A stretch of 64,000 nt of DNA from Treponemataceae bacterium (GTDB lineage Bacteria > Spirochaetota > Spirochaetia > Treponematales > Rectinemataceae): NCBI GenBank assembly GCA_963677895.2, contig CAXXGJ010000038.1, positions 64,001-128,000 on the forward strand. Reading direction: 5' to 3'. The translations under genes were made by a program, and so were the position numbers. Shown here one piece after another: positions 1 through 64,000 of this stretch; positions within the stretch are counted from its first letter, which is position 1, and each line of letters begins with the position of its first letter. The notes under the pieces are model-generated. The model did not search any database. It was not told the DNA's origin and saw nothing but the letters and a program-made list of their open reading frames with translations.

Positions 1-1589
<1,589 letters not shown>

Positions 1590-1759
1590 TATCCTTCACT
1601 TTTTTAACAAAGAGAGATCTTGTCGCTTTTCTTTTGATACAAGGGCGCGCTGCATGCAATACGGCAGCCGATCGATGATGAATTCAAGATACGCACTGCT
1701 TCCCTAGGTGAAGAAAAGCTTCTTTAGCTTTCCTTCTTCCCTTTCTTTCAGGTAATTAT

Positions 1760-1871
<112 letters not shown>

Positions 1872-1880
1872 TTTTTTTTA

Positions 1881-1914
1881 TTCAAAGGGCTCTCCTTCGG
1901 GAGGGCCTTTTGAA
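1881..1914 (+). terminator. rrn operon terminator hairpin
   Basis: TTCAAAGGGCTCTCC-TTCG-GGAGGGCCTTTTGAA, directly after the 5S gene. Confidence 0.8.
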
Positions 1915-2005
1915 TATATGAGAGCCTTGGCCACTAGGCCTTCATTGATTGCCAGGCTTTTTTTATTCTTGTACCTCTCGTCATTCCGATGATACAATCC
2001 ACGCA

Positions 2006-3019
2006 ATGATACCGCTTTATTGTTCGTTCATACGAAGAAAAGACATGGATACGGTCCTCGGATGCCTTGTTACCGATTCGATCGGACCTGGCGAATATAC
2101 GGAGAAATTTCTCAAAAACGCCAAAGAAGCCTTTGGATACGATGTTGCGGTAGCCTTGAGGAGCCCCTATTCGGCCCTCGGCATCGCCCTGAAGAAACTG
2201 GGTCTTTCCGAAGGCTCAAAGGTGGCGCTTAGCCCCCTCGCTCCTCTCTATCACCTGCAGGCGGTTGAGGAACTCGGTTTTAAGCCAATTTACATGGACC
2301 CTGACCCGCTGACATGCCTGCCCAACCTTGCGGTCGCCAAGGAACAGGGTTGCTCTGCCATAATCCTTTATGAGGCGTTTGGAATGCTTCCCGATAAGGC
2401 TGCCGTCCTGGAGACGCAGCTGCCGGTCATCGAGGATATGTCCCAGGCTTTGGGAGCGTACCGAGGCGACACGAAAGCCGGATCCATAGGCAATTTCGCG
2501 ATATACGGGCTTGAGCAGGGCTCTCCGGTCACTTCCGGAGGAGGGGCTCTTCTGTTCGCGTCGGCGAGACGCGACGCTCCGGTGATAAGGAATATCGGGG
2601 AGACGTTGTCTAAGGAAATATCCCTGACCGACTATAACGCTGCCCTGGGCTTGGCCCAATTGAGGGACCTGGCCAATTCGTTTCGCAGGCGCAGGGAATT
2701 GGAAGCGAGCTTCCAGATGGAGCTTTCCCGCACGCGGCACAAGACTTTCAAGCAGGGCAATGAAGGACTTGGGGGCTGCTACGCTTTTCCCGTCGTCCTA
2801 GAATCCGGCATGAAGGATGTCGTGATCCATGCCAAGAGGAACGGAATTGAAGCGGCCGCCGCATTCGAGCAGAGTATTGTTTCTATGGAAGATTTTCCGG
2901 AAAATGAATGTCCTGGAGCCCGATCGCTTGCAATGCGCTGCATCCTATTCCCGCTTCACGAAAAAATCAGCGCCAAAGACGCCGGCGTCATAGCGAAGGT
3001 GCTCGCGACGCTTCCCTGA
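2006..3019 (+). CDS. DegT/DnrJ/EryC1/StrS aminotransferase-family protein (Schiff-base Lys apparently absent)
   Basis: Fold motifs VIEDMSQALGA, GSIGNFAI..GGGALL, AALGLAQL and C-terminal LFPLHEKI. Start placed at ATG 2006, after a TACAAT box. Confidence 0.8.
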   Translation: MIPLYCSFIRRKDMDTVLGCLVTDSIGPGEYTEKFLKNAKEAFGYDVAVALRSPYSALGIALKKLGLSEGSKVALSPLAPLYHLQAVEELGFKPIYMDPDPLTCLPNLAVAKEQGCSAIILYEAFGMLPDKAAVLETQLPVIEDMSQALGAYRGDTKAGSIGNFAIYGLEQGSPVTSGGGALLFASARRDAPVIRNIGETLSKEISLTDYNAALGLAQLRDLANSFRRRRELEASFQMELSRTRHKTFKQGNEGLGGCYAFPVVLESGMKDVVIHAKRNGIEAAAAFEQSIVSMEDFPENECPGARSLAMRCILFPLHEKISAKDAGVIAKVLATLP

Positions 3020-3028
3020 GGAGGAATC

Positions 3029-3898
3029 ATGGCCATTCTCGGCGGCATGAAAGGCGGTAAAGCCTTGATTGTCGCGAATCTTCTGAAAGACGATTCGGCC
3101 GGCGAATCCGTGAAAGTGTCCAAAGCGCTGGAGAGCAGGGGCTGGACAACAACGAGTTTTGCCTTTGCGGGCGATCCATCCGGCGCTCCGAGCTTTACCG
3201 GCTATGATCTTATACTCTGCCTCGGAGGAGACGGTACTCTCCTATATGTCGCCCGTCTCGCCGCCCCCTTGGGCATCCCCGTGCTTCCCGTGAATCTTGG
3301 CACATTGGGCTTCATAGCGGCCAATCGCAAGGATTCCTGGCTGGCTACCTTCGAGGAATGGGCAGCGGGGAATCTTAAGCCATCATCTCGCGTGATGCTG
3401 GATGTATCAGTCATAAGGGCAGGGCAGCGTGTTGGAACCTTCTGTGCCTTAAACGATGGAGCCTTGTCATCTCAGGGCATAGCCAAGATGATACGACTTT
3501 GCCTTAACGTGAACGAAGAAAGATTCGGATTCTATAGGGCCGACGGACTTATCGTGGCCACGCCCACGGGATCCACCGCCTACAACCTCGCCGCTGGAGG
3601 ACCCGCGCTTCACCCTGAAATGCTCGCCATGGTGATCAATCCCATTTGTCCTTTTACGCTCGCTTCCCGACCGCTCGTCCTGCCATCAACCGCCAGGGTC
3701 GATGTCATCGTGGATGAAACGAGAAGATCGGGAGCTATGCTGACGGTCGATGGTCAGGAGACTTTCGCGCTTGAAATAGGCGACATTGTCCAGTTCCGCA
3801 GGGCGCTGCGCGATGCTGTCCTCATCGTTCCCCAAGAGAGCATTTTTTTCAGCGCCTTGCGCACGAAGCTGGGATGGTCGGGAGACGCCAATGCTTGA
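3029..3898 (+). CDS. nadK: NAD kinase
   Basis: LGGDGT, NLGTLGF, ADGLIVATPTGSTAYNLAAGGP motifs; GAGGAGG Shine-Dalgarno (SD); lies upstream of recN. Confidence 0.97.
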   Translation: MAILGGMKGGKALIVANLLKDDSAGESVKVSKALESRGWTTTSFAFAGDPSGAPSFTGYDLILCLGGDGTLLYVARLAAPLGIPVLPVNLGTLGFIAANRKDSWLATFEEWAAGNLKPSSRVMLDVSVIRAGQRVGTFCALNDGALSSQGIAKMIRLCLNVNEERFGFYRADGLIVATPTGSTAYNLAAGGPALHPEMLAMVINPICPFTLASRPLVLPSTARVDVIVDETRRSGAMLTVDGQETFALEIGDIVQFRRALRDAVLIVPQESIFFSALRTKLGWSGDANA

Positions 3899-5588
3899 GC
3901 ATCTTTCCGTCCGGGACTTTGCGCTCATCGACGCGGCGGAAGTTGAATTCTCGGATGGCCTCGTTCTTTTCACCGGAGAAACCGGTGCCGGAAAATCGCT
4001 CATCGTGGGAGCGATAGGATTCCTTTTCGGGGGCAGGGCGGATTCGGGAGTGATACGCGAAGGCTCCGACGAGTGCACGGTCTCCGCCATTCTCGATATC
4101 GCGCGGAACAAATCGGCTCTGGCCTGGCTCAGGGAGCATGATATTCCCGAGGAAGAAGGAACCCTCAACCTGAGACGGGGATTGCGCAACAACGGCAGAT
4201 CCTACGCCTATATTCAGAACCGGGCGGTAAGCAGGGCCGATCTGGCGGACTTCACTTCCTTGATCGCCGACATCCATGGGCAGCACGAGCATCAGACGCT
4301 TCTGGACAAGGAAAGCCATTTGGTCTTCCTGGACAGTTTCGCGGGATTGGAGCCGGAAAAGGAATCGTATCGGACAAGCTACGAAGCCTGGACGACAAGA
4401 CTCAGGGAATACAAGCGGCGGCTTGCCGATGCGGAACGCAGGGAAAGGGAGCAGGATATCCTCAACTTCGCGCTGAAGGAAATCCAGGCGGCCAAGATCA
4501 AACCCAACGAAGACGACGAGCTGATGCAGGAAGAAAAAATTCTATCGCAGCACGAGAAGCTTTTCGATGCCGTCAGGAATGCCGTCGACGGCCTTTCAAT
4601 TCGCGGCGGCGAGACAAACGGCGCCGTGGAATCTCTCCGGAAAGCGAAAGCGGGTCTCGACGCCGCCAAAGATATCGACGCGAAGTTGGGCGATCTTGCC
4701 ACCAGACTCGAAAGCGCCTATTTCGAGGTGGAGGACATAGCCGAGAGCGTTTCCGTCTATATGGAAGGCTTGAAATTCGATCCCCAGAGACTTGAGGACA
4801 TCGAAAGCAGGTTGGCGGAACTGAAGCGTCTGAAGAAAAAATATGGCCCTTCGCTGGCCGATATTCTTGCCAGGGAAGAACGGGATGCCGCCGCCATAGA
4901 GGCTTACTCCTCCTGGGAAAACGACAAGGCCGATCTTGAAAAGGAAATCGCCGAACTTAAGAAACAGGCGCTGGAAAAAGCCGAAGCGCTCTCCTTAAGA
5001 CGAAAGGATGCGGCGATCGGGTTTTCGCGTCAGGTGGAGACCATTCTTTCCCATCTGGGGATGGTGCATGCCAGACTGCCCATCTCCGTAAACCCGCTGA
5101 AATCCGATACCGGCAAGCTCATCCTGTCGCCCCTGGGCATGGACGATGTGGAATTCCTGATCGCCCCCAATATCGGCGAACCTCCGAAAGCGCTTGCCAA
5201 GATAGCCTCGGGAGGAGAACTGTCGCGCGTCGCGCTTGCGATAAAGGCCGTCCTCTCTTCCAAGGACACGGTGGACACCCTCATATTTGACGAAATCGAC
5301 ACGGGTATCGGAGGAGAGGTGGCGGCTGATGTCGGTTCATATCTGAAAGGCATTTCACGATTCAAGCAGGTTCTATGTGTCACTCATCTCGCATCGATCG
5401 CGGCGAAGGCCGATGTCCACTATAAAGTCGATAAGAAAGTCGAGGATGGACGAACGGTCACGAGAATCGACCAATTGCGCGGTCGCGAAAGGGAAGAGGA
5501 AATAGCCAGGATGCTGGCCGGCGACAGCGAAGGGGCGGCTTCACTTGCCCATGCGGCCGAGCTGCTTCGACGATCGTCAGCGAGCTAA
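3891..5588 (+). CDS. recN: DNA repair protein RecN
   Basis: TGETGAGKS, IHGQHEHQ, ASGGELSR, IFDEIDTG, CVTHL, EEIARML. Confidence 0.98.
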   Translation: MLEHLSVRDFALIDAAEVEFSDGLVLFTGETGAGKSLIVGAIGFLFGGRADSGVIREGSDECTVSAILDIARNKSALAWLREHDIPEEEGTLNLRRGLRNNGRSYAYIQNRAVSRADLADFTSLIADIHGQHEHQTLLDKESHLVFLDSFAGLEPEKESYRTSYEAWTTRLREYKRRLADAERREREQDILNFALKEIQAAKIKPNEDDELMQEEKILSQHEKLFDAVRNAVDGLSIRGGETNGAVESLRKAKAGLDAAKDIDAKLGDLATRLESAYFEVEDIAESVSVYMEGLKFDPQRLEDIESRLAELKRLKKKYGPSLADILAREERDAAAIEAYSSWENDKADLEKEIAELKKQALEKAEALSLRRKDAAIGFSRQVETILSHLGMVHARLPISVNPLKSDTGKLILSPLGMDDVEFLIAPNIGEPPKALAKIASGGELSRVALAIKAVLSSKDTVDTLIFDEIDTGIGGEVAADVGSYLKGISRFKQVLCVTHLASIAAKADVHYKVDKKVEDGRTVTRIDQLRGREREEEIARMLAGDSEGAASLAHAAELLRRSSAS

Positions 5589-5978
5589 TTCATGAAGCGC
5601 GTCGAAAGGAATGAGAGCGCCGATAGTGCAGCGAACCCTGTTTTCAGGCGCATTGCCGAATTGAACGGGCGCGTCGGCAGGGAAAAACTCGGAAAGCACC
5701 TGTCTGCAGGCTCCGCAGGGGCTCACCGCGTAATCGGCATCGGGGGTGGCGATGGCTATTGCCTTGAAATCCCTTTTCCCCTCGCTTATGGCAGCGACAA
5801 GCGCGCTGCGTTCGGCGCAGATGGTGAGGCCGAAGGATCTGTTCTCCACATTGGTCCCTGTCACTATGGAACCGTCACCGCAGAGAATCGCCGCGCCGAC
5901 GCGGAATTTCGAGTAAGGCGAGTATGATTTTGTCGCGGCATTCTGGGCGGCGGAGAAGAGCAATTCATCAATTTCCAT
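5577..5978 (-). CDS. cdd: cytidine deaminase
   Basis: YSPYSKFRVGAA, NVEN, CAERSA and PCGACRQ zinc motifs. Confidence 0.97.
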   Translation of the reverse strand: MEIDELLFSAAQNAATKSYSPYSKFRVGAAILCGDGSIVTGTNVENRSFGLTICAERSALVAAISEGKRDFKAIAIATPDADYAVSPCGACRQVLSEFFPADAPVQFGNAPENRVRCTIGALIPFDALHELAR

Positions 5979-6060
5979 ATCAAACGCCTTCTTATGTTGA
6001 CAGCTGTAATAAATACTATATACCATTTGAAAGCTTGAATACAACAATTATGGAATCACG

Positions 6061-6966
6061 GTGAAACGCGCAAACAATTACTCAAACCAAAAACGCGGCC
6101 ATCTCGCCTGGATGACCGCCGCAGCCGTGGTTCTTTATGTAATATTCGCCCAGCGTTCCCTTGGCTATGAACAGGGGTTGGCGCGGCTGGAATCCATTCC
6201 GATACCCAAGACCGAGGCGATAGAGCGGAGCGATAGAGCTTCCTATAATGCCCGAGGGCGTTCCTTTTTCCTTCGTCCCGACCAACAGGGAGTCATGGAG
6301 ACGGACAAAGCGGGAGTATCGCTTTGGAACCACGAGTTCGGCTCACCCCTGACCGCTGGTTCGGTCTCGTCAGAGACTTCCGCCTGGGGCCTGCTGAACG
6401 GAAGCATTCAGGTCCTGGACCAGGAGGGAAAGCTCCTCGATGAGCTTAAGCCATTTGAGCATGCAGTCAGTTCGGCCTATCCCTGCGTCTACAGCGTGGC
6501 GATTTCCGAAAACGGGAAGGGGATAGCAGCCTTGTATGGACTTGATCCCCAGTATTTCCTCGTATTCACCAAAAAGAATCATGGCTATGAGCTGGTTTTC
6601 GAGAAAAAGCTAGAAAATCAGGTGGTGAGCGATCAGCCGGCAACCTTTTCCGGGGACGGACTGTCCGTTATAGGTCGAACAGCCGATGGACTGGCTTTCT
6701 ACGATGTACAGAAAAAAAAAGGCATGGTCGTACGGGCTGATTATTTCGCCGGCGAGGCGGAGCTCCTGATCGAGCCGATTGGCCTCGATAGGTTCGCGAT
6801 CCTCCTGGCGAAAAGGAATGAGCGATTCGCGGGATTGATAAGAAAGGGCGTGGTCGAAGCCATGTTCCCGATTGAAGAAACCGGCTCGGGGCTTTCGGTC
6901 TCCGGCGACATCATGATGATCGCGGGCAAGGATGCCATACAGCGATACAAGGCGGCGGAACGTTGA
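6061..6966 (+). CDS. membrane-anchored hypothetical protein, probable beta-propeller
   Basis: 301-aa ORF with an N-terminal hydrophobic segment and repeated beta-blade-like motifs (VYSVAISENG, ATFSGDG). Confidence 0.6.
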   Translation: MKRANNYSNQKRGHLAWMTAAAVVLYVIFAQRSLGYEQGLARLESIPIPKTEAIERSDRASYNARGRSFFLRPDQQGVMETDKAGVSLWNHEFGSPLTAGSVSSETSAWGLLNGSIQVLDQEGKLLDELKPFEHAVSSAYPCVYSVAISENGKGIAALYGLDPQYFLVFTKKNHGYELVFEKKLENQVVSDQPATFSGDGLSVIGRTADGLAFYDVQKKKGMVVRADYFAGEAELLIEPIGLDRFAILLAKRNERFAGLIRKGVVEAMFPIEETGSGLSVSGDIMMIAGKDAIQRYKAAER

Positions 6967-7928
6967 GCGCGAGTGCCAGGCATGCGGACCGGGCTTTGCC
7001 CGGGGAAAAAGCTCCGCTGAAATCGAAGGTTCTCATCATATGCGTAATGACGATCGGAATGGCTTTGGGCATTCCCGTTTTCGCGCAGGATGCTCCCCTC
7101 AGCATGGAATCCCTGGACGTAGCCGTGAATTTCGGCGTGCCGGGTCAGCTTCCGGATGAGCGAAAGGGGGAGAAATACCTTCAGACGGGAGCCTTGCTTT
7201 CCGCGGAAAACGACACCGTCAGGGCCGCTGGCGACGGCAGGATACTTTTCATACAAGACAATCACCTGCTTTCCGGCGGCTTGCCGCATGCTACGGGCAA
7301 TTTTACCGCGGTAGCGCATGATGATGGATTCATCAGCCTATACTCAGCGAAAACCTACGTATCGGAAGCTTCAGCCAAGACCAAAATCAAGAAAGGCGAA
7401 GTTGTAGGCAGGATCGTCGAGATTACGAGAGCTCTGTATACCTATTATCTCTTTCGCGTTTACGACGGCGCCTCCCGATTATGGGTAAATCCGGCTTTTT
7501 TCATCAAAGATCTCGTGGATAGGGCGGCTCCTAGGATCGAAGAGATAGCCTTGCTGGGCCAGGACCGCACGATCATCGCCGAAAATCCGAGGAAAGGTGC
7601 GCAGGAAATTCCACAGGGTAATTATACCCTTGCCGTGAACGTCACCGATCCCGCTTACGCCAAGGGATCCATCTCCGGCGTTTTCAGGCTCAAGGCCGTG
7701 TTCGACGGAAAGGTGATCGCGGACAGAAAATTCGATTCGGCGCGCATCACGGCGGAAGGTCTGGCTTTCCTGGATCTGGAAGCCCCTTCATCAAAGCTAA
7801 CCGATGCGGAGGGCCGACTCTTCCTGGGCAAACAGTTCATTCCCAGGGGCATGCACGCGCTCGAATTCTCGGTCTATGATTACGCGGGCAATTCCAGCAG
7901 CTTTAACTGGAAATTTTCCGCCGAGTAA
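6963..7928 (+). CDS. exported protein with degenerate M23/LytM-like domain and C-terminal Ig-like region
   Basis: Signal peptide; VRAAGDGRI, GNFTAVAHDDGFISLY, IKKGEVVG, WVNP. Zn ligands not seen; start uncertain. Confidence 0.7.
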   Translation: MSASARHADRALPGEKAPLKSKVLIICVMTIGMALGIPVFAQDAPLSMESLDVAVNFGVPGQLPDERKGEKYLQTGALLSAENDTVRAAGDGRILFIQDNHLLSGGLPHATGNFTAVAHDDGFISLYSAKTYVSEASAKTKIKKGEVVGRIVEITRALYTYYLFRVYDGASRLWVNPAFFIKDLVDRAAPRIEEIALLGQDRTIIAENPRKGAQEIPQGNYTLAVNVTDPAYAKGSISGVFRLKAVFDGKVIADRKFDSARITAEGLAFLDLEAPSSKLTDAEGRLFLGKQFIPRGMHALEFSVYDYAGNSSSFNWKFSAE

Positions 7929-7995
7929 AGAATGCCGCTATTCCAACAGGAAGGACGGGATTGCCGCTTAACCTAGCCGGGGGTACAATAATTTC

Positions 7996-8730
7996 ATGTC
8001 CGATTACGCTTTCGTAAAGGAAAATATAGAATCCATCCATACAAAGGTGCGTGCCGCCGCGGAGCGCTCCGGAAGAAGCGCCGAAGCGATAACCCTTCTG
8101 GCGGTTACAAAGTTCCATCCCCAGGAGGCGGTGAGGGAAGCCTATATTTGCGGGATACGGCGTTTCGGGGAAAATCGAGTGCAGGAAGCGGCGGGGAAAT
8201 ATCTGCCTGAATTGCTTTCGGAGATACCCGGTACCCACCTCGATATGATAGGCACTTTTCAGAGCAACAAGATCAATAAAGCCCTCAAGCTTTTCGACGT
8301 CATTCAATCGGTGAGTTCGATAAGCCTGCTGCGGGCGATAACCGCCCGCGCTGGGGAAAAGAACCTTGAACTATACCTGGAATTGCACACTGGTGAAGCC
8401 ACAAAATCCGGATTTCCCGATAACGACAGCCTTTTTGAAGCTGTAGAGACATACCTGCGATGGAAAAGCGACGCGGACCGAGATTCTGAACTTCGCTCCC
8501 CGCTTGTGCTGAGAGGGCTGATGACGATGGCGCCTTTCTCGGACGACCAGATGACCGTACGTCGCTCGTTCAGAAAACTCTCTAAAGCCGCAGAGGAGAT
8601 AAAAAAACGTTTTGACCTGCCTGGATTCGGACAGCTTTCTATGGGCATGAGCAACGATTATGAGATTGCCGTCGAGGAAGGTTCAACGCTTCTGCGCATC
8701 GGAACGGCCATTTTTGGAGTCAGGCAATGA
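7996..8730 (+). CDS. yggS: PLP homeostasis protein, YggS family
   Basis: LAVTK, FGENRVQE, QSNK, GLMTM, LSMGMSNDY, RIGTAIFG. Confidence 0.97.
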   Translation: MSDYAFVKENIESIHTKVRAAAERSGRSAEAITLLAVTKFHPQEAVREAYICGIRRFGENRVQEAAGKYLPELLSEIPGTHLDMIGTFQSNKINKALKLFDVIQSVSSISLLRAITARAGEKNLELYLELHTGEATKSGFPDNDSLFEAVETYLRWKSDADRDSELRSPLVLRGLMTMAPFSDDQMTVRRSFRKLSKAAEEIKKRFDLPGFGQLSMGMSNDYEIAVEEGSTLLRIGTAIFGVRQ

Positions 8731-9260
8731 GATGTTCCGTTCTAGCGCGCGATTCGGCGGGATTTTCCCGAAGCTGGTCTCCCGGGGCTGGGCGCTTCCG
8801 ACGTATCGTCATCCTCCTCACCTTATGTTCCGCTCTCGCGGTTGGAGGACGATGCGAAGCCCAGGAGGACAACCAGGACTCGAGTTCTCCTTCGATTTCC
8901 TCCGAACAATCGGCACTGACCTCCACTCCATCGGCGATACCGGCGATATCGGCGACGCCCATTCCTAAAACCTATTCGGCCGAAAAATCTATACGGGCGG
9001 AAAGCGCGGTAATAACGAAGTTCCGAAGAATAGCGATCACCGGCATGGGCACTTTTCCCATCGCGCTTTTCTATACAAACTTTATCTTCGATTCGGCTCG
9101 TTTCGCGAGCAGCGGATTTGACGTGCAATACGCGCCCTGGCCATTCAAGAGCCAATATTCCGCGGAAGTGACCAGCTCCGAAACCTTCATTCGGTTAGGA
9201 GTATCCCTCGGTCTGAGCGCGGTGGTCGGCATCCTCGACGCGTTCATACAAAGAAAATAA
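8727..9260 (+). CDS. hypothetical membrane protein
   Basis: ATGA overlap with yggS; Ser/Pro-rich linker and two C-terminal hydrophobic segments (YAPWPF motif). Confidence 0.6.
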   Translation: MRCSVLARDSAGFSRSWSPGAGRFRRIVILLTLCSALAVGGRCEAQEDNQDSSSPSISSEQSALTSTPSAIPAISATPIPKTYSAEKSIRAESAVITKFRRIAITGMGTFPIALFYTNFIFDSARFASSGFDVQYAPWPFKSQYSAEVTSSETFIRLGVSLGLSAVVGILDAFIQRK

Positions 9261-9305
9261 GCCTTCGCCGGCTCCGATGCGAGAATTCTGGATACTGTGC
9301 CAAGC

Positions 9306-9334
9306 TTGACATCGGCGGGTCGCATACCTAATAT
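9306..9334 (+). promoter_or_regulatory. sigma70-type promoter of apt-gpmI-CYTH
   Basis: TTGACA-17 nt-TAATAT. Confidence 0.65.
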
Positions 9335-9373
9335 TGTTCACTGTCGTTCATCATGAATATGTGGGGCGGTTCA

Positions 9374-9925
9374 ATGTCCGAAACGAACAATGAGACGGAA
9401 GGTTTCAATCTCGACGATGCCATCCGAAAGATTCCAGATTTTCCCAAGCCCGGGATTCTCTTCTATGACATAACAAGCGTTCTCGCCAATCCAGACGCTT
9501 TCGCGTATTGCGTCAGCTCGATGCTGAAACTCTACAGAAACGAGCGCATCGATGCCGTCGCCGCCATAGAATCGAGGGGTTTCATTTTTGCCGCTCCCTT
9601 CTGTCATAAACTGGGCTTACCGCTGCTCCTCGTGCGCAAGCAGGGGAAACTGCCCGGCAAAACCATATCCAAATCCTATGATCTCGAATACGGATCGGCG
9701 ACCCTCGAGATGCATGTCGACGATATAAAACCGGGCAGCCGATTCCTCATAGTGGACGATCTCATCGCGACGGGCGGCACCATCAACGCGACCTGCGACA
9801 TGATACGCCGATGCGGGGCCGAACCCGTGCGCGCTTTCTCCGTCATAGGACTTCCCTTCCTCAATTACAGGGAAACAGTCAAGAACCTACCCATCGACAC
9901 ACTGATTGAGTATTTTGGAGAATAG
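9374..9925 (+). CDS. apt: adenine phosphoribosyltransferase
   Basis: DFPKPGILFYDIT, ESRGF, RKQGKLPG, YDLEYG, VDDLIATGGT. Confidence 0.97.
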   Translation: MSETNNETEGFNLDDAIRKIPDFPKPGILFYDITSVLANPDAFAYCVSSMLKLYRNERIDAVAAIESRGFIFAAPFCHKLGLPLLLVRKQGKLPGKTISKSYDLEYGSATLEMHVDDIKPGSRFLIVDDLIATGGTINATCDMIRRCGAEPVRAFSVIGLPFLNYRETVKNLPIDTLIEYFGE

Positions 9926-9940
9926 GCAAGGAGTCTTTCA

Positions 9941-11599
9941 ATGTTGACAGCTCTCGATACAAACCCGAATTGGAAGGGCAGGCGCGGACCTGTCCTGTTG
10001 GTGATAATGGATGGCGTGGGATACGGCGAATACAGGGACGGCGATGCGGTAGCCCAAGCGGACATGCGCCATTTCAGGGCCATGGAATCCACCTCCCCGG
10101 CGACGAGGCTCAAGGCTCACGGTATGGCTGTCGGACTTCCTTCCGACGACGATATGGGCAATTCCGAAGTCGGGCACAATGCCATAGGCTGCGGCAGGGT
10201 CTTCGCGCAGGGCGCCAAGCTTGTGGGCGCTTCGATCGCCACGAAGGCCATGTTCGGCGGCCGCGTATGGCGGGAGCTTATAGCCGGGGTAAAGGTGAAA
10301 GGCGGAACGCTGCATTTCCTCGGACTATTCTCCGACGGCAACGTCCATTCCCATATAGACCATCTGAAAGCCATGATAGAGCAGGCCGCGAGAGAAGACG
10401 TAAAACGCATCAGGGTGCATACCCTTCTGGACGGCAGAGACGTGGGCTCGCAGAGCGCTCTCGAATATATTCTCCCCTTCGAGGAATTTCTCGCTGGATT
10501 CAACGCCCGGGGCTTCGATTATAGGATCGGGTCAGGAGGGGGCCGTCAGTACATCACAATGGACCGCTACGGCGCCAATTGGGACATGGTGAAGCGCGGG
10601 TGGGATTGCCACGTCAAAGGCCTTGGGCGCCCCTTCTCGAGCGCCAGGAAGGCGGTCGAGACCTACAGAGCCGAAAATCCCAGGCTCATCGACCAGGATA
10701 TGGGCGAATTCGTGATTGTCGACGACAAGGGACCTATAGGCCGCATCAAAGACGGCGACAGCGTCATCTACTTCAATTTTCGCGGGGACAGGGCCATCGA
10801 GATCACCAATGCCTTCGAGGATGAGAACTTCTCCAAATTCGATCGCGGTCCGCGGCCCGACGTTTTCTATGCCGGTATGATGCAGTACGACGGCGACCTC
10901 GGCGTACCCAGGAATTATCTCGTGACGCCGCCCGCGATCGACCGCACGGTAGGCGAATATCTCGCCGCGTCGGGCATAAAGTCCCTGGCCATCTCGGAAA
11001 CGCAGAAATACGGACACGTGACCTACTTCTTCAACGGCAACCGGACGGGCAAGTTTTCCGAAGCCCTGGAGGACTATGTCGAAGTGCCGAGCGATCGCGT
11101 TCCCTTCGAACAGCGGCCCTGGATGAAATGCGCCGAAATTACCGACAAAGTGATCGCGGCGATCGAATCGGGGAAGTACCGTTTCATCAGGCTCAATTTT
11201 CCGAACGGCGACATGGTGGGACATACCGGCGTTTTCCAGTCGGTCGTATGTTCCATGGAATCCATGGATATTCAGCTGGGAAGGCTTGAGGAAGCCATCC
11301 GCAAAGCCGGCGGCGTCATGATCCTTACCGCCGACCACGGGAATTCCGACGACATGATCGAGCACGACAAGAAAACGAAGAAAGCCCTGCTCGAAACCGA
11401 CGGAAGCCCCAAAGCCAAGACGAGCCACTCCCTCAATCCGGTGCCCTGCGTCATCTATGACCCCGAGACGAAGGGCGAATACGATAAGGCCCTGAACTCT
11501 GGCCTGGGGATTTCCAGCCTGGCCGCGACCTGCATGGAGCTTCTGGGATTCGTCCCCCCCGAGGATTATGACGAATCCGTGCTGAAAATGAAAGACTGA
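9941..11599 (+). CDS. gpmI: 2,3-bisphosphoglycerate-independent phosphoglycerate mutase
   Basis: MGNSEVGH, SDGNVHSH, DGRD, NFRGDR, DMVGHTG, TADHGN. Confidence 0.98.
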   Translation: MLTALDTNPNWKGRRGPVLLVIMDGVGYGEYRDGDAVAQADMRHFRAMESTSPATRLKAHGMAVGLPSDDDMGNSEVGHNAIGCGRVFAQGAKLVGASIATKAMFGGRVWRELIAGVKVKGGTLHFLGLFSDGNVHSHIDHLKAMIEQAAREDVKRIRVHTLLDGRDVGSQSALEYILPFEEFLAGFNARGFDYRIGSGGGRQYITMDRYGANWDMVKRGWDCHVKGLGRPFSSARKAVETYRAENPRLIDQDMGEFVIVDDKGPIGRIKDGDSVIYFNFRGDRAIEITNAFEDENFSKFDRGPRPDVFYAGMMQYDGDLGVPRNYLVTPPAIDRTVGEYLAASGIKSLAISETQKYGHVTYFFNGNRTGKFSEALEDYVEVPSDRVPFEQRPWMKCAEITDKVIAAIESGKYRFIRLNFPNGDMVGHTGVFQSVVCSMESMDIQLGRLEEAIRKAGGVMILTADHGNSDDMIEHDKKTKKALLETDGSPKAKTSHSLNPVPCVIYDPETKGEYDKALNSGLGISSLAATCMELLGFVPPEDYDESVLKMKD

Positions 11600-11617
11600 A
11601 CAGGAGCGTATTCATCG

Positions 11618-12166
11618 ATGCTTGAAATTGAGCTGAAAGCCAGAATAAGCGATCGAACCCTTATCGAGAAGAGGCTTTCGACGTTCATGACGTATATGGG
11701 CGAAATTGACAAGAATGATGAATATTACGCGCTTCCCGTCGTGACTTCTTTCATCCCCGCGATAGGATTCCGCCTCAGGCTGCGCACCGAGCCGGGGCGG
11801 GAGACGGTCACCTTCAAGGAAAAAACCTACACCGAGAACATCGAAATCAACAAAGAAGTGGAATTCGGCATACTGGACGCGCAAGCCTTCCGTAAGTTCC
11901 TGGACAAGATGTCGGCTAAACTTCTCTACAAGAAGAGAAAGACCGGCACATCCTGGAAGGGCGAGGGGGGCATCATCGCCGAGCTGGTAACCGTCGATGG
12001 ACTGGGTGAGTTTCTTGAAGTCGAGACCTTGAATGAGGAAGGCGGCGATATTGACGTGGAGAGCATTAAGAAGAAGTTATTCGCGATAATCGAGCGCTGC
12101 GGCATTCCGCTTTCGAGCATTGAGGCGAAACCCTATTCGCAGCTGCTCGGAATGCCTAGATATTGA
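11618..12166 (+). CDS. CYTH-domain protein (class IV adenylate cyclase/CyaB-like)
   Basis: N-terminal EIELKA, LRLR, LGEFLEVE and a C-terminal Y..LL. Confidence 0.88.
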   Translation: MLEIELKARISDRTLIEKRLSTFMTYMGEIDKNDEYYALPVVTSFIPAIGFRLRLRTEPGRETVTFKEKTYTENIEINKEVEFGILDAQAFRKFLDKMSAKLLYKKRKTGTSWKGEGGIIAELVTVDGLGEFLEVETLNEEGGDIDVESIKKKLFAIIERCGIPLSSIEAKPYSQLLGMPRY

Positions 12167-12177
12167 AGTTGAGAAGA

Positions 12178-12251
12178 TGGGCGCTGAGGGGTTCGAACCC
12201 CCGACCTACTGGGTGTAAACCAGCCGCTCTGACCAGCTGAGCCAAGCGCCC
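12178..12251 (-). tRNA. tRNA-Val(TAC)
   Basis: Reverse complement GGGCGCTTGGCTCAGCTGGTCAGAGCGGCTGG-TTTACAC-CCAGTAGGTCGGGGGTTCGAACCCCTCAGCGCCCA; CCA not encoded. Confidence 0.96.
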
Positions 12252-12317
12252 GAAAGCCTCGTCCGCAAGGATGAAGCCTGCAGAAATTATCATATTTACA
12301 TACGAGGGTCAAGTCAG

Positions 12318-13304
12318 GTGAGTTCGCGATCAAAAGGCATAATGGCGATAGGTCATATTCTCGTGGATGGAATCGGGAAGGCGACCGACGCGTTTTCCGC
12401 GCGCTGGGGGAAGCTTTCTTCGCCCGCGCATGTGCCTCCCGCCCTCATGCAAGAGTTGTGCGATTTTATACGCGACAGCGGAAACGGAACCGGGGTTTCC
12501 TGGACTATGGGCGGCGGCGTCGCCATCATGGCCAAGGCGGCACAGGCTCTTGGAACGGAGACCGAAGTCTGGGCCAGCGTTGGCCGGGATGAGCATGGCC
12601 GTTTCCTCGCCAGGGAACTGGCGGAAACGGGGATAGGCGCGCATCTTCTGGCCTCGGAGGGTTCAACGGGCGTTTTCTGTTCCTTTTCGACCGAATCCGG
12701 CGACAAAAGAATCATCGTGAGCCCCGGGGCGGCGAGAGACATTCGGGGATTTGAAATTCCTGAAGCGGCTTTTCATCCCGGCTGGATATTCTATATCGAT
12801 GGCCTCCTCATCGACGATATGGTTTGGCTTTCGACACAGGCGAAGAGAGCCAGGAAAGCGGGGATGAAGGTCGCGATGGATATTTCCACGGCTTCCAACG
12901 CAAAGGTCCACGGGAAGGTGCTGAAGGAATTCGCGCAGGCCTGCTGCGATATCGTTTTCGCTAATGAAAGCGAGTTCGTCGCGCTGGGCGGCCTGGAGGC
13001 GATGGAGCCCGGCAGCGGAACGGAATGGATAGTGAAGAAGGCGGGGAAGGGCGCCTCTATGTTGCGCGGGGGAGTCTGGATCGATTCAACGGTTTCCCGC
13101 ATGGATCCGATCGACGACACGGGAGCGGGCGACGCTTTTTCCGCGGGCTTTCTTACAGCCTTGCTCCGGGATTACGATGCCGCCCAGTGTCTGCGACTCG
13201 GCAATGTCGCGGCGGCGGCGACGCTGCGCAGCAGAGGCTCGGGCTTCGACCCTGTCGCAATGAAACGAGACTATAACCTTGCCGAAACACTCCTGATTCT
13301 TTAA
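12318..13304 (+). CDS. PfkB-family carbohydrate/nucleoside kinase
   Basis: VGRDEHG, FANESE, DTGAGDAFSAGF. Start may instead be ATG 12342. Confidence 0.9.
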   Translation: MSSRSKGIMAIGHILVDGIGKATDAFSARWGKLSSPAHVPPALMQELCDFIRDSGNGTGVSWTMGGGVAIMAKAAQALGTETEVWASVGRDEHGRFLARELAETGIGAHLLASEGSTGVFCSFSTESGDKRIIVSPGAARDIRGFEIPEAAFHPGWIFYIDGLLIDDMVWLSTQAKRARKAGMKVAMDISTASNAKVHGKVLKEFAQACCDIVFANESEFVALGGLEAMEPGSGTEWIVKKAGKGASMLRGGVWIDSTVSRMDPIDDTGAGDAFSAGFLTALLRDYDAAQCLRLGNVAAAATLRSRGSGFDPVAMKRDYNLAETLLIL

Positions 13305-13376
13305 ATTGTAATAGATATATGAAAATCTCCGCTCAACAAGGCGGTGAACGTACCTACATCATGCCCAGGAGCTTTT

Positions 13377-15731
13377 ATGCCTGACAACGAAATAATCGCC
13401 ATCGACCAGATTTTACCGAACAAGCTGCCGGTCATCACCTTGATCGGCCGCCCGATTTTCCCGGGCATCTTTACGCCCATAATGATAGCCAACCCGCCGG
13501 ACATGCAGATAGTCGAACAGGCCCTGACGGGAGACGGAATGGTCGGCCTCGTCCTCGCGCGGGAAGAGGGGGACCAGCTTTCAGCCGATAATCTATTCCT
13601 GGTGGGGACGGTCGCCAAGATCGTGAAGCGCATCAACCTTCCCGACGGCGGCATCAACATATTCATCTCGACCCTGAAGCGCTTCAAGATAAAGAAATTC
13701 CTGTCGAAAGAGGTGCCCATAGTCGTAGCGGTCAGCTATCTGGACGACATCAACGACGACACCGACGAGATCAAGGCGCTCACCCGCGCCCTCCTCAGCG
13801 AGATGAAGCAGGTGTCGGAGAACAATCCGCTTTTCTCTGAGGAAATGCGCCTCAACATGATCAACATCGACCATCCCGGGAAAATCGCCGATTTCATCGC
13901 ATCGATTCTGAACATCGACAAAAAGGAACAGCAGAAGGTGCTGGAAACCCTGGATGTCCGCGAGAGGATGGAGAAAGTTCTCATCTATATCAAGAAAGAA
14001 CAGGAACTGCTCAGGATCCAGAAGAAAGTCCAGGCTGAAATCAACGAGAAGATCGAGAAAAGCCAGAGGGAATATTTCCTCAAAGAAGAGCTGAAGACCA
14101 TAAAGCAGGAGCTTGGGCTTCCGTCGGACGCGAAAAGCTCGGACTACCAGAAATTCAAGGCCAAGATCGATTCCTTCAAGTTCGAAGGGGAGGTCAAGGA
14201 GCAGGTGAAACAGGAGCTCGAAAAGTTCAACCTGATGGATCCTTCGGCGAGCGAATATATCGTGACGAGGAACTGGCTGGACCTAATCTGTTCTCTGCCC
14301 TGGACGACCGAACTTTCGAACGATTTCGATATGGTCAAAGCCCAGGAGACGCTCGAAGCCGATCATTACGGCCTTAAAGACGTAAAGGACCGGATCGTGG
14401 AATATCTCGCGGTGCGGAAGCTCAAGAAAGACTCCAAAGGTTCCATACTCTGTCTCGTCGGCCCCCCGGGCGTCGGCAAGACGAGCGTGGGCAGGTCCAT
14501 AGCCAGAGCCATGGGCAAACAATTCTTCCGTTTCAGCGTTGGGGGGATGAGAGATGAGGCCGAGATAAAGGGACACAGGCGCACCTATGTGGGCGCATTG
14601 CCCGGCAAGATCATCCAGGGCCTCAAAATCAGCAAATCGAAGGATCCGGTCTTCATGATAGACGAAATCGACAAGATGGGCGTGTCCTATCAGGGCGACC
14701 CCTCGAGCGCCCTGCTCGAAGCCCTCGATCCCGAGCAGAATTTCAGCTTCCGCGATCACTATCTCGACTTGCCCTTCGATATCTCCAACATTTTCTTCAT
14801 CACGACGGCGAATACCCTCGACACGATTCCACGGCCTCTCATCGACAGGATGGAAATCATCCAGATACCGGGCTATGTCGACAGCGAGAAGCTGGAGATA
14901 GCCAGGCATTACCTCGTGCCCAAAAGCCTCGAAAAAAACGGGCTCAAGAAAAGCGATGTCCGCTACACGAGGGATTCGCTGCTCTATATCGCCGAGGCTT
15001 ACGCTCGAGAATCCGGCGTCAGGAATTTCGAGAAAAGCCTGGACAAGATCCACAGGAAATTGGCGAAAGCCATCGTTCTGGATACGCCCGAGGACGGAAG
15101 ATCCAAGGTCGTCATCGACAGGACGGCGGTGCAGAAGTATCTGGGGCAGCCCATATTCCGCGATGACGACATCAAGAGGGCGACAAGGCCCGGTATGTCG
15201 GTCGGGCTCGCGTGGACGAGCATGGGGGGCGATACGCTCATCATCGAAGCCGTGGCGAATCCAGGCAAGGAAGGCTTCAAGCTCACCGGGCAGATGGGAT
15301 CCGTCATGCAGGAATCGGCCAGCATCGCCTATACCTATGTGCGGAGCGTCGCCGCCGAGATGTACGATATCGGAGCTGACTATTTCGAAGGCAAGCAGAT
15401 CCATCTCCACATTCCCGAAGGCGCCACACCCAAGGATGGACCATCGGCAGGCATCACGATGGCCACCGCTTTGCTTTCCCTCGTCATTAACAAGAAGATA
15501 AAGGACAGGCTGGCTATGACGGGCGAGCTGTCCCTGACCGGCCAGGTGCTGCCCATAGGCGGGCTCAAGGAAAAAACCGTGGCGGCCAGACGCAACAAGA
15601 TAAAAGATCTGATCATACCGGCTGCCAACCAAACCGATGTCGACGAGATCCCCGAGCATGTCAAGAAGGGAATACGCTTCCATCCGGTGCACAGGATGGA
15701 GGAAGTGATCGAAATAGCTTTCGGTTCATGA
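13377..15731 (+). CDS. lon: Lon ATP-dependent protease
   Basis: GPPGVGKTS, GHRRTYVGALPG, DEIDK, PKDGPSAG, IGGLKEK. Confidence 0.99.
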   Translation: MPDNEIIAIDQILPNKLPVITLIGRPIFPGIFTPIMIANPPDMQIVEQALTGDGMVGLVLAREEGDQLSADNLFLVGTVAKIVKRINLPDGGINIFISTLKRFKIKKFLSKEVPIVVAVSYLDDINDDTDEIKALTRALLSEMKQVSENNPLFSEEMRLNMINIDHPGKIADFIASILNIDKKEQQKVLETLDVRERMEKVLIYIKKEQELLRIQKKVQAEINEKIEKSQREYFLKEELKTIKQELGLPSDAKSSDYQKFKAKIDSFKFEGEVKEQVKQELEKFNLMDPSASEYIVTRNWLDLICSLPWTTELSNDFDMVKAQETLEADHYGLKDVKDRIVEYLAVRKLKKDSKGSILCLVGPPGVGKTSVGRSIARAMGKQFFRFSVGGMRDEAEIKGHRRTYVGALPGKIIQGLKISKSKDPVFMIDEIDKMGVSYQGDPSSALLEALDPEQNFSFRDHYLDLPFDISNIFFITTANTLDTIPRPLIDRMEIIQIPGYVDSEKLEIARHYLVPKSLEKNGLKKSDVRYTRDSLLYIAEAYARESGVRNFEKSLDKIHRKLAKAIVLDTPEDGRSKVVIDRTAVQKYLGQPIFRDDDIKRATRPGMSVGLAWTSMGGDTLIIEAVANPGKEGFKLTGQMGSVMQESASIAYTYVRSVAAEMYDIGADYFEGKQIHLHIPEGATPKDGPSAGITMATALLSLVINKKIKDRLAMTGELSLTGQVLPIGGLKEKTVAARRNKIKDLIIPAANQTDVDEIPEHVKKGIRFHPVHRMEEVIEIAFGS

Positions 15732-15747
15732 TAAAATCGCCGTCATC

Positions 15748-17847
15748 ATGACGACGATGCCAGTTTTTTGCGGCCGCGACTGCGGAGGCGACGCCTGTCC
15801 CCTTCTCGCCGAAGTCGAAGGGGGCAGGGTTTCGAGAATCCGTCACAACCCGGTCGCGGGGCCCTATGTACAGGGCTGCCCGAAAGGTTTTGCGCTTGCG
15901 CATTTTCATTATTCTCCCGAACGACTGAAGACGCCCCTGCTCAGGGTAGGCCCGCGCGGTTCCGGGCAATTCCGGAAGATTGCCTGGGATGATGCGCTGG
16001 ATAGGATCAGGGATGGCCTGGCGGCCTGCAGGGAACGCCACGGCCCGCATTCCGTGCTCAGCCTCTCCAGCGCAGGTTCCACGGGAGCTCTTCACAATAC
16101 CGAAAAATTTACGCGCCGTTTTTTCAACGCGATTGGCGGTTGTACCGTCCTGGATGGCAGCTATTCGAGCAATGCGGCCAGCTTCGCGTTGAGGAAAATG
16201 TTCGGACAGGATTACGGCCGTTCGGGATTCGACGCGGCGACCATGGACAAGAGCGCGATGATCATCCTCTGGGGCGCCAATATTCTCGAGGCGAGGCTCG
16301 GGGCGGAAATGGGAACGCGACTCATGGAAGCGGCAAGGCGGGGAGTGCCCATCCTGTCGATCGATCCGCGCAGGACGAGGACGACGGAAGCGGTCCATGC
16401 CGAATGGATTCCAGTAAGGCCCGGCACCGACGCGGCCTTCATGTACGCCATCCTCCACGCGCTTTTGAAGCAGAACGTTTTGGATATGGATTATATCGAA
16501 GCGAGAGCTGCGGGCTTCAATGACATTCTTGACTATGTGACCGGCGCCATAGACGGCGTCGAGAAGAGTCCCGCCTGGGCCGCCAGCCTATGCGGCGTGA
16601 ATGCCGATACCATTGTGGATCTGGCGCGACGATGGGCGGCGACAAAGCCGACAATGCTTATGCCCGGGTACTCGATTCAGCGAACCGAGGCCGGCGAAGA
16701 AGTAGCCCGGCTCTGCGTCGCCCTCCAGCTCGCCACGGGAAATTTTGCCCTTCCTGGAGGATCTTCGGGTTCTCTCAACAATAGGATGCCGGGAGTCCGC
16801 GTAGGGACAATGGATGAAGGCGAAGGCAGCGCCAACCGGCACGTGCCCGTGCTGCGCTGGGCGGACTCCATTCTAGAAGGTCAGCCCGCGTATGCCTCGA
16901 ACATCCACGCCATATATTCGGCCGGCGGCAATTTCCTCAACCAGGGCGCCGATATCGCCAAGAATATCAAGGCCTTCGAATCCCTGGACTTCGCCGTCTG
17001 CCACGAGCTCTTCATGACGCCCACGGCCGCATACTGCGACATCGTTTTGCCCGCGGCATCCCCCCTGCAAAAAGAGGACATCGGGATTCCTTGGGCGGGG
17101 AATTATGTTCTCTACAAACCTCAAATCCTTCCCTATGAGGCTGAGGAAAGGTCCGATTTCGAGATATTCAGGGGATTGGCTTCACGGTTTGGCGTGGAGC
17201 GGGCATTTACCAGTGGGCGAAGCGCCGAGGAGTGGATAGATTTTTTCCTGGAGTCATCGGAAATCCCCGACCTCGAGGCATTCAAGCGGGATGGCATATA
17301 TTTCGGCGCGGACCAGGACAGAACCGGCCTGGCGACCTTCGCCTCGGACCCGGCGGGGCATGCCTTGGGCACAGCCTCGGGCAAGATCGAGTTCCGCTCC
17401 GGCAAGCGCTGGACCTGCTGGCAGGACGCTAGTTCGCGGGATGCTGAGGCGCCGCCATCCTCCTGGCTTCTCGTCACGCCCAAGATAGCCGAGCGAGTCC
17501 ATTCGCAGGGCGCCGATTATACCGAGAAAATCCTGCGCAACACGCTTCTGATGAACGAATCCGACGCCCAGGACCTGGGATTGGCTGAAGGCGATATGGC
17601 GAGGATCAGCTCTGAAACAGGAGAGACCGTGGCCGCCGTGGCGATTTCCAGGATGATAATGCGGGGCGTCGCGTCGCTTCCCGAGGGAACCTGGTGCATC
17701 GACCCGCTGGGAGAGAATGAGCCGCGCGGTTCCGCCAACCACCTCACCTCGACAAAAGGCACTGAAGAAAGCACTTCCTGCGTGATGCACGGCATTAGGG
17801 TGAATATCCGGAAAGTCTCTGACCCTGTCGGGCGGGAGACGGGCTGA
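15748..17847 (+). CDS. stand-alone molybdopterin oxidoreductase, DMSO-reductase family
   Basis: N-terminal 4Fe-4S motif CGRDCGGDAC...CPKG; RLKTPL, WGAN, PVRPGTDAA, CDIVLP, RVHSQ. No twin-arginine signal. Confidence 0.92.
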   Translation: MTTMPVFCGRDCGGDACPLLAEVEGGRVSRIRHNPVAGPYVQGCPKGFALAHFHYSPERLKTPLLRVGPRGSGQFRKIAWDDALDRIRDGLAACRERHGPHSVLSLSSAGSTGALHNTEKFTRRFFNAIGGCTVLDGSYSSNAASFALRKMFGQDYGRSGFDAATMDKSAMIILWGANILEARLGAEMGTRLMEAARRGVPILSIDPRRTRTTEAVHAEWIPVRPGTDAAFMYAILHALLKQNVLDMDYIEARAAGFNDILDYVTGAIDGVEKSPAWAASLCGVNADTIVDLARRWAATKPTMLMPGYSIQRTEAGEEVARLCVALQLATGNFALPGGSSGSLNNRMPGVRVGTMDEGEGSANRHVPVLRWADSILEGQPAYASNIHAIYSAGGNFLNQGADIAKNIKAFESLDFAVCHELFMTPTAAYCDIVLPAASPLQKEDIGIPWAGNYVLYKPQILPYEAEERSDFEIFRGLASRFGVERAFTSGRSAEEWIDFFLESSEIPDLEAFKRDGIYFGADQDRTGLATFASDPAGHALGTASGKIEFRSGKRWTCWQDASSRDAEAPPSSWLLVTPKIAERVHSQGADYTEKILRNTLLMNESDAQDLGLAEGDMARISSETGETVAAVAISRMIMRGVASLPEGTWCIDPLGENEPRGSANHLTSTKGTEESTSCVMHGIRVNIRKVSDPVGRETG

Positions 17848-17877
17848 TTTCGCCTAGTATATGGTCAACTCGCTCGG

Positions 17878-19473
17878 TTAGGTGGAAAGTAGTTCTTTCG
17901 GCGTCCATTTGCCATTGGAAAGTTCAAGCCCGTAGGTATTCCTGAGCAAGGACGCAAGACCCGCGTGCAGTGTGGTCGCCGTGGCTCTCACGTCTTCGGG
18001 CAGAGCGGGATCGTCAGCGCCGACGCCGCTCGTCAGCAGCGTATCGATGAGCAGTTTGGCGGCGATGAATCGTTCGCGTTTTTCGACGGCGAAGGCGATG
18101 AACGACGGCAGGATTCCCGTCACCTCCCAGGTGACTTGTTCAGCCTGCGAATATTTGCCGGCATCCTTGTCCTGGTCGCTGAAGCGTACGGGAAGCCTTC
18201 TGGCGATCTCCTCAATCCTCGGAACGAGATAATCGAGATCGAATATTCCCGAGGCGCAATTGAAAAGTATCGGAAAACCTTTGCGTTCGAGATCGAGCAT
18301 CGTCTCAAAACTAATGGCCGCGCCTATGTCAGCCACGGTGCGGCCGCCTTCTTCGGTTTCGACGAGTATCCCGCCCTTGACGTCCAGGGGCGTGCGGACG
18401 GCGAAATCGAAGGCGGCCGGACGGCCCGAAAGGGCCATGATCGCCAGCTCCAGGGGATCCGGGGTAAAACCGAGATTGTCGACGTTGCCCAGGCAGGCAT
18501 AGCGGATTCCCCTCTCGTGGAGTTCGGTGAAAATGGAGCGAAGGACGCGGAAACACTGCCCGTGGCCGCCGGGAAGGGCGAGGCAGGAATTTCTTGCTCC
18601 ATATGTCTTGTCGAAAATTTCCTTGGGCCTTCCCTCCGATGAATGGCTGAAGGCGGCGATCATCGGCTGTATGCCGGTCAGCCATGCCGCGGGATCCAAG
18701 CCGGTTTTCCGCGCGAGCGATCGAAGGAAGAGGGACGAACGCGTTTTTTCGTAAAAATCGGCGAGCGTCTTGTCGTTGGACATGCTCGTCATCTGGAAAA
18801 GCGGGAGAAATTCCATGCTTTGAACGTCAGATTCTTTAGGGAGGACCTTGCCAGTTTTGGCAGGCTGAAGACCAGCCGCGAGGAGGAGCCTGGCGCGCAT
18901 CTTCAGTTCGAGAAAACTAGCCCCGGGGCTGCCGTCGGGATTTATATAGGCGGGGGTCACTCCCTTGGGCATATCCCTGCATAGGGGAGCCATGGCGGCG
19001 AAAACCGGGGCCACAGCGTTGAAGGTTTCCTGGCCCAGGGCAAGGTTCTTCTTGCGGTCGGCATAGCTGGTCGCCGAACCGCCGTTGAGAACGCCATAGG
19101 CCGTAAAGGGAAGTATGGCTTTCCCTATCGAGCGAAGATCGGGGCCGTTGAAGTCAATTCGGTCGGCCGAATTGACACCGACAACGGCGCGGCCGCGTTT
19201 CCCGAAAAGCGAGCCGGATAAATCCAGACCAAAAGCCGCGAGATTTTCTTGAGCTTGCGCGGCATCGCAGGAAAAGACCGGCTTGTTCGCGCGCGTCGCG
19301 CCTCTCAGATCGACGACCGATACCCCATCCATCGAAGGCACGCTTTTTGCCCGCACGGGTTTGACCTTGTCATAGAATCCCTCGTTGTAGTTTTTGAGGA
19401 TCTCCAGGGAGAGCGGTACATCTATCCCCTTGGCTTCCATGTCCTTGCGCAGTTCAGCGGAGACATCTAGCAT
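17878..19473 (-). CDS. UTP--glucose-1-phosphate uridylyltransferase, eukaryote-like UDPGP family
   Basis: LNGGSATSY, PGGHG, GNVDNLG, DVKGG and RFIAAK motifs of the UGP/USP/UAP family; not GalU-like. Confidence 0.82.
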   Translation of the reverse strand: MLDVSAELRKDMEAKGIDVPLSLEILKNYNEGFYDKVKPVRAKSVPSMDGVSVVDLRGATRANKPVFSCDAAQAQENLAAFGLDLSGSLFGKRGRAVVGVNSADRIDFNGPDLRSIGKAILPFTAYGVLNGGSATSYADRKKNLALGQETFNAVAPVFAAMAPLCRDMPKGVTPAYINPDGSPGASFLELKMRARLLLAAGLQPAKTGKVLPKESDVQSMEFLPLFQMTSMSNDKTLADFYEKTRSSLFLRSLARKTGLDPAAWLTGIQPMIAAFSHSSEGRPKEIFDKTYGARNSCLALPGGHGQCFRVLRSIFTELHERGIRYACLGNVDNLGFTPDPLELAIMALSGRPAAFDFAVRTPLDVKGGILVETEEGGRTVADIGAAISFETMLDLERKGFPILFNCASGIFDLDYLVPRIEEIARRLPVRFSDQDKDAGKYSQAEQVTWEVTGILPSFIAFAVEKRERFIAAKLLIDTLLTSGVGADDPALPEDVRATATTLHAGLASLLRNTYGLELSNGKWTPKELLST

Positions 19474-19478
19474 CGGTT

Positions 19479-20561
19479 TTATCTCCCAAGTTGAACGGCC
19501 GCATTCGCGGCGCCGATGAGCGATATCGAGTAGTTCTTGACTATCACCACCGGGGTTTCAGAGAGCATCTCCCTAATGTGGGGAGCGTAGTTGCGTTCGA
19601 AAATCCGCATGAACCTATGGTTTTCCAGGAGGAAGCCTTCGTTTTTCGACGAGATGCCTCCAGCCAGATAAATCCCTCCCGAAGGAAGGAAAGAGGCGGC
19701 AAGACTCGAAACCTTTCGCGCGTAGAATTCGCAGAAAAGCTCCATGGCCAGTGAACAGCGCGGGTCCTTTTCCCTGTTCGACGCGATGAAGGCCGGACGT
19801 TCATGTTCGGGTTTCGCGAGTATGGAGAGCGCGAAAGGGGCGGGGACCGCGTCCATCGGGCAATTGGCGGAACGAGGATCGAAAGCCTCTGAACAAAGGA
19901 AGGAGAAGATGTTGTCGATGCCCTGCCCGGACACGGCCAGCTCGATACCGGGGTCAAACCCGATTTTAGCCTTGACCCAGCGGGAAAAGGCGAGACTCAG
20001 CTCGTCCCAGCAAGGCAAGGACGAATGCCCCCCCTCGGAAGGATAGACTACGCAGCTTCCGTCGGAGCGCTTGTCGACGAATCCCACGCCCAGGCCTGTG
20101 CCCGCTCCGACCACGAGGGCGACTCCGGTTCCAGGCAGAGGCTCGGAACCGTCGGTATGCGGTATCGGCGTAATCTCCTTTCGGTTTGCGGCGTCGAGGA
20201 GAACGACGGCGTAGGATATCGCCGTAAAATCATTGATAAGGTGAACGGAGAAGCCAAAACGCCCGCTGATTTCGGAAGCGTGAATTGCCCAGGGGGCATT
20301 GGTAAGCTGTATCGCGCCATCTTTCACTGGCCCAGCCGCCGATATGCAGCAGACTTTGACCTGGCCGCCTAGTCCTTCGCTTCGGGCTAGATCGAGAAAG
20401 CGGGCCATGGGATCGATCAGGGAAGTTTCGGCTTGCGTCGAATATCGGCGTGAAAGAACGATGGTGAAACTGCCTTGCGCATGGCGTACGAGCGCGAGAT
20501 TGGTATTAGTGCCGCCGATGTCCGCGGCGAGGATGAGGTCGTCTATCGTGTTTTCGCTCAT
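19479..20561 (-). CDS. glk: glucokinase
   Basis: ADIGGTN, AAGPV, LTN, INDF, GAGTGLG, SEGGH, YLAGGI. Confidence 0.95.
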   Translation of the reverse strand: MSENTIDDLILAADIGGTNTNLALVRHAQGSFTIVLSRRYSTQAETSLIDPMARFLDLARSEGLGGQVKVCCISAAGPVKDGAIQLTNAPWAIHASEISGRFGFSVHLINDFTAISYAVVLLDAANRKEITPIPHTDGSEPLPGTGVALVVGAGTGLGVGFVDKRSDGSCVVYPSEGGHSSLPCWDELSLAFSRWVKAKIGFDPGIELAVSGQGIDNIFSFLCSEAFDPRSANCPMDAVPAPFALSILAKPEHERPAFIASNREKDPRCSLAMELFCEFYARKVSSLAASFLPSGGIYLAGGISSKNEGFLLENHRFMRIFERNYAPHIREMLSETPVVIVKNYSISLIGAANAAVQLGR

Positions 20562-20585
20562 TGAAGCATTCTAACGAAAGAAAAT

Positions 20586-21608
20586 TCAGAAGACAATGTC
20601 CGCGATTTCGTAGTTGCGAAGGAAGCGGGAACTGGCGACATCGTAAATCTCCAGATGAAGGTGCTCCCCGTGCCCTTTTTTCCTGGCATTAGTGCCCGTG
20701 TTTCCCCCATGGCCCAGGGGATATCCCGCGGGAATGACTTCGCCCGGCTTTACGAGTACGTCGAAGAGGTGAAAAAAGAGATAATACTTGTTTTTTTTAG
20801 GGGAATACAGGATGACGCCGTTGCCGGCTTTTGGGGTGATCCCCCCGGAGCGATACGTGGTCAGATCTTCGCCCCCGCGCCAGGACGAATCGGTCGCGAC
20901 GACGATAGAGTCGGTGAACGAAAAGATGACGGGGCCCTTTTGAAGCGTGCTGAAGGGCAGCAAATCCACATCCTTCAAGAAAATATCCAAGGCGAAGGTG
21001 TGGGAGTAATCATAATCCCTTTCCCTGGGTTTGGAGGACAGGCCGGGAAGGGTAACGCCGCCCTCATAGAGTCCGGCATCGGCATAGAGCTGTATAGGGA
21101 GCTTGGCTTTGCCTTTTTCCTCCATGGTTTCGTAAATGCCCTCGAAAAGCCTTCCATAATTGCCGCGAAGCGGCTGGAAGGCGGGAACCAGATCGACGAC
21201 GGTCTGGTAGTAGGCGCCTGCCGGGCCTTTATCCGCCGCGTTTTCCAGGTAATCGTCCACATCTCTGTCTCTCGCGAGCATGGCCAATGATTCGGAGGCG
21301 CTCGGAAAGATCGAAGACAGGTAATCCGAAGGATTTCTTTTCTTTTTTAGCGCCCTCGCGGTCAAGATGGAGCCCATCTCCTTCACCTGCCCGGGTTCCA
21401 TGGAACCGATTTTCGGGGAAGAAAGCATCGATAGTATTTCCGCATCTTTCAATGAATTTGAGGAAACGGCATCGTTATTCTGGGAGGATGTAGTATCGGC
21501 GAGGCTCGAGGCTGAGGGTTTCATCAATAGGACGCATCCCAGAGCGAGGCAGGGAATCAGGATAAGAATCATGAGACGGAAGGAACGTTGGTCCTTGGGT
21601 GAATTCAT
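20586..21608 (-). CDS. M23-family metallopeptidase, membrane-anchored/exported
   Basis: HTFALD (HxxxD), GNGV, VKPGEVI, GNTG, HLHLEI. Confidence 0.85.
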   Translation of the reverse strand: MNSPKDQRSFRLMILILIPCLALGCVLLMKPSASSLADTTSSQNNDAVSSNSLKDAEILSMLSSPKIGSMEPGQVKEMGSILTARALKKKRNPSDYLSSIFPSASESLAMLARDRDVDDYLENAADKGPAGAYYQTVVDLVPAFQPLRGNYGRLFEGIYETMEEKGKAKLPIQLYADAGLYEGGVTLPGLSSKPRERDYDYSHTFALDIFLKDVDLLPFSTLQKGPVIFSFTDSIVVATDSSWRGGEDLTTYRSGGITPKAGNGVILYSPKKNKYYLFFHLFDVLVKPGEVIPAGYPLGHGGNTGTNARKKGHGEHLHLEIYDVASSRFLRNYEIADIVF

Positions 21609-21621
21609 CGCGATAAGGTCC

Positions 21622-22332
21622 TTAAGCGCATGTTCCCGCGAGTTTGCGCGCGCTATGGGTGAAAAGTTTCATGCAGGTTTTGGCGTCGTCGAGAGCCCTG
21701 TGGGACGTCCCCGTTTCTACGCCGAGGATGAATGCCGCTTTGCCTAGGCTATAGGAAATCAAATTCGGAACCGCCTGCCTCAGCAGGACAAGACTGTCGG
21801 CCATTTCGCGGATAGGCGCATTCTTTCCGAGGCGCGAAAATTCCTCTGAAATGAATCCCGCGTCGAAGGGCGCGTTGTGGGCAACCATGACACGCCCTTC
21901 CAAAAAGCCGTTCAGTGTATCGGAAAGATCCTTGAAGAAAGGCGAAGCCCATACATCCAAGTCGGTTATGCCATGTATGGCCGTCGACGACGCGGGAATG
22001 GCGATGCCCGGATTTATCAGACTGTCCCAGGTTTTTTCTTCGACGAGGGCACCCTCGGCATCGAAGGAGAAAAGAACTATACCGATTTCTATGACTCGGT
22101 CGCGGAACGCGTCGAGGCCGGTCGTCTCGACATCGAGCGCGGCATAGCTTCGCTTGTCCCAGTCGCAAGGAAGAGGACAATAGTCGGGAGCGCCCTCGGG
22201 GGGAGGCAGGCGTTGGGAATCATCAGGCAGTATCCATCCCCTGGGCGCAGGCCTCTGATCCTGCTGCGATGAAGGATGGACGTACCGGGACCACAGGGGA
22301 GCTCCTCCGGGAAAATCTGAATTCAACGCCAT
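21622..22332 (-). CDS. DEDDh 3'-5' exonuclease (Pol III epsilon-like)
   Basis: LDVETTG, AHNAPFD, HRALDDA; TGATG overlap with the pgm stop. Confidence 0.92.
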   Translation of the reverse strand: MALNSDFPGGAPLWSRYVHPSSQQDQRPAPRGWILPDDSQRLPPPEGAPDYCPLPCDWDKRSYAALDVETTGLDAFRDRVIEIGIVLFSFDAEGALVEEKTWDSLINPGIAIPASSTAIHGITDLDVWASPFFKDLSDTLNGFLEGRVMVAHNAPFDAGFISEEFSRLGKNAPIREMADSLVLLRQAVPNLISYSLGKAAFILGVETGTSHRALDDAKTCMKLFTHSARKLAGTCA

Positions 22333-24077
22333 CAACCTATGACCTTACGGATATCAGCTTCGATCGCCGAGATTTTGTCTTTTGTCTGAAGCCGCGCCGC
22401 CTCGATTCCGATAGCTTCGGCATCGGTTTGGCAGAGAATATAATATTTGATCTTGGGCTCGGTGCCGGAAGGCCTTACCGTCACGAAGGTTCCGTCTCGC
22501 AAGCGCCACTGAACAACATCACTTTCGGGCAGGTCGATCGCGCGATACGCGGTTGATCCGACATCCCATTCCTTCCCTGTCTGGATGTCGCGAATGCTCA
22601 CGACAGGAATCCCTCCGAGGGCGATAGGCTGCTTGTGTCTGTAGTTATTCATGATCCCCGACATCGTCTCCATGCCAGCTGGACCCTGGAAATACTTGCT
22701 TATGCCCTTTTCCTCGTAGTAGCCGAATTCGGCGTAGAGTTCGTCCAGCCTGTCGAGGAGGCTTTTCCCTTTCGAGCGCCAGTAGAGCGTCATTTCGGCG
22801 GTGAGCGCGGCGGCCGAGATGCCATCCTTGTCGCGGACTTCAGTCTCTATGAGGTGACCGTAGCTTTCCTCGGTGCCGTAGATAAAATTTTTGCCTTCGG
22901 CTTCGAACTTGCGCATGATCTCCGCTATCCACTTGAAGCCGGTCAGGCATTCGCGGCACTCGACGTTGTATTTGGCGGCTATGGCCGTCTGGAAATTTGT
23001 GGTCACTATGCTTTTGACGCAGGCGGGGCGGGGGGGCATTTTCCCGAATTCGGCGAGCGAGGAAAGGATATAGTCGAGGTGGAGAGCGCCGAGCTGATTG
23101 CCTGTGACGAGGACGAATACCCCGCTTTTATCCGGGACGGCGATGCCCAGCCTGTCCGCGTCGGGGTCGGTCGCCATGACGACATCGGCCTTTTCTTTCA
23201 TTCCCAGGTCGATGGCCATCTTGAGCGCGGCAGGCTCCTCGGGATTGGGGAAGGAAACCGTCGGAAACTCCCCATTTGGCTGCCGCTGTTCCGGTACCGT
23301 CAGGATATTGAGCCCCAATTCGCCCATTATACGCTCGAAGAGCATGGCGCCCGTGCCGTGGAGGGGCGTATAGACTACCTTGACCGAAGAGGCTTCCTTC
23401 TTGATGAGGGCGGGACGAAGCAGCTTGGATTTCACCATGGCCACATAGGCATCGTCGATCCTGGAATCCAGAATGACGAGAAGGCCTTTTTCGAGGGCTT
23501 TGTCCTTCTCCATGGTCCCGACTTTCTTGACCGCCTGGACCTTTTCGATGATGCCGACATCGTGAGGGGGAACTACCTGGGAACCATCGTTCCAATATGC
23601 CTTATAGCCGTTATATTGCGGAGGATTATGGCTCGCCGTGACGACGACGCCCGTGTCGGCGCCTAGTTGGCGAATGGCGAAGGAGAGCTCCGGGGTAGGC
23701 CTCAGCGAAGGGAAAAGATAGGCTTTTATGCCGTTGGCGGCAAAAACGAGGGCTGTGGCCAGGGCAAAATCCGCCGAGCGGCGTCTGGAGTCGTACGCTA
23801 TGCAGGCGGAGAGAGCCTTCGCGGGGAATTGGCCCTTAAGGTAATCGCAGAGTCCCTGCGTGGCTCTCGTCACGACGAGCGTGTTCATGCGGTTGTAGCC
23901 GCCGCCAATGACGCCCCTGAGCCCGCCGGTGCCGAATTCCAGGTCGCGGTAGAATCTATCCTCCAGCTCCTTATCGTCGTTCCTAAGAAGAAGATCCTTC
24001 ACTTCGGAGGCAAACTGGACGTCTTTTTCCTGGGCTGCGTATTCTCTGGCTCTCTCGAGCAAGGCTGATCTTTCCAT
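22332..24077 (-). CDS. pgm: phosphoglucomutase/phosphomannomutase
   Basis: FGTGGLRG, TASHNP, DPDADR, EESYG, RPSGTEPKIK. Confidence 0.95.
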   Translation of the reverse strand: MERSALLERAREYAAQEKDVQFASEVKDLLLRNDDKELEDRFYRDLEFGTGGLRGVIGGGYNRMNTLVVTRATQGLCDYLKGQFPAKALSACIAYDSRRRSADFALATALVFAANGIKAYLFPSLRPTPELSFAIRQLGADTGVVVTASHNPPQYNGYKAYWNDGSQVVPPHDVGIIEKVQAVKKVGTMEKDKALEKGLLVILDSRIDDAYVAMVKSKLLRPALIKKEASSVKVVYTPLHGTGAMLFERIMGELGLNILTVPEQRQPNGEFPTVSFPNPEEPAALKMAIDLGMKEKADVVMATDPDADRLGIAVPDKSGVFVLVTGNQLGALHLDYILSSLAEFGKMPPRPACVKSIVTTNFQTAIAAKYNVECRECLTGFKWIAEIMRKFEAEGKNFIYGTEESYGHLIETEVRDKDGISAAALTAEMTLYWRSKGKSLLDRLDELYAEFGYYEEKGISKYFQGPAGMETMSGIMNNYRHKQPIALGGIPVVSIRDIQTGKEWDVGSTAYRAIDLPESDVVQWRLRDGTFVTVRPSGTEPKIKYYILCQTDAEAIGIEAARLQTKDKISAIEADIRKVIG

Positions 24078-24223
24078 AAGCGCTCCTCCATACCCTCATC
24101 AGGCTCTTGGGCCGGCCTACAGCGAGTATAAATAATTCAGGCCTTTTGCGCAATCAATATGGTTGCCGCGCTCAGCGGGACGCATGTGTCTCGAAGGAAA
24201 GGCGGAAAGCCCGCGGCCTGGCT

Positions 24224-24886
24224 CTAAAGATAACGCAGAAGATCGCCGGGGGTTTCCAAAATTCCCGCCGCGCCGTTCTCAAGGAGCTCCTCGATGGCGC
24301 GGAATCCCCAGGACGCGCCCAAAGGGAGCATGCCGCTGGCCTGGCCGGTACGCATGTCCACGCCGGAATCGCCTACGAAAGCCCACCTGGAAGGGAGAAT
24401 CCCGGAATGCGCGGCTATGGCAAGCGCGCTGGAAGGATCCGGCTTGCGCGGCACGCCGGGCCGGTCGCCCATCACGGCGATGAAGGAAATGTCGGGGAAT
24501 AAGGCAGAAACCATCGCTTTGGTCATCACGTCGGGTTTGTTGGAAAGGACGGCGCAGGGGGTTTTTCTCTCGCGCAGTGAGTCAAGCAGCTCCACGATTC
24601 CCGGATAGGGTTTCGTGGTGTCGAGGGCCATGAGAGAATAGGCAGAGGCCGCCTCGTCCAGGAGTCTATGGAATAGCGCTTCATTCCCGGCAGTCTCTTG
24701 GGGCAGAGCCCGCCGCATAAGCGTTGTGAAACCGTTGCCGACCATGTTCTTGAGCGTGGGGATCGAATGTTCAGGAAAACCATGGGCGGAGAGGACAGAG
24801 TTCACCGCCCGGCCCAAATCGCCGATCGTGTCGGCAAGCGTGCCGTCCAGGTCGAAAATAGCGGCTTGAATGGATGTATGCGTCAA
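24224..24886 (-). CDS. HAD-family hydrolase (phosphoglycolate phosphatase-like)
   Basis: FDLDGTL, SNK, KPDP, VGDSGVD, WGFR. Confidence 0.92.
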   Translation of the reverse strand: MTHTSIQAAIFDLDGTLADTIGDLGRAVNSVLSAHGFPEHSIPTLKNMVGNGFTTLMRRALPQETAGNEALFHRLLDEAASAYSLMALDTTKPYPGIVELLDSLRERKTPCAVLSNKPDVMTKAMVSALFPDISFIAVMGDRPGVPRKPDPSSALAIAAHSGILPSRWAFVGDSGVDMRTGQASGMLPLGASWGFRAIEELLENGAAGILETPGDLLRYL

Positions 24887-24967
24887 AATATGCCCCCGCG
24901 AATTGTATGCGAGGGCACTCTAGCAATGAATCGCGACAGCGTCAATTCCGCGGATTCAAACGCCGAA

Positions 24968-25321
24968 TCAGCCCGGGTTTCCGTCTCCGTCGAGATCAGC
25001 GTCCTGGCCGCCGGCGAGCTTGAAGGCCGATTCCTTCTCCGCTATCTCCCTCTCGACGTTCTTGAGCTGTTCAATGATTGGAGCGATGCCCTCGGAGTAG
25101 GTCCCGATCATAGGTTCTCCCTTTTCCACGAGGAGCTCGTAAACCCCGGCGCCCAGCTTCGCGGTGAGGGATTGGGCCTTGGCGCGAAGCTGCAGGATCT
25201 CGAGCCTCAGCTTGCCTTTTTCGCCCCAGACCTGTGCCTGCGAACCTGCCTTGTTCAAGAAATCCTTCGATGAGTCAAAGCTCTTTTCAAAAAAATCCTT
25301 CATTTTATCGGAAAATGTCAT
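24968..25321 (-). CDS. hypothetical helical/coiled-coil protein
   Basis: GGAGGG SD before ATG 25321; amphipathic helical sequence. Confidence 0.7.
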   Translation of the reverse strand: MTFSDKMKDFFEKSFDSSKDFLNKAGSQAQVWGEKGKLRLEILQLRAKAQSLTAKLGAGVYELLVEKGEPMIGTYSEGIAPIIEQLKNVEREIAEKESAFKLAGGQDADLDGDGNPG

Positions 25322-25408
25322 TTTTCCCTCCACGATATAAAAATACGCAATTCCCGCGATGACAGCAACCTCCGATTTGGATATATTTTCAGCAATGGGA
25401 GGCGCTCT

Positions 25409-26326
25409 ATGACCCTGTTCCTTGCCGCTTTCATATTGGCATGCCTGTGGTGGGCCGGTTTTGCGTTCATTTCGCTCTCCCGCAAGCAGCTGCCGGTCTT
25501 TTTGTTCCTTCTGGCTTCGGGGCTCGTCTGGGCCGCCGCGACATTCACACTCGGCTATTGGGGCGATCCAATGGCCTTAATTCTCTTCACGGTGCCCGTG
25601 CTCGTCATGATCCCCATGATGAGAATCATCAACGAATACCAGCGAGGCGTACTTTTCAGATTGGGACGCATGATGGCCGTCGTCGGACCCGGCTTCAACC
25701 TGGTGCTTCCTTTTGGCCTCGATGTGATGAGGAAAGTCGATATGCGGACCTTCACCATCGACGTGCCAAAACAGGAAGTGATCACGCGCGACAACGTGCC
25801 CGTCCTCGTCGATGCCGTGGTCTACTTCAACGTTTTCGATCCCACGCTCGCGGTTAACAAGGTGGCGGACTACACGAAGAGCACCAGCCTCCTTTCGCAG
25901 ACCATACTCCGCTCCGTACTCGGTCAGCACGATCTCGACGAGATGCTGGCGAAGAGGGCCGAACTGGGACAAAAACTCAAGCTGCTGCTCGACGAAGCCA
26001 CCGATCCCTGGGGAATCAAGGTGACGGCCGTTGAGATAAAGGCCGTGGAACTCGCCGAGACGATGAAGCGGGCCATGGCGAGGCAGGCCGAGGCCGAACG
26101 CGAGCGTCGGGCCAAGATCATCGCCGCCGAAGGCGAACTCCAGGCGAGCGAAAAGCTTTCCCAGGCGGCGACCGTGATGGCCGCGGCGCCTACCTCCATG
26201 CAGCTTCGCTACCTCCAGACGCTTTCGGAGATTGCCGTGGAGAAAAACTCCACGATTATCTTCCCCTTGCCCATGGAATTGCTGAATCATCTCATGCCCG
26301 CGCTGAAGGAGCCCCCTAAACCATGA
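25409..26326 (+). CDS. SPFH/stomatin (slipin) family membrane protein
   Basis: EYQRGVLFRLGR, QEVITRDNV, DPWGIKV, AMARQAEAERERRAKII, QLRYLQTL. Confidence 0.96.
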   Translation: MTLFLAAFILACLWWAGFAFISLSRKQLPVFLFLLASGLVWAAATFTLGYWGDPMALILFTVPVLVMIPMMRIINEYQRGVLFRLGRMMAVVGPGFNLVLPFGLDVMRKVDMRTFTIDVPKQEVITRDNVPVLVDAVVYFNVFDPTLAVNKVADYTKSTSLLSQTILRSVLGQHDLDEMLAKRAELGQKLKLLLDEATDPWGIKVTAVEIKAVELAETMKRAMARQAEAERERRAKIIAAEGELQASEKLSQAATVMAAAPTSMQLRYLQTLSEIAVEKNSTIIFPLPMELLNHLMPALKEPPKP

Positions 26327-26790
26327 AATGTCCACACTGCGGCAGCCTCGATGACAAGGTCATCGATTCCAGGAGCCTCGCCAATGGAGAAGCCATCCGG
26401 CGCAGGAGAGAATGCCTCTCCTGCAACCTCCGTTTCACGAGCTACGAGCGCATAGAGGAAAAGCCCCTCATGGTCGTCAAGCGCGACGGGAGGCGCGAGC
26501 CCTTCGAGCGGAGCAAAATCGAGCGCGGCTTGATACGTTCGCTTGAAAAAAGACCGATCTCCCAAATGTCCATTGAAAACTTCATTAACGAGATCGAGGA
26601 CGAAGCCGCCCAGCTGGCCAAAACCAGCAACGAGATATCGAGCGAAGCGATCGGCAGCATGGTGCTCCGCAGACTGTACGACCTGGATAAGGTCGCGTAT
26701 ATTCGCTTTGCTTCCGTCTACAGGAAATACGAAACCGCCGGGGAGTTTATTCGCGAAATTGAAGCGTTGGGAATGGACGTCGAAAAATAG
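26323..26790 (+). CDS. nrdR: transcriptional repressor NrdR
   Basis: MKCPHC...VIDSR...IRRRRECLSC..RFTSYER, ATP cone, VAYIRFASVY. Confidence 0.98.
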   Translation: MKCPHCGSLDDKVIDSRSLANGEAIRRRRECLSCNLRFTSYERIEEKPLMVVKRDGRREPFERSKIERGLIRSLEKRPISQMSIENFINEIEDEAAQLAKTSNEISSEAIGSMVLRRLYDLDKVAYIRFASVYRKYETAGEFIREIEALGMDVEK

Positions 26791-26852
26791 AATCCTGACG
26801 CTAGACGGATTCTCGAGCCTTCACCTACTCCTTGCGCCGCAGCGATAAACGA

Positions 26853-26889
26853 TTAACGCAATCTTAACCGGTATAGAACCTGCCTTAAC
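26853..26889 (+). promoter_or_regulatory. phased TTAAC direct repeats, candidate KdpE (OmpR-family) site
   Basis: TTAAC at 26853, 26864 and 26885, plus AGAAC at 26875 (11/11/10-bp spacing), upstream of trkA. Confidence 0.55.
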
Positions 26890-26952
26890 AAGCTCTCTAT
26901 TCATCAATGAAGACTCTCCTCGATACATTTAAAGCAACAAGGGGAGGGGAAT

Positions 26953-27582
26953 ATGTTCGTACTCATTGCCGGAAGTGGAAGGCTAGGCGTCGGTCTCGCG
27001 AGGGCGATGTCCTCGCGACAGGACGATGTAGTCATAGTGGATTCTGGCCTCAAACAAGAAAGGGTGGGCGAGGGATTTGACGGACTTGTCGTGGATGGCG
27101 ATCCCATGGACATGGAAGTTCTGGAGCGATCGGGGGCAAGGAACGCGGCGCTCTTCATCGCGGCTACCGCGGACGACAATGTGAATATTTGCTGTGCGCA
27201 GGCGGCTAAAGTCCTTTTCGGCGTTAAAGAAGTACTTGCGAGAATCGCCGATCCCGAGCGGGAAGCCTTTTACCGCGAATTGGGAATGAATACCGTCTGT
27301 CCCACCATAACGGGAATCAACCAGGTTCTGGAACTCATACTCAACGATAGGTACGATGTCCTCAGCGCTAGCATTGATCCTGCGTTTCTCTGCGTACATC
27401 CTCCAGAAACCTGGCTTGGTATGCCCTTTTCCAGCGTGAAACCGCCGGTAAAGATGAAAATAGTCGGTCTTCTGAAGGAAGGCCGCCTTGCGAAGATCGC
27501 GGGAAAGGAAATCGTCCGTCGGAACGATACGGTCATCATCGCCAGAGCGAAGGAGAAAGGAGGGCGCTTATGGATCGCGTGA
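26953..27582 (+). CDS. trkA: TrkA/KtrA-family RCK protein (1)
   Basis: IAGSGRLG Rossmann motif, ATADDNVN, VCPT. Confidence 0.92.
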   Translation: MFVLIAGSGRLGVGLARAMSSRQDDVVIVDSGLKQERVGEGFDGLVVDGDPMDMEVLERSGARNAALFIAATADDNVNICCAQAAKVLFGVKEVLARIADPEREAFYRELGMNTVCPTITGINQVLELILNDRYDVLSASIDPAFLCVHPPETWLGMPFSSVKPPVKMKIVGLLKEGRLAKIAGKEIVRRNDTVIIARAKEKGGRLWIA

Positions 27583-28238
27583 TAGTGATCGGCGCCGGCA
27601 AAGTGGGATTTCATCTGGCCAAGGTACTATGCGCTTCAGATTACGAAGTCGTGCTCGTAGAGCGTGAGGATGCAAGAGGATCGGCGATCGCCGAAATGCT
27701 CGAGGTAAAAGTGTTCTGCGGAGACGGAAGCGACCTGCTCATACTAAAAGACGCGGGCGCCGAGCAGGCGATGTACCTTGTCGCCGTGACGGGAAGCGAT
27801 GCGGACAATCTCGTGGCTTGCCAGATTGCCAAGGAACATTTCCATGTACCGCACACCATAGCCAGGGTGATAGATCCTAATAACGAAAAGCTTTTTCGGT
27901 CTCTTGGCGTGGATGCCGTCATCAGCACGACGGCCTTGGCCGCGACGACCATCGGCAACGTGCTTCCATCGAATGGCCTGCGGCTTACCTCAATTTTCGA
28001 CCGAGGAGATGTCGAGCTGGCCGAGATGAGCCTCGCGGAAGATTCGCCTGTGGTTGGGCAGCCGGTTTCGGAGCTGCACTTGCCCGATGACTGCCTTCTC
28101 GTCGCCATATTGCGCGGCGATACGGTCTCGCTGCCGAGAGGTCGCAGCGTACTGCAGCCGATGGACAGGGTGTTCGCCGTGGCGCGCCGCAGCGCGGCGC
28201 CCGCGCTGCGGCGCGCCCTCATGGGGGGAAAGGAATGA
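27570..28238 (+). CDS. trkA: TrkA/KtrA-family RCK protein (2)
   Basis: IGAGKVG, GDGS, VTGSDADNL; RCK-C motif SPVVG..V.EL.LP...LLVAILR. Confidence 0.94.
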   Translation: MDRVIVIGAGKVGFHLAKVLCASDYEVVLVEREDARGSAIAEMLEVKVFCGDGSDLLILKDAGAEQAMYLVAVTGSDADNLVACQIAKEHFHVPHTIARVIDPNNEKLFRSLGVDAVISTTALAATTIGNVLPSNGLRLTSIFDRGDVELAEMSLAEDSPVVGQPVSELHLPDDCLLVAILRGDTVSLPRGRSVLQPMDRVFAVARRSAAPALRRALMGGKE

Positions 28239-28375
28239 AACGGAGCCTCGTGAAAAGACGCTCGTTTTCTCCCCTCATTATAGGTGTGCTCGCCGAGATA
28301 GGCTACGCCGCGGCTATCGGCGCGATTGGTATTCTCGTCTGCGCGTCGGCTCTTCTCGTGTCGGGGGTCCTATGA
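28235..28375 (+). CDS. 46-aa single-pass membrane peptide (not in ORF track)
   Basis: MKRSLVKRRSFSPLIIGVLAEIGYAAAIGAIGILVCASALLVSGVL. ATGA overlaps with the trkA2 stop and the trkH start; purine-rich SD upstream. Confidence 0.7.
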   Translation: MKRSLVKRRSFSPLIIGVLAEIGYAAAIGAIGILVCASALLVSGVL

Positions 28376-29880
28376 AATCTTCGCCGAGGTGGAGGGATCT
28401 CGGAATTGTCCTCCACTACACGGGTAAAATCCTCGCGGGTTTTTCTTTTCTTTGCCTCATTCCTGCGCTGACGTCCCTCTTTGCCGGCGAATTCGTGCCA
28501 GCCGTGGATTTTTTGTTGAGTTTCGGCGCGATACTGACCGTCGGCGCCTGCCTTGCGGTCTTTTTTCGGAATGGAAGCAGGCCTGGATGGATGCATGGCA
28601 TGGCTACGGCGGGCATTTCATGGCTTGCCGCGATGGTCGTGTCGGCGCTTCCGTATTGGCTGTCCGGACACTACCTCTCCTATCTCGATGCCATGTTCGA
28701 TGTCATGAGTGGGCTTACGACGACGGGGCTCACGCTCATACAGGACCTCGACCACGTCTCTATTGGGCTGAACATGTGGCGTCATCTGCTCACCTTCGTA
28801 GGCGGGCAGGGGATCATCGTCCTGGCATTGGCGCTCTTTGTCGATGGCAGCGGCGGAGGCTATGGTTTCTATGTGGGCGAAGGGAAGGATGAAAGGCTTT
28901 TTCCTAGTGTCATGCACACGGCGAAAGCCATATGGAGAATCAGCTTTCTCTATCTCGCGGTCGGCACCGCCGCGTTTTGGCTGGCGGGGATGTCGATCGG
29001 ACTCTCACCGATTAGGGCATTCCTGCACGGGCTTTGGATATATATGGCGGCGTGGAGCACTGGAGGATTCGCCCCGATGTCCCAAAATGTGCTCTACTAT
29101 CACAGCGCGCTCTATGAGGCGATCACTTTTATTTTCTTCGTGGTGGGCTCCTTCAACTTCGCGCTCCACGCGGCGGTACTCAAGGGGAACCGGAAAGAAC
29201 TGGTTAAAAATATTGAGACTATTTCCTTCGGCACGACGCTCTGTCTCCTCACGATGCTCGCGTGCTGGGGATTGGTGAAGCTTCACGTCTACCCGGATTT
29301 GGTGACCCTTATCAGGAAGGGCTTTTATCAGCTTGCCTCGGCGCATACGACAACCGGATTCATGACGATCTATCCCCGGCAGTTCGCGACCGAATGGGGC
29401 GATCTCGCCCTTCTCGCCGTGATTGTGGCAATGATGATAGGGGGAAGCGCATGTTCCACGGCCGGCGGGTTCAAGGGACTTCGCGTTGGTATTCTCTTTA
29501 AGGCAATCATCCAGGATACTAAACGTCTCCTCAGGCCTAGCTCGTCGGTCGTGGTGCAGAAATACAGCTATCATGGCGTCCGTACCCTCGGCGAGCAGCA
29601 AGTGAGGGGAGCCGCGCTTGTGGTTCTCATGTATGTGGGCATATTCGCCTTCGCCACGGCGGCGGGCTGTCTCGCCGGCTTTCCCTTTCTCGAAGCGGCA
29701 TTCGAATCGGCATCCGTGACAGGAAACGTCGGCCTCAGCATTGGGGTGACGACAGCCTCGACTCCTATGGGCCTAAAGCTCGTCTACATTTTTAACATGT
29801 GGGCTGGCAGACTCGAGTTCATGGCGGTTCTGGCTTCGGCGGGGTTCGTGGCGTCGCTATTCGGGAAGAGGAAGTTATGA
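28372..29880 (+). CDS. trkH: TrkH-family potassium uptake membrane protein
   Basis: Four filter motifs TTTGLT, STGGFA, TTTGF, GNVGLS; GGSACSTAGGFK; GRLEF. Confidence 0.96.
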   Translation: MKSSPRWRDLGIVLHYTGKILAGFSFLCLIPALTSLFAGEFVPAVDFLLSFGAILTVGACLAVFFRNGSRPGWMHGMATAGISWLAAMVVSALPYWLSGHYLSYLDAMFDVMSGLTTTGLTLIQDLDHVSIGLNMWRHLLTFVGGQGIIVLALALFVDGSGGGYGFYVGEGKDERLFPSVMHTAKAIWRISFLYLAVGTAAFWLAGMSIGLSPIRAFLHGLWIYMAAWSTGGFAPMSQNVLYYHSALYEAITFIFFVVGSFNFALHAAVLKGNRKELVKNIETISFGTTLCLLTMLACWGLVKLHVYPDLVTLIRKGFYQLASAHTTTGFMTIYPRQFATEWGDLALLAVIVAMMIGGSACSTAGGFKGLRVGILFKAIIQDTKRLLRPSSSVVVQKYSYHGVRTLGEQQVRGAALVVLMYVGIFAFATAAGCLAGFPFLEAAFESASVTGNVGLSIGVTTASTPMGLKLVYIFNMWAGRLEFMAVLASAGFVASLFGKRKL

Positions 29881-30413
29881 AAAAAGATACTTCATTAAGA
29901 AGCCTGATCCTCATTTTGTTTATGCTTGCTATGGCACTTGCCCCGACGGCGGCCGAATCGGGACCGGGTTTTTTAGCTGCCGTCCCAGCCATTCACCTCT
30001 CCGATATCGTTGAAAAGGCTTCAGCATACGATGGAGCGAAAGTCGCGATAGAGGGCGAGATTATCGGCGACGTGATGGCGAGAGGCGATCATTCGTGGAT
30101 CAATATCCTGGACAGCGGGACAGCCGTGGGCGTATGGGTGGGAAAGAACCGACTGCCTGAAATTGCGTATTTCGGAAACTATGGAGCCATAGGTGACAGG
30201 GTGTACATAACCGGCATCATGCACAGGGCATGCCCGGAGCATGGCGGCGATCTGGATATTCATGCCGAAACGATTGAACTTGTTAAAAAAGGCATACCGA
30301 TTTCTCATCCGCTCGACCTGAAGCGCCTTGGCGCCGCGATGGCGTTCAGTGTTTCTGGTATACTGCTCGCGATTTTGTGGTGGAAACGGGAAAGGCAGGA
30401 AAAAAGATCGTGA
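29877..30413 (+). CDS. exported, C-terminally anchored OB-fold-like protein
   Basis: Signal peptide; YDGAKVAIEGEIIG...GDRVYITG OB-like pattern; CPEHGGDLDIH; C-terminal TM and basic tail; ATGA overlap with trkH. Confidence 0.75.
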   Translation: MKKDTSLRSLILILFMLAMALAPTAAESGPGFLAAVPAIHLSDIVEKASAYDGAKVAIEGEIIGDVMARGDHSWINILDSGTAVGVWVGKNRLPEIAYFGNYGAIGDRVYITGIMHRACPEHGGDLDIHAETIELVKKGIPISHPLDLKRLGAAMAFSVSGILLAILWWKRERQEKRS

Positions 30414-30474
30414 GCAAGGTTTCAAATGTCTTGCTACACTTATCTCAATGCGCAATAGTTATCGGGGAGCAAAG

Positions 30475-32427
30475 ATGGAAGAATCGGCGGACGAGGGCGG
30501 CGAGGGGCATCGCGGCGACAGGGCAAAGATCGCCGTAGGCGTCGGGAGTTCTCCCAACTCGGCGCGCTTGGTGCGTTGGGCGCAGCGTGCGGCGGCCGGT
30601 CTACACGTGGACTGGATTGCCTTTCATGTCGATGGCGGAGTTCTGCTAGGCAGCAAGGACAGAGAGCGCCTGGAGGCCAATCTCGATTTAGCGAGGAACC
30701 TGGGCGCCCAAGTGGCGACGATAGTCGGATCCGACGTGGTGAGGGCTTTGATAGACGGGGCCAAGGCTAAAAGCGCAACGATGCTCGTTATAGGGCGTTC
30801 TGGGCTGTCCCGCCTCGGCCACTTTTGGGCAAGGGCGACCATCTCAGACAGAATCCTTCGGGAAGCCGGTCCGCTCGATGTCGTTGTAGTGAGTGATTCG
30901 AAGGAAGCTGGCAATGATTTTACCCTCGCGTCCATCCGGAAGACATTCAGCGCGCCTTTTCGCCAGTACGGCCTTCTCCTTCTGGTATTTGCTCTCGCAA
31001 CAATCATCTGTCTGGTTCTCGCGCCGGTTACGGGGCATAGGAGCGTCGCTTTTCTCTATCTCGCGGCCGTGCTCTTTCTCTCGCTCGTATCGGGGCCTGG
31101 GCCGGTGGTCTTGCTCGCCATCTTGTCATCCCTCGCGTACAATTTCTTTTTCATTCCGCCGCGTTTCACGTTCGCGATCTCATCTCCTGAGGACATTCTC
31201 CTTTTTGGGCTTTATTTCCTTGTAGCGGCGGTAACGGGTTCCCTCTCCGCTGGGTTGCGATCGCGGGAGCGACTTCTCCAGCGAAGGGACAGGGAAGCAT
31301 CGCTGCTATTGGCCGCCGCCGAGCGGCTCTCCGAACTCAGCTCGATACGGGATGCGGCGGCGGCTTCGGCTACGCTCGTGGAAGGCTACAATGCCGCCCC
31401 CGCGGTCGTGTACGTTGTCGGCGATCTAACCAGGCAAGGGCTCTTTTTTGCCAGCGGTGCAGAGAACCTTGAGGAAATCGACAGGAAGGCGGCGAAGTAC
31501 TGTGCCGAAGAAAGCGAAGTATGCGGCGAGGGAACGGATCGCTTTCCGGAATCGTCCTACCGTTTTATACCGGCGCGGGCGCGGTCGAGCGCGGTGGCTG
31601 CCATCGGGGTTTCCCGCAATAGAAAGCGGAATAATTTCCAGTCCGGAGATGATGAGCTTTTCGCTGCTCTCGGAAGAAGTCTCGCCCTGTTCATAGAGAG
31701 GGAACGTTCCGAAGAAGCATCGAGGATAGCCACGCTCGAACTTGAATCGGAGCGTCTCGCGAAAGTGCTCTTCGATTCCGTATCCCATGAGCTCAAGACG
31801 CCCCTTACGACTATTACTGGTTCCTTAAGCGCCCTGAGGGACGAGGCGATAGCTTCCAATCCCGCGGCGAGACTGGAACTGCTCGAGGGCGCCCTCAGTT
31901 CGGCCGGACATCTGAATGAGATTGTGGAGGATTTTCTTTCCATTGGAAGGATGGAATCGGGGAGACTGAGGTTGAAGTGTAACCTGACCGAGGCGAGAGA
32001 CCTCGCCGCGGCGGCGACCGCCGCTGCGGCGGAGTCTCTCGCGGGGCGACGAGTGAATGTCTTTCTTCCAGAGAACCCCTGCGATTTCCGGGTTGACGTT
32101 GTTTTAGTAGTTCGGCTCATAAAGAACCTTCTGGAGAACGCCTGCCGTTATTCCCGCAAAAACGGTTTTGTGGAACTGCGTCTCATATCCCGAGACAATG
32201 GTCTCGTGATTACCGTCGCGGATGAAGGACCCGGTTTTGGAGACGAGCGGATGAGGGCGCCTTTCGTGAAGTTTAAGCGCGCCGAAGGCGACGCTCCAGG
32301 GGGGCTCGGTCTCGGACTCGCGATGTGCAGGGGAATAGTTGAGGCACATGGAGGCAGCATAGCGGCTCGCCGGTCCGCAGGCGGATTCGAGGTTGAAGCG
32401 ATTTTCCCGAACTGCCAAGGAGGGTAA
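30475..32427 (+). CDS. kdpD: KdpD-like sensor histidine kinase lacking the N-terminal KdpD domain
   Basis: Usp domain (SPNSARLVRWA, LARNLGA, LVIGRS), 4-TM region (NFFFIPPRFTF), GAF-like region, SVSHELKTPL, NLLENACRY, GLGLGLAMC. Confidence 0.9.
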   Translation: MEESADEGGEGHRGDRAKIAVGVGSSPNSARLVRWAQRAAAGLHVDWIAFHVDGGVLLGSKDRERLEANLDLARNLGAQVATIVGSDVVRALIDGAKAKSATMLVIGRSGLSRLGHFWARATISDRILREAGPLDVVVVSDSKEAGNDFTLASIRKTFSAPFRQYGLLLLVFALATIICLVLAPVTGHRSVAFLYLAAVLFLSLVSGPGPVVLLAILSSLAYNFFFIPPRFTFAISSPEDILLFGLYFLVAAVTGSLSAGLRSRERLLQRRDREASLLLAAAERLSELSSIRDAAAASATLVEGYNAAPAVVYVVGDLTRQGLFFASGAENLEEIDRKAAKYCAEESEVCGEGTDRFPESSYRFIPARARSSAVAAIGVSRNRKRNNFQSGDDELFAALGRSLALFIERERSEEASRIATLELESERLAKVLFDSVSHELKTPLTTITGSLSALRDEAIASNPAARLELLEGALSSAGHLNEIVEDFLSIGRMESGRLRLKCNLTEARDLAAAATAAAAESLAGRRVNVFLPENPCDFRVDVVLVVRLIKNLLENACRYSRKNGFVELRLISRDNGLVITVADEGPGFGDERMRAPFVKFKRAEGDAPGGLGLGLAMCRGIVEAHGGSIAARRSAGGFEVEAIFPNCQGG

Positions 32428-32432
32428 GAATT

Positions 32433-33113
32433 GTGCGAGTCCTCGTCATAGACGATGAAGTCAGGATACGCCGACTTCTCTCCATCGCCCTTGGGAGCAA
32501 GGGCTGGGAAGTCTTCGAGGCGCCAAACGGCTTCGAAGGCATCCAAGCTATCATGGCGTCCAAACCAGATGTCGTCCTTCTCGATCTAAATCTTCCGGAC
32601 ATGGGCGGCGCAGAGTTGCTTCGCAGCGTCAGAGGCTGGAGCAGCGTTCCAGTCGTGATTGTCTCGGTGCGCGATTCCCAGGACGATATAATAGCCCTTT
32701 TGGACGCTGGCGCCGACGACTACATTGTAAAACCTTTCTATACGGACGAAGTATTCGCGCGTCTGTCAGCGGTGTGCAGAAGGAAATGGCAGGATGGCGG
32801 TTCCATCTATCGCAGAGGAGCCCTGGAAATGGACCTCGGGAAGCGGCACATCGCTAGAAACGGCGAGGAAATCCATCTTACGAACACCGAATACGCTGTC
32901 CTGGAGATACTTCTACGCCATGCGGGGAAGATCGTCACGAGGGATAGACTCCTGAGGGAAGTATGGGGTCCCGCGGGCGAAGCGGAGGAGGGTAGCCTGC
33001 GCGTCCATATTCGGGCTCTCAGAAGAAAACTCGAAGAAGACGATGAGCATCCTTCGCTCATCGTAACAGAGCCCGGTGTCGGTTACAGGGTAGCGATTTC
33101 AGAATCACCCTGA
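32433..33113 (+). CDS. kdpE: KdpE-like OmpR-family response regulator
   Basis: IDDE, LDLNLPD, GADDYIVKPF, IHLT..EY, LRVHI..LRRKLE, IVTEPGVGYR. Confidence 0.92.
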   Translation: MRVLVIDDEVRIRRLLSIALGSKGWEVFEAPNGFEGIQAIMASKPDVVLLDLNLPDMGGAELLRSVRGWSSVPVVIVSVRDSQDDIIALLDAGADDYIVKPFYTDEVFARLSAVCRRKWQDGGSIYRRGALEMDLGKRHIARNGEEIHLTNTEYAVLEILLRHAGKIVTRDRLLREVWGPAGEAEEGSLRVHIRALRRKLEEDDEHPSLIVTEPGVGYRVAISESP

Positions 33114-33143
33114 CATGGGAGTAATTCGGAAAAATGGTGAGTT

Positions 33144-33174
33144 AAAAAAAGGGCTGCCGGTTTTCGGCAGCCCT
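33144..33174 (-). terminator. intrinsic terminator of the EF-G paralogue (convergent with kdpE)
   Basis: AAAAAAAGGGCTGCCG-GTTTT-CGGCAGCCCT. Confidence 0.8.
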
Positions 33175-33199
33175 CGTCATTACATGATGAAATACCGAA

Positions 33200-35296
33200 T
33201 CACTCTTCCTCGGCCTCGGCCGTCTTGAAGGCCTGGGCGGCTTTGATGACATCCTCGGCGATCTTGCCGGAGATGGGAGCGTAATGGGAAAAATCGACTT
33301 CGAACGAAGCGGTTCCCGAGGTCATGGAGCGGAGATCGATGGCGTAGCGGAGAAGCTCGGCTTGGGGAACCTGCGCGTCGACTTCGACAATGCCGCCGCC
33401 GATGGGGTTGCTGCCGGAAATCCTGCCCCTGCGGCCCGAGAGATCCGACATGACGTCGCCGAGATTTTTTTCTTCCGCGAAGACCTTGAGGTCCATGATA
33501 GGCTCCAGGAGGGTGGGGTTGGCGGTCTTGGACGCTTCGCGGAAAGCGCCTCTGGACGCCAGCTTGAAGGCCATTTCTGAGGAATCCACGGGATGTTCCT
33601 TGCCGTCCGTGATGGCGGTTTTCACGTCCACGACGGGGTAGCCCGCGACCACGCCGTTTTCCATCGCCTGATGGATGCCTTTCTCGATGCCGGGAATAAA
33701 GCCGCGGGATACGGACTGACCGAACAGCTTATTCTCGAACTGATAGCCTGCGCCCCGCTCCAAAGGTTCGACCTCGAAGACTACGCGAGCGTACTGGCCA
33801 TGGCCGCCAGTCTGCTTTTTATGCGTATACTCAGCGCCGGATTTCTTGGTTATGGTTTCCCGGTAGGCAACGCGAGGAATCCTCGTCTCGGCCATGATCT
33901 TGGCTTGATTCCTGATCTTGTCGAGGATCATGGTGATCTGAAGATCGCCCATGCCCGCGATGACGGTTTCCTTGGTCTCGACATTGTAGTTTACCTGGAA
34001 GGTCAAATCTTCCTCGGCCGCTTTCAGGAGGAGCTCGTTCAGCTTATCCTCTTCCTTCTTATTGGCGGCGGAGATGGCGACGAGATGGACGGGGGTAGGG
34101 AGCTTCAGGGGTTTGAAGGAGTAGGGCCGATCCATCGCGGAAATGGTATCGTTCGTCTTGAGGCTCGCGGCTTTCGCGATGATGCCGATGTCGCCGGCGA
34201 CGAGCGCCTGGGTTTCCTCGATTTTTTTGCCCTGCGCCGTATAGAGCTTGGAAAGGCGATCCTTTCTGCCGTCGCGCACGTTGACGAATTCGAGTTCCGG
34301 CACGAGGGAGCCGGTGAAAACCTTCACGATGGAAAGGCGGCCCGAAAACTGGTCGATCTGCGTCTTGATGACCATGGCGGTCGCCGGCTTGGCGGCATCA
34401 ACGGATACCTCCATCATGTTGCCGTCGAAATCCTTTACTTCCTCGGCTCCATGAGAGAGGGGAGTGGGCGCCATGAGGGCCAGGAAATCGATAAGAGCGG
34501 CCGTGCCGATGTTCTTGAGTCCGGAACCGGCGAAGGCGGGGACAATTTTCGCGAGAGAGAGGGCGGCGCGGAGGCCGAGAATCATGTCTTCCTGGCTCAG
34601 TTCTCCCTGGTCAAGGTATTTTTCCATGAGGGCGTCTTCGCCTTCGGCCGCGGCTTCGAAAAGCTGGAGCCTGGCGGTTTCCAGCGCTTCCTTATATTCG
34701 GCCGGAACATCGGTGACGATCTCTTTCTGGTCGCCCGCGGCCGGCTTCATATACGCTTTCGCGTTGATGACATCGATAACGCCTTTGATTTCCAATCCTT
34801 CGCCCATGGGGATCGTGACGGGAACCGGCGCGATCTTGAACTTGGCTTTTATATCCTCAAGGCATGCGCCGAAGGACGCGCGATCCTCATCCATCCTGGT
34901 TATGAATACCATGCGCGGCTTGGAACGGCTGTCCAGATTTCTCCAGAGCTTGATGGTCTCGATCTGGACGCCCGATCTGGCGTCGATCAGGAGGAGGGCA
35001 CTCTCGCAAGCCCTGAATGCGAGAATGACCTCGCCTACGAAATCCGAGGATCCGGGCGTGTCGATGAAGTTGATCTTGGTGTCTCTGACGACGCAATGCG
35101 TCAGCGTTGAGCGAACTGATATCTTGCGCGCGATTTCGTCCTCACCGAAATCGCTGACAGTCTTGCCGGATTCGATGGTTTCTGGCTTGGATATCACTCC
35201 GCCCTGAAAGAGAATGTGTTCGAGCAGCGTTGTCTTGCCGGTACTCCCGTGGCCGGCTATGGCGATGTTTCTGATCTGATCGGTTGCGAACGACAT
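33200..35296 (-). CDS. fusA2: elongation factor G paralogue (EF-G2 type)
   Basis: IRNIAIAGHGSTGKTT, DTPG, VAYRETI, KKQTGGHGQYA, VDSSEMAF, LLEPI. Divergent switch I and G4; not in a str operon. Confidence 0.9.
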   Translation of the reverse strand: MSFATDQIRNIAIAGHGSTGKTTLLEHILFQGGVISKPETIESGKTVSDFGEDEIARKISVRSTLTHCVVRDTKINFIDTPGSSDFVGEVILAFRACESALLLIDARSGVQIETIKLWRNLDSRSKPRMVFITRMDEDRASFGACLEDIKAKFKIAPVPVTIPMGEGLEIKGVIDVINAKAYMKPAAGDQKEIVTDVPAEYKEALETARLQLFEAAAEGEDALMEKYLDQGELSQEDMILGLRAALSLAKIVPAFAGSGLKNIGTAALIDFLALMAPTPLSHGAEEVKDFDGNMMEVSVDAAKPATAMVIKTQIDQFSGRLSIVKVFTGSLVPELEFVNVRDGRKDRLSKLYTAQGKKIEETQALVAGDIGIIAKAASLKTNDTISAMDRPYSFKPLKLPTPVHLVAISAANKKEEDKLNELLLKAAEEDLTFQVNYNVETKETVIAGMGDLQITMILDKIRNQAKIMAETRIPRVAYRETITKKSGAEYTHKKQTGGHGQYARVVFEVEPLERGAGYQFENKLFGQSVSRGFIPGIEKGIHQAMENGVVAGYPVVDVKTAITDGKEHPVDSSEMAFKLASRGAFREASKTANPTLLEPIMDLKVFAEEKNLGDVMSDLSGRRGRISGSNPIGGGIVEVDAQVPQAELLRYAIDLRSMTSGTASFEVDFSHYAPISGKIAEDVIKAAQAFKTAEAEEE

Positions 35297-35455
35297 AGTG
35301 ACTCCTTGCAGGGTGGCAGATATGGTAATCCCTATTTATTTATAAGGAAACTCAAATATTATAAGTCATATTTCCCGGCTGTCAACAGTCGTGTTTTATA
35401 AAAACTATATTGACAATGGCCGCTGATTCGGTCTAGCGTACCCCATAGCAAAAAA

Positions 35456-35528
35456 CGGGACGTAGCCTAGGGGCTAAGGCGTCTGCTTTGGGAGCAGAAG
35501 ATCGGAGGTTCAAATCCTCTCGTCCCGA
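35456..35528 (+). tRNA. tRNA-Pro(TGG)
   Basis: CGGGACG...TCTGC-TTTGGGA-GCAGA...GGTTCAAATCC...CGTCCCGA; TTGACA at 35410 upstream. Confidence 0.95.
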
Positions 35529-35550
35529 CTACGTACCTTTAAAGTCGATT

Positions 35551-35624
35551 GGGATCATAGCTCAACTGGATAGAGCAACTGCCTTCTAAGCAGTAGGTCG
35601 GGGGTTCGAGCCCCTCTGGTCCCA
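35551..35624 (+). tRNA. tRNA-Arg(TCT)
   Basis: GGGATCATAGCTCAACTGGATAGAGCAACTGC-CTTCTAA-GCAGT...GTTCGAG...TGGTCCCA. Confidence 0.96.
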
Positions 35625-35892
35625 TCTTTCCCTCCTCCTTTTTGATACACATCCATCCGCCGATGAGCTTCTCCCGCATTACCAAACCCGGGGTTCAATC
35701 TATACAGTGTAATCAATATGTTTCGCTAAAATTTTATTGTAAAGTTGATTGACAATTCAATATCCCGAATATAGTCTATCCATGCTTTTTATATCGATCC
35801 GCCTTGGCGTGAGAATTGATCGTCAAATCTTGATTCATGGCATCGCGTCGATGTAATCAACGCAGATTCTAATTTTCCGAAAAAGAGGGAGT

Positions 35893-37758
35893 ATGCAGGA
35901 AAACGAAAAAAAAGGAATCAGCCGCAGGGAGTTCGTAAAGCTTGTCGGAACCGGAGCGGCGGTTGTGGCCGGAGCCACGATAGTTCAGCCCTTGGCCGCG
36001 GATACCGGCAAAGTCGCTGATGCGAAAACCGTTAAGCCGACGCCCGCCGATCTGCCCAGGAAATGGGATCTGGAGGCCGATGTCGTGGTGCTAGGTGCCG
36101 GTGCCGTCGGACTTCCGGCCGCGATCAGGGCCGCCAAAGCCGGCGCTTCCGTCATCATCGTCGAAGCGAACTATGATATCGGCGGTCACGCTATCATCTC
36201 TGGCGGTAACGTTCCCCTTGGCGGCGGAACCAGCTTCCAGAAGAAATATGGCATAAATGACGATGCCGAAACGCTGTTCCGCGATCTTACGGACTGGTCG
36301 GTGGTGGAGGTGAGCGGCATGCCCGATTACCGCTACAACGACAGGGCCGTGCAGCGGGCCTTGGCCGACAATGAAGCCCAGACCTTCGAGTTCCTCCTCG
36401 CCCAGGGCGTCCCCTTTGTGGACAAAAGCCCCGACAATTCCGGCGGACATGCCGTGGGTGTATCCGCGAAACGCGAGCACCATTGCGTATGGACCAAGGG
36501 ACAGAACGCCGAGAGTCCAGCCGGAGCCGGCGGCACGACCCTCATGCGCGCCCTCGAAGACAGCGCCAGGAAAGCGGGCGTGAAGTTCCTGCTCAACTAC
36601 CACATGAACACCATCTACCGCGAACATCCGGATTCCGGCAGGGTATTGGGCATCCAGGCCAACTATACCCCGACCCTTCTTCCGGGATCCCTGTCCCCGC
36701 TTCCGAGTTTCAGGTCCGACGGCAATCTGGGCCTGGACCTCGCCGAAGTGACGATCAAAGCCAAGAAAGCCGTCATCATCGGTACCGGCGGAAGCACGGG
36801 CCATGTCAATTTCCGCAGGATGTTCGATTCGAGGCTGACCGAGGAAATGCCGTTGGCCGGAGGCGAATATTCGCCCCAGGACGCATCGGGCGAGCTCGCC
36901 GCCATGGCTATCGGCGCGACCCTCTGGGGAACCGCGAACCAGACCTTAGACAGGAACGGCGCTCTCAGAAAACGCCCGATCATCGGCACCAGGACCAATT
37001 ATGTCGGATGGAAGAAAGAATCCCCTCTCTTCCCGAAAGTGAAAGCCACGGGACTGAACGTCCGCAGCTGGCAGGACGCCATCATCGTCAATCAGGTAGG
37101 CAAGCGCTTCTACAATGAGATGGAAGACGGCTATCCGAACGGAACGACAGAGGGATACCTGAAGCCGTACGTCCAGGGCGATTGGCGCAACGCGCAGAAC
37201 GCCAAATTTGCCCCGATGAACTATCCTGACGCCGCTCTCGCCATCAACGAGGGCTCCACGGCTCCGGATTACTCCGCTGGTCCCCAGTGGGCCATCTTCG
37301 ACGCGGCGGCGGTGAAGCGCGAAAAGTGGGTCATAGACGGAACCAGCGTTCATCCCGACTATTTCTTCAGCGCGCCCACCCTTGCCGAACTCGCTGCCAA
37401 GATCGAAGCCTGCCCCTATCAGAAAGTGAAGATGCCCGCGGGTAACCTCGAGGCGACGGTCGCCGAATACAATAAGGCGGTGGACCTCGGCGTGGACGAG
37501 GCTTTCGACAAGCCGAAGCCCCAGTACAAGATAGTAGAGGGACCTTTCTACGCGGCCTGGGCCACGATCACCGTACACGATACCTATGCCGGCCTGAGAA
37601 TCAACCAGGAATGCCAGGTCATGAACATGGACGGCGAGGTGATTCCCGGCCTGTACTGCGGCGGCGAATCCGCGGCCGGATGCAGCCAGCACGGCCTGGC
37701 CCGCTGCCTTACCCAAGGGTATATCGCGGGAGCCGTTGCCGCAAAAGAGTCTGTATAA
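35893..37758 (+). CDS. Tat-exported FAD-dependent oxidoreductase, flavocytochrome c (fumarate reductase/FAD_binding_2) flavin-subunit family
   Basis: SRREFVK twin-arginine signal; DVVVLGAGAVG, KAVIIGTGG, VNQVGKRFYNE, L.ATV.EYN, GPFYAA, IPGLYCGGE. Confidence 0.92.
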   Translation: MQENEKKGISRREFVKLVGTGAAVVAGATIVQPLAADTGKVADAKTVKPTPADLPRKWDLEADVVVLGAGAVGLPAAIRAAKAGASVIIVEANYDIGGHAIISGGNVPLGGGTSFQKKYGINDDAETLFRDLTDWSVVEVSGMPDYRYNDRAVQRALADNEAQTFEFLLAQGVPFVDKSPDNSGGHAVGVSAKREHHCVWTKGQNAESPAGAGGTTLMRALEDSARKAGVKFLLNYHMNTIYREHPDSGRVLGIQANYTPTLLPGSLSPLPSFRSDGNLGLDLAEVTIKAKKAVIIGTGGSTGHVNFRRMFDSRLTEEMPLAGGEYSPQDASGELAAMAIGATLWGTANQTLDRNGALRKRPIIGTRTNYVGWKKESPLFPKVKATGLNVRSWQDAIIVNQVGKRFYNEMEDGYPNGTTEGYLKPYVQGDWRNAQNAKFAPMNYPDAALAINEGSTAPDYSAGPQWAIFDAAAVKREKWVIDGTSVHPDYFFSAPTLAELAAKIEACPYQKVKMPAGNLEATVAEYNKAVDLGVDEAFDKPKPQYKIVEGPFYAAWATITVHDTYAGLRINQECQVMNMDGEVIPGLYCGGESAAGCSQHGLARCLTQGYIAGAVAAKESV

Positions 37759-37890
37759 ATAAGTAGCTTGTTTTCCATGGCCGACGGCGGGGGAAGGAAA
37801 CGGACAGTCTTCTTTTCCTCGCCGTTGACGCATGAATGCGGCGGACTTTCCGAGTCCGCCGAAGCATTTCTTCATTTTCGGGAGTCATAG

Positions 37891-38418
37891 ATGTTTTTCA
37901 ATGAAAAAACAATGCGGAACTGCGCGATTGCCGTGGCCGTTTCGCTCTCGGCCGTAATGTTCGGCTATGCTTCATCGGACATACGATCGGATACGGGATT
38001 CGTTTACGATTCCGGCATCCAGTCGATTCAGGTCCAGACCACGCCGACCACGGTACAGCCGGCCGACGCCACGAGCGGGGCCAGCGAGGCGGCGGAAGAG
38101 CCCGCTTCGGATGCCGTTTCGAGCGCCACCGATGAAAACGCCGTCAAGGATTCAGCTTATTGCCTGAAATGCCACGGTCCGTTCGAGAAACTCGCGGAGA
38201 GAACGGCGGATTATGTGACGGAGTGGGATGAAAAAGCGAATCCCCATGTATATGTGCCGCATGAATCGAAGACTATCGTGGATTGCGTGGAGTGCCATAC
38301 TCCGCATGATGTACCGTTCAAGGCCGATGAGGGCGCAGCCAAGCCGAATGTCAATTACTGCTATTCCTGCCATCACGCCGAGACGCTCGTCAACTGTAAT
38401 ACCTGCCATAACGAATAG
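37891..38418 (+). CDS. exported tetraheme cytochrome c (c3/Fcc heme-domain like)
   Basis: Signal peptide; four CxxCH motifs (CLKCH, CVECH, CYSCH, CNTCH) with NPH/PH distal His. Confidence 0.9.
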   Translation: MFFNEKTMRNCAIAVAVSLSAVMFGYASSDIRSDTGFVYDSGIQSIQVQTTPTTVQPADATSGASEAAEEPASDAVSSATDENAVKDSAYCLKCHGPFEKLAERTADYVTEWDEKANPHVYVPHESKTIVDCVECHTPHDVPFKADEGAAKPNVNYCYSCHHAETLVNCNTCHNE

Positions 38419-38430
38419 GCGATAAAATTG

Positions 38431-38474
38431 AATAGCGGGGAAGCGGCTCGATGCCTTCCGCTTTTTCCGCTATT
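38431..38474. terminator. hairpin between the convergent cytochrome and tatB genes
   Basis: AATAGCGGGGAAGCGG...CCGCTTTTTCCGCTATT imperfect inverted repeat. Confidence 0.65.
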
Positions 38475-38802
38475 CTCTTTGGCTTTCTTCCGCTAGTTTA
38501 TCCAGTTCTTCCTGCGTAGGCTCAGCCTTGGAAGGGTTTTCCGGTGACGGAGAGACTTGAGGGGCCGCCTCGGTTTTCTTGTCTTCAGCCTTCTGGTTGT
38601 CGGAATCCTGTACAGCCGCGGTTATATCCATCTGCCTCATGAAATCGTCTTTGACGGCGGTGATTTCCTTGAATATCTTTTTAGCCTGCGCGTAATAATG
38701 ACCAAGTTTCCTGAAAAAAGCCGGCAGATCATCGGGACGTATGACGATCATGATCAGGAGAACGATAATGGCTAATTCCGAAAAACCTATGCCGAACATC
38801 AT
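38470..38802 (-). CDS. tatB: TatB-like translocase subunit
   Basis: MFGIGFSELAII...PDDLPAFFRKLG; TM plus amphipathic helix plus acidic tail. Confidence 0.85.
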   Translation of the reverse strand: MMFGIGFSELAIIVLLIMIVIRPDDLPAFFRKLGHYYAQAKKIFKEITAVKDDFMRQMDITAAVQDSDNQKAEDKKTEAAPQVSPSPENPSKAEPTQEELDKLAEESQRE

Positions 38803-39599
38803 TTTTCTCCGAATTTGAAAATCTTCGCGATCAGAAGAGCGAGAAAATAGAGGACGGTCAGGGGAATAGCGACCCCCAGCTGGCTTATGAAATCGGGGGG
38901 CGTGATGATCGCGGACGCGATGAATATCGCCACTATTATGAAACGGCTCGCCTTTAGTACCGATTTGCGTTTCAAAATATTCAGCATGAGAAGAACTTCC
39001 ATGAGGAGCGGCGTCTGGAGAGCGAGCACGGACCAGAGAATGAAGGAGAACACATAGAAGATATTCGCCTGATAATTGAGAAGATAACCGACGTTTTTTG
39101 GAATGAAGTAGGGATTCGTCAGGAAGCTGATGGCGAGAGGGACGATCCTGAAGTAGGCGAGATAAGCCCCGAACACGATCAGGACGAGACTGGAGAATAA
39201 AGTCCAGAGGATCACCCGCTGATGGCGTTTTTCCACTCCCGGAAAGACGAAACGCAGAAGGTTGAAAATATGGACGGGAGACGAAAGGATAAGGCCGGCA
39301 TAGACGGCGATCTTCATCTGTGAGGAGAAACCTTCGATGATAGTCGTCACCACGAGCTTGCTTTCCACGGCGCTGGATACGGCGTTGAACTGCCTGGTGA
39401 ATATGCCGATTATTTTATCCGAAAAAACAAACGACGCGATGGCGCATGCGAGAAAAGAACCCATGGATATGAATATGAGCTTGCGCAGTTCCCTTACATG
39501 CTCGATGAAGGGCATAACCTTGCCGGGATTTTTCACGTCTGCTGTCATAGTCTTCTCGAGGTCAGAGGTTTCAGACTTTTGAATCTTTCTTGCCTTCAT
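38799..39599 (-). CDS. tatC: twin-arginine translocase TatC
   Basis: MPFIEHVRELR, AIITPPDFISQL, six hydrophobic segments. Start may be ATG 39548. Confidence 0.95.
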   Translation of the reverse strand: MKARKIQKSETSDLEKTMTADVKNPGKVMPFIEHVRELRKLIFISMGSFLACAIASFVFSDKIIGIFTRQFNAVSSAVESKLVVTTIIEGFSSQMKIAVYAGLILSSPVHIFNLLRFVFPGVEKRHQRVILWTLFSSLVLIVFGAYLAYFRIVPLAISFLTNPYFIPKNVGYLLNYQANIFYVFSFILWSVLALQTPLLMEVLLMLNILKRKSVLKASRFIIVAIFIASAIITPPDFISQLGVAIPLTVLYFLALLIAKIFKFGEK

Positions 39600-39762
39600 C
39601 TTTTCCGGAACCTGTCTCCTGCGCGCTTTCCCCGTCTTTCATCGCCTTGGAGAATTCCTTCTTGGCTTCGCCGAGCGAGCGGGCGAACTTGGGAATGGCG
39701 CTGGCCCCGAAAAGCACCAATATGACCGCCACGATTACGATTATTTCCGTCGTTCCTATCAT
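39571..39762 (-). CDS. tatA: twin-arginine translocase TatA
   Basis: MIGTTEIIVIVAVILVLFGASAIPKFARSLGEAKKEF; AAGGAG SD. Confidence 0.93.
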   Translation of the reverse strand: MIGTTEIIVIVAVILVLFGASAIPKFARSLGEAKKEFSKAMKDGESAQETGSGKDEGKKDSKV

Positions 39763-39901
39763 GATAAAACTCCTTACAATGAAACAGAAAATGCATCGAT
39801 CCGGTGTCGTCCCGCGAAATCGACATGAACCGCGGACCTCGCCGAAGACAGTACATTTCATACTTATCGGTAGGCTATGTCAACACGTATTCGACGTCTT
39901 T

Positions 39902-40372
39902 TTATCCGTTGGCGATGCTCATCTGCACGAGCGCGTCGCAGCGTTCGTTGTCGGGTACGCCGGCGTGGCCTTCCACCCAATGGAATTCCGCCCGGCTCGC
40001 GGCGACGAGAGCGTCCAGCTGTTCCCATAATTCCCTGTTTTTCACGGGCTTCTTGTCGGCGGTTTTCCAGCCGTTGCGCTTCCAGCCCGACATCCACTTC
40101 AAAACGCCGTTGCGGACATACTGGGAATCGGTAAAGACATGCACGGGAGCTTCGGCCCAGGAAGTTCCCTGGCGTTGGCCTTCCGTCTTGCGCGCCACGA
40201 TGAAGCGAAGCGCTTCGATGACGGCGCGCAACTCCATTCGGTTGTTGGTCGTGTCAGGTTCGCCGCCGCTATCCTCGCGGAGCCTGTCGCCGTAGCGCAT
40301 GACATAGGCCCAGGCCCCAGGTCCGGGATTTCCATGGCATCCGCCGTCGGTGTGAATGATGATTTCCTGCAT
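39902..40372 (-). CDS. rnhA: ribonuclease HI
   Basis: TDGGCHGNPGPG, TTNNRMEL, TDSQYV, WVEGHAG, NERCD. Confidence 0.98.
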   Translation of the reverse strand: MQEIIIHTDGGCHGNPGPGAWAYVMRYGDRLREDSGGEPDTTNNRMELRAVIEALRFIVARKTEGQRQGTSWAEAPVHVFTDSQYVRNGVLKWMSGWKRNGWKTADKKPVKNRELWEQLDALVAASRAEFHWVEGHAGVPDNERCDALVQMSIANG

Positions 40373-40464
40373 CGGCGACACTATGGCAGAAAAATCCTCA
40401 TCGGGCAATCCGGGCAGGTGAAAAGTATTGTCTTTCAGAGTCGGGAACAGTAAACTCTTTGGAT

Positions 40465-42276
40465 ATGTTTAAAGAATTCAGATCCATAATACCGTATCTA
40501 AAAAAATACAAGTGGAACTATAGTATCGGCATAATATTCCTTTTGATCGTGGATGCCGCGCAGGTCCTCATTCCGCGTTTCGTCAAAAAAGCGGTGGATA
40601 TCATCGCCGTCGGCAATTTCAAAGTATCCGCCATCATCGCTCCGGCGCTCTGGATGATCGGCATCGCCGCGATCATCTCGCTTGGAAGATTTTTCTGGCG
40701 GTACTTCATCATCGGAGCCTCGCGGAAAATCGAGACCGAAATGCGCGACAAGCTTTTCGGTCATTTCATGGAAATGTCGGCGGGGTTCTATCAGGCCAAC
40801 AAAACGGGCGATCTCATGGCCAGGGCGACGAACGACATGAACGCCGTGCGCCAATCCATGGGAATGGGCTTCGTATCGTTCGTGGACGGCGTCTTCATGT
40901 CATCGATGATCCTCATCGCCATGATCTCGGACAATACCTCGGTGGCGCTCTACACGATCATACCCCTGCCGCTTATCACCGTCCTGATCCTTTTCTTCGG
41001 AAAGCTCGTGGGAGGGCAGTTCAAGCGGGTGCAGGAAGTCTATTCCAAGCTTTCGGACATAGCCCAGGAAACCTTCGCGGGCATGAGAGTGGTCAAAGCC
41101 TTCGTGAAGGAAGGGTACTTTTCCAAAAGATTTTCCACGACCAACGACCTCTACAAAGACGCCTCCATGGACCTGGTGAAGACCTTCGGTTTCTTCTTTC
41201 CGCTCATATCCTTCCTGGCCGGCATCAGCACGGCGATTCTCATACTGGTGGGCGGCGATTCGGTGCTGAAGAACAAGATGAGTCCCGGCGACATCATCGC
41301 CATGATTTCCTACCTGGAAATGCTCATCTGGCCGCTCATGGGCGCCGGATTTACCGTGAATATCATACAGAGGGGCGCGGCCAGCCTGAAGCGCATCAAC
41401 GAAGTGCTCGATACCAAGAGCGAGATCAAGGAGGCCGAGAACGCGATAACGGAGCCGCCTTCCGGCGGCCTCAGCGTGAGAAACCTCGATTTCACCTTCC
41501 CTGGCGCCTCCAGACCGGCGCTGGAAGGAATTTCCTTCGAAATTCCGGAAGGGAAAACGCTCGGCATCCTAGGCAGGGTGGGCAGCGGAAAATCCACCCT
41601 GCTCAAGGTCCTGCCCAGGCTCATCGATCCTGGGGAAGGCCGGATTTTCATCGGAGGGAAGGACATCTGCGCCTATTCGATCGCTTCGCTCCGCAAGGCT
41701 TATGGCGTCGTTCCTCAGGAATCCTTCCTGTTCTCTGCCTCCGTGCGGAAAAATATACTCTTCGGCAAACCGGACCTGTCCGAGGAACGATTCAACGAGC
41801 TCGCGCGCATAGCATCCCTCGAGCGCGATGTCCAGCTCTTCCCCAAGGGCTGGGATACGATCGTGGGTGAGAAGGGATTGACCCTTTCGGGCGGGCAGAA
41901 ACAAAGAATAGCGATTGCCCGCGCTCTTTCCCTGGATCCGGAAATCCTCGTCCTGGACGACGCGCTTTCGGCGGTCGACGCGGAGACCGAAGAGAAAATT
42001 CTACAGAACCTTCTCGTGGAGAGAAAGGACAGGACCAACATCATCGTTTCCCATCGCGTTTCGACGCTGAGGCACGCCGACAGGGTGCTCGTGCTTGCCG
42101 ACGGCAAATTGATCCAGTATGGCACGCACGAAGCGTTGATAGCCGACAAGGATGGGTTCTACGCCGAAATCGCCGGGCTCCAGGAACTGGAGGCTTCGTC
42201 GATTCCCGCGGCGGCGACGGCGGCCGATGCCGATACGGCAATAGCCGATACGGCTTTTACGGGCGGGGGGAAATAA
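40465..42276 (+). CDS. ABC exporter subunit (MdlA/YheI-like; degenerate Walker B)
   Basis: TM domain, TGDLMARATND, GRVGSGKST, LSGGQKQR, VLDDALSAVD. Confidence 0.95.
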   Translation: MFKEFRSIIPYLKKYKWNYSIGIIFLLIVDAAQVLIPRFVKKAVDIIAVGNFKVSAIIAPALWMIGIAAIISLGRFFWRYFIIGASRKIETEMRDKLFGHFMEMSAGFYQANKTGDLMARATNDMNAVRQSMGMGFVSFVDGVFMSSMILIAMISDNTSVALYTIIPLPLITVLILFFGKLVGGQFKRVQEVYSKLSDIAQETFAGMRVVKAFVKEGYFSKRFSTTNDLYKDASMDLVKTFGFFFPLISFLAGISTAILILVGGDSVLKNKMSPGDIIAMISYLEMLIWPLMGAGFTVNIIQRGAASLKRINEVLDTKSEIKEAENAITEPPSGGLSVRNLDFTFPGASRPALEGISFEIPEGKTLGILGRVGSGKSTLLKVLPRLIDPGEGRIFIGGKDICAYSIASLRKAYGVVPQESFLFSASVRKNILFGKPDLSEERFNELARIASLERDVQLFPKGWDTIVGEKGLTLSGGQKQRIAIARALSLDPEILVLDDALSAVDAETEEKILQNLLVERKDRTNIIVSHRVSTLRHADRVLVLADGKLIQYGTHEALIADKDGFYAEIAGLQELEASSIPAAATAADADTAIADTAFTGGGK

Positions 42277-42279
42277 GCC

Positions 42280-44379
42280 ATGGCTGAATTCTTCGAAACC
42301 GACGACGTGACGAAAGGCTTTGACTCAGCCATTTCGAAAAGAATACTTTCGTATATAAAACCATATAGGCTCATCGCGGCGCTCGCTTTCCTCGCGCTCG
42401 TGGTCTCCACCGCCGGGGAACTCCTGAGTCCCGTCATCATCCGGCGGGCGATCGACGACGCGCTCATGAAGTCCTGGTATGGATTCTCGGTCAATATTGA
42501 AGGTACGGACGCGAACAGGGTGCTCAAATTGTCGGATGCCGATCCGACAATCCAGGGTAAGGTCTTCGTCAGAACCTCCCGGCTCGCGGGCATGAGTTCG
42601 GCGGAGAAGACCCGTCTCATCGACGAGGGGCTCTTCGATCCGGCCGAGATGTACGTGTTCAAGGTGCAGGAGGGCAACGTCGCGCAGGCGGCGCTCCGCG
42701 CCGCGCGCCCCGAGCTTTTCGCCGTCGAAGGCGAGTGGGGCGTCATTTCCGTCGAAAAGCTCAGGGCGCTGCCCGCCGCCGAGGCGGCGGGCCTACGCGG
42801 CGCCGACAGCGCCCTCGTCGGGCGCTATGTGGCCATGCTGCTTGCGGTCCTGGTGACCATTCTGGTCTCCACCTTCGTCATGATCTATTTCAGCAACCTC
42901 CTCGGTCTCAAGATCATGAAGGATCTCAGGATGCAGCTCTTTGGGCACGTGCTCACCCGCTCCCTGTCATACCTTTCCAAGCAGCCCGTGGGCCGCCTCG
43001 TCACCCGGATGACGAGCGACGTCGAAACGATCAACCAGTTCTTCACGGACGTGCTTTCGGCCTTCATCAAGGATTTCTCTATCATGGCGGGCGCCATCAT
43101 CGTCCTCTACTTCTTCGACTGGCGCCTGGCCCTCGTCGTCACCGCCAGCGTCCCCTTCGTCCTCATCATCTCGAATATCGCAAGGAAAAAGGCGAGGGAC
43201 GCCTTCAGGAATCAGCGGCAATGGACGAGCAAGGTCAACTCGTTCATAGCCGAACACCTTTCGGGCATCGATGTCGTGAAGCTATTCGTCAGGGAAGAAC
43301 CCTCCAAGGCCGAATTTGCCGGTCACGACAGCGCCCTCATGAAGGCCAATCTCGGCGAAATGTACGTTTTCGCCACCTTCAGGCCGGCCGTCGATTTTCT
43401 CGCCATCTTCACCACAGCCCTGGCTATCGTTGTCGGAGCGCTGTTCTATCTTTCCCATTCCATCTCCCTGGGCACCCTCATCGCCTTCGTCAACCTCATC
43501 TCCATGTTCTACTCGCCCATAAAGGACTTGGCCGAAAAATACATACTCCTCCAGAGCGCCATGGCCGGGGGAGAGCGAATCTTCAACCTCCTGGACGCCG
43601 ACGACATGATCGTCGACGCCCCCACGATGGAGATGCCTTCCAAGATCCGCGGACATATACAGTTCGACAAGGTATGGTTCGCCTACAAGGAAGAGGATTG
43701 GATTCTCAAGGATCTATCCTTCACCCTCGACCCCGGGCAGATGGTCGCCATCGTCGGCTATACCGGCGCCGGCAAGACCACGGTGGCCAACCTCGTCACG
43801 CGATTCTGGGACATCCAGAAAGGCGAGATCAGGATCGACGGCTACCCGGTGCGCGGTCTTCCCCTCCATGGTCTCAGGAGAGCGATACAGCCCGTCCCCC
43901 AGGACGTCTTTCTCTTCTCCGGCAGCATTGCGGAAAACATCCGTCTCGGCGAAGACGTGACGGTGGAGCGGATGAAACGCGCGGCGGAAGCCGTCCATGC
44001 CAACGAGTTCATCGAGGCGCTTCCCAACGGCTACGATACCCTCCTCGCCGAAAGCGGCAGCAACCTCTCCCAGGGGCAGCGGCAGCTCCTCTCCTTCGCC
44101 CGCGTCCTGGCCCACGATCCGGCCATCATCATTCTCGATGAGGCGACGAGTTCCGTCGATACCGAGACGGAACAGCTCATCCAGAGGGGCATAGAAGGCC
44201 TCCTGTCGGGCAGGACGAGCGTCGTCATCGCGCATCGTCTTTCCACCATCCGCCACGCCGACAAGATCATCGTCCTCGCCCAGGGCCAGATCGCCGAAAC
44301 AGGGACCCACGACGAGCTTATCGAAAAGAAGGGGCTTTACTGGAACCTCTACCGCCTCCAGAACAGCGGACTCGTATGA
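42280..44379 (+). CDS. ABC exporter subunit (MdlB/YheH-like)
   Basis: PVGRLVTRMTSD, GYTGAGKTT, LSQGQRQ, ILDEATSSVD, IAHRLST. Confidence 0.95.
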   Translation: MAEFFETDDVTKGFDSAISKRILSYIKPYRLIAALAFLALVVSTAGELLSPVIIRRAIDDALMKSWYGFSVNIEGTDANRVLKLSDADPTIQGKVFVRTSRLAGMSSAEKTRLIDEGLFDPAEMYVFKVQEGNVAQAALRAARPELFAVEGEWGVISVEKLRALPAAEAAGLRGADSALVGRYVAMLLAVLVTILVSTFVMIYFSNLLGLKIMKDLRMQLFGHVLTRSLSYLSKQPVGRLVTRMTSDVETINQFFTDVLSAFIKDFSIMAGAIIVLYFFDWRLALVVTASVPFVLIISNIARKKARDAFRNQRQWTSKVNSFIAEHLSGIDVVKLFVREEPSKAEFAGHDSALMKANLGEMYVFATFRPAVDFLAIFTTALAIVVGALFYLSHSISLGTLIAFVNLISMFYSPIKDLAEKYILLQSAMAGGERIFNLLDADDMIVDAPTMEMPSKIRGHIQFDKVWFAYKEEDWILKDLSFTLDPGQMVAIVGYTGAGKTTVANLVTRFWDIQKGEIRIDGYPVRGLPLHGLRRAIQPVPQDVFLFSGSIAENIRLGEDVTVERMKRAAEAVHANEFIEALPNGYDTLLAESGSNLSQGQRQLLSFARVLAHDPAIIILDEATSSVDTETEQLIQRGIEGLLSGRTSVVIAHRLSTIRHADKIIVLAQGQIAETGTHDELIEKKGLYWNLYRLQNSGLV

Positions 44380-45299
44380 TCGCCGGCTTTCCTTTCCAGA
44401 ACGTCGAAACGCCATTCATAGCCTTCGAGACAGAAGAATATCTTTGCGTCTTCAAGCCGGCGGGTACGCATTCAGTTCCCTTGGCCTCTCGTGACCGCGA
44501 TCTCGTTTCCTGGCTTGGAACCGCGCGGCCCGACCAAGCCGGAGGATTCGAAAAGCCTTCCGATGGCGGCATGGAGCCCCGTGGCGCGATCCCGAATCAG
44601 GAAAAGGGGAATTCCCTCCGGCTCAGGATGAAAAGCGAACTGGGCATGCTGTCGCGCCTCGACGCCGATACTTCCGGGCTCATACTTTTCGCCCGTTCCG
44701 AGGAGGTTTTTCTCCGGAGCCTCGCGGCGCAAAAGCAAGGGTTTATGCGCAAATTCTACCGCCTGGCTGCCGCTCGCGGCGAAAGCGGAGGGGAACTCCC
44801 GGGATCTCGCCCCCTCCGCTGTCCGATCCCAGGAATTGGGCCCTTGCTGGACAATCGGGCAAACGCTTCAAGCGACCTTCGCGAACCTGGTAGAAAGCCT
44901 GAAACATTGAGCGTCGAGAGTTATTTCCGCTCCTATGGCGAGAAAAGGGCCCGTGTCGCCTGCGTGTCGCCGGAATTCAGGAAGGATGAAAAGAAACCTC
45001 TTTCGCCCATATCCTACCGAACGACGATATCCTCTCGGGGGCGATCCCTGGTTGAGGAATTCCATGAAATTGAGAAAGTCGTCGATGTGGAGGCGGAGAT
45101 ATCGTCGGGATTCAGGCATCAGATACGCGCGCACATGGCCTGGGCCGGCTATCCTGTCGCCGGAGACAGGCTCTACGGCGGCATCGCGGCGTCGCGGCTC
45201 TATCTTGAATGTCACCGGGTCGAAATAATCTTTCCCGGATGCGAAAGCCTGGTTTTTGATATCTACGCGCGGAACGAATCGACGGGGAATGTTTCGTGA
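44376..45299 (+). CDS. RluA-family pseudouridine synthase
   Basis: KPAG, RLDADTSG, GFRHQIRAH, PVAGDRLYG. Confidence 0.88.
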   Translation: MIAGFPFQNVETPFIAFETEEYLCVFKPAGTHSVPLASRDRDLVSWLGTARPDQAGGFEKPSDGGMEPRGAIPNQEKGNSLRLRMKSELGMLSRLDADTSGLILFARSEEVFLRSLAAQKQGFMRKFYRLAAARGESGGELPGSRPLRCPIPGIGPLLDNRANASSDLREPGRKPETLSVESYFRSYGEKRARVACVSPEFRKDEKKPLSPISYRTTISSRGRSLVEEFHEIEKVVDVEAEISSGFRHQIRAHMAWAGYPVAGDRLYGGIAASRLYLECHRVEIIFPGCESLVFDIYARNESTGNVS

Positions 45300-46075
45300 A
45301 GATATGGACAATATCGCCCGAAATCGATGATCGCCGCTATATGGAGTTCGATTTTGACTGCCCAGGTGCGCCCAGGGCCATTCTGAGCACCGTGGCGGCG
45401 GGAAACATGAAGTATGACCCCTCCGGGGTGAACCTTGTCCGCGGGCGGTTTTTCTCCGGGCTGGGCCTGGATCCTTCGAGGATACTGTCCCTCCAGCTGA
45501 GGCACACGCGCAACGTGATCTTTCAGGGGAAGGGCAAGGCGATGACAGATCTTCACCAAAAAGCCGATGCCCTGGGCGGAGCCGATGGCCTTGTCGTGGC
45601 CGAGCCCGATTCGATACCCGCCTTGACGGTGGCCGACTGCATGCCCATCTGGCTTTTCGATTCGAAGAAAGAGGTATTCGGCCTGCTTCATTCAGGCTGG
45701 AGAGGGACAGGCATTCTCAGGGAAGCGGTGACAGGCATGGTTTCCCGGTTCGGATCCGCGCCGGAGGACATCTCGGCGATATTGGGGCCGAGCATCGGCG
45801 CCTGCTGCTATACCGTGCCCGAGGAGAGGGCGATGAGCTTCGCGGCCGAGTTCGGCGAAACCTCGATCCGCCCCGCGAGCGCGGAACCGGGAAAGGACAG
45901 CATCTCCTTCAGCATCGACTTGCGTGCCGCGAATATCCACCTGGCGGGGAATCTCGGACTGGGTACTTTGCTGGACGTCAAAATATGCACGTCCTGCTCG
46001 CCGAATCTGGGTTCGTTCAGGAGACAGGGAGCCCAGGACTTCACGAGGATGTTGGCGCTTTGCGGGTATTTCTGA
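45296..46075 (+). CDS. pgeF: YfiH/PgeF (laccase-domain) protein
   Basis: ADGL, TVADCMP, HSGWRG, GPSIGACCY, CTSC, SFRR. Confidence 0.9.
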   Translation: MKIWTISPEIDDRRYMEFDFDCPGAPRAILSTVAAGNMKYDPSGVNLVRGRFFSGLGLDPSRILSLQLRHTRNVIFQGKGKAMTDLHQKADALGGADGLVVAEPDSIPALTVADCMPIWLFDSKKEVFGLLHSGWRGTGILREAVTGMVSRFGSAPEDISAILGPSIGACCYTVPEERAMSFAAEFGETSIRPASAEPGKDSISFSIDLRAANIHLAGNLGLGTLLDVKICTSCSPNLGSFRRQGAQDFTRMLALCGYF

Positions 46076-46248
46076 TATCCCATTTTATTTTTCCACAGCT
46101 TCACAGAAAAACCGAAGAATGATAATATGTCCGCAAGGACGGAGTCGATTGCGTAACGTGAGCAACCAGCCGCCCTGAAACGCTTCATGTTTCAGGATCG
46201 CAACTTCGCGTGATTGAGCTGAAAGCATACATTTCAAGGAGAACTGCA

Positions 46249-46419
46249 ATGGCATACAAAGTTACCGATGCCTGCGTCAACTGCGGCGCCTGCGAAGGCG
46301 AATGCCCCGTCACCGCTATCAGCGAGAAGAACGATGCCCGCTGGATCGATCCCGACAAATGCATCGATTGCGGAACCTGCGCCTCCAGCTGCCCGACCGA
46401 AGCTATCGTCGCCGGCTGA
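46249..46419 (+). CDS. fdx: clostridial-type 2[4Fe-4S] ferredoxin
   Basis: MAYKVTDACVNCGACEGECP...CIDCGTCASSCP; AAGGAG SD. Confidence 0.97.
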   Translation: MAYKVTDACVNCGACEGECPVTAISEKNDARWIDPDKCIDCGTCASSCPTEAIVAG

Positions 46420-46459
46420 GCCAAGGATAGCCATCGGCCGAAAGCCCCTGGCCACATAG

Positions 46460-46487
46460 AAAAAGCTGCCCTCGCGGGCAGCTTTTT
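46460..46487. terminator. bidirectional intrinsic terminator
   Basis: AAAAAGCTGCCC-TCGC-GGGCAGCTTTTT. Confidence 0.88.
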
Positions 46488-46530
46488 ATTTGTCCGCGGC
46501 ATCGACGCCGGGGTGCGCGCTATTACGGCG

Positions 46531-47859
46531 TCACAGTCTATGCTTCGCGCAGAACGCGTCCAGCACGTCGACGAGATCGGGCTTCCCGATTTCCTGGAGG
46601 TCGTAGCCTACTTTCACGATCGGCTTGTTGATCTTGATTATCCGCGAAAGATCGATCGGCGTCGCGATGAGGACGGCGTCGCAGTCGGTCGCGTTTATCG
46701 TCTTCTCCAGATCCGATATCTGTTCCGCTCCATAGCCCATGGCAGGCAGTAGGGTTCCTATATTGGGATATATCCTGAAGGTTTCGGCCAGCTTGCCGAC
46801 GACGTAAGGGCGGGGGTCCACGATCTGGGCCGCCTGGAATTTGCGCGCCGCCACGACGCCCGCGCCTATTTTCATCATCCCATGGGTGAGGGTGGGGCCG
46901 TCCTCGACGCAGAGAACCCGCTTGCCCTTGATCAGCTCTGGTCTGTCGACGCTTATCGGGCTCGCCGCGTCGATGACTATGGCTTCCGGATTCACTCTCG
47001 TTATGTTTTCGCGTACGGTCTGCACGTCCTCGGGGCTTGCCGTATCGATCTTGTTGATGATGACGACATCGGCCATGCGCAGGCTCGCTTCGCCGGGATA
47101 GAATGAGACCTCGTTGCCGGCTCTCAAGGGATCGGCTACCGTGACCATGAGATCGGGAACATAGAAGGGGAAGTCATTGTTGCCTCCGTCCCAGAGAATT
47201 ACGTCCGCTTCTTTTTCCGCCTGTCTGAGTATCGCCTCGTAATCCACCCCGGAATAGATCACATTGCCCCTCACTACGTGGGGTTCGTATTCTTCCATCT
47301 CTTCGATGGTGCATTTATGGTAGGCCAGGTCTTCCACGGTGGCGAATCGCTGCACTTTCTGGCGCACCAAGTCTCCATAGGGCATGGGGTGGCGGATCGC
47401 CACGACTTTGAGGCCGCGCGCCATCAGCATCTGGACAATCTTGCGCGAAGTCTGACTTTTTCCCGATCCCGTACGCACGGCGCAGACGGCTATCAGGGGT
47501 TTTGTCGACTTGATCTGCGTGTCCTTGGGGCCGAGGAGGGTGAAGGAGGCTCCTGCGGCGTTCACGAGAGCCGAGAGGCTCATGACGTGGGCATAGGGTA
47601 CATCCGAATAGGAGAAAACGCATTCGTCTATGGAAAGCTCAGCTATGAGCCGGGGCAGGTCTGATTCGGCATAAATCGGGATGCCGTCGGGATAGAGGGG
47701 GCCGGCAAGCTCCGAGGGATATTTTCTTCCATCGATATCGGGAATCTGCGCGGCGGTAAAGGCGGCTACCTCGACGGACGCGTCATTTCTAAATCTTGTG
47801 TTGAAGTTATGAAAATCCCTTCCAGCCGCTCCTATGATGATCACTTTTCTTCGCTTCAT
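46531..47859 (-). CDS. P-loop ligase of the cyclic 2,3-diphosphoglycerate synthetase-like family; probable arginine synthetase (ArcE)
   Basis: GAAGRDFHNFN, AVRTGSGKSQT, RHPMPYG, TIEEMEEYE, WDGGNND, EDGPTLTHG; divergent from arcA. ArcE assignment is from recall of the family. Confidence 0.75.
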   Translation of the reverse strand: MKRRKVIIIGAAGRDFHNFNTRFRNDASVEVAAFTAAQIPDIDGRKYPSELAGPLYPDGIPIYAESDLPRLIAELSIDECVFSYSDVPYAHVMSLSALVNAAGASFTLLGPKDTQIKSTKPLIAVCAVRTGSGKSQTSRKIVQMLMARGLKVVAIRHPMPYGDLVRQKVQRFATVEDLAYHKCTIEEMEEYEPHVVRGNVIYSGVDYEAILRQAEKEADVILWDGGNNDFPFYVPDLMVTVADPLRAGNEVSFYPGEASLRMADVVIINKIDTASPEDVQTVRENITRVNPEAIVIDAASPISVDRPELIKGKRVLCVEDGPTLTHGMMKIGAGVVAARKFQAAQIVDPRPYVVGKLAETFRIYPNIGTLLPAMGYGAEQISDLEKTINATDCDAVLIATPIDLSRIIKINKPIVKVGYDLQEIGKPDLVDVLDAFCAKHRL

Positions 47860-47976
47860 GCCGAAGGCCTCCCTTGGGAAAGGGCCTTTGCCCCCTCCGG
47901 AAGCTATGATCCGATGTCCACATATACCTGTCAAGATTGCGACATTAAATATGATTTGTTCAAAAAACGTTGATTT

Positions 47977-47990
47977 TGCATATACATTCA
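47977..47990. promoter_or_regulatory. ARG box (ArgR site) candidate
   Basis: TGCATATACATTCA matches the TGMAT-N4-ATKCA pattern and lies between two arginine-metabolism genes. Confidence 0.65.
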
Positions 47991-48111
47991 AGCCGAATTT
48001 CCGCTTCGCGAAGTTCATGCAGAAAAGGCCGAGAAAACGACGATAGTTATGCAAAAAGAGCATCGCGGTAAATGTGAAGATTTTTTTTTATTCCTGGTGC
48101 ATACTTCTCCT

Positions 48112-49356
48112 ATGAAAAGTCTGGCGATAGATAGCGAAATCGGCAATCTGCGGCGCGTGATTCTCCATACGCCTGGTCCCGAAATCGAGGCGATGACTCC
48201 GGGAGAGGCCGAAAAGGATCTCTACAACGACATCATTCCCTTGAGTTCGGTCCTGGAAGAGTATCTTCAGCTCAAGAAATTCCTGGCCTGTGTCGCCGAA
48301 GTCCACGAACTCCTGGATCTGCTGACCGACTGCCTTGTCGACGTGGGCAATAAATTCGAATTCCTCACCGATCTGTCGCGCTGCTTTCCTATACGGACCT
48401 CGATGGAGGAGTTCATGGGCATGCCCGCCAGGCAGCTGGCTGAGGCAATCGTCCATGGCGTGCAAGCCCCGGCGAATTCCCTGGCCCATCGCCTGGATGA
48501 GGAAAGCTTCATCTCTAGACCGCTTCCGAACACCTATTTCATGAGGGACAGCGCCGCCGTGATCGGGGACTGCGCCGTATCGGCCGCTACCGCCTTCGAC
48601 GTGCGCATGGTCGAAGCGGTGATCACGCGTTTCATCTTCACCCATCATCAGGACTTCGCGGCCAGAACCCTCCTTTTCGACGGACCTTCGGAGAGAAACC
48701 GCTACATGACCATCGAGGGCGGCGATATCATCGTGCTTTCCCCCACCGTTTTCGCCATCGGGGTTTCGGAACGCACGACGCCCTACGCCGTGGAACGCAT
48801 CGCCAAGAACGCGGCGAGGATTTCGGAGTCGGATATCACGGTATTCGCCGTCGACCTGCCCAAGACGAGGGCGACAATCCATCTCGACATGGTATTCACG
48901 ATGATCGACAGCGACGCGGCACTCGTCTACGAGCCCGCCATCCTCGGGGCGAAGAGAAATTCAGTCTATCGGATCGACGCGGGGAAGGGCGGAAAGCTGA
49001 AGTACAGGGAAGTGGATTCCCTGCTGTCGGGTTTGAAGGAACAGGGCATGGACCTCGCTCCCATACTCTGCGGCAAGGGCCATCGCATCCATCAGCAGCG
49101 CGAGCAGTGGCTTTCGGGCGCTAATTCCTTCGCTTTCGCCCCCGGGAAGATAATCATGTATTCCTGCAACAAGTTCACCGTGGAAGCCTTGTCAGACGCG
49201 GGATTCTCCATCGTCAAATCGGAGAACTTCATAAGCGGCAAGGAATCAGTCGCCGACTACGAACATCTGGCGGTGACCTTCGACGGCATTGAACTGGCGC
49301 GAGGGGGCGGCGGCGCGCGCTGCATGACCCTTCCCGTGGAGAGAGACAAGGTCTAG
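48112..49356 (+). CDS. arcA: arginine deiminase
   Basis: SEIGNLRRVILHTPG, PLPNTYFMRD, IEGGD, GVSERT, HLDMVFT, ELARGGGGARCMT. Confidence 0.96.
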   Translation: MKSLAIDSEIGNLRRVILHTPGPEIEAMTPGEAEKDLYNDIIPLSSVLEEYLQLKKFLACVAEVHELLDLLTDCLVDVGNKFEFLTDLSRCFPIRTSMEEFMGMPARQLAEAIVHGVQAPANSLAHRLDEESFISRPLPNTYFMRDSAAVIGDCAVSAATAFDVRMVEAVITRFIFTHHQDFAARTLLFDGPSERNRYMTIEGGDIIVLSPTVFAIGVSERTTPYAVERIAKNAARISESDITVFAVDLPKTRATIHLDMVFTMIDSDAALVYEPAILGAKRNSVYRIDAGKGGKLKYREVDSLLSGLKEQGMDLAPILCGKGHRIHQQREQWLSGANSFAFAPGKIIMYSCNKFTVEALSDAGFSIVKSENFISGKESVADYEHLAVTFDGIELARGGGGARCMTLPVERDKV

Positions 49357-49399
49357 CGCGTCACTATTTCCTTTTGAATATGCTCTTTCAAATACAAGA

Positions 49400-49432
49400 A
49401 AAAGCCCTTCCGGCAAAACCGGAAGGGCTTTT
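49400..49432. terminator. bidirectional terminator between arcA and nrdJ
   Basis: AAAAGCCCTTCCGG-CAAAA-CCGGAAGGGCTTTT. Confidence 0.9.
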
Positions 49433-49465
49433 ATTATAAATCATACATAGTGAATCAATAAAACA

Positions 49466-52400
49466 TCAGCTGCAGCCTGTCGTGGAACCGCAGGTTTCGC
49501 ACTTGAGGCAGGTGCCGTTACGCACGAGCGTGAGGTTGCCGCATGCGGGGCAGGGGTCACCCTCATAGCCTTTCTGCCTTGCCGTGCGCATGGACTTGAT
49601 CGCAGGACTGAGGGAGGTGGCCTGCGACGGAGGCAGTTCTTTTCGGGAAGGCGTGAACGAAGGGCTCGCGACGGGCGAGGATACGATGGTCTGCACGGGC
49701 TTGGAAGGGTGATTGGAGCGGCCGTTCTCGAATGCCGACTTATGCTCGTTGTCGCTGGACTTGGACTGCATCGCCGTCGAAACGAGGTCTTCGGGCTTTA
49801 TCTGACCCAGTTCGTGTCGGTTCTGATAGGAAATGGCCAGATCCCTGAAAATATAATCCAGGACGCTGGTGGCCATCTTGATGTAATCGTGGCCCTGCAC
49901 GACGCCGTTGGGCTCGAACTTGGTGAAGGTGAAGGCGTCTATGTATTCTTCGAGGGGGACTCCGTATTGGAGACCCAACGATACGGCGATCGCGAAGGAA
50001 TTCAGGATGCTCCGGAAAGCGGCGCCTTCCTTGTGCATATCGAGGAATATCTCGCCCACGCTTCCATCCTCGTACTCTCCCGTGCGGAGGAATACGGAAT
50101 GTCCCGCGATCTTGGCCTTCTGCGTATAGCCTTTTCTGCGGTTGGGCAGGGATTTTCGCAAGCCTCGCGGCGATTGGGGCATGCCTGGCAGCTCCGGCTC
50201 CATCATGGATTTTTCGGGAACGGACTGCGTGATCTCGGCGGCGTCTTCATTCTCTTCCAGGGATCCTGTCTGCAGGGCGACGATGGAGTCCGCTATCATG
50301 TCGACGCCGGGCGACAGCGCGGAGAGCGGCTGCGAGAGCTTGGAGCCGTCCCGATAGAGGGCGATGGACTTCAGCATGGCTTTCCACGCGAGCATGTAGG
50401 CGGCTTTGACCTCTTCGCTGGAGACGGTGTTGGGCATATTGATCGTCTTGGAGATGGCTCCGGTGACGAAGGGCTGCACGGCCGACATCATGGCGATGTG
50501 CGCCTTCCAGTCTATGCTGCGAGTCCCTTTCTTCCCCGAAGGCGTCGCGGTGTCGAATACGGACAGATCCTCTTCCTTGAGGCCGGGAGCGCCTTCCAGG
50601 CCCATGGTTCCGCAGGAGAAAAGCTCGGCTCTCTCAATTTCCTCGGGACTGTAGCCGAGCCAGACGAGAAGGCTGAAGGAGGGATCGCCGTATTCACTCT
50701 CCGAAACGCCGAGGGAAGACATGGCCTCGGCGCCGAGGAGGTGGGGCGAGAAACAGCTTTCCAGGGAGAAAGCGCTCTTGAGGGCGGATTCGATCTTGGC
50801 GATGCTTTCATCTCCCAGTCCCTTTTCCTTGAGCGCCTGGATGGAGATGTCGGGCGAACCCTCGAGGGTTTCTGAACCGAGCGCGTACTGGAGGATACTT
50901 TCGATCGAGGCTTTGTCGTATCCCAGAGCGTGGAGAGCGGGAGGAACGCTTGAGTTGATGATCTTGAAGTACCCGCCGCCGGCGAGTTTCTTGAACTTCA
51001 CGAGGGCGAAGTCGGGTTCGACGCCGGTCGTGTCGCAGTCCATGAGGAGACCAATGGTCCCGGTGGGCGCTATGGCCGTGACCTGGGCGTTCCGGTATCC
51101 GTGTTTCTGTCCGAGGGCGAGGGCATCGTCCCAGGATTCGCGGGCCGCCGCCACGAGATTGCCGGGGCAGGCCCATTCCTTGAGCCCCATGGGCGTTATC
51201 GTCAGTTTTTCATATTCTTCGGGCTTGGCGTCGTAGGCGGCCCGTCTGTGGTTGCGGACCACCCTGAGCATGATGTCCTTGTTGTTGTCGTAGCGGGCGA
51301 AGCTGCCCCATTCTGACGCCATGCGGGCGGACTGGGCGTAAGCCTCGCCGGTGAGTATGGCGGAGAGCGCCGCCGCCACCGCGCGGCCTTCGTCGGAATC
51401 GTAGGCGAGGCCCATGACCATGAGAAGGCTGCCGAGATTGGCGTAGCCCAGGCCGAGTGTCCGGTAGTCGATGCTTCGGCGCGCGATTTCCTTGGAGGGA
51501 AACTGGGCCATGACGACGGAAATTTCCAGCACCGTGGTCCAGAGCCTGATGGCGTGCCTGTAGGAATCGTCGTCGAAAGTTTCAGTCTTGGCGTCGTAGA
51601 ATCTGAGGAGGTTGAGCGACGCGAGGTTGCATGCCGTATCGTCGAGGAACATGTATTCGGAGCAGGGATTGGAAGCTTTTATCTCACCGTCGTTCAGGCA
51701 GGTATGCCATTCGTTCACCGTGCTGTGGAACTGAAGCCCCGGATCGGCGCATTGCCACGCGGCTCTCGCTATGTCGTTCCAGAGTTTTCTGGCCTTTATC
51801 GTCTTCATGACCTTGTCGGTCGTGCGGGCCTTGAGATTCCAGTCCGCGTCGTCCATGACCGCTTTCATGAAAGCGTTGTCCACGCGCACGGAATTGTTGG
51901 ACGATTGGCCTGATACCGTATTGTAAGCCTCGGATTCCCAGGCGGTGTCGTACTGGGCCAGAGGGATCAGCTCTCCCGTTTGGTGGTACATGGAGAGGAC
52001 CTGGTGAATCCATGCCGAGGGTATGCCCGCCACCAGGGCTTCCTTGACGGATTTCCGCAGGGCTGAGTTTTCGGCGAACGAGAAGGAGGCTTCGCGGGGC
52101 AACCCCGAGTTTTCGACAGACGCTATCATGGAGTCGGCGTAGCGGCGCAGGACGGCGCTTCCCGCGGCGAGGCAGGCTACTTTATATTCCTCTTCGGCCT
52201 TCCACGCCACATAGGGCTCTATATCGGGGTGATCGGCGTCGAGAATCACCATCTTGGCCGCCCTTCTCGTCGTTCCTCCCGACTTGACCGCGGCCGCGGA
52301 GCGATCCGCTATCTTGAGGAAGGAAAGGAGTCCCGAGGAAACTCCGCCGCCGGAGAGGTTCTCCTGCGCGGCCCTGATCTTGGAGAAGTTGGAGCCCGTT

Positions 52401-53062
52401 CCGGAGCCGTACTTGAAGAGCCTAGCCTCCCTCGTGATGAGGTCCATTATGCCGCCCTCGTTGACGAGGTCATCCTTGATATCCAGGATGAAACAGGCGT
52501 GGGGCTGGGGTCGGGCATAGGCGGATTCCGATTTGACCACCTCGTTGGTTTCGGGATTCACGTAGAAATGGCCTTGGGGCGGTCCCTCGATTCCATAAAC
52601 CGCGTTGAGTCCGGTGTTGAACCACTGCGGGCTGTTCGGGGCGGCCAGCTGGTGCGCCAGCATATAGACGAGTTCGTCGTAGAATGCTTTCTCATCCTCG
52701 TCTGAATCGAAATACCCGGCTTCCTTTCCCCAGAGGCACCAGGTATAGGCCAGCCGGTGAAAAACCTGGCGGGCGTCATGCTCGGAGCCGGGAACCGGAC
52801 TGTCCGAGGAGTTTGCCGTCTGGGATTCGGGCACGAACTGCGTCCACTTACGCGCGGTCTCGGTCGAAACGCCCGCCTTCCTGAAATATTTCTGGGCCAG
52901 GATATCGGTCGCGATCTGGCTCCAGGAAGACGGCACGACGACGGAGTCCATATGGAACACGATCTTGCCGTTCGGATTTCGTATCTCGCTGGTCCTGCTT
53001 TCCCATTCGATTCCCTCATATGGACCGCTGTCTTTTTTTGTAAATTTTCTCTCGAATTTCAT
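49466..53062 (-). CDS. nrdJ: class II (adenosylcobalamin-dependent) ribonucleotide reductase
   Basis: [49 protein letters not shown] and a C-terminal Cys cluster. GGAGG SD supports ATG 53062. Confidence 0.97.
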
Positions 53063-53127
53063 CCTATTCCTCCACATATCAGCACATAACAGCTATCGTA
53101 CGTGTAAATTCCGACTTTTTGATTTTT

Positions 53128-53174
53128 GTACAATCTGTAACGGCATAACAAAACACCACTACAACATATAGTGG
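53128..53174. promoter_or_regulatory. NrdR box(es) upstream of nrdJ
   Basis: CTACAACATATAGTGG (53159-53174) fits acaCwAtATaTwGtgt; a weaker GTACAATCTGTAACGG lies 31 bp away (53128). Confidence 0.7.
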
Positions 53175-53279
53175 TGTTCTCTATACGCTGTCCAACTTAT
53201 AATCAATATTCCGCGTGAATGCAATAGGCTTAACGTAAAATAGTAAGTCCGCGGCAAAAATATTCCGATAGGAGAGCAT

Positions 53280-54290
53280 ATGATAAACGGAAAGCGCGCT
53301 TCGCTCCTCATATTCGCGATTTTCCTGTCATCGTGCGCCTATGCCCTGGATGCCACGACGCTCCTGGATTTCGGAAAGAAGTCGAAGGCAGAGATTTCCT
53401 TCGACCCGCTGACGTCCAGCGGGTTCATCGAGCAGAACGGCAGCTTCGTGTCTTTCGTCGTGGATCAACCTTTCATCGTCCTGGATTGGAAAAATCTGAA
53501 GCGTGTGGAGGCGCCTTATCTTTCGGGTGAAAAACTGATGCTTCCCGCCGCATTCGCCAGGGAAGTCACGGATTATTTTTCGATGAAAAACGCCCCGAAG
53601 AAGGAAAAATACTCAGTGGCCACCATTCTCGTCGACCCTGGACATGGGGGCAAGGATACGGGGGCGATAGGCGAGGTGGGGGAACTCAGGCTGCTGGAGA
53701 AGGATCTGACCCTGGAAGTCTCAAAACGTGTGGTTGAGCTCCTCAGAAACAGTTATCCGGACAGGAACATCATCATAACGAGGGAAGGGGACAGCTATCC
53801 CACCCTGGACGACAGGGTGGCCATGGCGAATTCCGCGGGGCTGAAGAACGACGAAGCCGTAATCTATATTTCAATCCACGCTAACGCTTCTTTCAACAAG
53901 AACGCGAAGGGTTTCGAGGTCTGGTACCTCAACCCCGAATACAGGAGGACGGTCGTCGACGCGAACACGGTGAAGGAGAAGGGGACGGAGATAGCGCCCA
54001 TTCTCAACGCGATGCTCGAAGAGGAGTTTACGACCGAGAGTATAATCCTAGCGCGAAAGGTATACGACAGGCTGGGGTTGGCGATCGGCAAGCAGAGCCC
54101 CGGAAGAGGGATAAGAGCCGAGGAGTGGTTTGTCGTCCGCAACGCCAAAATGCCGTCCATACTCATTGAGATGGGATTCATCACTCATCCCGACGAGGGG
54201 GCCCTTCTCGCCGGTTCCGGGTACTTGAGGAAGATCGGAGATGCGATCTACAATGGCATCGTCGATTTCATAGATCATTTCGAAGGGTAA
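53280..54290 (+). CDS. N-acetylmuramoyl-L-alanine amidase (Amidase_3)
   Basis: DPGHGGKDTGA, EKDLTL, ISIHANA, ILIEMGF; signal peptide. Confidence 0.95.
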   Translation: MINGKRASLLIFAIFLSSCAYALDATTLLDFGKKSKAEISFDPLTSSGFIEQNGSFVSFVVDQPFIVLDWKNLKRVEAPYLSGEKLMLPAAFAREVTDYFSMKNAPKKEKYSVATILVDPGHGGKDTGAIGEVGELRLLEKDLTLEVSKRVVELLRNSYPDRNIIITREGDSYPTLDDRVAMANSAGLKNDEAVIYISIHANASFNKNAKGFEVWYLNPEYRRTVVDANTVKEKGTEIAPILNAMLEEEFTTESIILARKVYDRLGLAIGKQSPGRGIRAEEWFVVRNAKMPSILIEMGFITHPDEGALLAGSGYLRKIGDAIYNGIVDFIDHFEG

Positions 54291-54295
54291 ATCCA

Positions 54296-54751
54296 TTGAG
54301 TGAAAGCGCTTCAAGGCCGGGTCGCCCTCGCGGCTGGCTGTTCGTCATTCCCGCCATCGTAATACTCGCCCTCATCCTCAACGGGCTCAATCCCGCCGCC
54401 CGTCGCGCACGCCTCTACTTCCTCGATGCGCACAGGACCAAGCTCTCGGTAGAAACGAGAAACCTCTCCCTGGTGGGATCCCTGGAAGAACGTTCGAAGC
54501 GAGTGCTCGAGGAACTTATGCTGGGGCCGATCGGTTATTCGCTTCAGCCTCTTTTCAAGCAGGACGCCCGATTGGGCGCCGTCATGCATCGCGGCAATCG
54601 ACTCATCGTGGAACTGACGATACCCGATCCGGCGGGGCTCGATGTTTCCTTCAGGCTCATTAGGTCGGCTTTTGAAAAAACGATAGCGGAGTCGGTGCCG
54701 GGCGCCGGAGTCCTCGAACTCTATGTCAACGGAAACCTGGCCATCCGCTGA
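54296..54751 (+). CDS. membrane-anchored GerMN-like protein
   Basis: N-terminal TM, LYF, LEELMLGP, LYVNG; follows the amidase. Confidence 0.6.
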   Translation: MSESASRPGRPRGWLFVIPAIVILALILNGLNPAARRARLYFLDAHRTKLSVETRNLSLVGSLEERSKRVLEELMLGPIGYSLQPLFKQDARLGAVMHRGNRLIVELTIPDPAGLDVSFRLIRSAFEKTIAESVPGAGVLELYVNGNLAIR

Positions 54752-54813
54752 ACTGAACTCGCAGACATGAGATTTCGTTTCTCTATTCGTGGATTCGGTG
54801 ATATATTCCCAGT

Positions 54814-56208
54814 ATGCCTATGGAACAGTCAGTGCTCGTCATTCCGGACAAGGCTAAACTCTCAACGCAGTACGCCGATTCCAAACCTCGCTACGAGGAA
54901 GCCCTGTCGAGCTTTCTCTCGATGGTCGAGTCGGTGCTTTCCAATAACGGCCTGAAACCGACGCTGAAAGGGCGGGTCAAGGAATTCGATTCCTATTACG
55001 CCAAGAAGCTGCGGCTGCTCAAGAAAGCCTGGACGGAAAAGGCAGGCACCCTGCCCGTGAACGACGTCATCGCCATCCGCGTCATCTGCCCTTTTCTCGG
55101 CGATCTGGCCAAGGCGGAAAAGATACTGTCTGAGCGTTTTTCAGTCGAGGAAATAGAGCGAAAGGGAGCGGAACGATCCTTCCGCGAATTCGGCTATGAA
55201 TCCATCCATCTCCTCGTGCGGATTCCCGAGGAGATCATGCCGCTCTGCCCGCATATCGAACGCCATGTCATCGAAATCCAGCTTAGGACCATACTTCAGG
55301 AAGCCTGGGCGGAGGTGGAGCACGAGCTCGTCTACAAGGCCGAGTTCACCCCTTTTGACGAACCCATGAGGAGAAAACTCGCGGCGCTCAACGCCAACCT
55401 CACGCTCTCGGATATAATCTTCCAGGAGATTCTCGAGTTCGAGAAGCGGCTCAACGCCGAGCTTGGACATCGAAGAGAGGTTTTTTACCGAAAAATCGAG
55501 GAAGTGGCCGATGCGCCCGAATCCGGAGCGGGGGATGAGGTCCGGAAGGCCGGCGAGGCTGATTCCGGCACGCTGCCCGGAGACGCGTTGCCCGGAAGCC
55601 CCGGAGACGTGCCGCCAGGAGGCCCCGTGGATGCGTCGCCCAAGGCGTCGCGACCCGAGGACCAGCTCCCCGACGGACCCTTCGGAGGATCGGCGGGCAA
55701 ACACGATATGGACGGCTATGGGAACTTCGGGATGGACGGCCTGCTTCTCGCGGCTCTCGAGGCGCACAACAAGGCCGATTTTGACAAGGCGGTGCGCATC
55801 TACAGCACCATCGTCGCCGAGAAACCGGACAGGGAGATAGCCTCGGTCGTCTACAAACACAGAGGCATGGCCTATTTCGCCCAGTCCAGATATCACGAAG
55901 CCCTCCAGGATTTCAGCTCCTGCCTGACCTTGGATCCCGAATGCTACAAGGCGCTCTATTATCGCGGCGTCGTGAAAAGCGTCCTTGAGGATTTTCTCGG
56001 CGCCGCTGAAGATTTCTCGGCGGCGCTGCAGATTCATCCTTATCACTTCTTCTCGCGGTACAGAAGGGCCCTCTGTTATTTCAAGATGGGCGACACGGCC
56101 ACCGCCCATGCCGACTGCGAAGTAGCGCTCAGGATAGAGCCCGAAAACGCGCTGGCGCTGCATCTCTTCGCGAAAATAAAGGAAAAACTGGCGCTCGAGG
56201 ATTTCTAG
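54814..56208 (+). CDS. small alarmone ((p)ppGpp) synthetase fused to TPR repeats
   Basis: GRVKEFDS, DVIAIRV, GYESIHL, EIQLRTILQEAWAEVEHELVYK; C-terminal TPRs (RGMAYF, KALYYRG). Confidence 0.9.
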   Translation: MPMEQSVLVIPDKAKLSTQYADSKPRYEEALSSFLSMVESVLSNNGLKPTLKGRVKEFDSYYAKKLRLLKKAWTEKAGTLPVNDVIAIRVICPFLGDLAKAEKILSERFSVEEIERKGAERSFREFGYESIHLLVRIPEEIMPLCPHIERHVIEIQLRTILQEAWAEVEHELVYKAEFTPFDEPMRRKLAALNANLTLSDIIFQEILEFEKRLNAELGHRREVFYRKIEEVADAPESGAGDEVRKAGEADSGTLPGDALPGSPGDVPPGGPVDASPKASRPEDQLPDGPFGGSAGKHDMDGYGNFGMDGLLLAALEAHNKADFDKAVRIYSTIVAEKPDREIASVVYKHRGMAYFAQSRYHEALQDFSSCLTLDPECYKALYYRGVVKSVLEDFLGAAEDFSAALQIHPYHFFSRYRRALCYFKMGDTATAHADCEVALRIEPENALALHLFAKIKEKLALEDF

Positions 56209-56222
56209 GAACAGCGAGGATA

Positions 56223-56251
56223 TTGACAAGGGGAGCCATTTCTTGGTAGCT
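56223..56251 (+). promoter_or_regulatory. tRNA-Glu promoter
   Basis: TTGACA-17 nt-TAGCTT with an upstream TG. Confidence 0.65.
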
Positions 56252-56290
56252 TGCACCCCGGACGCGGAGACGCGAGTTTTCGCGGTATTG

Positions 56291-56362
56291 GTCCCCATCG
56301 TCTAGCGGTCAGGACAGCGGGTTTTCATCCCGCCAACAGGGGTTCGATTCCCCTTGGGGATA
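56291..56362 (+). tRNA. tRNA-Glu(TTC)
   Basis: GTCCCCATCGTCTAGCGGTCAGGACAGCGGG-TTTTCAT-CCCGC...GGTTCGATTCCCCTTGGGGATA. Confidence 0.96.
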
Positions 56363-56365
56363 ACA

Positions 56366-56415
56366 GCGATCGGCAATGCAGTTGCGGAGCAACGGCAAGC
56401 CGGTCGCTTTTTTTT
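56366..56415 (+). terminator. terminator after tRNA-Glu
   Basis: AGCGATCGGC...GCCGGTCGCT followed by a T run. Confidence 0.7.
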
Positions 56416-56967
56416 AGCCCTGCCATTTGAAGCTTATGTGCGTTGCCGCACAGATCATCGCAAAACCCCGGAGTATCCTTGTTTTGAAGACTCGCAAAAG
56501 GAGCATGGTATGAATGAAAACAAGGAACGACAAGGGCCTGAAGATTCGAAAAACAGAAAGTCATTTTCTTTCAGCCGGATATCCAGCTTGAAAAGACCTT
56601 ACGAATATCTTTTGACGTCCAAACTGGTTCGCGCCTCCAAGCCGATCCTTAGCGCCGGCGTTGTCGTCTAGGGAAGTCTGCACATGGAAAATCAATACGC
56701 CTTGATTACGAACATAGGCATCGCGGCTTTCGCCTCTGCCATGAGCCTATGGCTCTGGATCTTCTCCAAGGCTATTAAAAAAGGAACGACGCCAAGTCAA
56801 GCTCTAAGGTATGTGCGCCACCGAACAGATAAAGCCGCGACTTCTTCTTATATTTATATCGAGACGAAAGAATCATGAGGCTTTGACGCCAGCGCTACAT
56901 CATCGCGACCGCGCACAACGGTTCTGCGCGAAGCATGCCGCTCCGGAAAGCCTCCAAGGAAAGAAAA

Positions 56968-57312
56968 ATGGTTCGCATAATTGTTAGCGTTGTCCTGTTA
57001 GTTCTTCTCGCGGCCCTTGTTACATTGAATCTCGGGTTCACAACCTCGGTCGATCTATTGGGAATTCGTCGTATGGAAAACGTTTCCATCGTAGCGGTAA
57101 GCGCCCTGAGCTTCGCCTTTGGCATCGTCTATTCCCTGTTCATCTACTTTGGAAGCTATCGTCACGGCAAGGCCAAAAGGCTTTTGGCTGACAAGGTGCG
57201 AAGCATTAGGGAACGAGGGAAACAGCTCGACATTCGCGAGGCCGAGAAAGACAAAGTCGATGGGGCGGCGATTGCCAACGCGAAAACGCAGACCGCCATG
57301 CCTCTGGATTGA
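56968..57312 (+). CDS. small two-TM membrane protein, LapA-like
   Basis: Two hydrophobic helices (..LVTLNLG..VDLLG..VSIVAV..SFAFG) and a basic coiled tail. Confidence 0.6.
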   Translation: MVRIIVSVVLLVLLAALVTLNLGFTTSVDLLGIRRMENVSIVAVSALSFAFGIVYSLFIYFGSYRHGKAKRLLADKVRSIRERGKQLDIREAEKDKVDGAAIANAKTQTAMPLD

Positions 57313-57370
57313 TATGACCTGCGCTTTTGAATCGGTTCATACGTTTTAAGCAAAGAAAGGAGTCATCGTC

Positions 57371-57763
57371 ATGAATGGAAAATTGGATGTGGTGAAGGGC
57401 CGAATAAAGGAAGCAGCGGGCGTGCTGGTCGACAATAAGGAACTTCGCAACGAAGGCAAGGCGGATCAGGTAGCGGGCAAGGCAAAAGAGGTCGTTGAGG
57501 AGACCGTCCAGAAGATCAAGGAAGATGCCAGGAAGGTCATCAACCAGCAGACAATCACGAACTTCAACGGAAAAATGGACATAGCGAAAGGCCGAATCAA
57601 GGAAGCCGCAGGCGTATTGGCAGGCGACGAAGCGCTTCGCGTCGAAGGGAAGGCAGACCAGGTGGCCGGGAAGGCGAAGGAATTCGTCGAGACAACCGCC
57701 CAGAAAATCAGGGAAACCGCCCAGAAGACGATCGATCAGCTCAAAGACAAAGCCAAGCAATAA
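57371..57763 (+). CDS. CsbD-family stress protein with two tandem CsbD units
   Basis: KGRIKEAAGVL...LR.EGKADQVAGKAKE occurs twice with a 64-aa period; AAGGAG SD. Confidence 0.9.
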   Translation: MNGKLDVVKGRIKEAAGVLVDNKELRNEGKADQVAGKAKEVVEETVQKIKEDARKVINQQTITNFNGKMDIAKGRIKEAAGVLAGDEALRVEGKADQVAGKAKEFVETTAQKIRETAQKTIDQLKDKAKQ

Positions 57764-57776
57764 TCGCTCAATCGAG

Positions 57777-57818
57777 AAAAACCCGCATGCCGCGCTCAGA
57801 GCCGGCATGCGGGTTTTT
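57777..57818. terminator. bidirectional terminator
   Basis: AAAAACCCGCATGCCG...CGGCATGCGGGTTTTT. Confidence 0.88.
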
Positions 57819-57863
57819 TAGCGTAAAGCATCATAAATCCGTTTTCATGCTCCAGAAAATCCT

Positions 57864-59057
57864 TCACGAGATGCCGAAATCCTCCAGCACATCCCTGTAT
57901 TTATAGACGAATCGTTCGGCCTTCCTGACGCTCTCCTCGATGAGAGGGCTTAGGCCCAATGCCCTATAGACCGCCGTCAAGTCCTTGAAAGAGGGCTTCA
58001 GAAGCGGATGCTTAGGCGAGAAGAGCACGCAGCAGTCTTCGTAGGGCAGGATGGAAATATCGAAGGTGCCGATTTTCTTGGCCATGTTGACGGTGTCTTC
58101 CTTGTCGATCCCGATGAGGGGGCGAAAAACAGGGTGGTTGGCGGGCGCTTCGGTTATGGCCATGTTTTCCACCGTCTGGCTCGCTACCTGCCCCAGGCTT
58201 TCCCCGGTGATGAGGGCGTCCGCGCCTATCTTGAAGGCGATGCTGTCGGCGGCTTCCATCATGGCTGATCTCAGCATTATCGTCGTCGCGTCTTCATTGG
58301 CGAGCTTTTTTATCTGGATTTGCACGTCGGTGAAGGGGACTACCCAAAGACGGATCGAGCCACACCAGGCCGCTATCCGCAGGGCGAGGTGTTCCACCTT
58401 CCGCTGCGCCTCGACCGAGGTGTAAGGATAGGCATGAAAGTAGACGCATTCGAGAGGGGCGCCGCGCTTGGCCATCATGTAGCCGGCCACTGGCGAATCG
58501 ATGCCTCCGGAGAGGAGGAGAAGTCCCTTGCCGCTCGTGCCCGAGGGCAGGCCGCGCGGTCCCGGCTCGGTGTGGCCGTAGACGTAGGCTCTTTCCCGGA
58601 TCTCTATATTGACGACGAAATCGGGTTCGTGGACGTCGACGGATAGGGCGGGAAATGTATCGAGAATCGCTTCGCCGGCCTTGGCGGACATCGCGTAGGA
58701 GCCCAGCGGGAAACTTTTGTCGGATCGGCGGGTTTCGACCTTGAAAACTTTATTGCCGGCCGCCAAGGCCTTGCCGGCGACGAGTCCCGCTGCCTCCAGG
58801 ATCGATTCTATGGTCTTGGGGCAGACGTATGCCTTCGAGTAGCCATTGAGGCCGGGGCAGCGGCTCAGGACGAATTCCGCGCGCTCGGTGTAGCGCTCGT
58901 CGACGGAGAGGAAAAAGCGGCCCGGGAATTCCTCGATTTTGCAGCCTACGTCGCCCATGCGCTTGTGCAGCTGCTGGATGAGACGTCGCGTGAATTCTTT
59001 CTGATTTTCTTTTTTAAGGAGTATTTCGCCCGGTTTTATGAGGAACAGCGTTTCCAT
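57864..59057 (-). CDS. thiI: tRNA 4-thiouridine synthase ThiI (short form, no rhodanese domain)
   Basis: GEILLK, THUMP (FKVETRRSDKSF), SGGIDSPVA, GESLGQVASQT, RPLIG.DK, EDCC. Confidence 0.97.
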   Translation of the reverse strand: METLFLIKPGEILLKKENQKEFTRRLIQQLHKRMGDVGCKIEEFPGRFFLSVDERYTERAEFVLSRCPGLNGYSKAYVCPKTIESILEAAGLVAGKALAAGNKVFKVETRRSDKSFPLGSYAMSAKAGEAILDTFPALSVDVHEPDFVVNIEIRERAYVYGHTEPGPRGLPSGTSGKGLLLLSGGIDSPVAGYMMAKRGAPLECVYFHAYPYTSVEAQRKVEHLALRIAAWCGSIRLWVVPFTDVQIQIKKLANEDATTIMLRSAMMEAADSIAFKIGADALITGESLGQVASQTVENMAITEAPANHPVFRPLIGIDKEDTVNMAKKIGTFDISILPYEDCCVLFSPKHPLLKPSFKDLTAVYRALGLSPLIEESVRKAERFVYKYRDVLEDFGIS

Positions 59058-59071
59058 GATGCTGTGTTGTA

Positions 59072-60292
59072 TCAGGTTTTAAGTCTGCGATACAAGTCTT
59101 CGGCCATAGAGAGGAAGGATTCGATATCGGCCTCGGCTGTATCGGGTCCGAAGGAAACGCGGATGGAGGAAAAGGAGAGTTCCTCGGGCAGTCCCATGGC
59201 GTCGAGGATTCTTCTGCCTTTGGTCTTGTGGGTGTGGGAGCAGGCCGAACCGGTGGAAACGGCGATGTCGGCGTCGGATAGGGCGCGGGCGAGCACTTCG
59301 CCGCCCAGGCCGGGGAAGGCGGCGGAGACAATCCAGGGGCTCCAGCGCGGGTCGCCGGCCACGCGGCTTGGCGGCACCACGCAGGCGCCGGGAATCGCGC
59401 GGATGCCGTCCAGGAGGAGCCGCTCCAGGGCCTGGGCGCGGGGAAGTCTCGCGTCCAGCGAGGCGGCAGCCTTTGCGGCGCAGAGCGCGAAAGCGTGTAT
59501 ACCGAATAGGTTCTCGGTGCCCGAGCGAATGCCGGATTCCTGGCCGCCGCCGACGGCGAGGGGGTCGATGGCTTTGGAATGCCACAGGGCGCCGACGCCC
59601 TTGGGGCCCTGTATCTTATGGGCGGAAAAGGCCGCGCTTGTCACCCGCCCGCCGGAAAGCCTGAGGGGCACCTTACCCAGTGCCTGGACGCAGTCGACGT
59701 GGAAGAGCGGAGACCTGATGCCGAGGCTCGAGGCCGCCGACGCCGCGGCGCGGCCGATGGCGTCGATATCCTGTACGGCGCCGGTCTCGTTGTTGACGGC
59801 CATGACGGCCACGAGCCTCGTCGTCGGGCGCAGGGCTTCGCCGATTTTTGACGGCTGCACGATGCCGTCCGCGTCGGGTTTCACGAAGGTGACGGAGAAG
59901 CCCAGGCGCGAGAGCGTCTCGGCCTGCGCGTCTATCGCGGCGTGTTCGATGGCGGAAACGACGAGATGCGGTTTTTCGGTCGCCGAGGTCCTTATCGCCC
60001 CCGTTACCGATTCGGCTTTTTTCGCGAGCCTGAAGAGGGAGAGGAGGGGAATCTGGTCGGCTTCGGTGCCCGACGCGGTGAACGCGAGATTCCCGCCCAG
60101 GGATTTTACGCCGGAGGCCAAGGCCAGCGAATCCAGAAATGAGGCGCGCGAGCCTTCCAGGATTTCCCTCGCCGCCTTTCCCTCCTTATGCTGACTGGAA
60201 GGATTGGCGAAATGGTCGAATGTGGCATGAAGCGCCTGAAGCGCGATGGCGGAATCCGGCGGCGTCGTAGCCGCCCAGTCAAGATACTTCAT
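59072..60292 (-). CDS. cysteine desulfurase (IscS/NifZ-like)
   Basis: YLDWAATT, ANPSS, VNNETG, SAHKIQGPKG, RSGTEN, STGSAC. Confidence 0.95.
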   Translation of the reverse strand: MKYLDWAATTPPDSAIALQALHATFDHFANPSSQHKEGKAAREILEGSRASFLDSLALASGVKSLGGNLAFTASGTEADQIPLLSLFRLAKKAESVTGAIRTSATEKPHLVVSAIEHAAIDAQAETLSRLGFSVTFVKPDADGIVQPSKIGEALRPTTRLVAVMAVNNETGAVQDIDAIGRAAASAASSLGIRSPLFHVDCVQALGKVPLRLSGGRVTSAAFSAHKIQGPKGVGALWHSKAIDPLAVGGGQESGIRSGTENLFGIHAFALCAAKAAASLDARLPRAQALERLLLDGIRAIPGACVVPPSRVAGDPRWSPWIVSAAFPGLGGEVLARALSDADIAVSTGSACSHTHKTKGRRILDAMGLPEELSFSSIRVSFGPDTAEADIESFLSMAEDLYRRLKT

Positions 60293-60313
60293 CGTATGGG
60301 TCCAGTTCCCGTA

Positions 60314-60646
60314 TCATTCTTCGTAACGGCGGTCGACGATGGATACGGGCTCCCGACCCGACGCGAACAGTTCCTTGGAAAGGTAGAGGGCACAGTAGCA
60401 GTTGCCGAATTCCGGCACATCGAGTCTGGACCAGACACAGGGGCAGATAGCCTTGCTGTCGGCTTCCCTGGAGCCCTCAGTATCCCTGCAGGGACAGAGG
60501 TAATAGCCGTAGCGATTGAAATTGGTGGTCAGCCCTTCGATGAGACTTTCATAGAACGGTTCGTCGGGATTGAGTTCCCATCCCTGTTTTTGCGCGACCA
60601 TTCTCGAGAAAAGCCTCGTCTGCTCTTGCGTTTTCTGGTTCATCAT
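60314..60646 (-). CDS. ferredoxin:thioredoxin reductase catalytic-subunit-like protein
   Basis: CPCR, CPC and CYC motifs; YGYYL. Confidence 0.92.
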   Translation of the reverse strand: MMNQKTQEQTRLFSRMVAQKQGWELNPDEPFYESLIEGLTTNFNRYGYYLCPCRDTEGSREADSKAICPCVWSRLDVPEFGNCYCALYLSKELFASGREPVSIVDRRYEE

Positions 60647-60954
60647 TCCTCCGTCAGCCCAAGTGTCCTGACCCAGTCGGGCTTGATGAAGCCGACGAGA
60701 TGGGCCGCATCGTCGATAACGGCGAAGGGGAAGGCCACGTTTTCCTTGAATCGTTCCCTGAGGATGGCTTTGATCTCGTTCTTCGTCTCTATGGGCAGTT
60801 GGTCGACATAGATATATTTATAGGCGATGTCCTTCTCTTCGAGGTAAGCCAGGGCTCTTTTGCAGAAGCCGCAGGTGGAGAGCGCGTAGACGACGATATC
60901 GTGATTGCGCTGCGTTCCTTCAATCTGTATGTACGCAAGTTCGTTGAGGTTCAT
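60643..60954 (-). CDS. glutaredoxin/NrdH-like redoxin
   Basis: VYALSTCGFC, AFP, LVGF; AAGGAG SD. Confidence 0.9.
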   Translation of the reverse strand: MNLNELAYIQIEGTQRNHDIVVYALSTCGFCKRALAYLEEKDIAYKYIYVDQLPIETKNEIKAILRERFKENVAFPFAVIDDAAHLVGFIKPDWVRTLGLTEE

Positions 60955-62423
60955 GATATCTCCTTTCTCCTTGTAGTATATAAGTCTTCCACTTCGCTCG
61001 CATAGCGCTCCGCGTCGAATTTCTTGCGTAATCCCGAAGCCACCATGGAGCGTACGTTGCCGAAAAGAGCTCTCTGCGGCCATGGACGGTCGTGTCTTCC
61101 AAAGCACCAGGCCACACCGGCATAGCCGTTGGGGTCCCTTCCGTCGATAGAGTATCGGTCATTAAGTCGTATCGCGAGGCTGAAGGCTTCTGCCGGGTCG
61201 GCGAACCAGGAGAGGAGCCGCTTGCCCCAGTACATCCGCATGTAGTTGTGCATTTTCCCCGTGAGCAGCATTTCCTTCTGGGCAGCGTTCCAGTACGGGT
61301 CGGCGGTGAGGCCGGCTTCCAGCTCCGCTACGCTGTAGAGCGTCTTTCTGTCGTCTCGCTCGGACAGGCTTTTCCTGGCCCATTCGGGCGCGGCGGATTC
61401 ATAACGGTCGTAACCGGGGTTGAAGAGGACGAAGTTGAGCGCGAGCTCGCGCCTCACGACGAGCTGCTCGACATAAACTTGCGCGGCGCTCTCCGAATGC
61501 CCGAGGGCCGTTCCGGCCAGCGCCACGGGGGATACCTGGCCAAAATGCAGATAGGGGCTCATATCGCTCTGGCCCGCTCCGCAGGGGTCGTTCCGGTCCT
61601 CGGCGTAGCGCTCGAGCGCTCCTGACGAGAGAAATTCGCCGAAACGGGCCATGCCGGCCAGCCGGCCCGGGACGAACCGAGGCTTCTGCAGGGCGAGAAG
61701 GGGATCTCCCGCCGCCGCGTCCCCGTAGCTCGCGAACAGTTCGTCGCGCGATGGAAAATCCGAGGCTCCGGCCGATACGCGGCATTCAGGTACGGGAAAG
61801 CCTTCTCCCGATTCGGTGGATTTAAGGAAGAAGGGCAGTTTGGCCGAAATTTTCTTCCGCAGGGTGGCGGCTGACCACTCCAGGTGGTCGCTCGCCGCGA
61901 AAGGCGGCACGACGGATTCTGTTTCGACGAGGATCATGGGCGGCATCCCGCGCATCGCCGCTATTTCCTTTCTCCAGGCTCGCTCGAAGGCTAGTTTGCC
62001 CTCGTCCGCCACGAGTATGGCGGCGCCGCGGGCGTATTCGGCTACTTTGGAGGTCATGCCGCCTGCGTCGATGCAGAAGAGGGCGCCTCGCTGCCTGAGG
62101 TCCCGCGCGCATTCGCGCAGTCCTTCCAGCATGAAGTGGTAATGGGCAGGCACAGCCTCCGGATAATCAACCAGAACGAAAAGGACGAGGAGGGGAAGGC
62201 CCAGCGTATTGGCGAGATGGAATCCGAGGTCCAGGGCCGGATTTTCCCTCGATCGCTGGGCTTTCTGCATCCAGACAAGGACATAGTTCGCGGATTTCTT
62301 GGGATAAGCCTCGGGCTGGAAGGTCATGCGCGCCTGTTCTATCGAGGCCGCGCCGGCGCGCGCTTCCCCCGTCAGGACTGCTCCCGTCAGGCTGGCCAGG
62401 TTCCTTTCAGCGTTGCTGTTCAT
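60951..62423 (-). CDS. phr: class II CPD photolyase
   Basis: WMQKAQR..NPAL, SPYLHFGQ, EQLVVRREL, WNAAQ, GKMHNYMRMYWGK, DGRDPNGY, HDRPW. Confidence 0.95.
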   Translation of the reverse strand: MNSNAERNLASLTGAVLTGEARAGAASIEQARMTFQPEAYPKKSANYVLVWMQKAQRSRENPALDLGFHLANTLGLPLLVLFVLVDYPEAVPAHYHFMLEGLRECARDLRQRGALFCIDAGGMTSKVAEYARGAAILVADEGKLAFERAWRKEIAAMRGMPPMILVETESVVPPFAASDHLEWSAATLRKKISAKLPFFLKSTESGEGFPVPECRVSAGASDFPSRDELFASYGDAAAGDPLLALQKPRFVPGRLAGMARFGEFLSSGALERYAEDRNDPCGAGQSDMSPYLHFGQVSPVALAGTALGHSESAAQVYVEQLVVRRELALNFVLFNPGYDRYESAAPEWARKSLSERDDRKTLYSVAELEAGLTADPYWNAAQKEMLLTGKMHNYMRMYWGKRLLSWFADPAEAFSLAIRLNDRYSIDGRDPNGYAGVAWCFGRHDRPWPQRALFGNVRSMVASGLRKKFDAERYASEVEDLYTTRRKEIS

Positions 62424-63624
62424 AACGGTGGAGGCTCCTCGCGAGGAGGAATCCGGCCGCGTAAAGAATGCTCGCCAGGACGAAGGGCAGCTGGGGCGCC
62501 GCGGAGTAGAGGAGGCCGGCCAGCCAGCCCACGGGAATGCTGAAGAACATCATCAGCGCTTGGATGAGACTGAATCGATCGCTTTTCTGATCCGCGGCGG
62601 TGCTGTTCATGAACACTGTGTCGCGGAAGGTCTGGAGAAGCGCATAGGAAGCCTGGAGGGAAGGAAAGATGAGAATCGCCGAAAGAGGCGATCCCTTGGG
62701 CATCAGTATGAAGAGAACCTGGGCGACGAGGCAGGCAAGGAATGCGTTGGCCAGGTGTTCCCGGTTCTTCAGGGCCTTCTGGCGCGGAAGGATGAAGAAG
62801 AAGATCACGAGGCTGACGACAGCGCTCAGGGCGGGGACGGCGGATACCACGAAGGAGGAGAGTCCCTTTATGTCCTTCATGTAGAGAATTCGGAAGAAAT
62901 CGATGGAGAGCACAGCGTTGCCGATGAAATAAATACCCGTCATCCTTATGAAAAAGGGATCCCGCAGCGCCAGGCGGGCGCTGGGAACCTGCTGCCACAC
63001 GAGCCTGAGGAGGCCTTGACCCTTGGTCTTTGTTTTGAGGTAAACGCCGGTTTTCGTTTCGCTGGTGCCGATATAACGAAGAATGAACATCAACGTCAGG
63101 ATGACGGAGCCGACCCAGAAAATGCCGCGCATGGCCGGAACGATGCCGGCGCTGGCGATGATCATTCCCCCCGCGAAGGTGGTGAAGCCGCCGAAGGTTC
63201 CAATGAGATTGATGTAGCTGAATATGGTGGCCCGCTGGCTCTCGTCGGCGTCTTCGGAGATGAGGAGATTCCATGAGACATAGACGATCCTCACGGCGGC
63301 GTTAGTGACCGCGGCCACGAGAAACCAGAGGAAACTGCGCGAAATCGCCCAGAGCGCCATCGACAGGGACCAGGCGATGAAATCGAGCCACATGCTCGTG
63401 TTTCTTCGGCCGAACTTGTTGGTTATCGGAGCGGCCAGCGTATAGAAGAGGAGGCCCGCGGCGATGTTGGCCGAATTGACGAGACCCATCTGCACTTCGC
63501 TCAGGCCCAGCTGCCTCTGGTAGAGGGGCATGTAATAGGCGACCATGGGGCCGAAAAACGCCCAGAGCGGTTCGATGGCGATGCATGAGCGCGCGTTCCG
63601 CGGAAGGCTTCTGAATCCTGTCAT
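62407..63624 (-). CDS. MFS transporter
   Basis: About 12 hydrophobic segments and a motif A-like ITNKFGRR. Confidence 0.88.
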   Translation of the reverse strand: MTGFRSLPRNARSCIAIEPLWAFFGPMVAYYMPLYQRQLGLSEVQMGLVNSANIAAGLLFYTLAAPITNKFGRRNTSMWLDFIAWSLSMALWAISRSFLWFLVAAVTNAAVRIVYVSWNLLISEDADESQRATIFSYINLIGTFGGFTTFAGGMIIASAGIVPAMRGIFWVGSVILTLMFILRYIGTSETKTGVYLKTKTKGQGLLRLVWQQVPSARLALRDPFFIRMTGIYFIGNAVLSIDFFRILYMKDIKGLSSFVVSAVPALSAVVSLVIFFFILPRQKALKNREHLANAFLACLVAQVLFILMPKGSPLSAILIFPSLQASYALLQTFRDTVFMNSTAADQKSDRFSLIQALMMFFSIPVGWLAGLLYSAAPQLPFVLASILYAAGFLLARSLHRYEQQR

Positions 63625-63723
63625 TATGGCTTACTATGCCCCAGCCCCGGAGCCTTTTCAAGGCGTCGGGGCGGCGGCAATCGCATAATTGCGCAAAGGC
63701 CGCTTTTCCTGTAAAGTGAGGCC

Positions 63724-64000
63724 ATGCACGAAAAGGAACTCATCCGCAATTTCTGTATCATCGCCCACATAGATCACGGCAAATCTACGTTGGCCGACCG
63801 CTTCATTGAAAAGGCCCACCTTGTGGACGAGCGGAAGATGCAGAATCAGATGCTCGACAATATGGACATCGAAAGGGAAAGGGGAATCACCATAAAGAGC
63901 CAGGCGATCACCTTGCCCTACCTTGCCCAGGACGGGAAGAAATACACGCTCAACCTCGTCGACACGCCGGGACATGTGGATTTTTCCTACGAGGTTTCGA
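63724..64000 (+). CDS. lepA: elongation factor 4 LepA (5' part, truncated by window end)
   Basis: [26 protein letters not shown]...[12 protein letters not shown]...[17 protein letters not shown]. Confidence 0.97.

What the first reader, a model, noticed from the sequence alone, without database searches (positions are those of the whole stretch)
26853..33113. Trk potassium channel operon wired to a KdpDE two-component system in place of kdpFABC
Seen: trkA-trkA-(46-aa peptide)-trkH-(OB-fold protein) are joined by overlapping stops and starts and are followed on the same strand by kdpD-like and kdpE-like genes. No kdpA/B/C is present in the window. Established: KdpDE normally induces the KdpFABC ATPase, Trk is normally constitutive, and KdpA and TrkH belong to the same transporter superfamily. 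Inference: an inducible, ATPase-free K+ uptake system with two extra subunits that may be analogous to KdpF (tiny TM peptide) and KdpC (anchored periplasmic protein). By eye the codon usage is less GC3-biased than in lon or nrdJ, hinting at acquisition; this was not computed.
Basis: partly seen in the sequence, partly recalled or inferred. Interest (0 to 1): 0.72.

Follow-up and report, generated by a model that had tools for sequence, protein, structure and literature searches.

The report
Capped Trk channel under KdpE control
In an uncultured spirochaete, a potassium-channel operon carries the same promoter repeat that related bacteria place before their Kdp potassium pump, so the trimmed KdpD/KdpE sensor pair next door likely switches it on, and the channel is predicted to bind an undescribed outward-facing cap protein.

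Summary
The gene layout is as described. No kdpA, kdpB, kdpC or KdpD N-terminal domain was found in the genome (92.8% complete).

1. The trkA promoter (26852-26929) has four TTAAC-type half-sites and a -10, laid out as in kdpF promoters of the same family. A matrix trained on kdpF promoters ranks it first in the genome.
2. KdpD and KdpE group with kdpFABC-linked copies.
3. KdpD lacks the serine-kinase domain that inhibits KdpB. All 22 Trk-linked KdpDs have lost or altered it; 6 of 6 pump-linked ones keep it.

The peptide and the OB-fold protein are conserved families with no Pfam assignment. The OB gene lies directly behind trkH in 98 of 106 loci. It is predicted to bind TrkH's outer loops (0.82, best control 0.01; mark reached by 116 of 157 solved and 2 of 215 mismatched pairs).

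Corrections: the five-gene module is widespread without KdpDE; it does not exclude kdpFABC (three relatives have both); neither accessory protein is homologous to KdpF or KdpC; GC3 is only mildly low. K+ induction and transport are untested.

The parts
26852..26900 (+). Predicted KdpE box: four half-sites at 26852, 26863, 26884 and 26895 (spacing 11/21/11)
   Evidence: Top site in the genome for a matrix trained on 5 kdpF promoters (22.5 vs 17.3 next); same layout in 25 trk and kdpF promoters; 0 of 100 shuffles
26924..26929 (+). Putative -10 hexamer (TANNNT) at the conserved distance from the box
   Evidence: TANNNT at offset 71-74 in 20 of 25 promoters: 14 of 19 trk, 6 of 6 kdpF
26953..27582 (+). 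trkA1, single-RCK gating subunit (TrkA_N; TrkA_C not detected)
   Evidence: Pfam PF02254 E 3.7e-21
27570..28238 (+). trkA2, single-RCK gating subunit (TrkA_N + TrkA_C)
   Evidence: Pfam PF02254 and PF02080
28235..28375 (+). 46-aa single-helix membrane peptide with conserved G17-x3-E21; no known family; likely channel subunit
   Evidence: In 63 of 67 assessable loci directly before trkH; G17 invariant and E21 at least 90% in 60 sequences; no Pfam family shared by two members
28372..29880 (+). trkH, divergent TrkH-type K+ channel subunit (502 aa)
   Evidence: PF02386; best solved match Vibrio TrkH 4j9u, E 6.6e-33; G119, G232, G329, G454 and R480 invariant in 60 sequences
29877..30413 (+). 178-aa OB-fold protein with N-terminal signal-like helix and C-terminal membrane anchor; predicted extracellular cap of TrkH
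   Evidence: AF2 pLDDT 90.5; OB fold Z 12.3, rmsd 1.7, 85 aligned; complex score 0.82 vs best control 0.01; behind trkH in 98 of 106 loci
30475..32427 (+). kdpD lacking the N-terminal KdpD (serine kinase) domain: Usp-TM4-GAF-HisKA-HATPase, 650 aa
   Evidence: Pfam domains; no PF02702 in the genome; groups with kdpFABC-linked KdpD
32433..33113 (+). kdpE, OmpR-family response regulator
   Evidence: Best NCBIfam hit KdpE; 60-65% identical to kdpFABC-linked KdpE of L018/L019 with the same recognition helix

Best explanation
This is a five-gene Trk potassium-channel module (TrkA1, TrkA2, a membrane peptide, TrkH, an OB-fold protein) whose promoter has the layout of the family's kdpF promoters, so it is likely switched on at low K+ by the adjacent trimmed KdpD/KdpE pair, and whose OB protein is predicted to cap the outer mouth of TrkH. 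Proposed steps. (1) Inferred from E. coli: KdpD senses K+ through its TM/GAF part and phosphorylates KdpE. (2) Site shown, binding inferred: KdpE-P binds two pairs of half-sites upstream of the -10 and activates one transcript that includes kdpD and kdpE themselves. (3) Inferred from the TrkAH family: TrkH conducts K+ down the electrochemical gradient, gated by a mixed TrkA1/TrkA2 ring, with no ATP-driven pumping. (4) Predicted: the exported OB domain, tethered by its C-terminal helix on the N-terminal helices of TrkH, sits on the loops that follow pore segments 1-3 and would shape ion entry or stabilise the filter. (5) Inferred from gene linkage only: the peptide is a further membrane subunit. 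(6) Loss shown, reason inferred: KdpD dropped its serine-kinase domain because this operon has no KdpB to inhibit. The module is older than the link; KdpDE-type regulators were likely recruited to it at least twice.
For: Promoter: a matrix from 5 kdpF promoters ranks 26852 first in 3.5 Mb, both strands. It scores all 20 trkA promoters with kdpDE in cis at 12.4 or more, and 31 of 32 without at 9.3 or less; the exception, L120, is a same-order contig that ends at the OB gene. The four-site plus -10 layout is shared. E. coli KdpE binds 6-bp direct repeats 5 bp apart (PMC3264566, passages). Regulators: Trk-linked KdpDs group with pump-linked L018/L019 (SH-aLRT 99, quick tree); the KdpE recognition helix is shared. 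kdpDE lies in cis in 15 of the 17 order genomes with the OB gene, one more keeps a kdpE remnant, and one contig ends. Kinase domain: of 22 Trk-linked KdpDs, 18 lack it, 2 have a broken Walker A and 2 have Asp for the Walker B Glu; 6 of 6 pump-linked ones are intact. These motifs are needed for KdpB phosphorylation (PMC11018627, passages). Second recruitment: six loci nested among unregulated modules carry a 340-348-aa mini-KdpD, a KdpE with another helix and another 11-bp repeat, found 6 times in 909 kb and only there. Cap: score 0.82, best of 3 controls 0.01; the mark was reached by 116 of 157 solved complexes and 2 of 215 mismatched pairs; runs agree in at least 97% of contacts; partner pLDDT at least 85. 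Interface residues of the OB domain are more conserved than the rest (0.75 vs 0.57, p 0.0014).
Against: There are no expression, binding or transport data. The kdpF training sites were located with a pattern first seen in the trk promoters, so the test is not fully blind. The with/without contrast is confounded by kinship, because the 31 low-scoring loci lie outside the kdpDE-linked TrkH clade. The half-site is generic: 11 of 16 further sites fetched lie before pstS-like ABC operons. The module does not exclude kdpFABC. The OB gene is in 45 of 51 genomes of another group in which only 4 have a DUF4118 sensor, so the accessory genes are not tied to induction. The genome has other TrkH genes and a second KdpD-like pair. 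The complex was folded with my own alignments as three chains, so the calibration counts hold only roughly. The KdpD tree was the quick version. Glu-to-Asp in Walker B was not tested in the cited paper (Glu-to-Ala was).
Confidence: 0.7

Rival explanations
1. KdpE controls the operon, but the OB protein is a gate or sensor (for example a metal- or redox-responsive plug through its invariant Cys, His and Asp residues), or it changes ion selectivity, rather than helping K+ entry.
For: C119, H122, D127 and H129 are invariant in the OB family, and H100, H128, H219 and H244 in TrkH. The closest folds include the small OB proteins YgiW (Z 11.5, rmsd 2.1, 85 aligned) and CcmE (Z 10.0, rmsd 3.8, 93 aligned); that these bind ligands in the periplasm is recalled.
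Against: Many of these residues lie in the predicted interface, which explains their conservation without a ligand. All four filter glycines are kept. The operon carries a kdpF-type promoter.
Confidence: 0.12
2. The repeat is a Pho-type box or the site of another OmpR-family regulator, and kdpDE is only a neighbour.
For: The same TTAAY half-site with 11-bp period lies before pstS-like operons in 11 family genomes. The genome encodes at least six other OmpR-type regulators.
Against: The pst sites have 11/22 spacing, not 11/21/11. All 21 trk promoters score higher under the kdpF matrix than under the pst matrix (window 22.5 vs -2.7), and the 11 pst promoters score 3.6 or less under the kdpF matrix. 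No pstS hit was found in this genome. Extra copies of the kdp-type box lie before kdpD or kdpE genes in relatives.
Confidence: 0.06
3. kdpFABC exists in the unassembled part of the genome and is the main KdpE target; the trk operon is constitutive or only weakly tuned.
For: The genome is 92.8% complete. The same-genus genome G098 has kdpFABC.
Against: The other same-genus genome (G189, 97% complete, 8 contigs) has the module and no kdpA. Where both systems occur, each has its own KdpD and, where readable, its own box. The box has been kept at trkA across two families.
Confidence: 0.08
4. KdpE represses the trk operon at low K+ to shut a leaky low-affinity channel.
For: A channel cannot concentrate K+ beyond electrochemical equilibrium (established knowledge), so closing it in K+ famine would make sense.
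Against: The sites lie upstream of the -10 exactly as in kdpF promoters, which KdpE activates, and no consensus -35 was found. The kdpDE genes appear to be co-transcribed from this promoter.
Confidence: 0.04

Closest known systems
TrkAH of Vibrio parahaemolyticus / E. coli (PDB 4j9u, 3pjz)
   Same: TrkH fold with four filter glycines, intramembrane loop and D4M2 arginine; RCK gating subunits.
   Different: Two separate single-RCK TrkA genes; a conserved peptide and an OB-fold partner; a divergent TrkH below the TIGR00933 cut-off (211 vs 331 bits); a KdpE-type promoter, whereas Trk is described as constitutive (PMC3610689, passage).
KdpD/KdpE controlling kdpFABC (E. coli; same-family spirochaetes L017-L021)
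   Same: Usp-TM4-GAF-histidine kinase, OmpR-type regulator, 6-bp half-sites 5 bp apart, same promoter layout and recognition helix.
   Different: The target is a channel operon; the N-terminal serine kinase for KdpB is lost; no pump genes were found in this genome.
KdpC and KdpF subunits of KdpFABC
   Same: A single-anchor periplasmic domain near the selectivity filter (KdpC is suggested to cap the pore or raise affinity; PMC6255902, passages), and a tiny membrane peptide encoded just before the channel-like subunit.
   Different: No homology (hhalign probability 1.2% and 0.5%). The OB protein is anchored at its C-terminus; KdpC's anchor is N-terminal (hydrophobic N-terminus visible). The peptide has G-x3-E instead of the C-terminal PE(R/K)F.
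Periplasmic OB-fold proteins YgiW (BOF family) and CcmE
   Same: Small exported OB barrel; structural matches at Z 11.5 and 10.0.
   Different: No BOF or CcmE Pfam hit in 60 members; C-terminal anchor; own HRAC-x-EHGGDLDIH motif; fixed linkage to trkH.

Membership tests
Trk/Ktr/HKT (SKT) K+ channel | Four pore loops, each with a filter glycine | tested here: met
   G119, G232, G329 and G454 in 60 of 60 sequences; aligned to 4j9u
Trk/Ktr/HKT (SKT) K+ channel | Intramembrane gating loop and conserved D4M2 arginine | tested here: met
   Loop 357-368 with G357, S362, T363, G365 and K368 invariant; R480 in 60 of 60
Trk/Ktr/HKT (SKT) K+ channel | Cytoplasmic RCK partner | tested here: met
   Two TrkA_N genes in the operon
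Trk/Ktr/HKT (SKT) K+ channel | K+ transport | not testable with these tools
   Needs complementation or electrophysiology
E. coli-type TrkAH | One ~458-aa tandem-RCK TrkA and a TrkH over the curated cut-off | tested here: not met
   TrkAs of 209 and 222 aa; TIGR00933 211 vs 331 bits, PRK10750 130 vs 866
KdpD sensor kinase | Usp, four-helix DUF4118, GAF and histidine kinase domains | tested here: met
KdpD sensor kinase | N-terminal KdpD domain (PF02702) with Walker A/B serine kinase | tested here: not met
   Absent from the protein and not found in the genome
KdpD sensor kinase | Descent from kdpFABC-linked KdpD | tested here: met
   Groups with L018/L019 (SH-aLRT 99, quick tree)
KdpD sensor kinase | K+ sensing | not testable with these tools
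   Inferred from E. coli
c-di-AMP-binding KdpD (S. aureus type) | SXS-X20-FTAXY motif in the Usp domain | tested here: not met
   The Usp reads RxxxR-X8-WxAF, close to the E. coli type (PMC4686210 passages)
KdpE regulator | Receiver plus winged helix, nearest to KdpE | tested here: met
   Best NCBIfam hit (194 bits, below the 325 cut-off); clade and helix shared with pump-linked KdpE
KdpE regulator | Direct-repeat box shared with kdpF promoters | tested here: met
   binding itself not tested
Kdp system (KdpDE + KdpFABC) | kdpA, kdpB and kdpC as the target operon | tested here: inconclusive
   Not found in a 92.8% complete genome
KdpF | Sequence homology and C-terminal PE(R/K)F | tested here: not met
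   hhalign probability 0.5% against 4 KdpF peptides from relatives; motif absent
KdpC | Sequence homology | tested here: not met
   hhalign probability 1.2%; no PF02669 hit in 60 members
KdpC | Fold | tested here: inconclusive
   The top 50 structural matches are OB folds and KdpC is not listed, which does not exclude it
BOF/YgiW periplasmic OB family | Family profile match | tested here: not met
   No BOF hit in 60 members at E 0.05; fold likeness only
Pho-type box | 11/22 spacing as before the family's pstS-like operons | tested here: not met
   Spacing is 11/21/11; pst matrix score -2.7

The most novel reading that the evidence does not exclude
The OB cap and the peptide make this TrkH subfamily (OB family: 1323 clusters at 50% identity) a higher-affinity K+ uptake complex that converged on the KdpC/KdpF design without an ATPase, and bacteria have repeatedly placed it under KdpDE as a cheap substitute for the Kdp pump, pruning KdpD's pump-inhibiting kinase each time.
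Probability: 0.3. Interest if true: 0.85.

Novelty: new variant of a known kind. Interest (0 to 1): 0.7.

Why it matters
Trk channels are described as two-component (TrkH plus TrkA) and constitutive. This subfamily appears to have an extracellular cap and a membrane peptide, and in some lineages an inducible KdpE promoter.

It offers a direct test of an open question, what a cap over a K+ selectivity filter does (the role of KdpC is unresolved in PMC6255902), in a channel with no ATPase attached.

The graded loss of KdpD's serine-kinase domain where no KdpB is in cis is a natural experiment that fits the function reported for that domain in 2024.

It also gives a likely role to a large family that databases call 'hypothetical' or 'DNA-binding protein'.

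Tried and rejected
Mutual exclusion of the module and kdpFABC: rejected (3 of 53 family genomes have both, 3.3 expected).

Recent horizontal acquisition from codon usage: not shown. The patchy spread (16 of 200 other order genomes, 0 of 400 other phylum genomes sampled) fits older transfer or loss, but no donor was tested.

Homology to KdpF or KdpC: none. The OB profile has no PDB sequence match. KdpC was not among the listed folds. The Atlas gave only unnamed clusters for the OB protein and leads under 0.9 for the peptide.

'DNA-binding protein' (source names): rejected because of the signal-like N-terminus, the C-terminal anchor with basic tail (44 and 53 of 60 members) and the predicted place on outer loops.

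No OB gene was found in plasmids or viral contigs. No RNA holder was listed. The sigma-70 scan found nothing at the promoter. The pattern was mis-spaced and is uninformative; it was redone. The peptide was folded with the complex but not scored, so nothing is known of its binding. The careful KdpD tree did not finish. A cluster look-up gave little taxonomy.


Full report
OBSERVATION. The seven ORFs exist at the stated places with the stated overlaps. Family scans name them TrkA, TrkA, unknown, TrkH, unknown, KdpD-like and KdpE-like. The window lies in G000:C38. A same-genus relative is titled Rectinemataceae, so the host is an uncultured spirochaete. The genome (92.8% complete, 5.5% contaminated) gave no match to KdpA, KdpC, the KdpD N-terminal domain or Kup, and no KdpB over the cut-off. 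It holds further TrkH genes (5 matches in all). GC3 of the cluster is 0.64 against a median of 0.72 (percentiles 7-34): mildly low, and not evidence of recent transfer.

THE MODULE IS WIDESPREAD. The 178-aa protein has 338 relatives by word search and 1323 clusters at 50% identity by profile. Source names include Spirochaetales, Omnitrophota, Margulisbacteria, Clostridiaceae and Angelakisella; the Atlas adds Actinomycetota. No Pfam family covers it (best: 3 of 60 members). Of 106 fetched loci with this gene, 98 have trkH directly upstream, 7 end at the contig edge and 1 has about 200 nt without a hit. The set holds some near-duplicates, and the metagenome part is the best 80 of 477 hits. Of 68 loci with a complete trkH, 63 have the peptide gene just before it, 4 (one clade) lack it and 1 is cut off. 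G17 is invariant and E21 nearly so. In another group, 45 of 51 genomes have the OB gene but only 4 of 51 have any DUF4118 sensor, so the module normally works without KdpD. In spirochaetes it is patchy: 11 of 53 and 5 of 36 genomes of two families, none in the other four families of the order sample, and 0 of 400 further phylum genomes.

THE CHANNEL AND ITS CAP. TrkH keeps all four filter glycines, the intramembrane loop and the D4M2 arginine in 60 of 60 sequences, and aligns with Vibrio TrkH. The OB protein folds confidently (pLDDT 90.5) into an OB barrel (Z 12.3, rmsd 1.7, 85 aligned; YgiW Z 11.5) between a signal-like N-terminal helix and a C-terminal membrane helix with a basic tail, which places the barrel outside the membrane (inference). 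TrkH, peptide and OB residues 30-178 were folded together with the OB protein as partner. The score was 0.82, best of 3 controls 0.01; the mark was reached by 116 of 157 solved complexes and 2 of 215 mismatched pairs; the runs agree in at least 97% of contacts; partner pLDDT is at least 85. My own alignments and three chains were used, so those counts hold only roughly. No solved complex of this kind turned up. The barrel touches TrkH 127-131, 236-246, 306-316 and 332-341, which include the loops after pore segments 1-3, and the anchor helix packs on TrkH 40-66. The tightest pairs join invariant or near-invariant residues (Y242-N76, H244-W74, H128-Y102). Interface positions of the barrel are more conserved than the rest (0.75 vs 0.57, p 0.0014). 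The peptide was not scored. Neither protein is homologous to KdpC or KdpF; the likeness is one of placement. KdpC's role near the filter is itself open (PMC6255902, passages).

THE PROMOTER. Upstream of trkA1 lie four half-sites at 26852, 26863, 26884 and 26895, and a TANNNT at 26924. The triple repeat occurs once in the window and in 0 of 100 shuffles. E. coli KdpE binds two 6-bp direct repeats 5 bp apart (PMC3264566, passages). The same repeat was found before kdpF in 7 of 8 kdpFABC loci of relatives (the eighth is cut off upstream) and in a further one later; in L130 no good site was seen. A matrix from five of these kdpF promoters ranks the window's site first in the whole genome (22.5, next 17.3). 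It scores all 20 trkA promoters with kdpDE in cis at 12.4 or more, and 31 of 32 without at 9.3 or less; the exception is a same-order contig that ends at the OB gene. The -10 falls at offset 71-74 in 14 of 19 trk and 6 of 6 kdpF promoters. Two cautions apply: I located the kdpF sites with a pattern first seen at trkA, and the negative set is unrelated bacteria. A family-wide pattern search hit 28 of 69 genomes. Of 16 regions fetched, 11 lay before pstS-like operons with 11/22 spacing, 4 before trkA, kdpD or kdpE-like genes, and 1 was unrelated. The two kinds separate cleanly: all 21 trk promoters prefer the kdpF matrix, and all 11 pst promoters score 3.6 or less under it.

THE REGULATORS. Of 17 order genomes with the OB gene, 15 have kdpD in cis, one keeps a kdpE remnant and one contig ends. 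Trk-linked KdpDs group with the pump-linked KdpDs of L018 and L019 (SH-aLRT 99; quick tree of 37 rows, duplicates and two open fragments left out). KdpE shows the same grouping and shares the recognition helix GSLRV(H/Y)I, unlike the genome's second KdpE-like protein. The N-terminal KdpD domain is a serine kinase that inhibits KdpB and needs Walker A, D109 and E110 (PMC11018627, passages). All 6 pump-linked KdpDs keep these motifs. Of 22 Trk-linked ones, 18 lack the domain (as in the window), 2 have a destroyed Walker A and 2 carry Asp for the Glu. That is the pattern expected if the kinase has no substrate in this operon (inference). The Usp domain is of the E. coli type, not the c-di-AMP type (PMC4686210 and PMC8214093, passages). 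A second recruitment is seen in six loci nested among unregulated modules in the TrkH tree. They have a mini-KdpD, a KdpE with another helix, and another 11-bp repeat found only there in 909 kb.

AGAINST A STRICT SWAP. In the family, 11 of 53 genomes have the module, 16 have kdpA and 3 have both, as chance predicts. Those three have two KdpDs, and G098 and G183 have the box before both operons. The Trk operon therefore has its own KdpDE copy, and it stands alone only in genomes such as this one. A channel also cannot concentrate K+ beyond electrochemical equilibrium (established knowledge), so equivalence to the pump at micromolar K+ is doubtful unless the accessory proteins or ion coupling change this.

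MECHANISM. Most likely (0.7): low K+ turns on the trimmed KdpD, KdpE-P activates one transcript that includes kdpDE, and a TrkH channel gated by a TrkA1/TrkA2 ring and capped by the OB protein takes up K+. Shown: genes, domains, promoter layout, kinase-domain loss and co-occurrence. Predicted: OB-TrkH binding. Inferred: K+ sensing, activation, transport and the peptide's role. My separate odds are about 0.85 for KdpE control, 0.8 for OB binding and 0.6 for the peptide being a subunit.

LITERATURE. Ten searches listed no paper describing a KdpE-controlled trk operon or a Trk accessory OB protein or peptide. I saw listings and abstract starts for most, and passages for PMC3264566, PMC11018627, PMC4686210, PMC3610689, PMC8214093, PMC6255902 and bioRxiv 10.1101/2023.07.05.547876. 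The library lacks most subscription journals. I did not read the supplements of PMC11018627, whose table of KdpD architectures (species with a Kdp pump only) may list kinase-only forms. Earlier notes of this scan (two searches gave none) report the same cap-and-peptide module with a short KdpDE in Clostridia-like genomes, and KdpDE beside Trk, KimA or Kup elsewhere. They are unchecked and are not counted as support, but they suggest that re-targeting of KdpDE is recurrent, which makes that part less surprising than the accessory subunits.

VERDICT. A real, conserved feature and a new variant of known kinds: a Trk channel with two undescribed partners that, in this lineage, carries a kdpF-type KdpE promoter and a KdpD stripped of its pump-inhibiting kinase. 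Interest 0.7.

Noticed in passing
G000:C6:322450-326093 (L002; partial duplicate at the end of C29, L005): A second trkH is followed by a short KdpD-like kinase (DUF4118-HisKA-HATPase) and a response regulator with a different recognition helix. There is no trkA, peptide or OB gene in cis, and no kdp-type box in L002. The C29 copy looks like strain duplication or contamination.
   Followed up: partly
L032, L042, L057, L071, L084, L100: A separate lineage has mini-KdpD (340-348 aa, TM plus kinase only), kdpE, an 11-bp TTGAC direct repeat, the peptide, trkH and the OB gene, with no trkA in cis; it is nested among unregulated modules.
   Followed up: yes
L137-L142, L146-L148, L150, L151: A related repeat with 11/22 spacing lies before pstS-like ABC operons in 11 family genomes; probably the family's Pho box, and a possible route for K+/phosphate cross-talk.
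   Followed up: partly
L119:1-1300 (G116): Behind the OB gene only a decayed fragment of the KdpE DNA-binding domain is left; kdpD appears to have been deleted.
   Followed up: partly
L109:2531-6899 (G142): The Trk-linked full-length kdpD is interrupted by an insertion of about 1.7 kb.
   Followed up: no
L048:7458-7750, L114, L149:4558-4870: Lineages with full-length degenerate KdpD have a second kdp-type box and a short basic ORF of about 60 aa between the OB gene and kdpD.
   Followed up: partly
L018:6208-7563, L019:11546-12805: These kdpFABC operons end in a second, partial kdpD (Usp-TM region, no kinase) besides the divergent full-length kdpD.
   Followed up: no
L034, L035, L046, L098: One clade has lost the peptide gene (4-6 nt between trkA2 and trkH) and has a shortened first TrkA, but keeps the OB gene.
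   Followed up: partly
L039, L047, L050, L072, L086-L088, L101 (upstream of trkA1): In many loci without kdpDE, the module follows directly on what reads as the end of the ribosomal protein gene rplT (recognised from recall, not from a family search), which suggests constitutive expression.
   Followed up: no
window 25409-26790 and 33200-35296: The module sits between an SPFH-domain gene plus nrdR and a convergent EF-G-like gene; the same flanks occur in L025, L105 and L106. A hairpin at 33149-33175 looks like the terminator of the EF-G-like gene.
   Followed up: partly
G000:C18:466058-466411: The genome encodes a diadenylate cyclase (PF02457), so c-di-AMP could act on the TrkA ring.
   Followed up: no

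Follow-up and report, generated by a model that had tools for sequence, protein, structure and literature searches.

A tetraheme cytochrome c from a Rectinemataceae spirochaete with conserved putative ApbE flavinylation motifs on a predicted disordered arm

Mrd/Mcc of G. sulfurreducens AM-1 is said to be a split flavocytochrome c respiratory reductase. In S. woodyi, ArdA needs ArdB for activity (10.1101/2024.02.11.579808; cited, like the other papers below, for the sections consulted), and 147 clusters for split flavocytochromes c have been counted (PMC8238504). Through FMN attached by ApbE, exported flavin reductases are connected to electron pools of the membrane (PMC8238504, PMC9973259), and flavinylated modules and cytochrome modules have been treated as alternatives (Meheust et al., PMC8238504). 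The same study presents a multi-flavinylated, multiheme RnfG of Christensenellales that is predicted to carry covalent FMN together with c-type hemes (Meheust et al. 2021, Fig. 6H, PMC8238504).

Here, we analysed a stretch of 64,000 nucleotides (the window) from contig CAXXGJ010000038.1 of a Rectinemataceae assembly, in which a gene for a twin-arginine flavoprotein is followed by a gene for a small cytochrome c with two ApbE-type motifs. The features are as follows (positions refer to the window):

35893..37758, + strand: FAD_binding_2 flavoprotein with twin-arginine signal, flavocytochrome c / PRK07121-like, 621 aa
37891..38418, + strand: tetraheme cytochrome c gene, 175 aa (ORF, Pfam)
37891..37971, + strand: export signal or anchor, hydrophobic N-terminus, residues 1-27 (cleavage site inferred by eye)
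37972..38160, + strand: arm, predicted disordered, rich in Ala, Thr, Ser and acidic residues, residues 28-90 (pLDDT, sequences)
38065..38085, + strand: motif 1 DATSGAS, residues 59-65, predicted FMN acceptor Ser65 (38083-38085)
38110..38130, + strand: motif 2 DAVSSAT, residues 74-80, predicted FMN acceptor Thr80 (38128-38130)
38161..38415, + strand: tetraheme domain with four CxxCH and four distal His (Pfam, alignment)
38470..39861, - strand: tatB-like, tatC and tatA-like genes, converging on the flavoprotein-cytochrome cassette (Pfam and by eye)

The preliminary description had placed four hemes and the two motifs in this ORF, and the 175-aa translation confirmed both, with DATSGAS and DAVSSAT 15 residues apart and N-terminal of the four CxxCH. 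The cytochrome matched Pfam PF14537 with 34.8 bits (cut-off 25), and no other ORF of the genome has three or more CxxCH. These motifs start at residues 91, 132, 157 and 169; further His at positions 119, 124, 139 and 162 fit bis-His ligation, and all eight His were invariant in a 60-row homologue alignment (A1, from which P0023, P0034 and P0041 were left out). Judged from the sequence, the hydrophobic N-terminus, modelled as a helix at residues 5-24 by AlphaFold2, and the CxxCH motifs imply that the cytochrome is exported. A loose lipobox-like pattern was matched by 20 of the 63 homologues described below. In the AlphaFold2 model, which is a weak one (mean 59), residues 28-80 had pLDDT values <50. 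The Pfam scan of the cytochrome gave no match to FMN_bind (PF04205), sequence and profile searches of the PDB gave no significant match, and the comparison with solved folds by Foldseek returned only rows with E >= 1, all of them flavocytochrome c3. A predicted complex of flavoprotein and cytochrome (score 0.00, controls not folded) is not used as evidence. A short hydrophobic [LVI]xQ[ATSD] element (window 38026-38037) lies ahead of the arm with the motifs in 45 of the 63 homologues; the motif-less Treponema homologues have LVMQA, which resembles it. This element is possibly a second processing site.

Motif 1 is an exact fit to D-x-x-[ST]-G-A-[ST], while motif 2 fits the form Dxx(s/t)(s/g)A[ST] and ends 10 residues ahead of the first heme Cys. 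In 200,000 shuffles of the arm, one strict motif arose 824 times and a pair of D..[ST][GS]A[ST] motifs 20 times. A recent tandem duplication was rejected as their origin: since only 11 of 21 bases match, the motifs are not fresh DNA duplicates. Residues D59, A60, T61 and S62 of motif 1 were at least 90% conserved in the homologue alignment; in motif 2, A79 was invariant and S77 at least 90% conserved.

The homologue search returned 65 proteins, and those with names belong to Rectinemataceae or other spirochaetes (the assignment of the family to Rectinemataceae was taken from the protein names). The counts are based on 63 sequences that have four CxxCH each and include the query; three rows had been dropped beforehand (P0064 and P0065, short and with three CxxCH; P0066, with two CxxCH and apparently frameshifted). 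The expectation that the motifs are conserved within a variable linker was borne out. A wide form of the motif, which was defined after the sequences had been inspected, occurred in 63 of 63 close homologues (shuffles: mean 3.9, maximum 12), and the strict ApbE motif in 21 of 63 (shuffles: mean 0.23, maximum 4), on arms that vary in length. After thinning to <60% identity the numbers were 23/23 for the wide and 8/23 for the strict motif. Altogether, the 63 arms contain 125 copies of the wide motif, one to four each, with DATSAAT (22) and EAVSSAS (14) as the commonest forms. Position -3 is Ser in 122 of the 125 copies, 47 begin with Glu, and 12 have Pro ahead of the acceptor. The final motif ends 10 residues ahead of the first heme Cys in 38 of 63 homologues and at a distance of 10-12 residues in 56 of 63, and this near-fixed spacing suggests a geometric constraint.

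These sequences share much of their history. In a quick, poorly resolved tree of the heme domain (90 columns), 64 of 67 motif-bearing rows fell on one branch with support 98, which also contains 16 motif-less rows, termite Treponema proteins included. The 63 motif-bearing homologues are therefore not independent. Taken together, the comparison indicates that the arm motif is under selection, yet mostly of single origin. Among distant representatives the wide motif was present in only 4 of 136 (drawn from the 150 matches listed of 320), and a sample of 400 other Spirochaetota genomes, which did not pick up the known Treponema homologue L016, gave no match. Within the family, the weakly related tetrahemes L030 and L031 and the hexaheme L028 contain DATSAAS or DTVSAAS, and the arm of L027 is without the acidic residue of the motif. 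The termite Treponema homologues have no arm motifs, although the L016 locus contains apbE, so the flavoprotein-cytochrome cassette can exist without a motif arm. At this locus (L016:5915-14286) genes for the flavoprotein, the motif-less cytochrome, resB, ccsA, tat genes, apbE and ubiD lie together. Other relatives without the motif have the heme domain joined to NapC/NirT (P0104, P0158, P0177) or to cytochrome b561 (P0141), and these fusions suggest an exchangeable module for electron input at the N-terminus.

The strongest sequence argument for reading the arm motifs as ApbE sites comes from RnfD of the same family. The RnfD site, the seven residues preceding Pro-Leu, reads DAVSAAT (5), DAVSTAT (5), DATSAAT (4) or a close variant in the 30 best-scoring family loci, and Gly occurs in only one of these 30. 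It aligns with DGVTTAT and DTVTTAT of the solved RnfD 7ZC6 and 9ERI, and we take the Thr preceding Pro-Leu to be the FMN acceptor. The solved chains are listed with one covalent FMN (PMC12174285). A 7-mer identical to one of the family RnfD sites was found in 21 of 63 cytochrome arms. SSAT had been called a non-canonical variant, a view that has to be revised: it is ordinary, because the covalent-FMN site of the family RnfD itself reads DAVSAAT, DAVSTAT or DATSAAT, and DGRSSAS of T. brucei is flavinylated as well (10.1101/2020.12.30.424822; see PMC8065229).

The published work on ApbE allows a closer view of the motif. Starting from the consensus D-x-x-[ST]-G-A-[ST], a seven-residue tag suffices for V. 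cholerae ApbE, exchange of Gly for Ala in the flavin tag keeps about 50% of the labelling, and exchange of Asp for Ala in the motif has minor effects (PMC12052999). Elsewhere the Asp is called essential, and flavinylation is shown to require an accessible motif (PMC10722498). In T. brucei, flavinylation did not occur on a nine-residue motif by itself (10.1101/2020.12.30.424822). FMN_red proteins with motifs on a C-terminal extension are flavinylated, and in L. lactis this extension was modelled as unstructured (PMC11334425). The activity of treponemal ApbE (Ftp) is established (PMC4436053). As motif 1 is canonical and exposed, we consider it probable that at least one of the arm motifs is flavinylated.

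The flavoprotein has the signal SRREFVK at its N-terminus and matched PF00890 with 129 bits; it stayed below the NCBIfam cut-offs of TIGR01813 and PRK07121, several of its other sub-cut-off NCBIfam matches are dehydrogenases, and no FMN_bind (PF04205) match was found in 35893..37758. The best single-sequence match in the PDB was a 3-ketosteroid dehydrogenase (4at0, E 4e-26), while the best matches of the profile were flavocytochrome c3 reductases. In Fcc3, Arg402, His504/505 and the Arg544 loop are presumably catalytic for fumarate reduction. In an alignment with Fcc3, R402 and H505 are both replaced in the flavoprotein (EITTR is paired with EMEDG and HHT with HDT), and its R544 loop (GANRLGG) is shorter. 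Because these key residues are replaced, the flavoprotein is probably not a fumarate reductase. It is the likely catalytic partner of the cytochrome. The two proteins were found always together, in 11 of 69 family genomes, all with apbE, and in 16 of 17 loci listed the flavoprotein gene is within about 5 kb of the cytochrome gene; at L034, the exception, it is hidden by an overlapping ORF call. Of the earlier proposal that the hemes feed a neighbouring FAD reductase, the pairing of the two genes thus stands; the dehydrogenase matches leave the direction less certain.

The tat genes likely export the flavoprotein. TatC matched PF00902 with 159 bits, the tatB-like protein was below the cut-off of PF02416, and the tatA-like one was identified by eye; by eye, tat genes also flank L015, L016, L034, L035 and L063. 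Genes for tRNA-Pro and tRNA-Arg (window 35456-35626) lie 270 bases upstream of the flavoprotein gene. With these tRNA genes adjoining and flanking genes that differ between genomes, the data are compatible with a mobile cassette.

In order to see what such an arm could work with, we turned to the genome itself (G000; 93% complete, 5.5% estimated contamination). The preliminary description had named apbE and cytochrome c maturation genes as something to look for, and both are present: there is one apbE, with a lipoprotein-like N-terminal signal (by eye), and System II heme attachment is encoded by ResB and CcsA. ApbE was found in 62 of 69 family genomes, and its presence therefore discriminates little. 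EetB- and EetA-family genes are also present. EetB exports FAD in Listeria (PMC9973259), for which reason a role as electron carrier was rejected; by analogy, the EetB-family protein is a predicted FAD exporter. A Tat-signal split-Soret-like diheme cytochrome is encoded directly before resB-ccsA (G000 C25:180156-182817, L012). Neither HemA nor HemB was detected in this genome (93% complete), and the heme is therefore probably acquired by scavenging; HemB occurs in 11 of 69 family genomes and in only one of the 11 cassette genomes.

The genome encodes four other full-length FAD_binding_2 flavoproteins, all with FMN_bind domains and two of them near-duplicates. The near-identical FMN_bind reductase loci lie on two short contigs (G000 C10:687-2909 and C16:4045-6078), possibly as a result of duplication or of assembly contamination.

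NapC/NirT scored over the cut-off in none of the 69 family genomes, and NrfD was not found in the 93% complete genome. Between 28000 and 48000 of the window (ORFs by eye, seven of them Pfam-scanned) no quinol dehydrogenase gene was seen, in line with the earlier statement; as an argument for the arm this had to be dropped, since motif-less loci show none either (55 proteins scanned, 49 of them neighbours picked by eye from 134). The related suggestion that the arm replaces a quinol dehydrogenase holds insofar as the heme domain elsewhere has NapC/NirT or cytochrome b561 as its partner. The arm would not itself oxidise quinol, and membrane flavin modules are the likelier donors. Candidates for membrane donors are NqrB-F, Rnf, a TmcC-like protein with an Fe-S partner, and an NDH-2-DoxX fusion; a PplA-like protein is encoded as well, below the cut-off. 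The TmcC-like and DsrK/TmcB-like genes (G000 C25:142985-144988) are below the NCBIfam cut-offs. The nqrB-C-D-E-F run at G000 C12:85808-89707 (L078) has no nqrA directly upstream, and its NqrB site reads DVVASAT. A locus with UbiD-like (two ORFs), MqnP-like and UbiX genes followed by an ABC transporter (G000 C25:52471-58123, L095) represents a possible quinone-precursor salvage; a full futalosine pathway is not supported, as MqnA/D were not found in the genome despite these genes.

The motif was not confined to cytochromes. The gene for the NDH-2-DoxX fusion (G000 C2:253524-255533; L194:7528-9534, - strand) adjoins a polyprenyl synthase gene and is present in all 11 cassette genomes and in 52 of 69 overall. 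Of the 30 best-scoring loci (homologues L197-L226), 29 have the motif in the loop after the first predicted DoxX helix (shuffles 1.7), together with repeated look-alikes of the ATS[AG]AS type, many of which have no acidic residue. The sole exception among the 30 is the genome studied here, in which the loop copies are without the acidic residue. This loop would face outward, and the fusion protein is a likely electron donor to the cytochrome arm. In genus g161 (L176, L178, L180), the RnfD loop is enlarged by extra motif-like copies and the RnfG tails have EATSGAS-type repeats. Two further proteins of the genome are candidate ApbE substrates: an exported molybdopterin-oxidoreductase-like protein with DTTSAAS on an arm and one CxxCH (G000 C2:64548-66035, L080), and an exported nitroreductase-like protein with DAVTSAT (G000 C6:272124-272774, L082).

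Other carriers have a less obvious connection to electron transfer. An exported TPR protein (G000 C22:23580-25148, L079), with no known redox role and present in 66 of 69 family genomes, often has the motif at the end of its low-complexity tail, sometimes with a Trp as the very last residue. Among 22 complete tails (homologues L097-L121; 3 of 25 loci were dropped because the gene ran off the locus), 14 contained the motif and 12 had it in the 12 C-terminal residues (shuffles 1.4 and 0.16). The tail of an unannotated lipoprotein likewise ends in the motif. Even cytoplasmic PspA/IM30 has DAT[ST]GA[ST] at residue 191, kept in seven loci (L143-L145, L159-L161, L139), which is a caution against predicting flavinylation from the motif only. 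As the TPR protein and PspA carry it, conservation of the motif is no proof of a redox role. The earlier reading has to be corrected in that the motif is not specific to this cytochrome: it recurs on flexible segments of several other proteins, some with no recognised redox function. Most motif carriers with a recognisable function are redox proteins, and the motif is rare in low-complexity segments of the genome, at 3 of 65 (home-made gene calls).

On balance, we favour a flavinylated arm that takes up electrons from membrane flavin modules and passes them via the hemes to the neighbouring flavoprotein. This model builds on what is observed, namely the motifs, their conservation, the match to the RnfD site and the genes for ApbE, EetB-family protein, ResB and CcsA, and it would comprise four steps. 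Periplasmic ApbE would attach FMN to Ser65 and Thr80. The arm would then swing to a donor, most probably the loop of Ndh2-DoxX or else the flavin of a PplA-like protein or of NqrC/RnfG, and its FMN would deliver electrons into the heme chain. Finally, the hemes would reduce the FAD of the Tat-exported flavoprotein, which would act on an organic acceptor, probably not fumarate. The arm would thus be an adaptor that joins a cytochrome-type cassette to a covalent-flavin periplasm and replaces the NapC or cytochrome b input found in other lineages.

The motif could also be a family-wide short linear motif for another purpose, most plausibly O-glycosylation, or else docking or processing, and the cytochrome an ordinary tetraheme partner on a decorated tether. 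The near-invariant Ser at position -3 would suit a glycosylation site, as PglL-type enzymes glycosylate Ser in Ala-rich linkers, and such a role would also fit a motif that closes the TPR and lipoprotein tails, at times with a terminal Trp, and that is repeated in Ndh2 loops without the acidic residue. Two Wzy_C-like (PF04932) genes of the genome score below the cut-off; the search for an O-oligosaccharyltransferase with PF11846 is uninformative, as its control matched nowhere. A general decoration signal is harder to reconcile with its rarity among low-complexity segments, with 7-mers identical to the FMN site of the family RnfD and with the predominance of redox proteins among the recognisable carriers, and our literature search found nothing on such a system in spirochaetes. 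We regard this explanation as rather unlikely. A somewhat different case, which we judge unlikely, is that ApbE does attach FMN, and that the flavin is a bystander, a redox buffer or a store, while a TmcC/NarI-like protein and its Fe-S partner feed the hemes directly. In Desulfovibrio, TmcA is paired with TmcBC. Genes for TmcC-like and DsrK/TmcB-like proteins are found in 9 of 11 cassette genomes versus 22 of 69 overall, motif-less spirochaete homologues exist, and the tagged tails of non-redox proteins suggest promiscuous labelling. However, the TmcC-like gene was not found in the cassette genomes G441 (91% complete) and G443 (69%), it is unlinked to the cassette where present, and the near-fixed distance between motif and heme suggests a geometric constraint.

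The electrons may, less probably still, flow in reverse: the flavoprotein would be a periplasmic dehydrogenase, and electrons would pass from FAD via the hemes and the arm FMN to Nqr/Rnf or the quinone pool. The 3-ketosteroid dehydrogenase as the best single-sequence match, the sub-cut-off dehydrogenase matches and the loss of the catalytic residues of fumarate reductase all agree with this direction. The profile points the other way, towards flavocytochrome c3 reductases. Bis-His c3-type hemes usually have low potentials. Furthermore, the characterised pair of flavoprotein and tetraheme cytochrome, ArdAB, is a reductase (10.1101/2024.02.11.579808).

Returning to the flavinylated arm as electron carrier, the distribution of the motif allows a wider, tentative reading, which we put forward with some doubt: a periplasmic network free of folded flavin domains, in which ApbE puts FMN on flexible arms and electrons hop from arm to arm. 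Its members would be the outer loop of Ndh2-DoxX as the source, the extra copies in the RnfD loop and the RnfG tail, several types of cytochromes as carriers, and the TPR protein as a scaffold. The arm of the tetraheme cytochrome would be the plug by which a cytochrome-type respiratory cassette entered this flavin network.

Should the arm prove to be both flavinylated and necessary, a natural 'flavin tag' would be enough to rewire a multiheme cytochrome. This would offer a route for anaerobes without detected NapC/CymA to use cytochrome-dependent reductases, and a respiratory capacity for spirochaetes of Rectinema's family, probably on scavenged heme. Rectinema cohabitans, a cultured member of this family, is reportedly fermentative. 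Bare motifs on disordered arms escape the surveys of flavinylation, which count folded domains such as FMN_bind. The motif arm is a real and conserved feature, and putatively a new form of ApbE-based electron transfer. As for novelty, the parts of the open-access literature that we consulted describe neither a c-type cytochrome whose disordered arm bears bare motifs nor a motif-studded Ndh2 loop. The consulted parts of 10.1101/2022.12.26.521950, PMC11323493 and 10.1101/2025.05.29.656830 likewise contain neither a bare-motif cytochrome nor a motif-studded Ndh2 loop; the gene-cluster tables of PMC8238504 could list bare-motif cytochromes. The preliminary description knew of no such architecture in a spirochaete, which agrees with these searches for the bare-motif arm; FMN and a multiheme chain in one protein had already been predicted for the Christensenellales RnfG.

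Compared with known systems, the locus resembles ArdAB, Mrd/Mcc and the fused Shewanella Fcc3/FccA in having an exported FAD_binding_2 flavoprotein and a small tetraheme cytochrome c (PF14537). It differs from these in that NapC/CymA was not found and in the motif-bearing arm of its cytochrome, and the flavoprotein departs from Fcc3 in its active site; the consulted sections of the ArdAB literature make no mention of cytochrome flavinylation for split flavocytochrome c systems. With flavinylated extracytosolic reductases and extracellular electron transfer of the Listeria type (FrdA, UrdA, PplA, FmnB/ApbE, EetB) the genome shares genes for ApbE, EetB/EetA-family and PplA-like (below the cut-off) proteins, and its NDH-2-DoxX fusion and four FMN_bind reductases also recall these systems. 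In FrdA, UrdA and PplA, FMN is bound to a folded FMN_bind domain, whereas here one chain without such a domain has the bare motifs and the hemes in series. Terminal segments with motifs are known from the tails of Lactococcus FMN_red, the N-terminus of kinetoplastid FRDg and the engineered Flavin-tag, in which one or two motifs are flavinylated, the Ser-Ser-Ala-Ser variant included; the flavin of FMN_red was modelled beside the protein's own flavin site, with no heme, and the Flavin-tag is artificial. Covalent FMN and c-type hemes in one polypeptide are also predicted for the Christensenellales RnfG, a subunit of a Firmicutes Rnf complex with folded FMN_bind domains and itself only predicted, whereas here the predicted disordered arm belongs to a cytochrome with a putative reductase partner, in a spirochaete.
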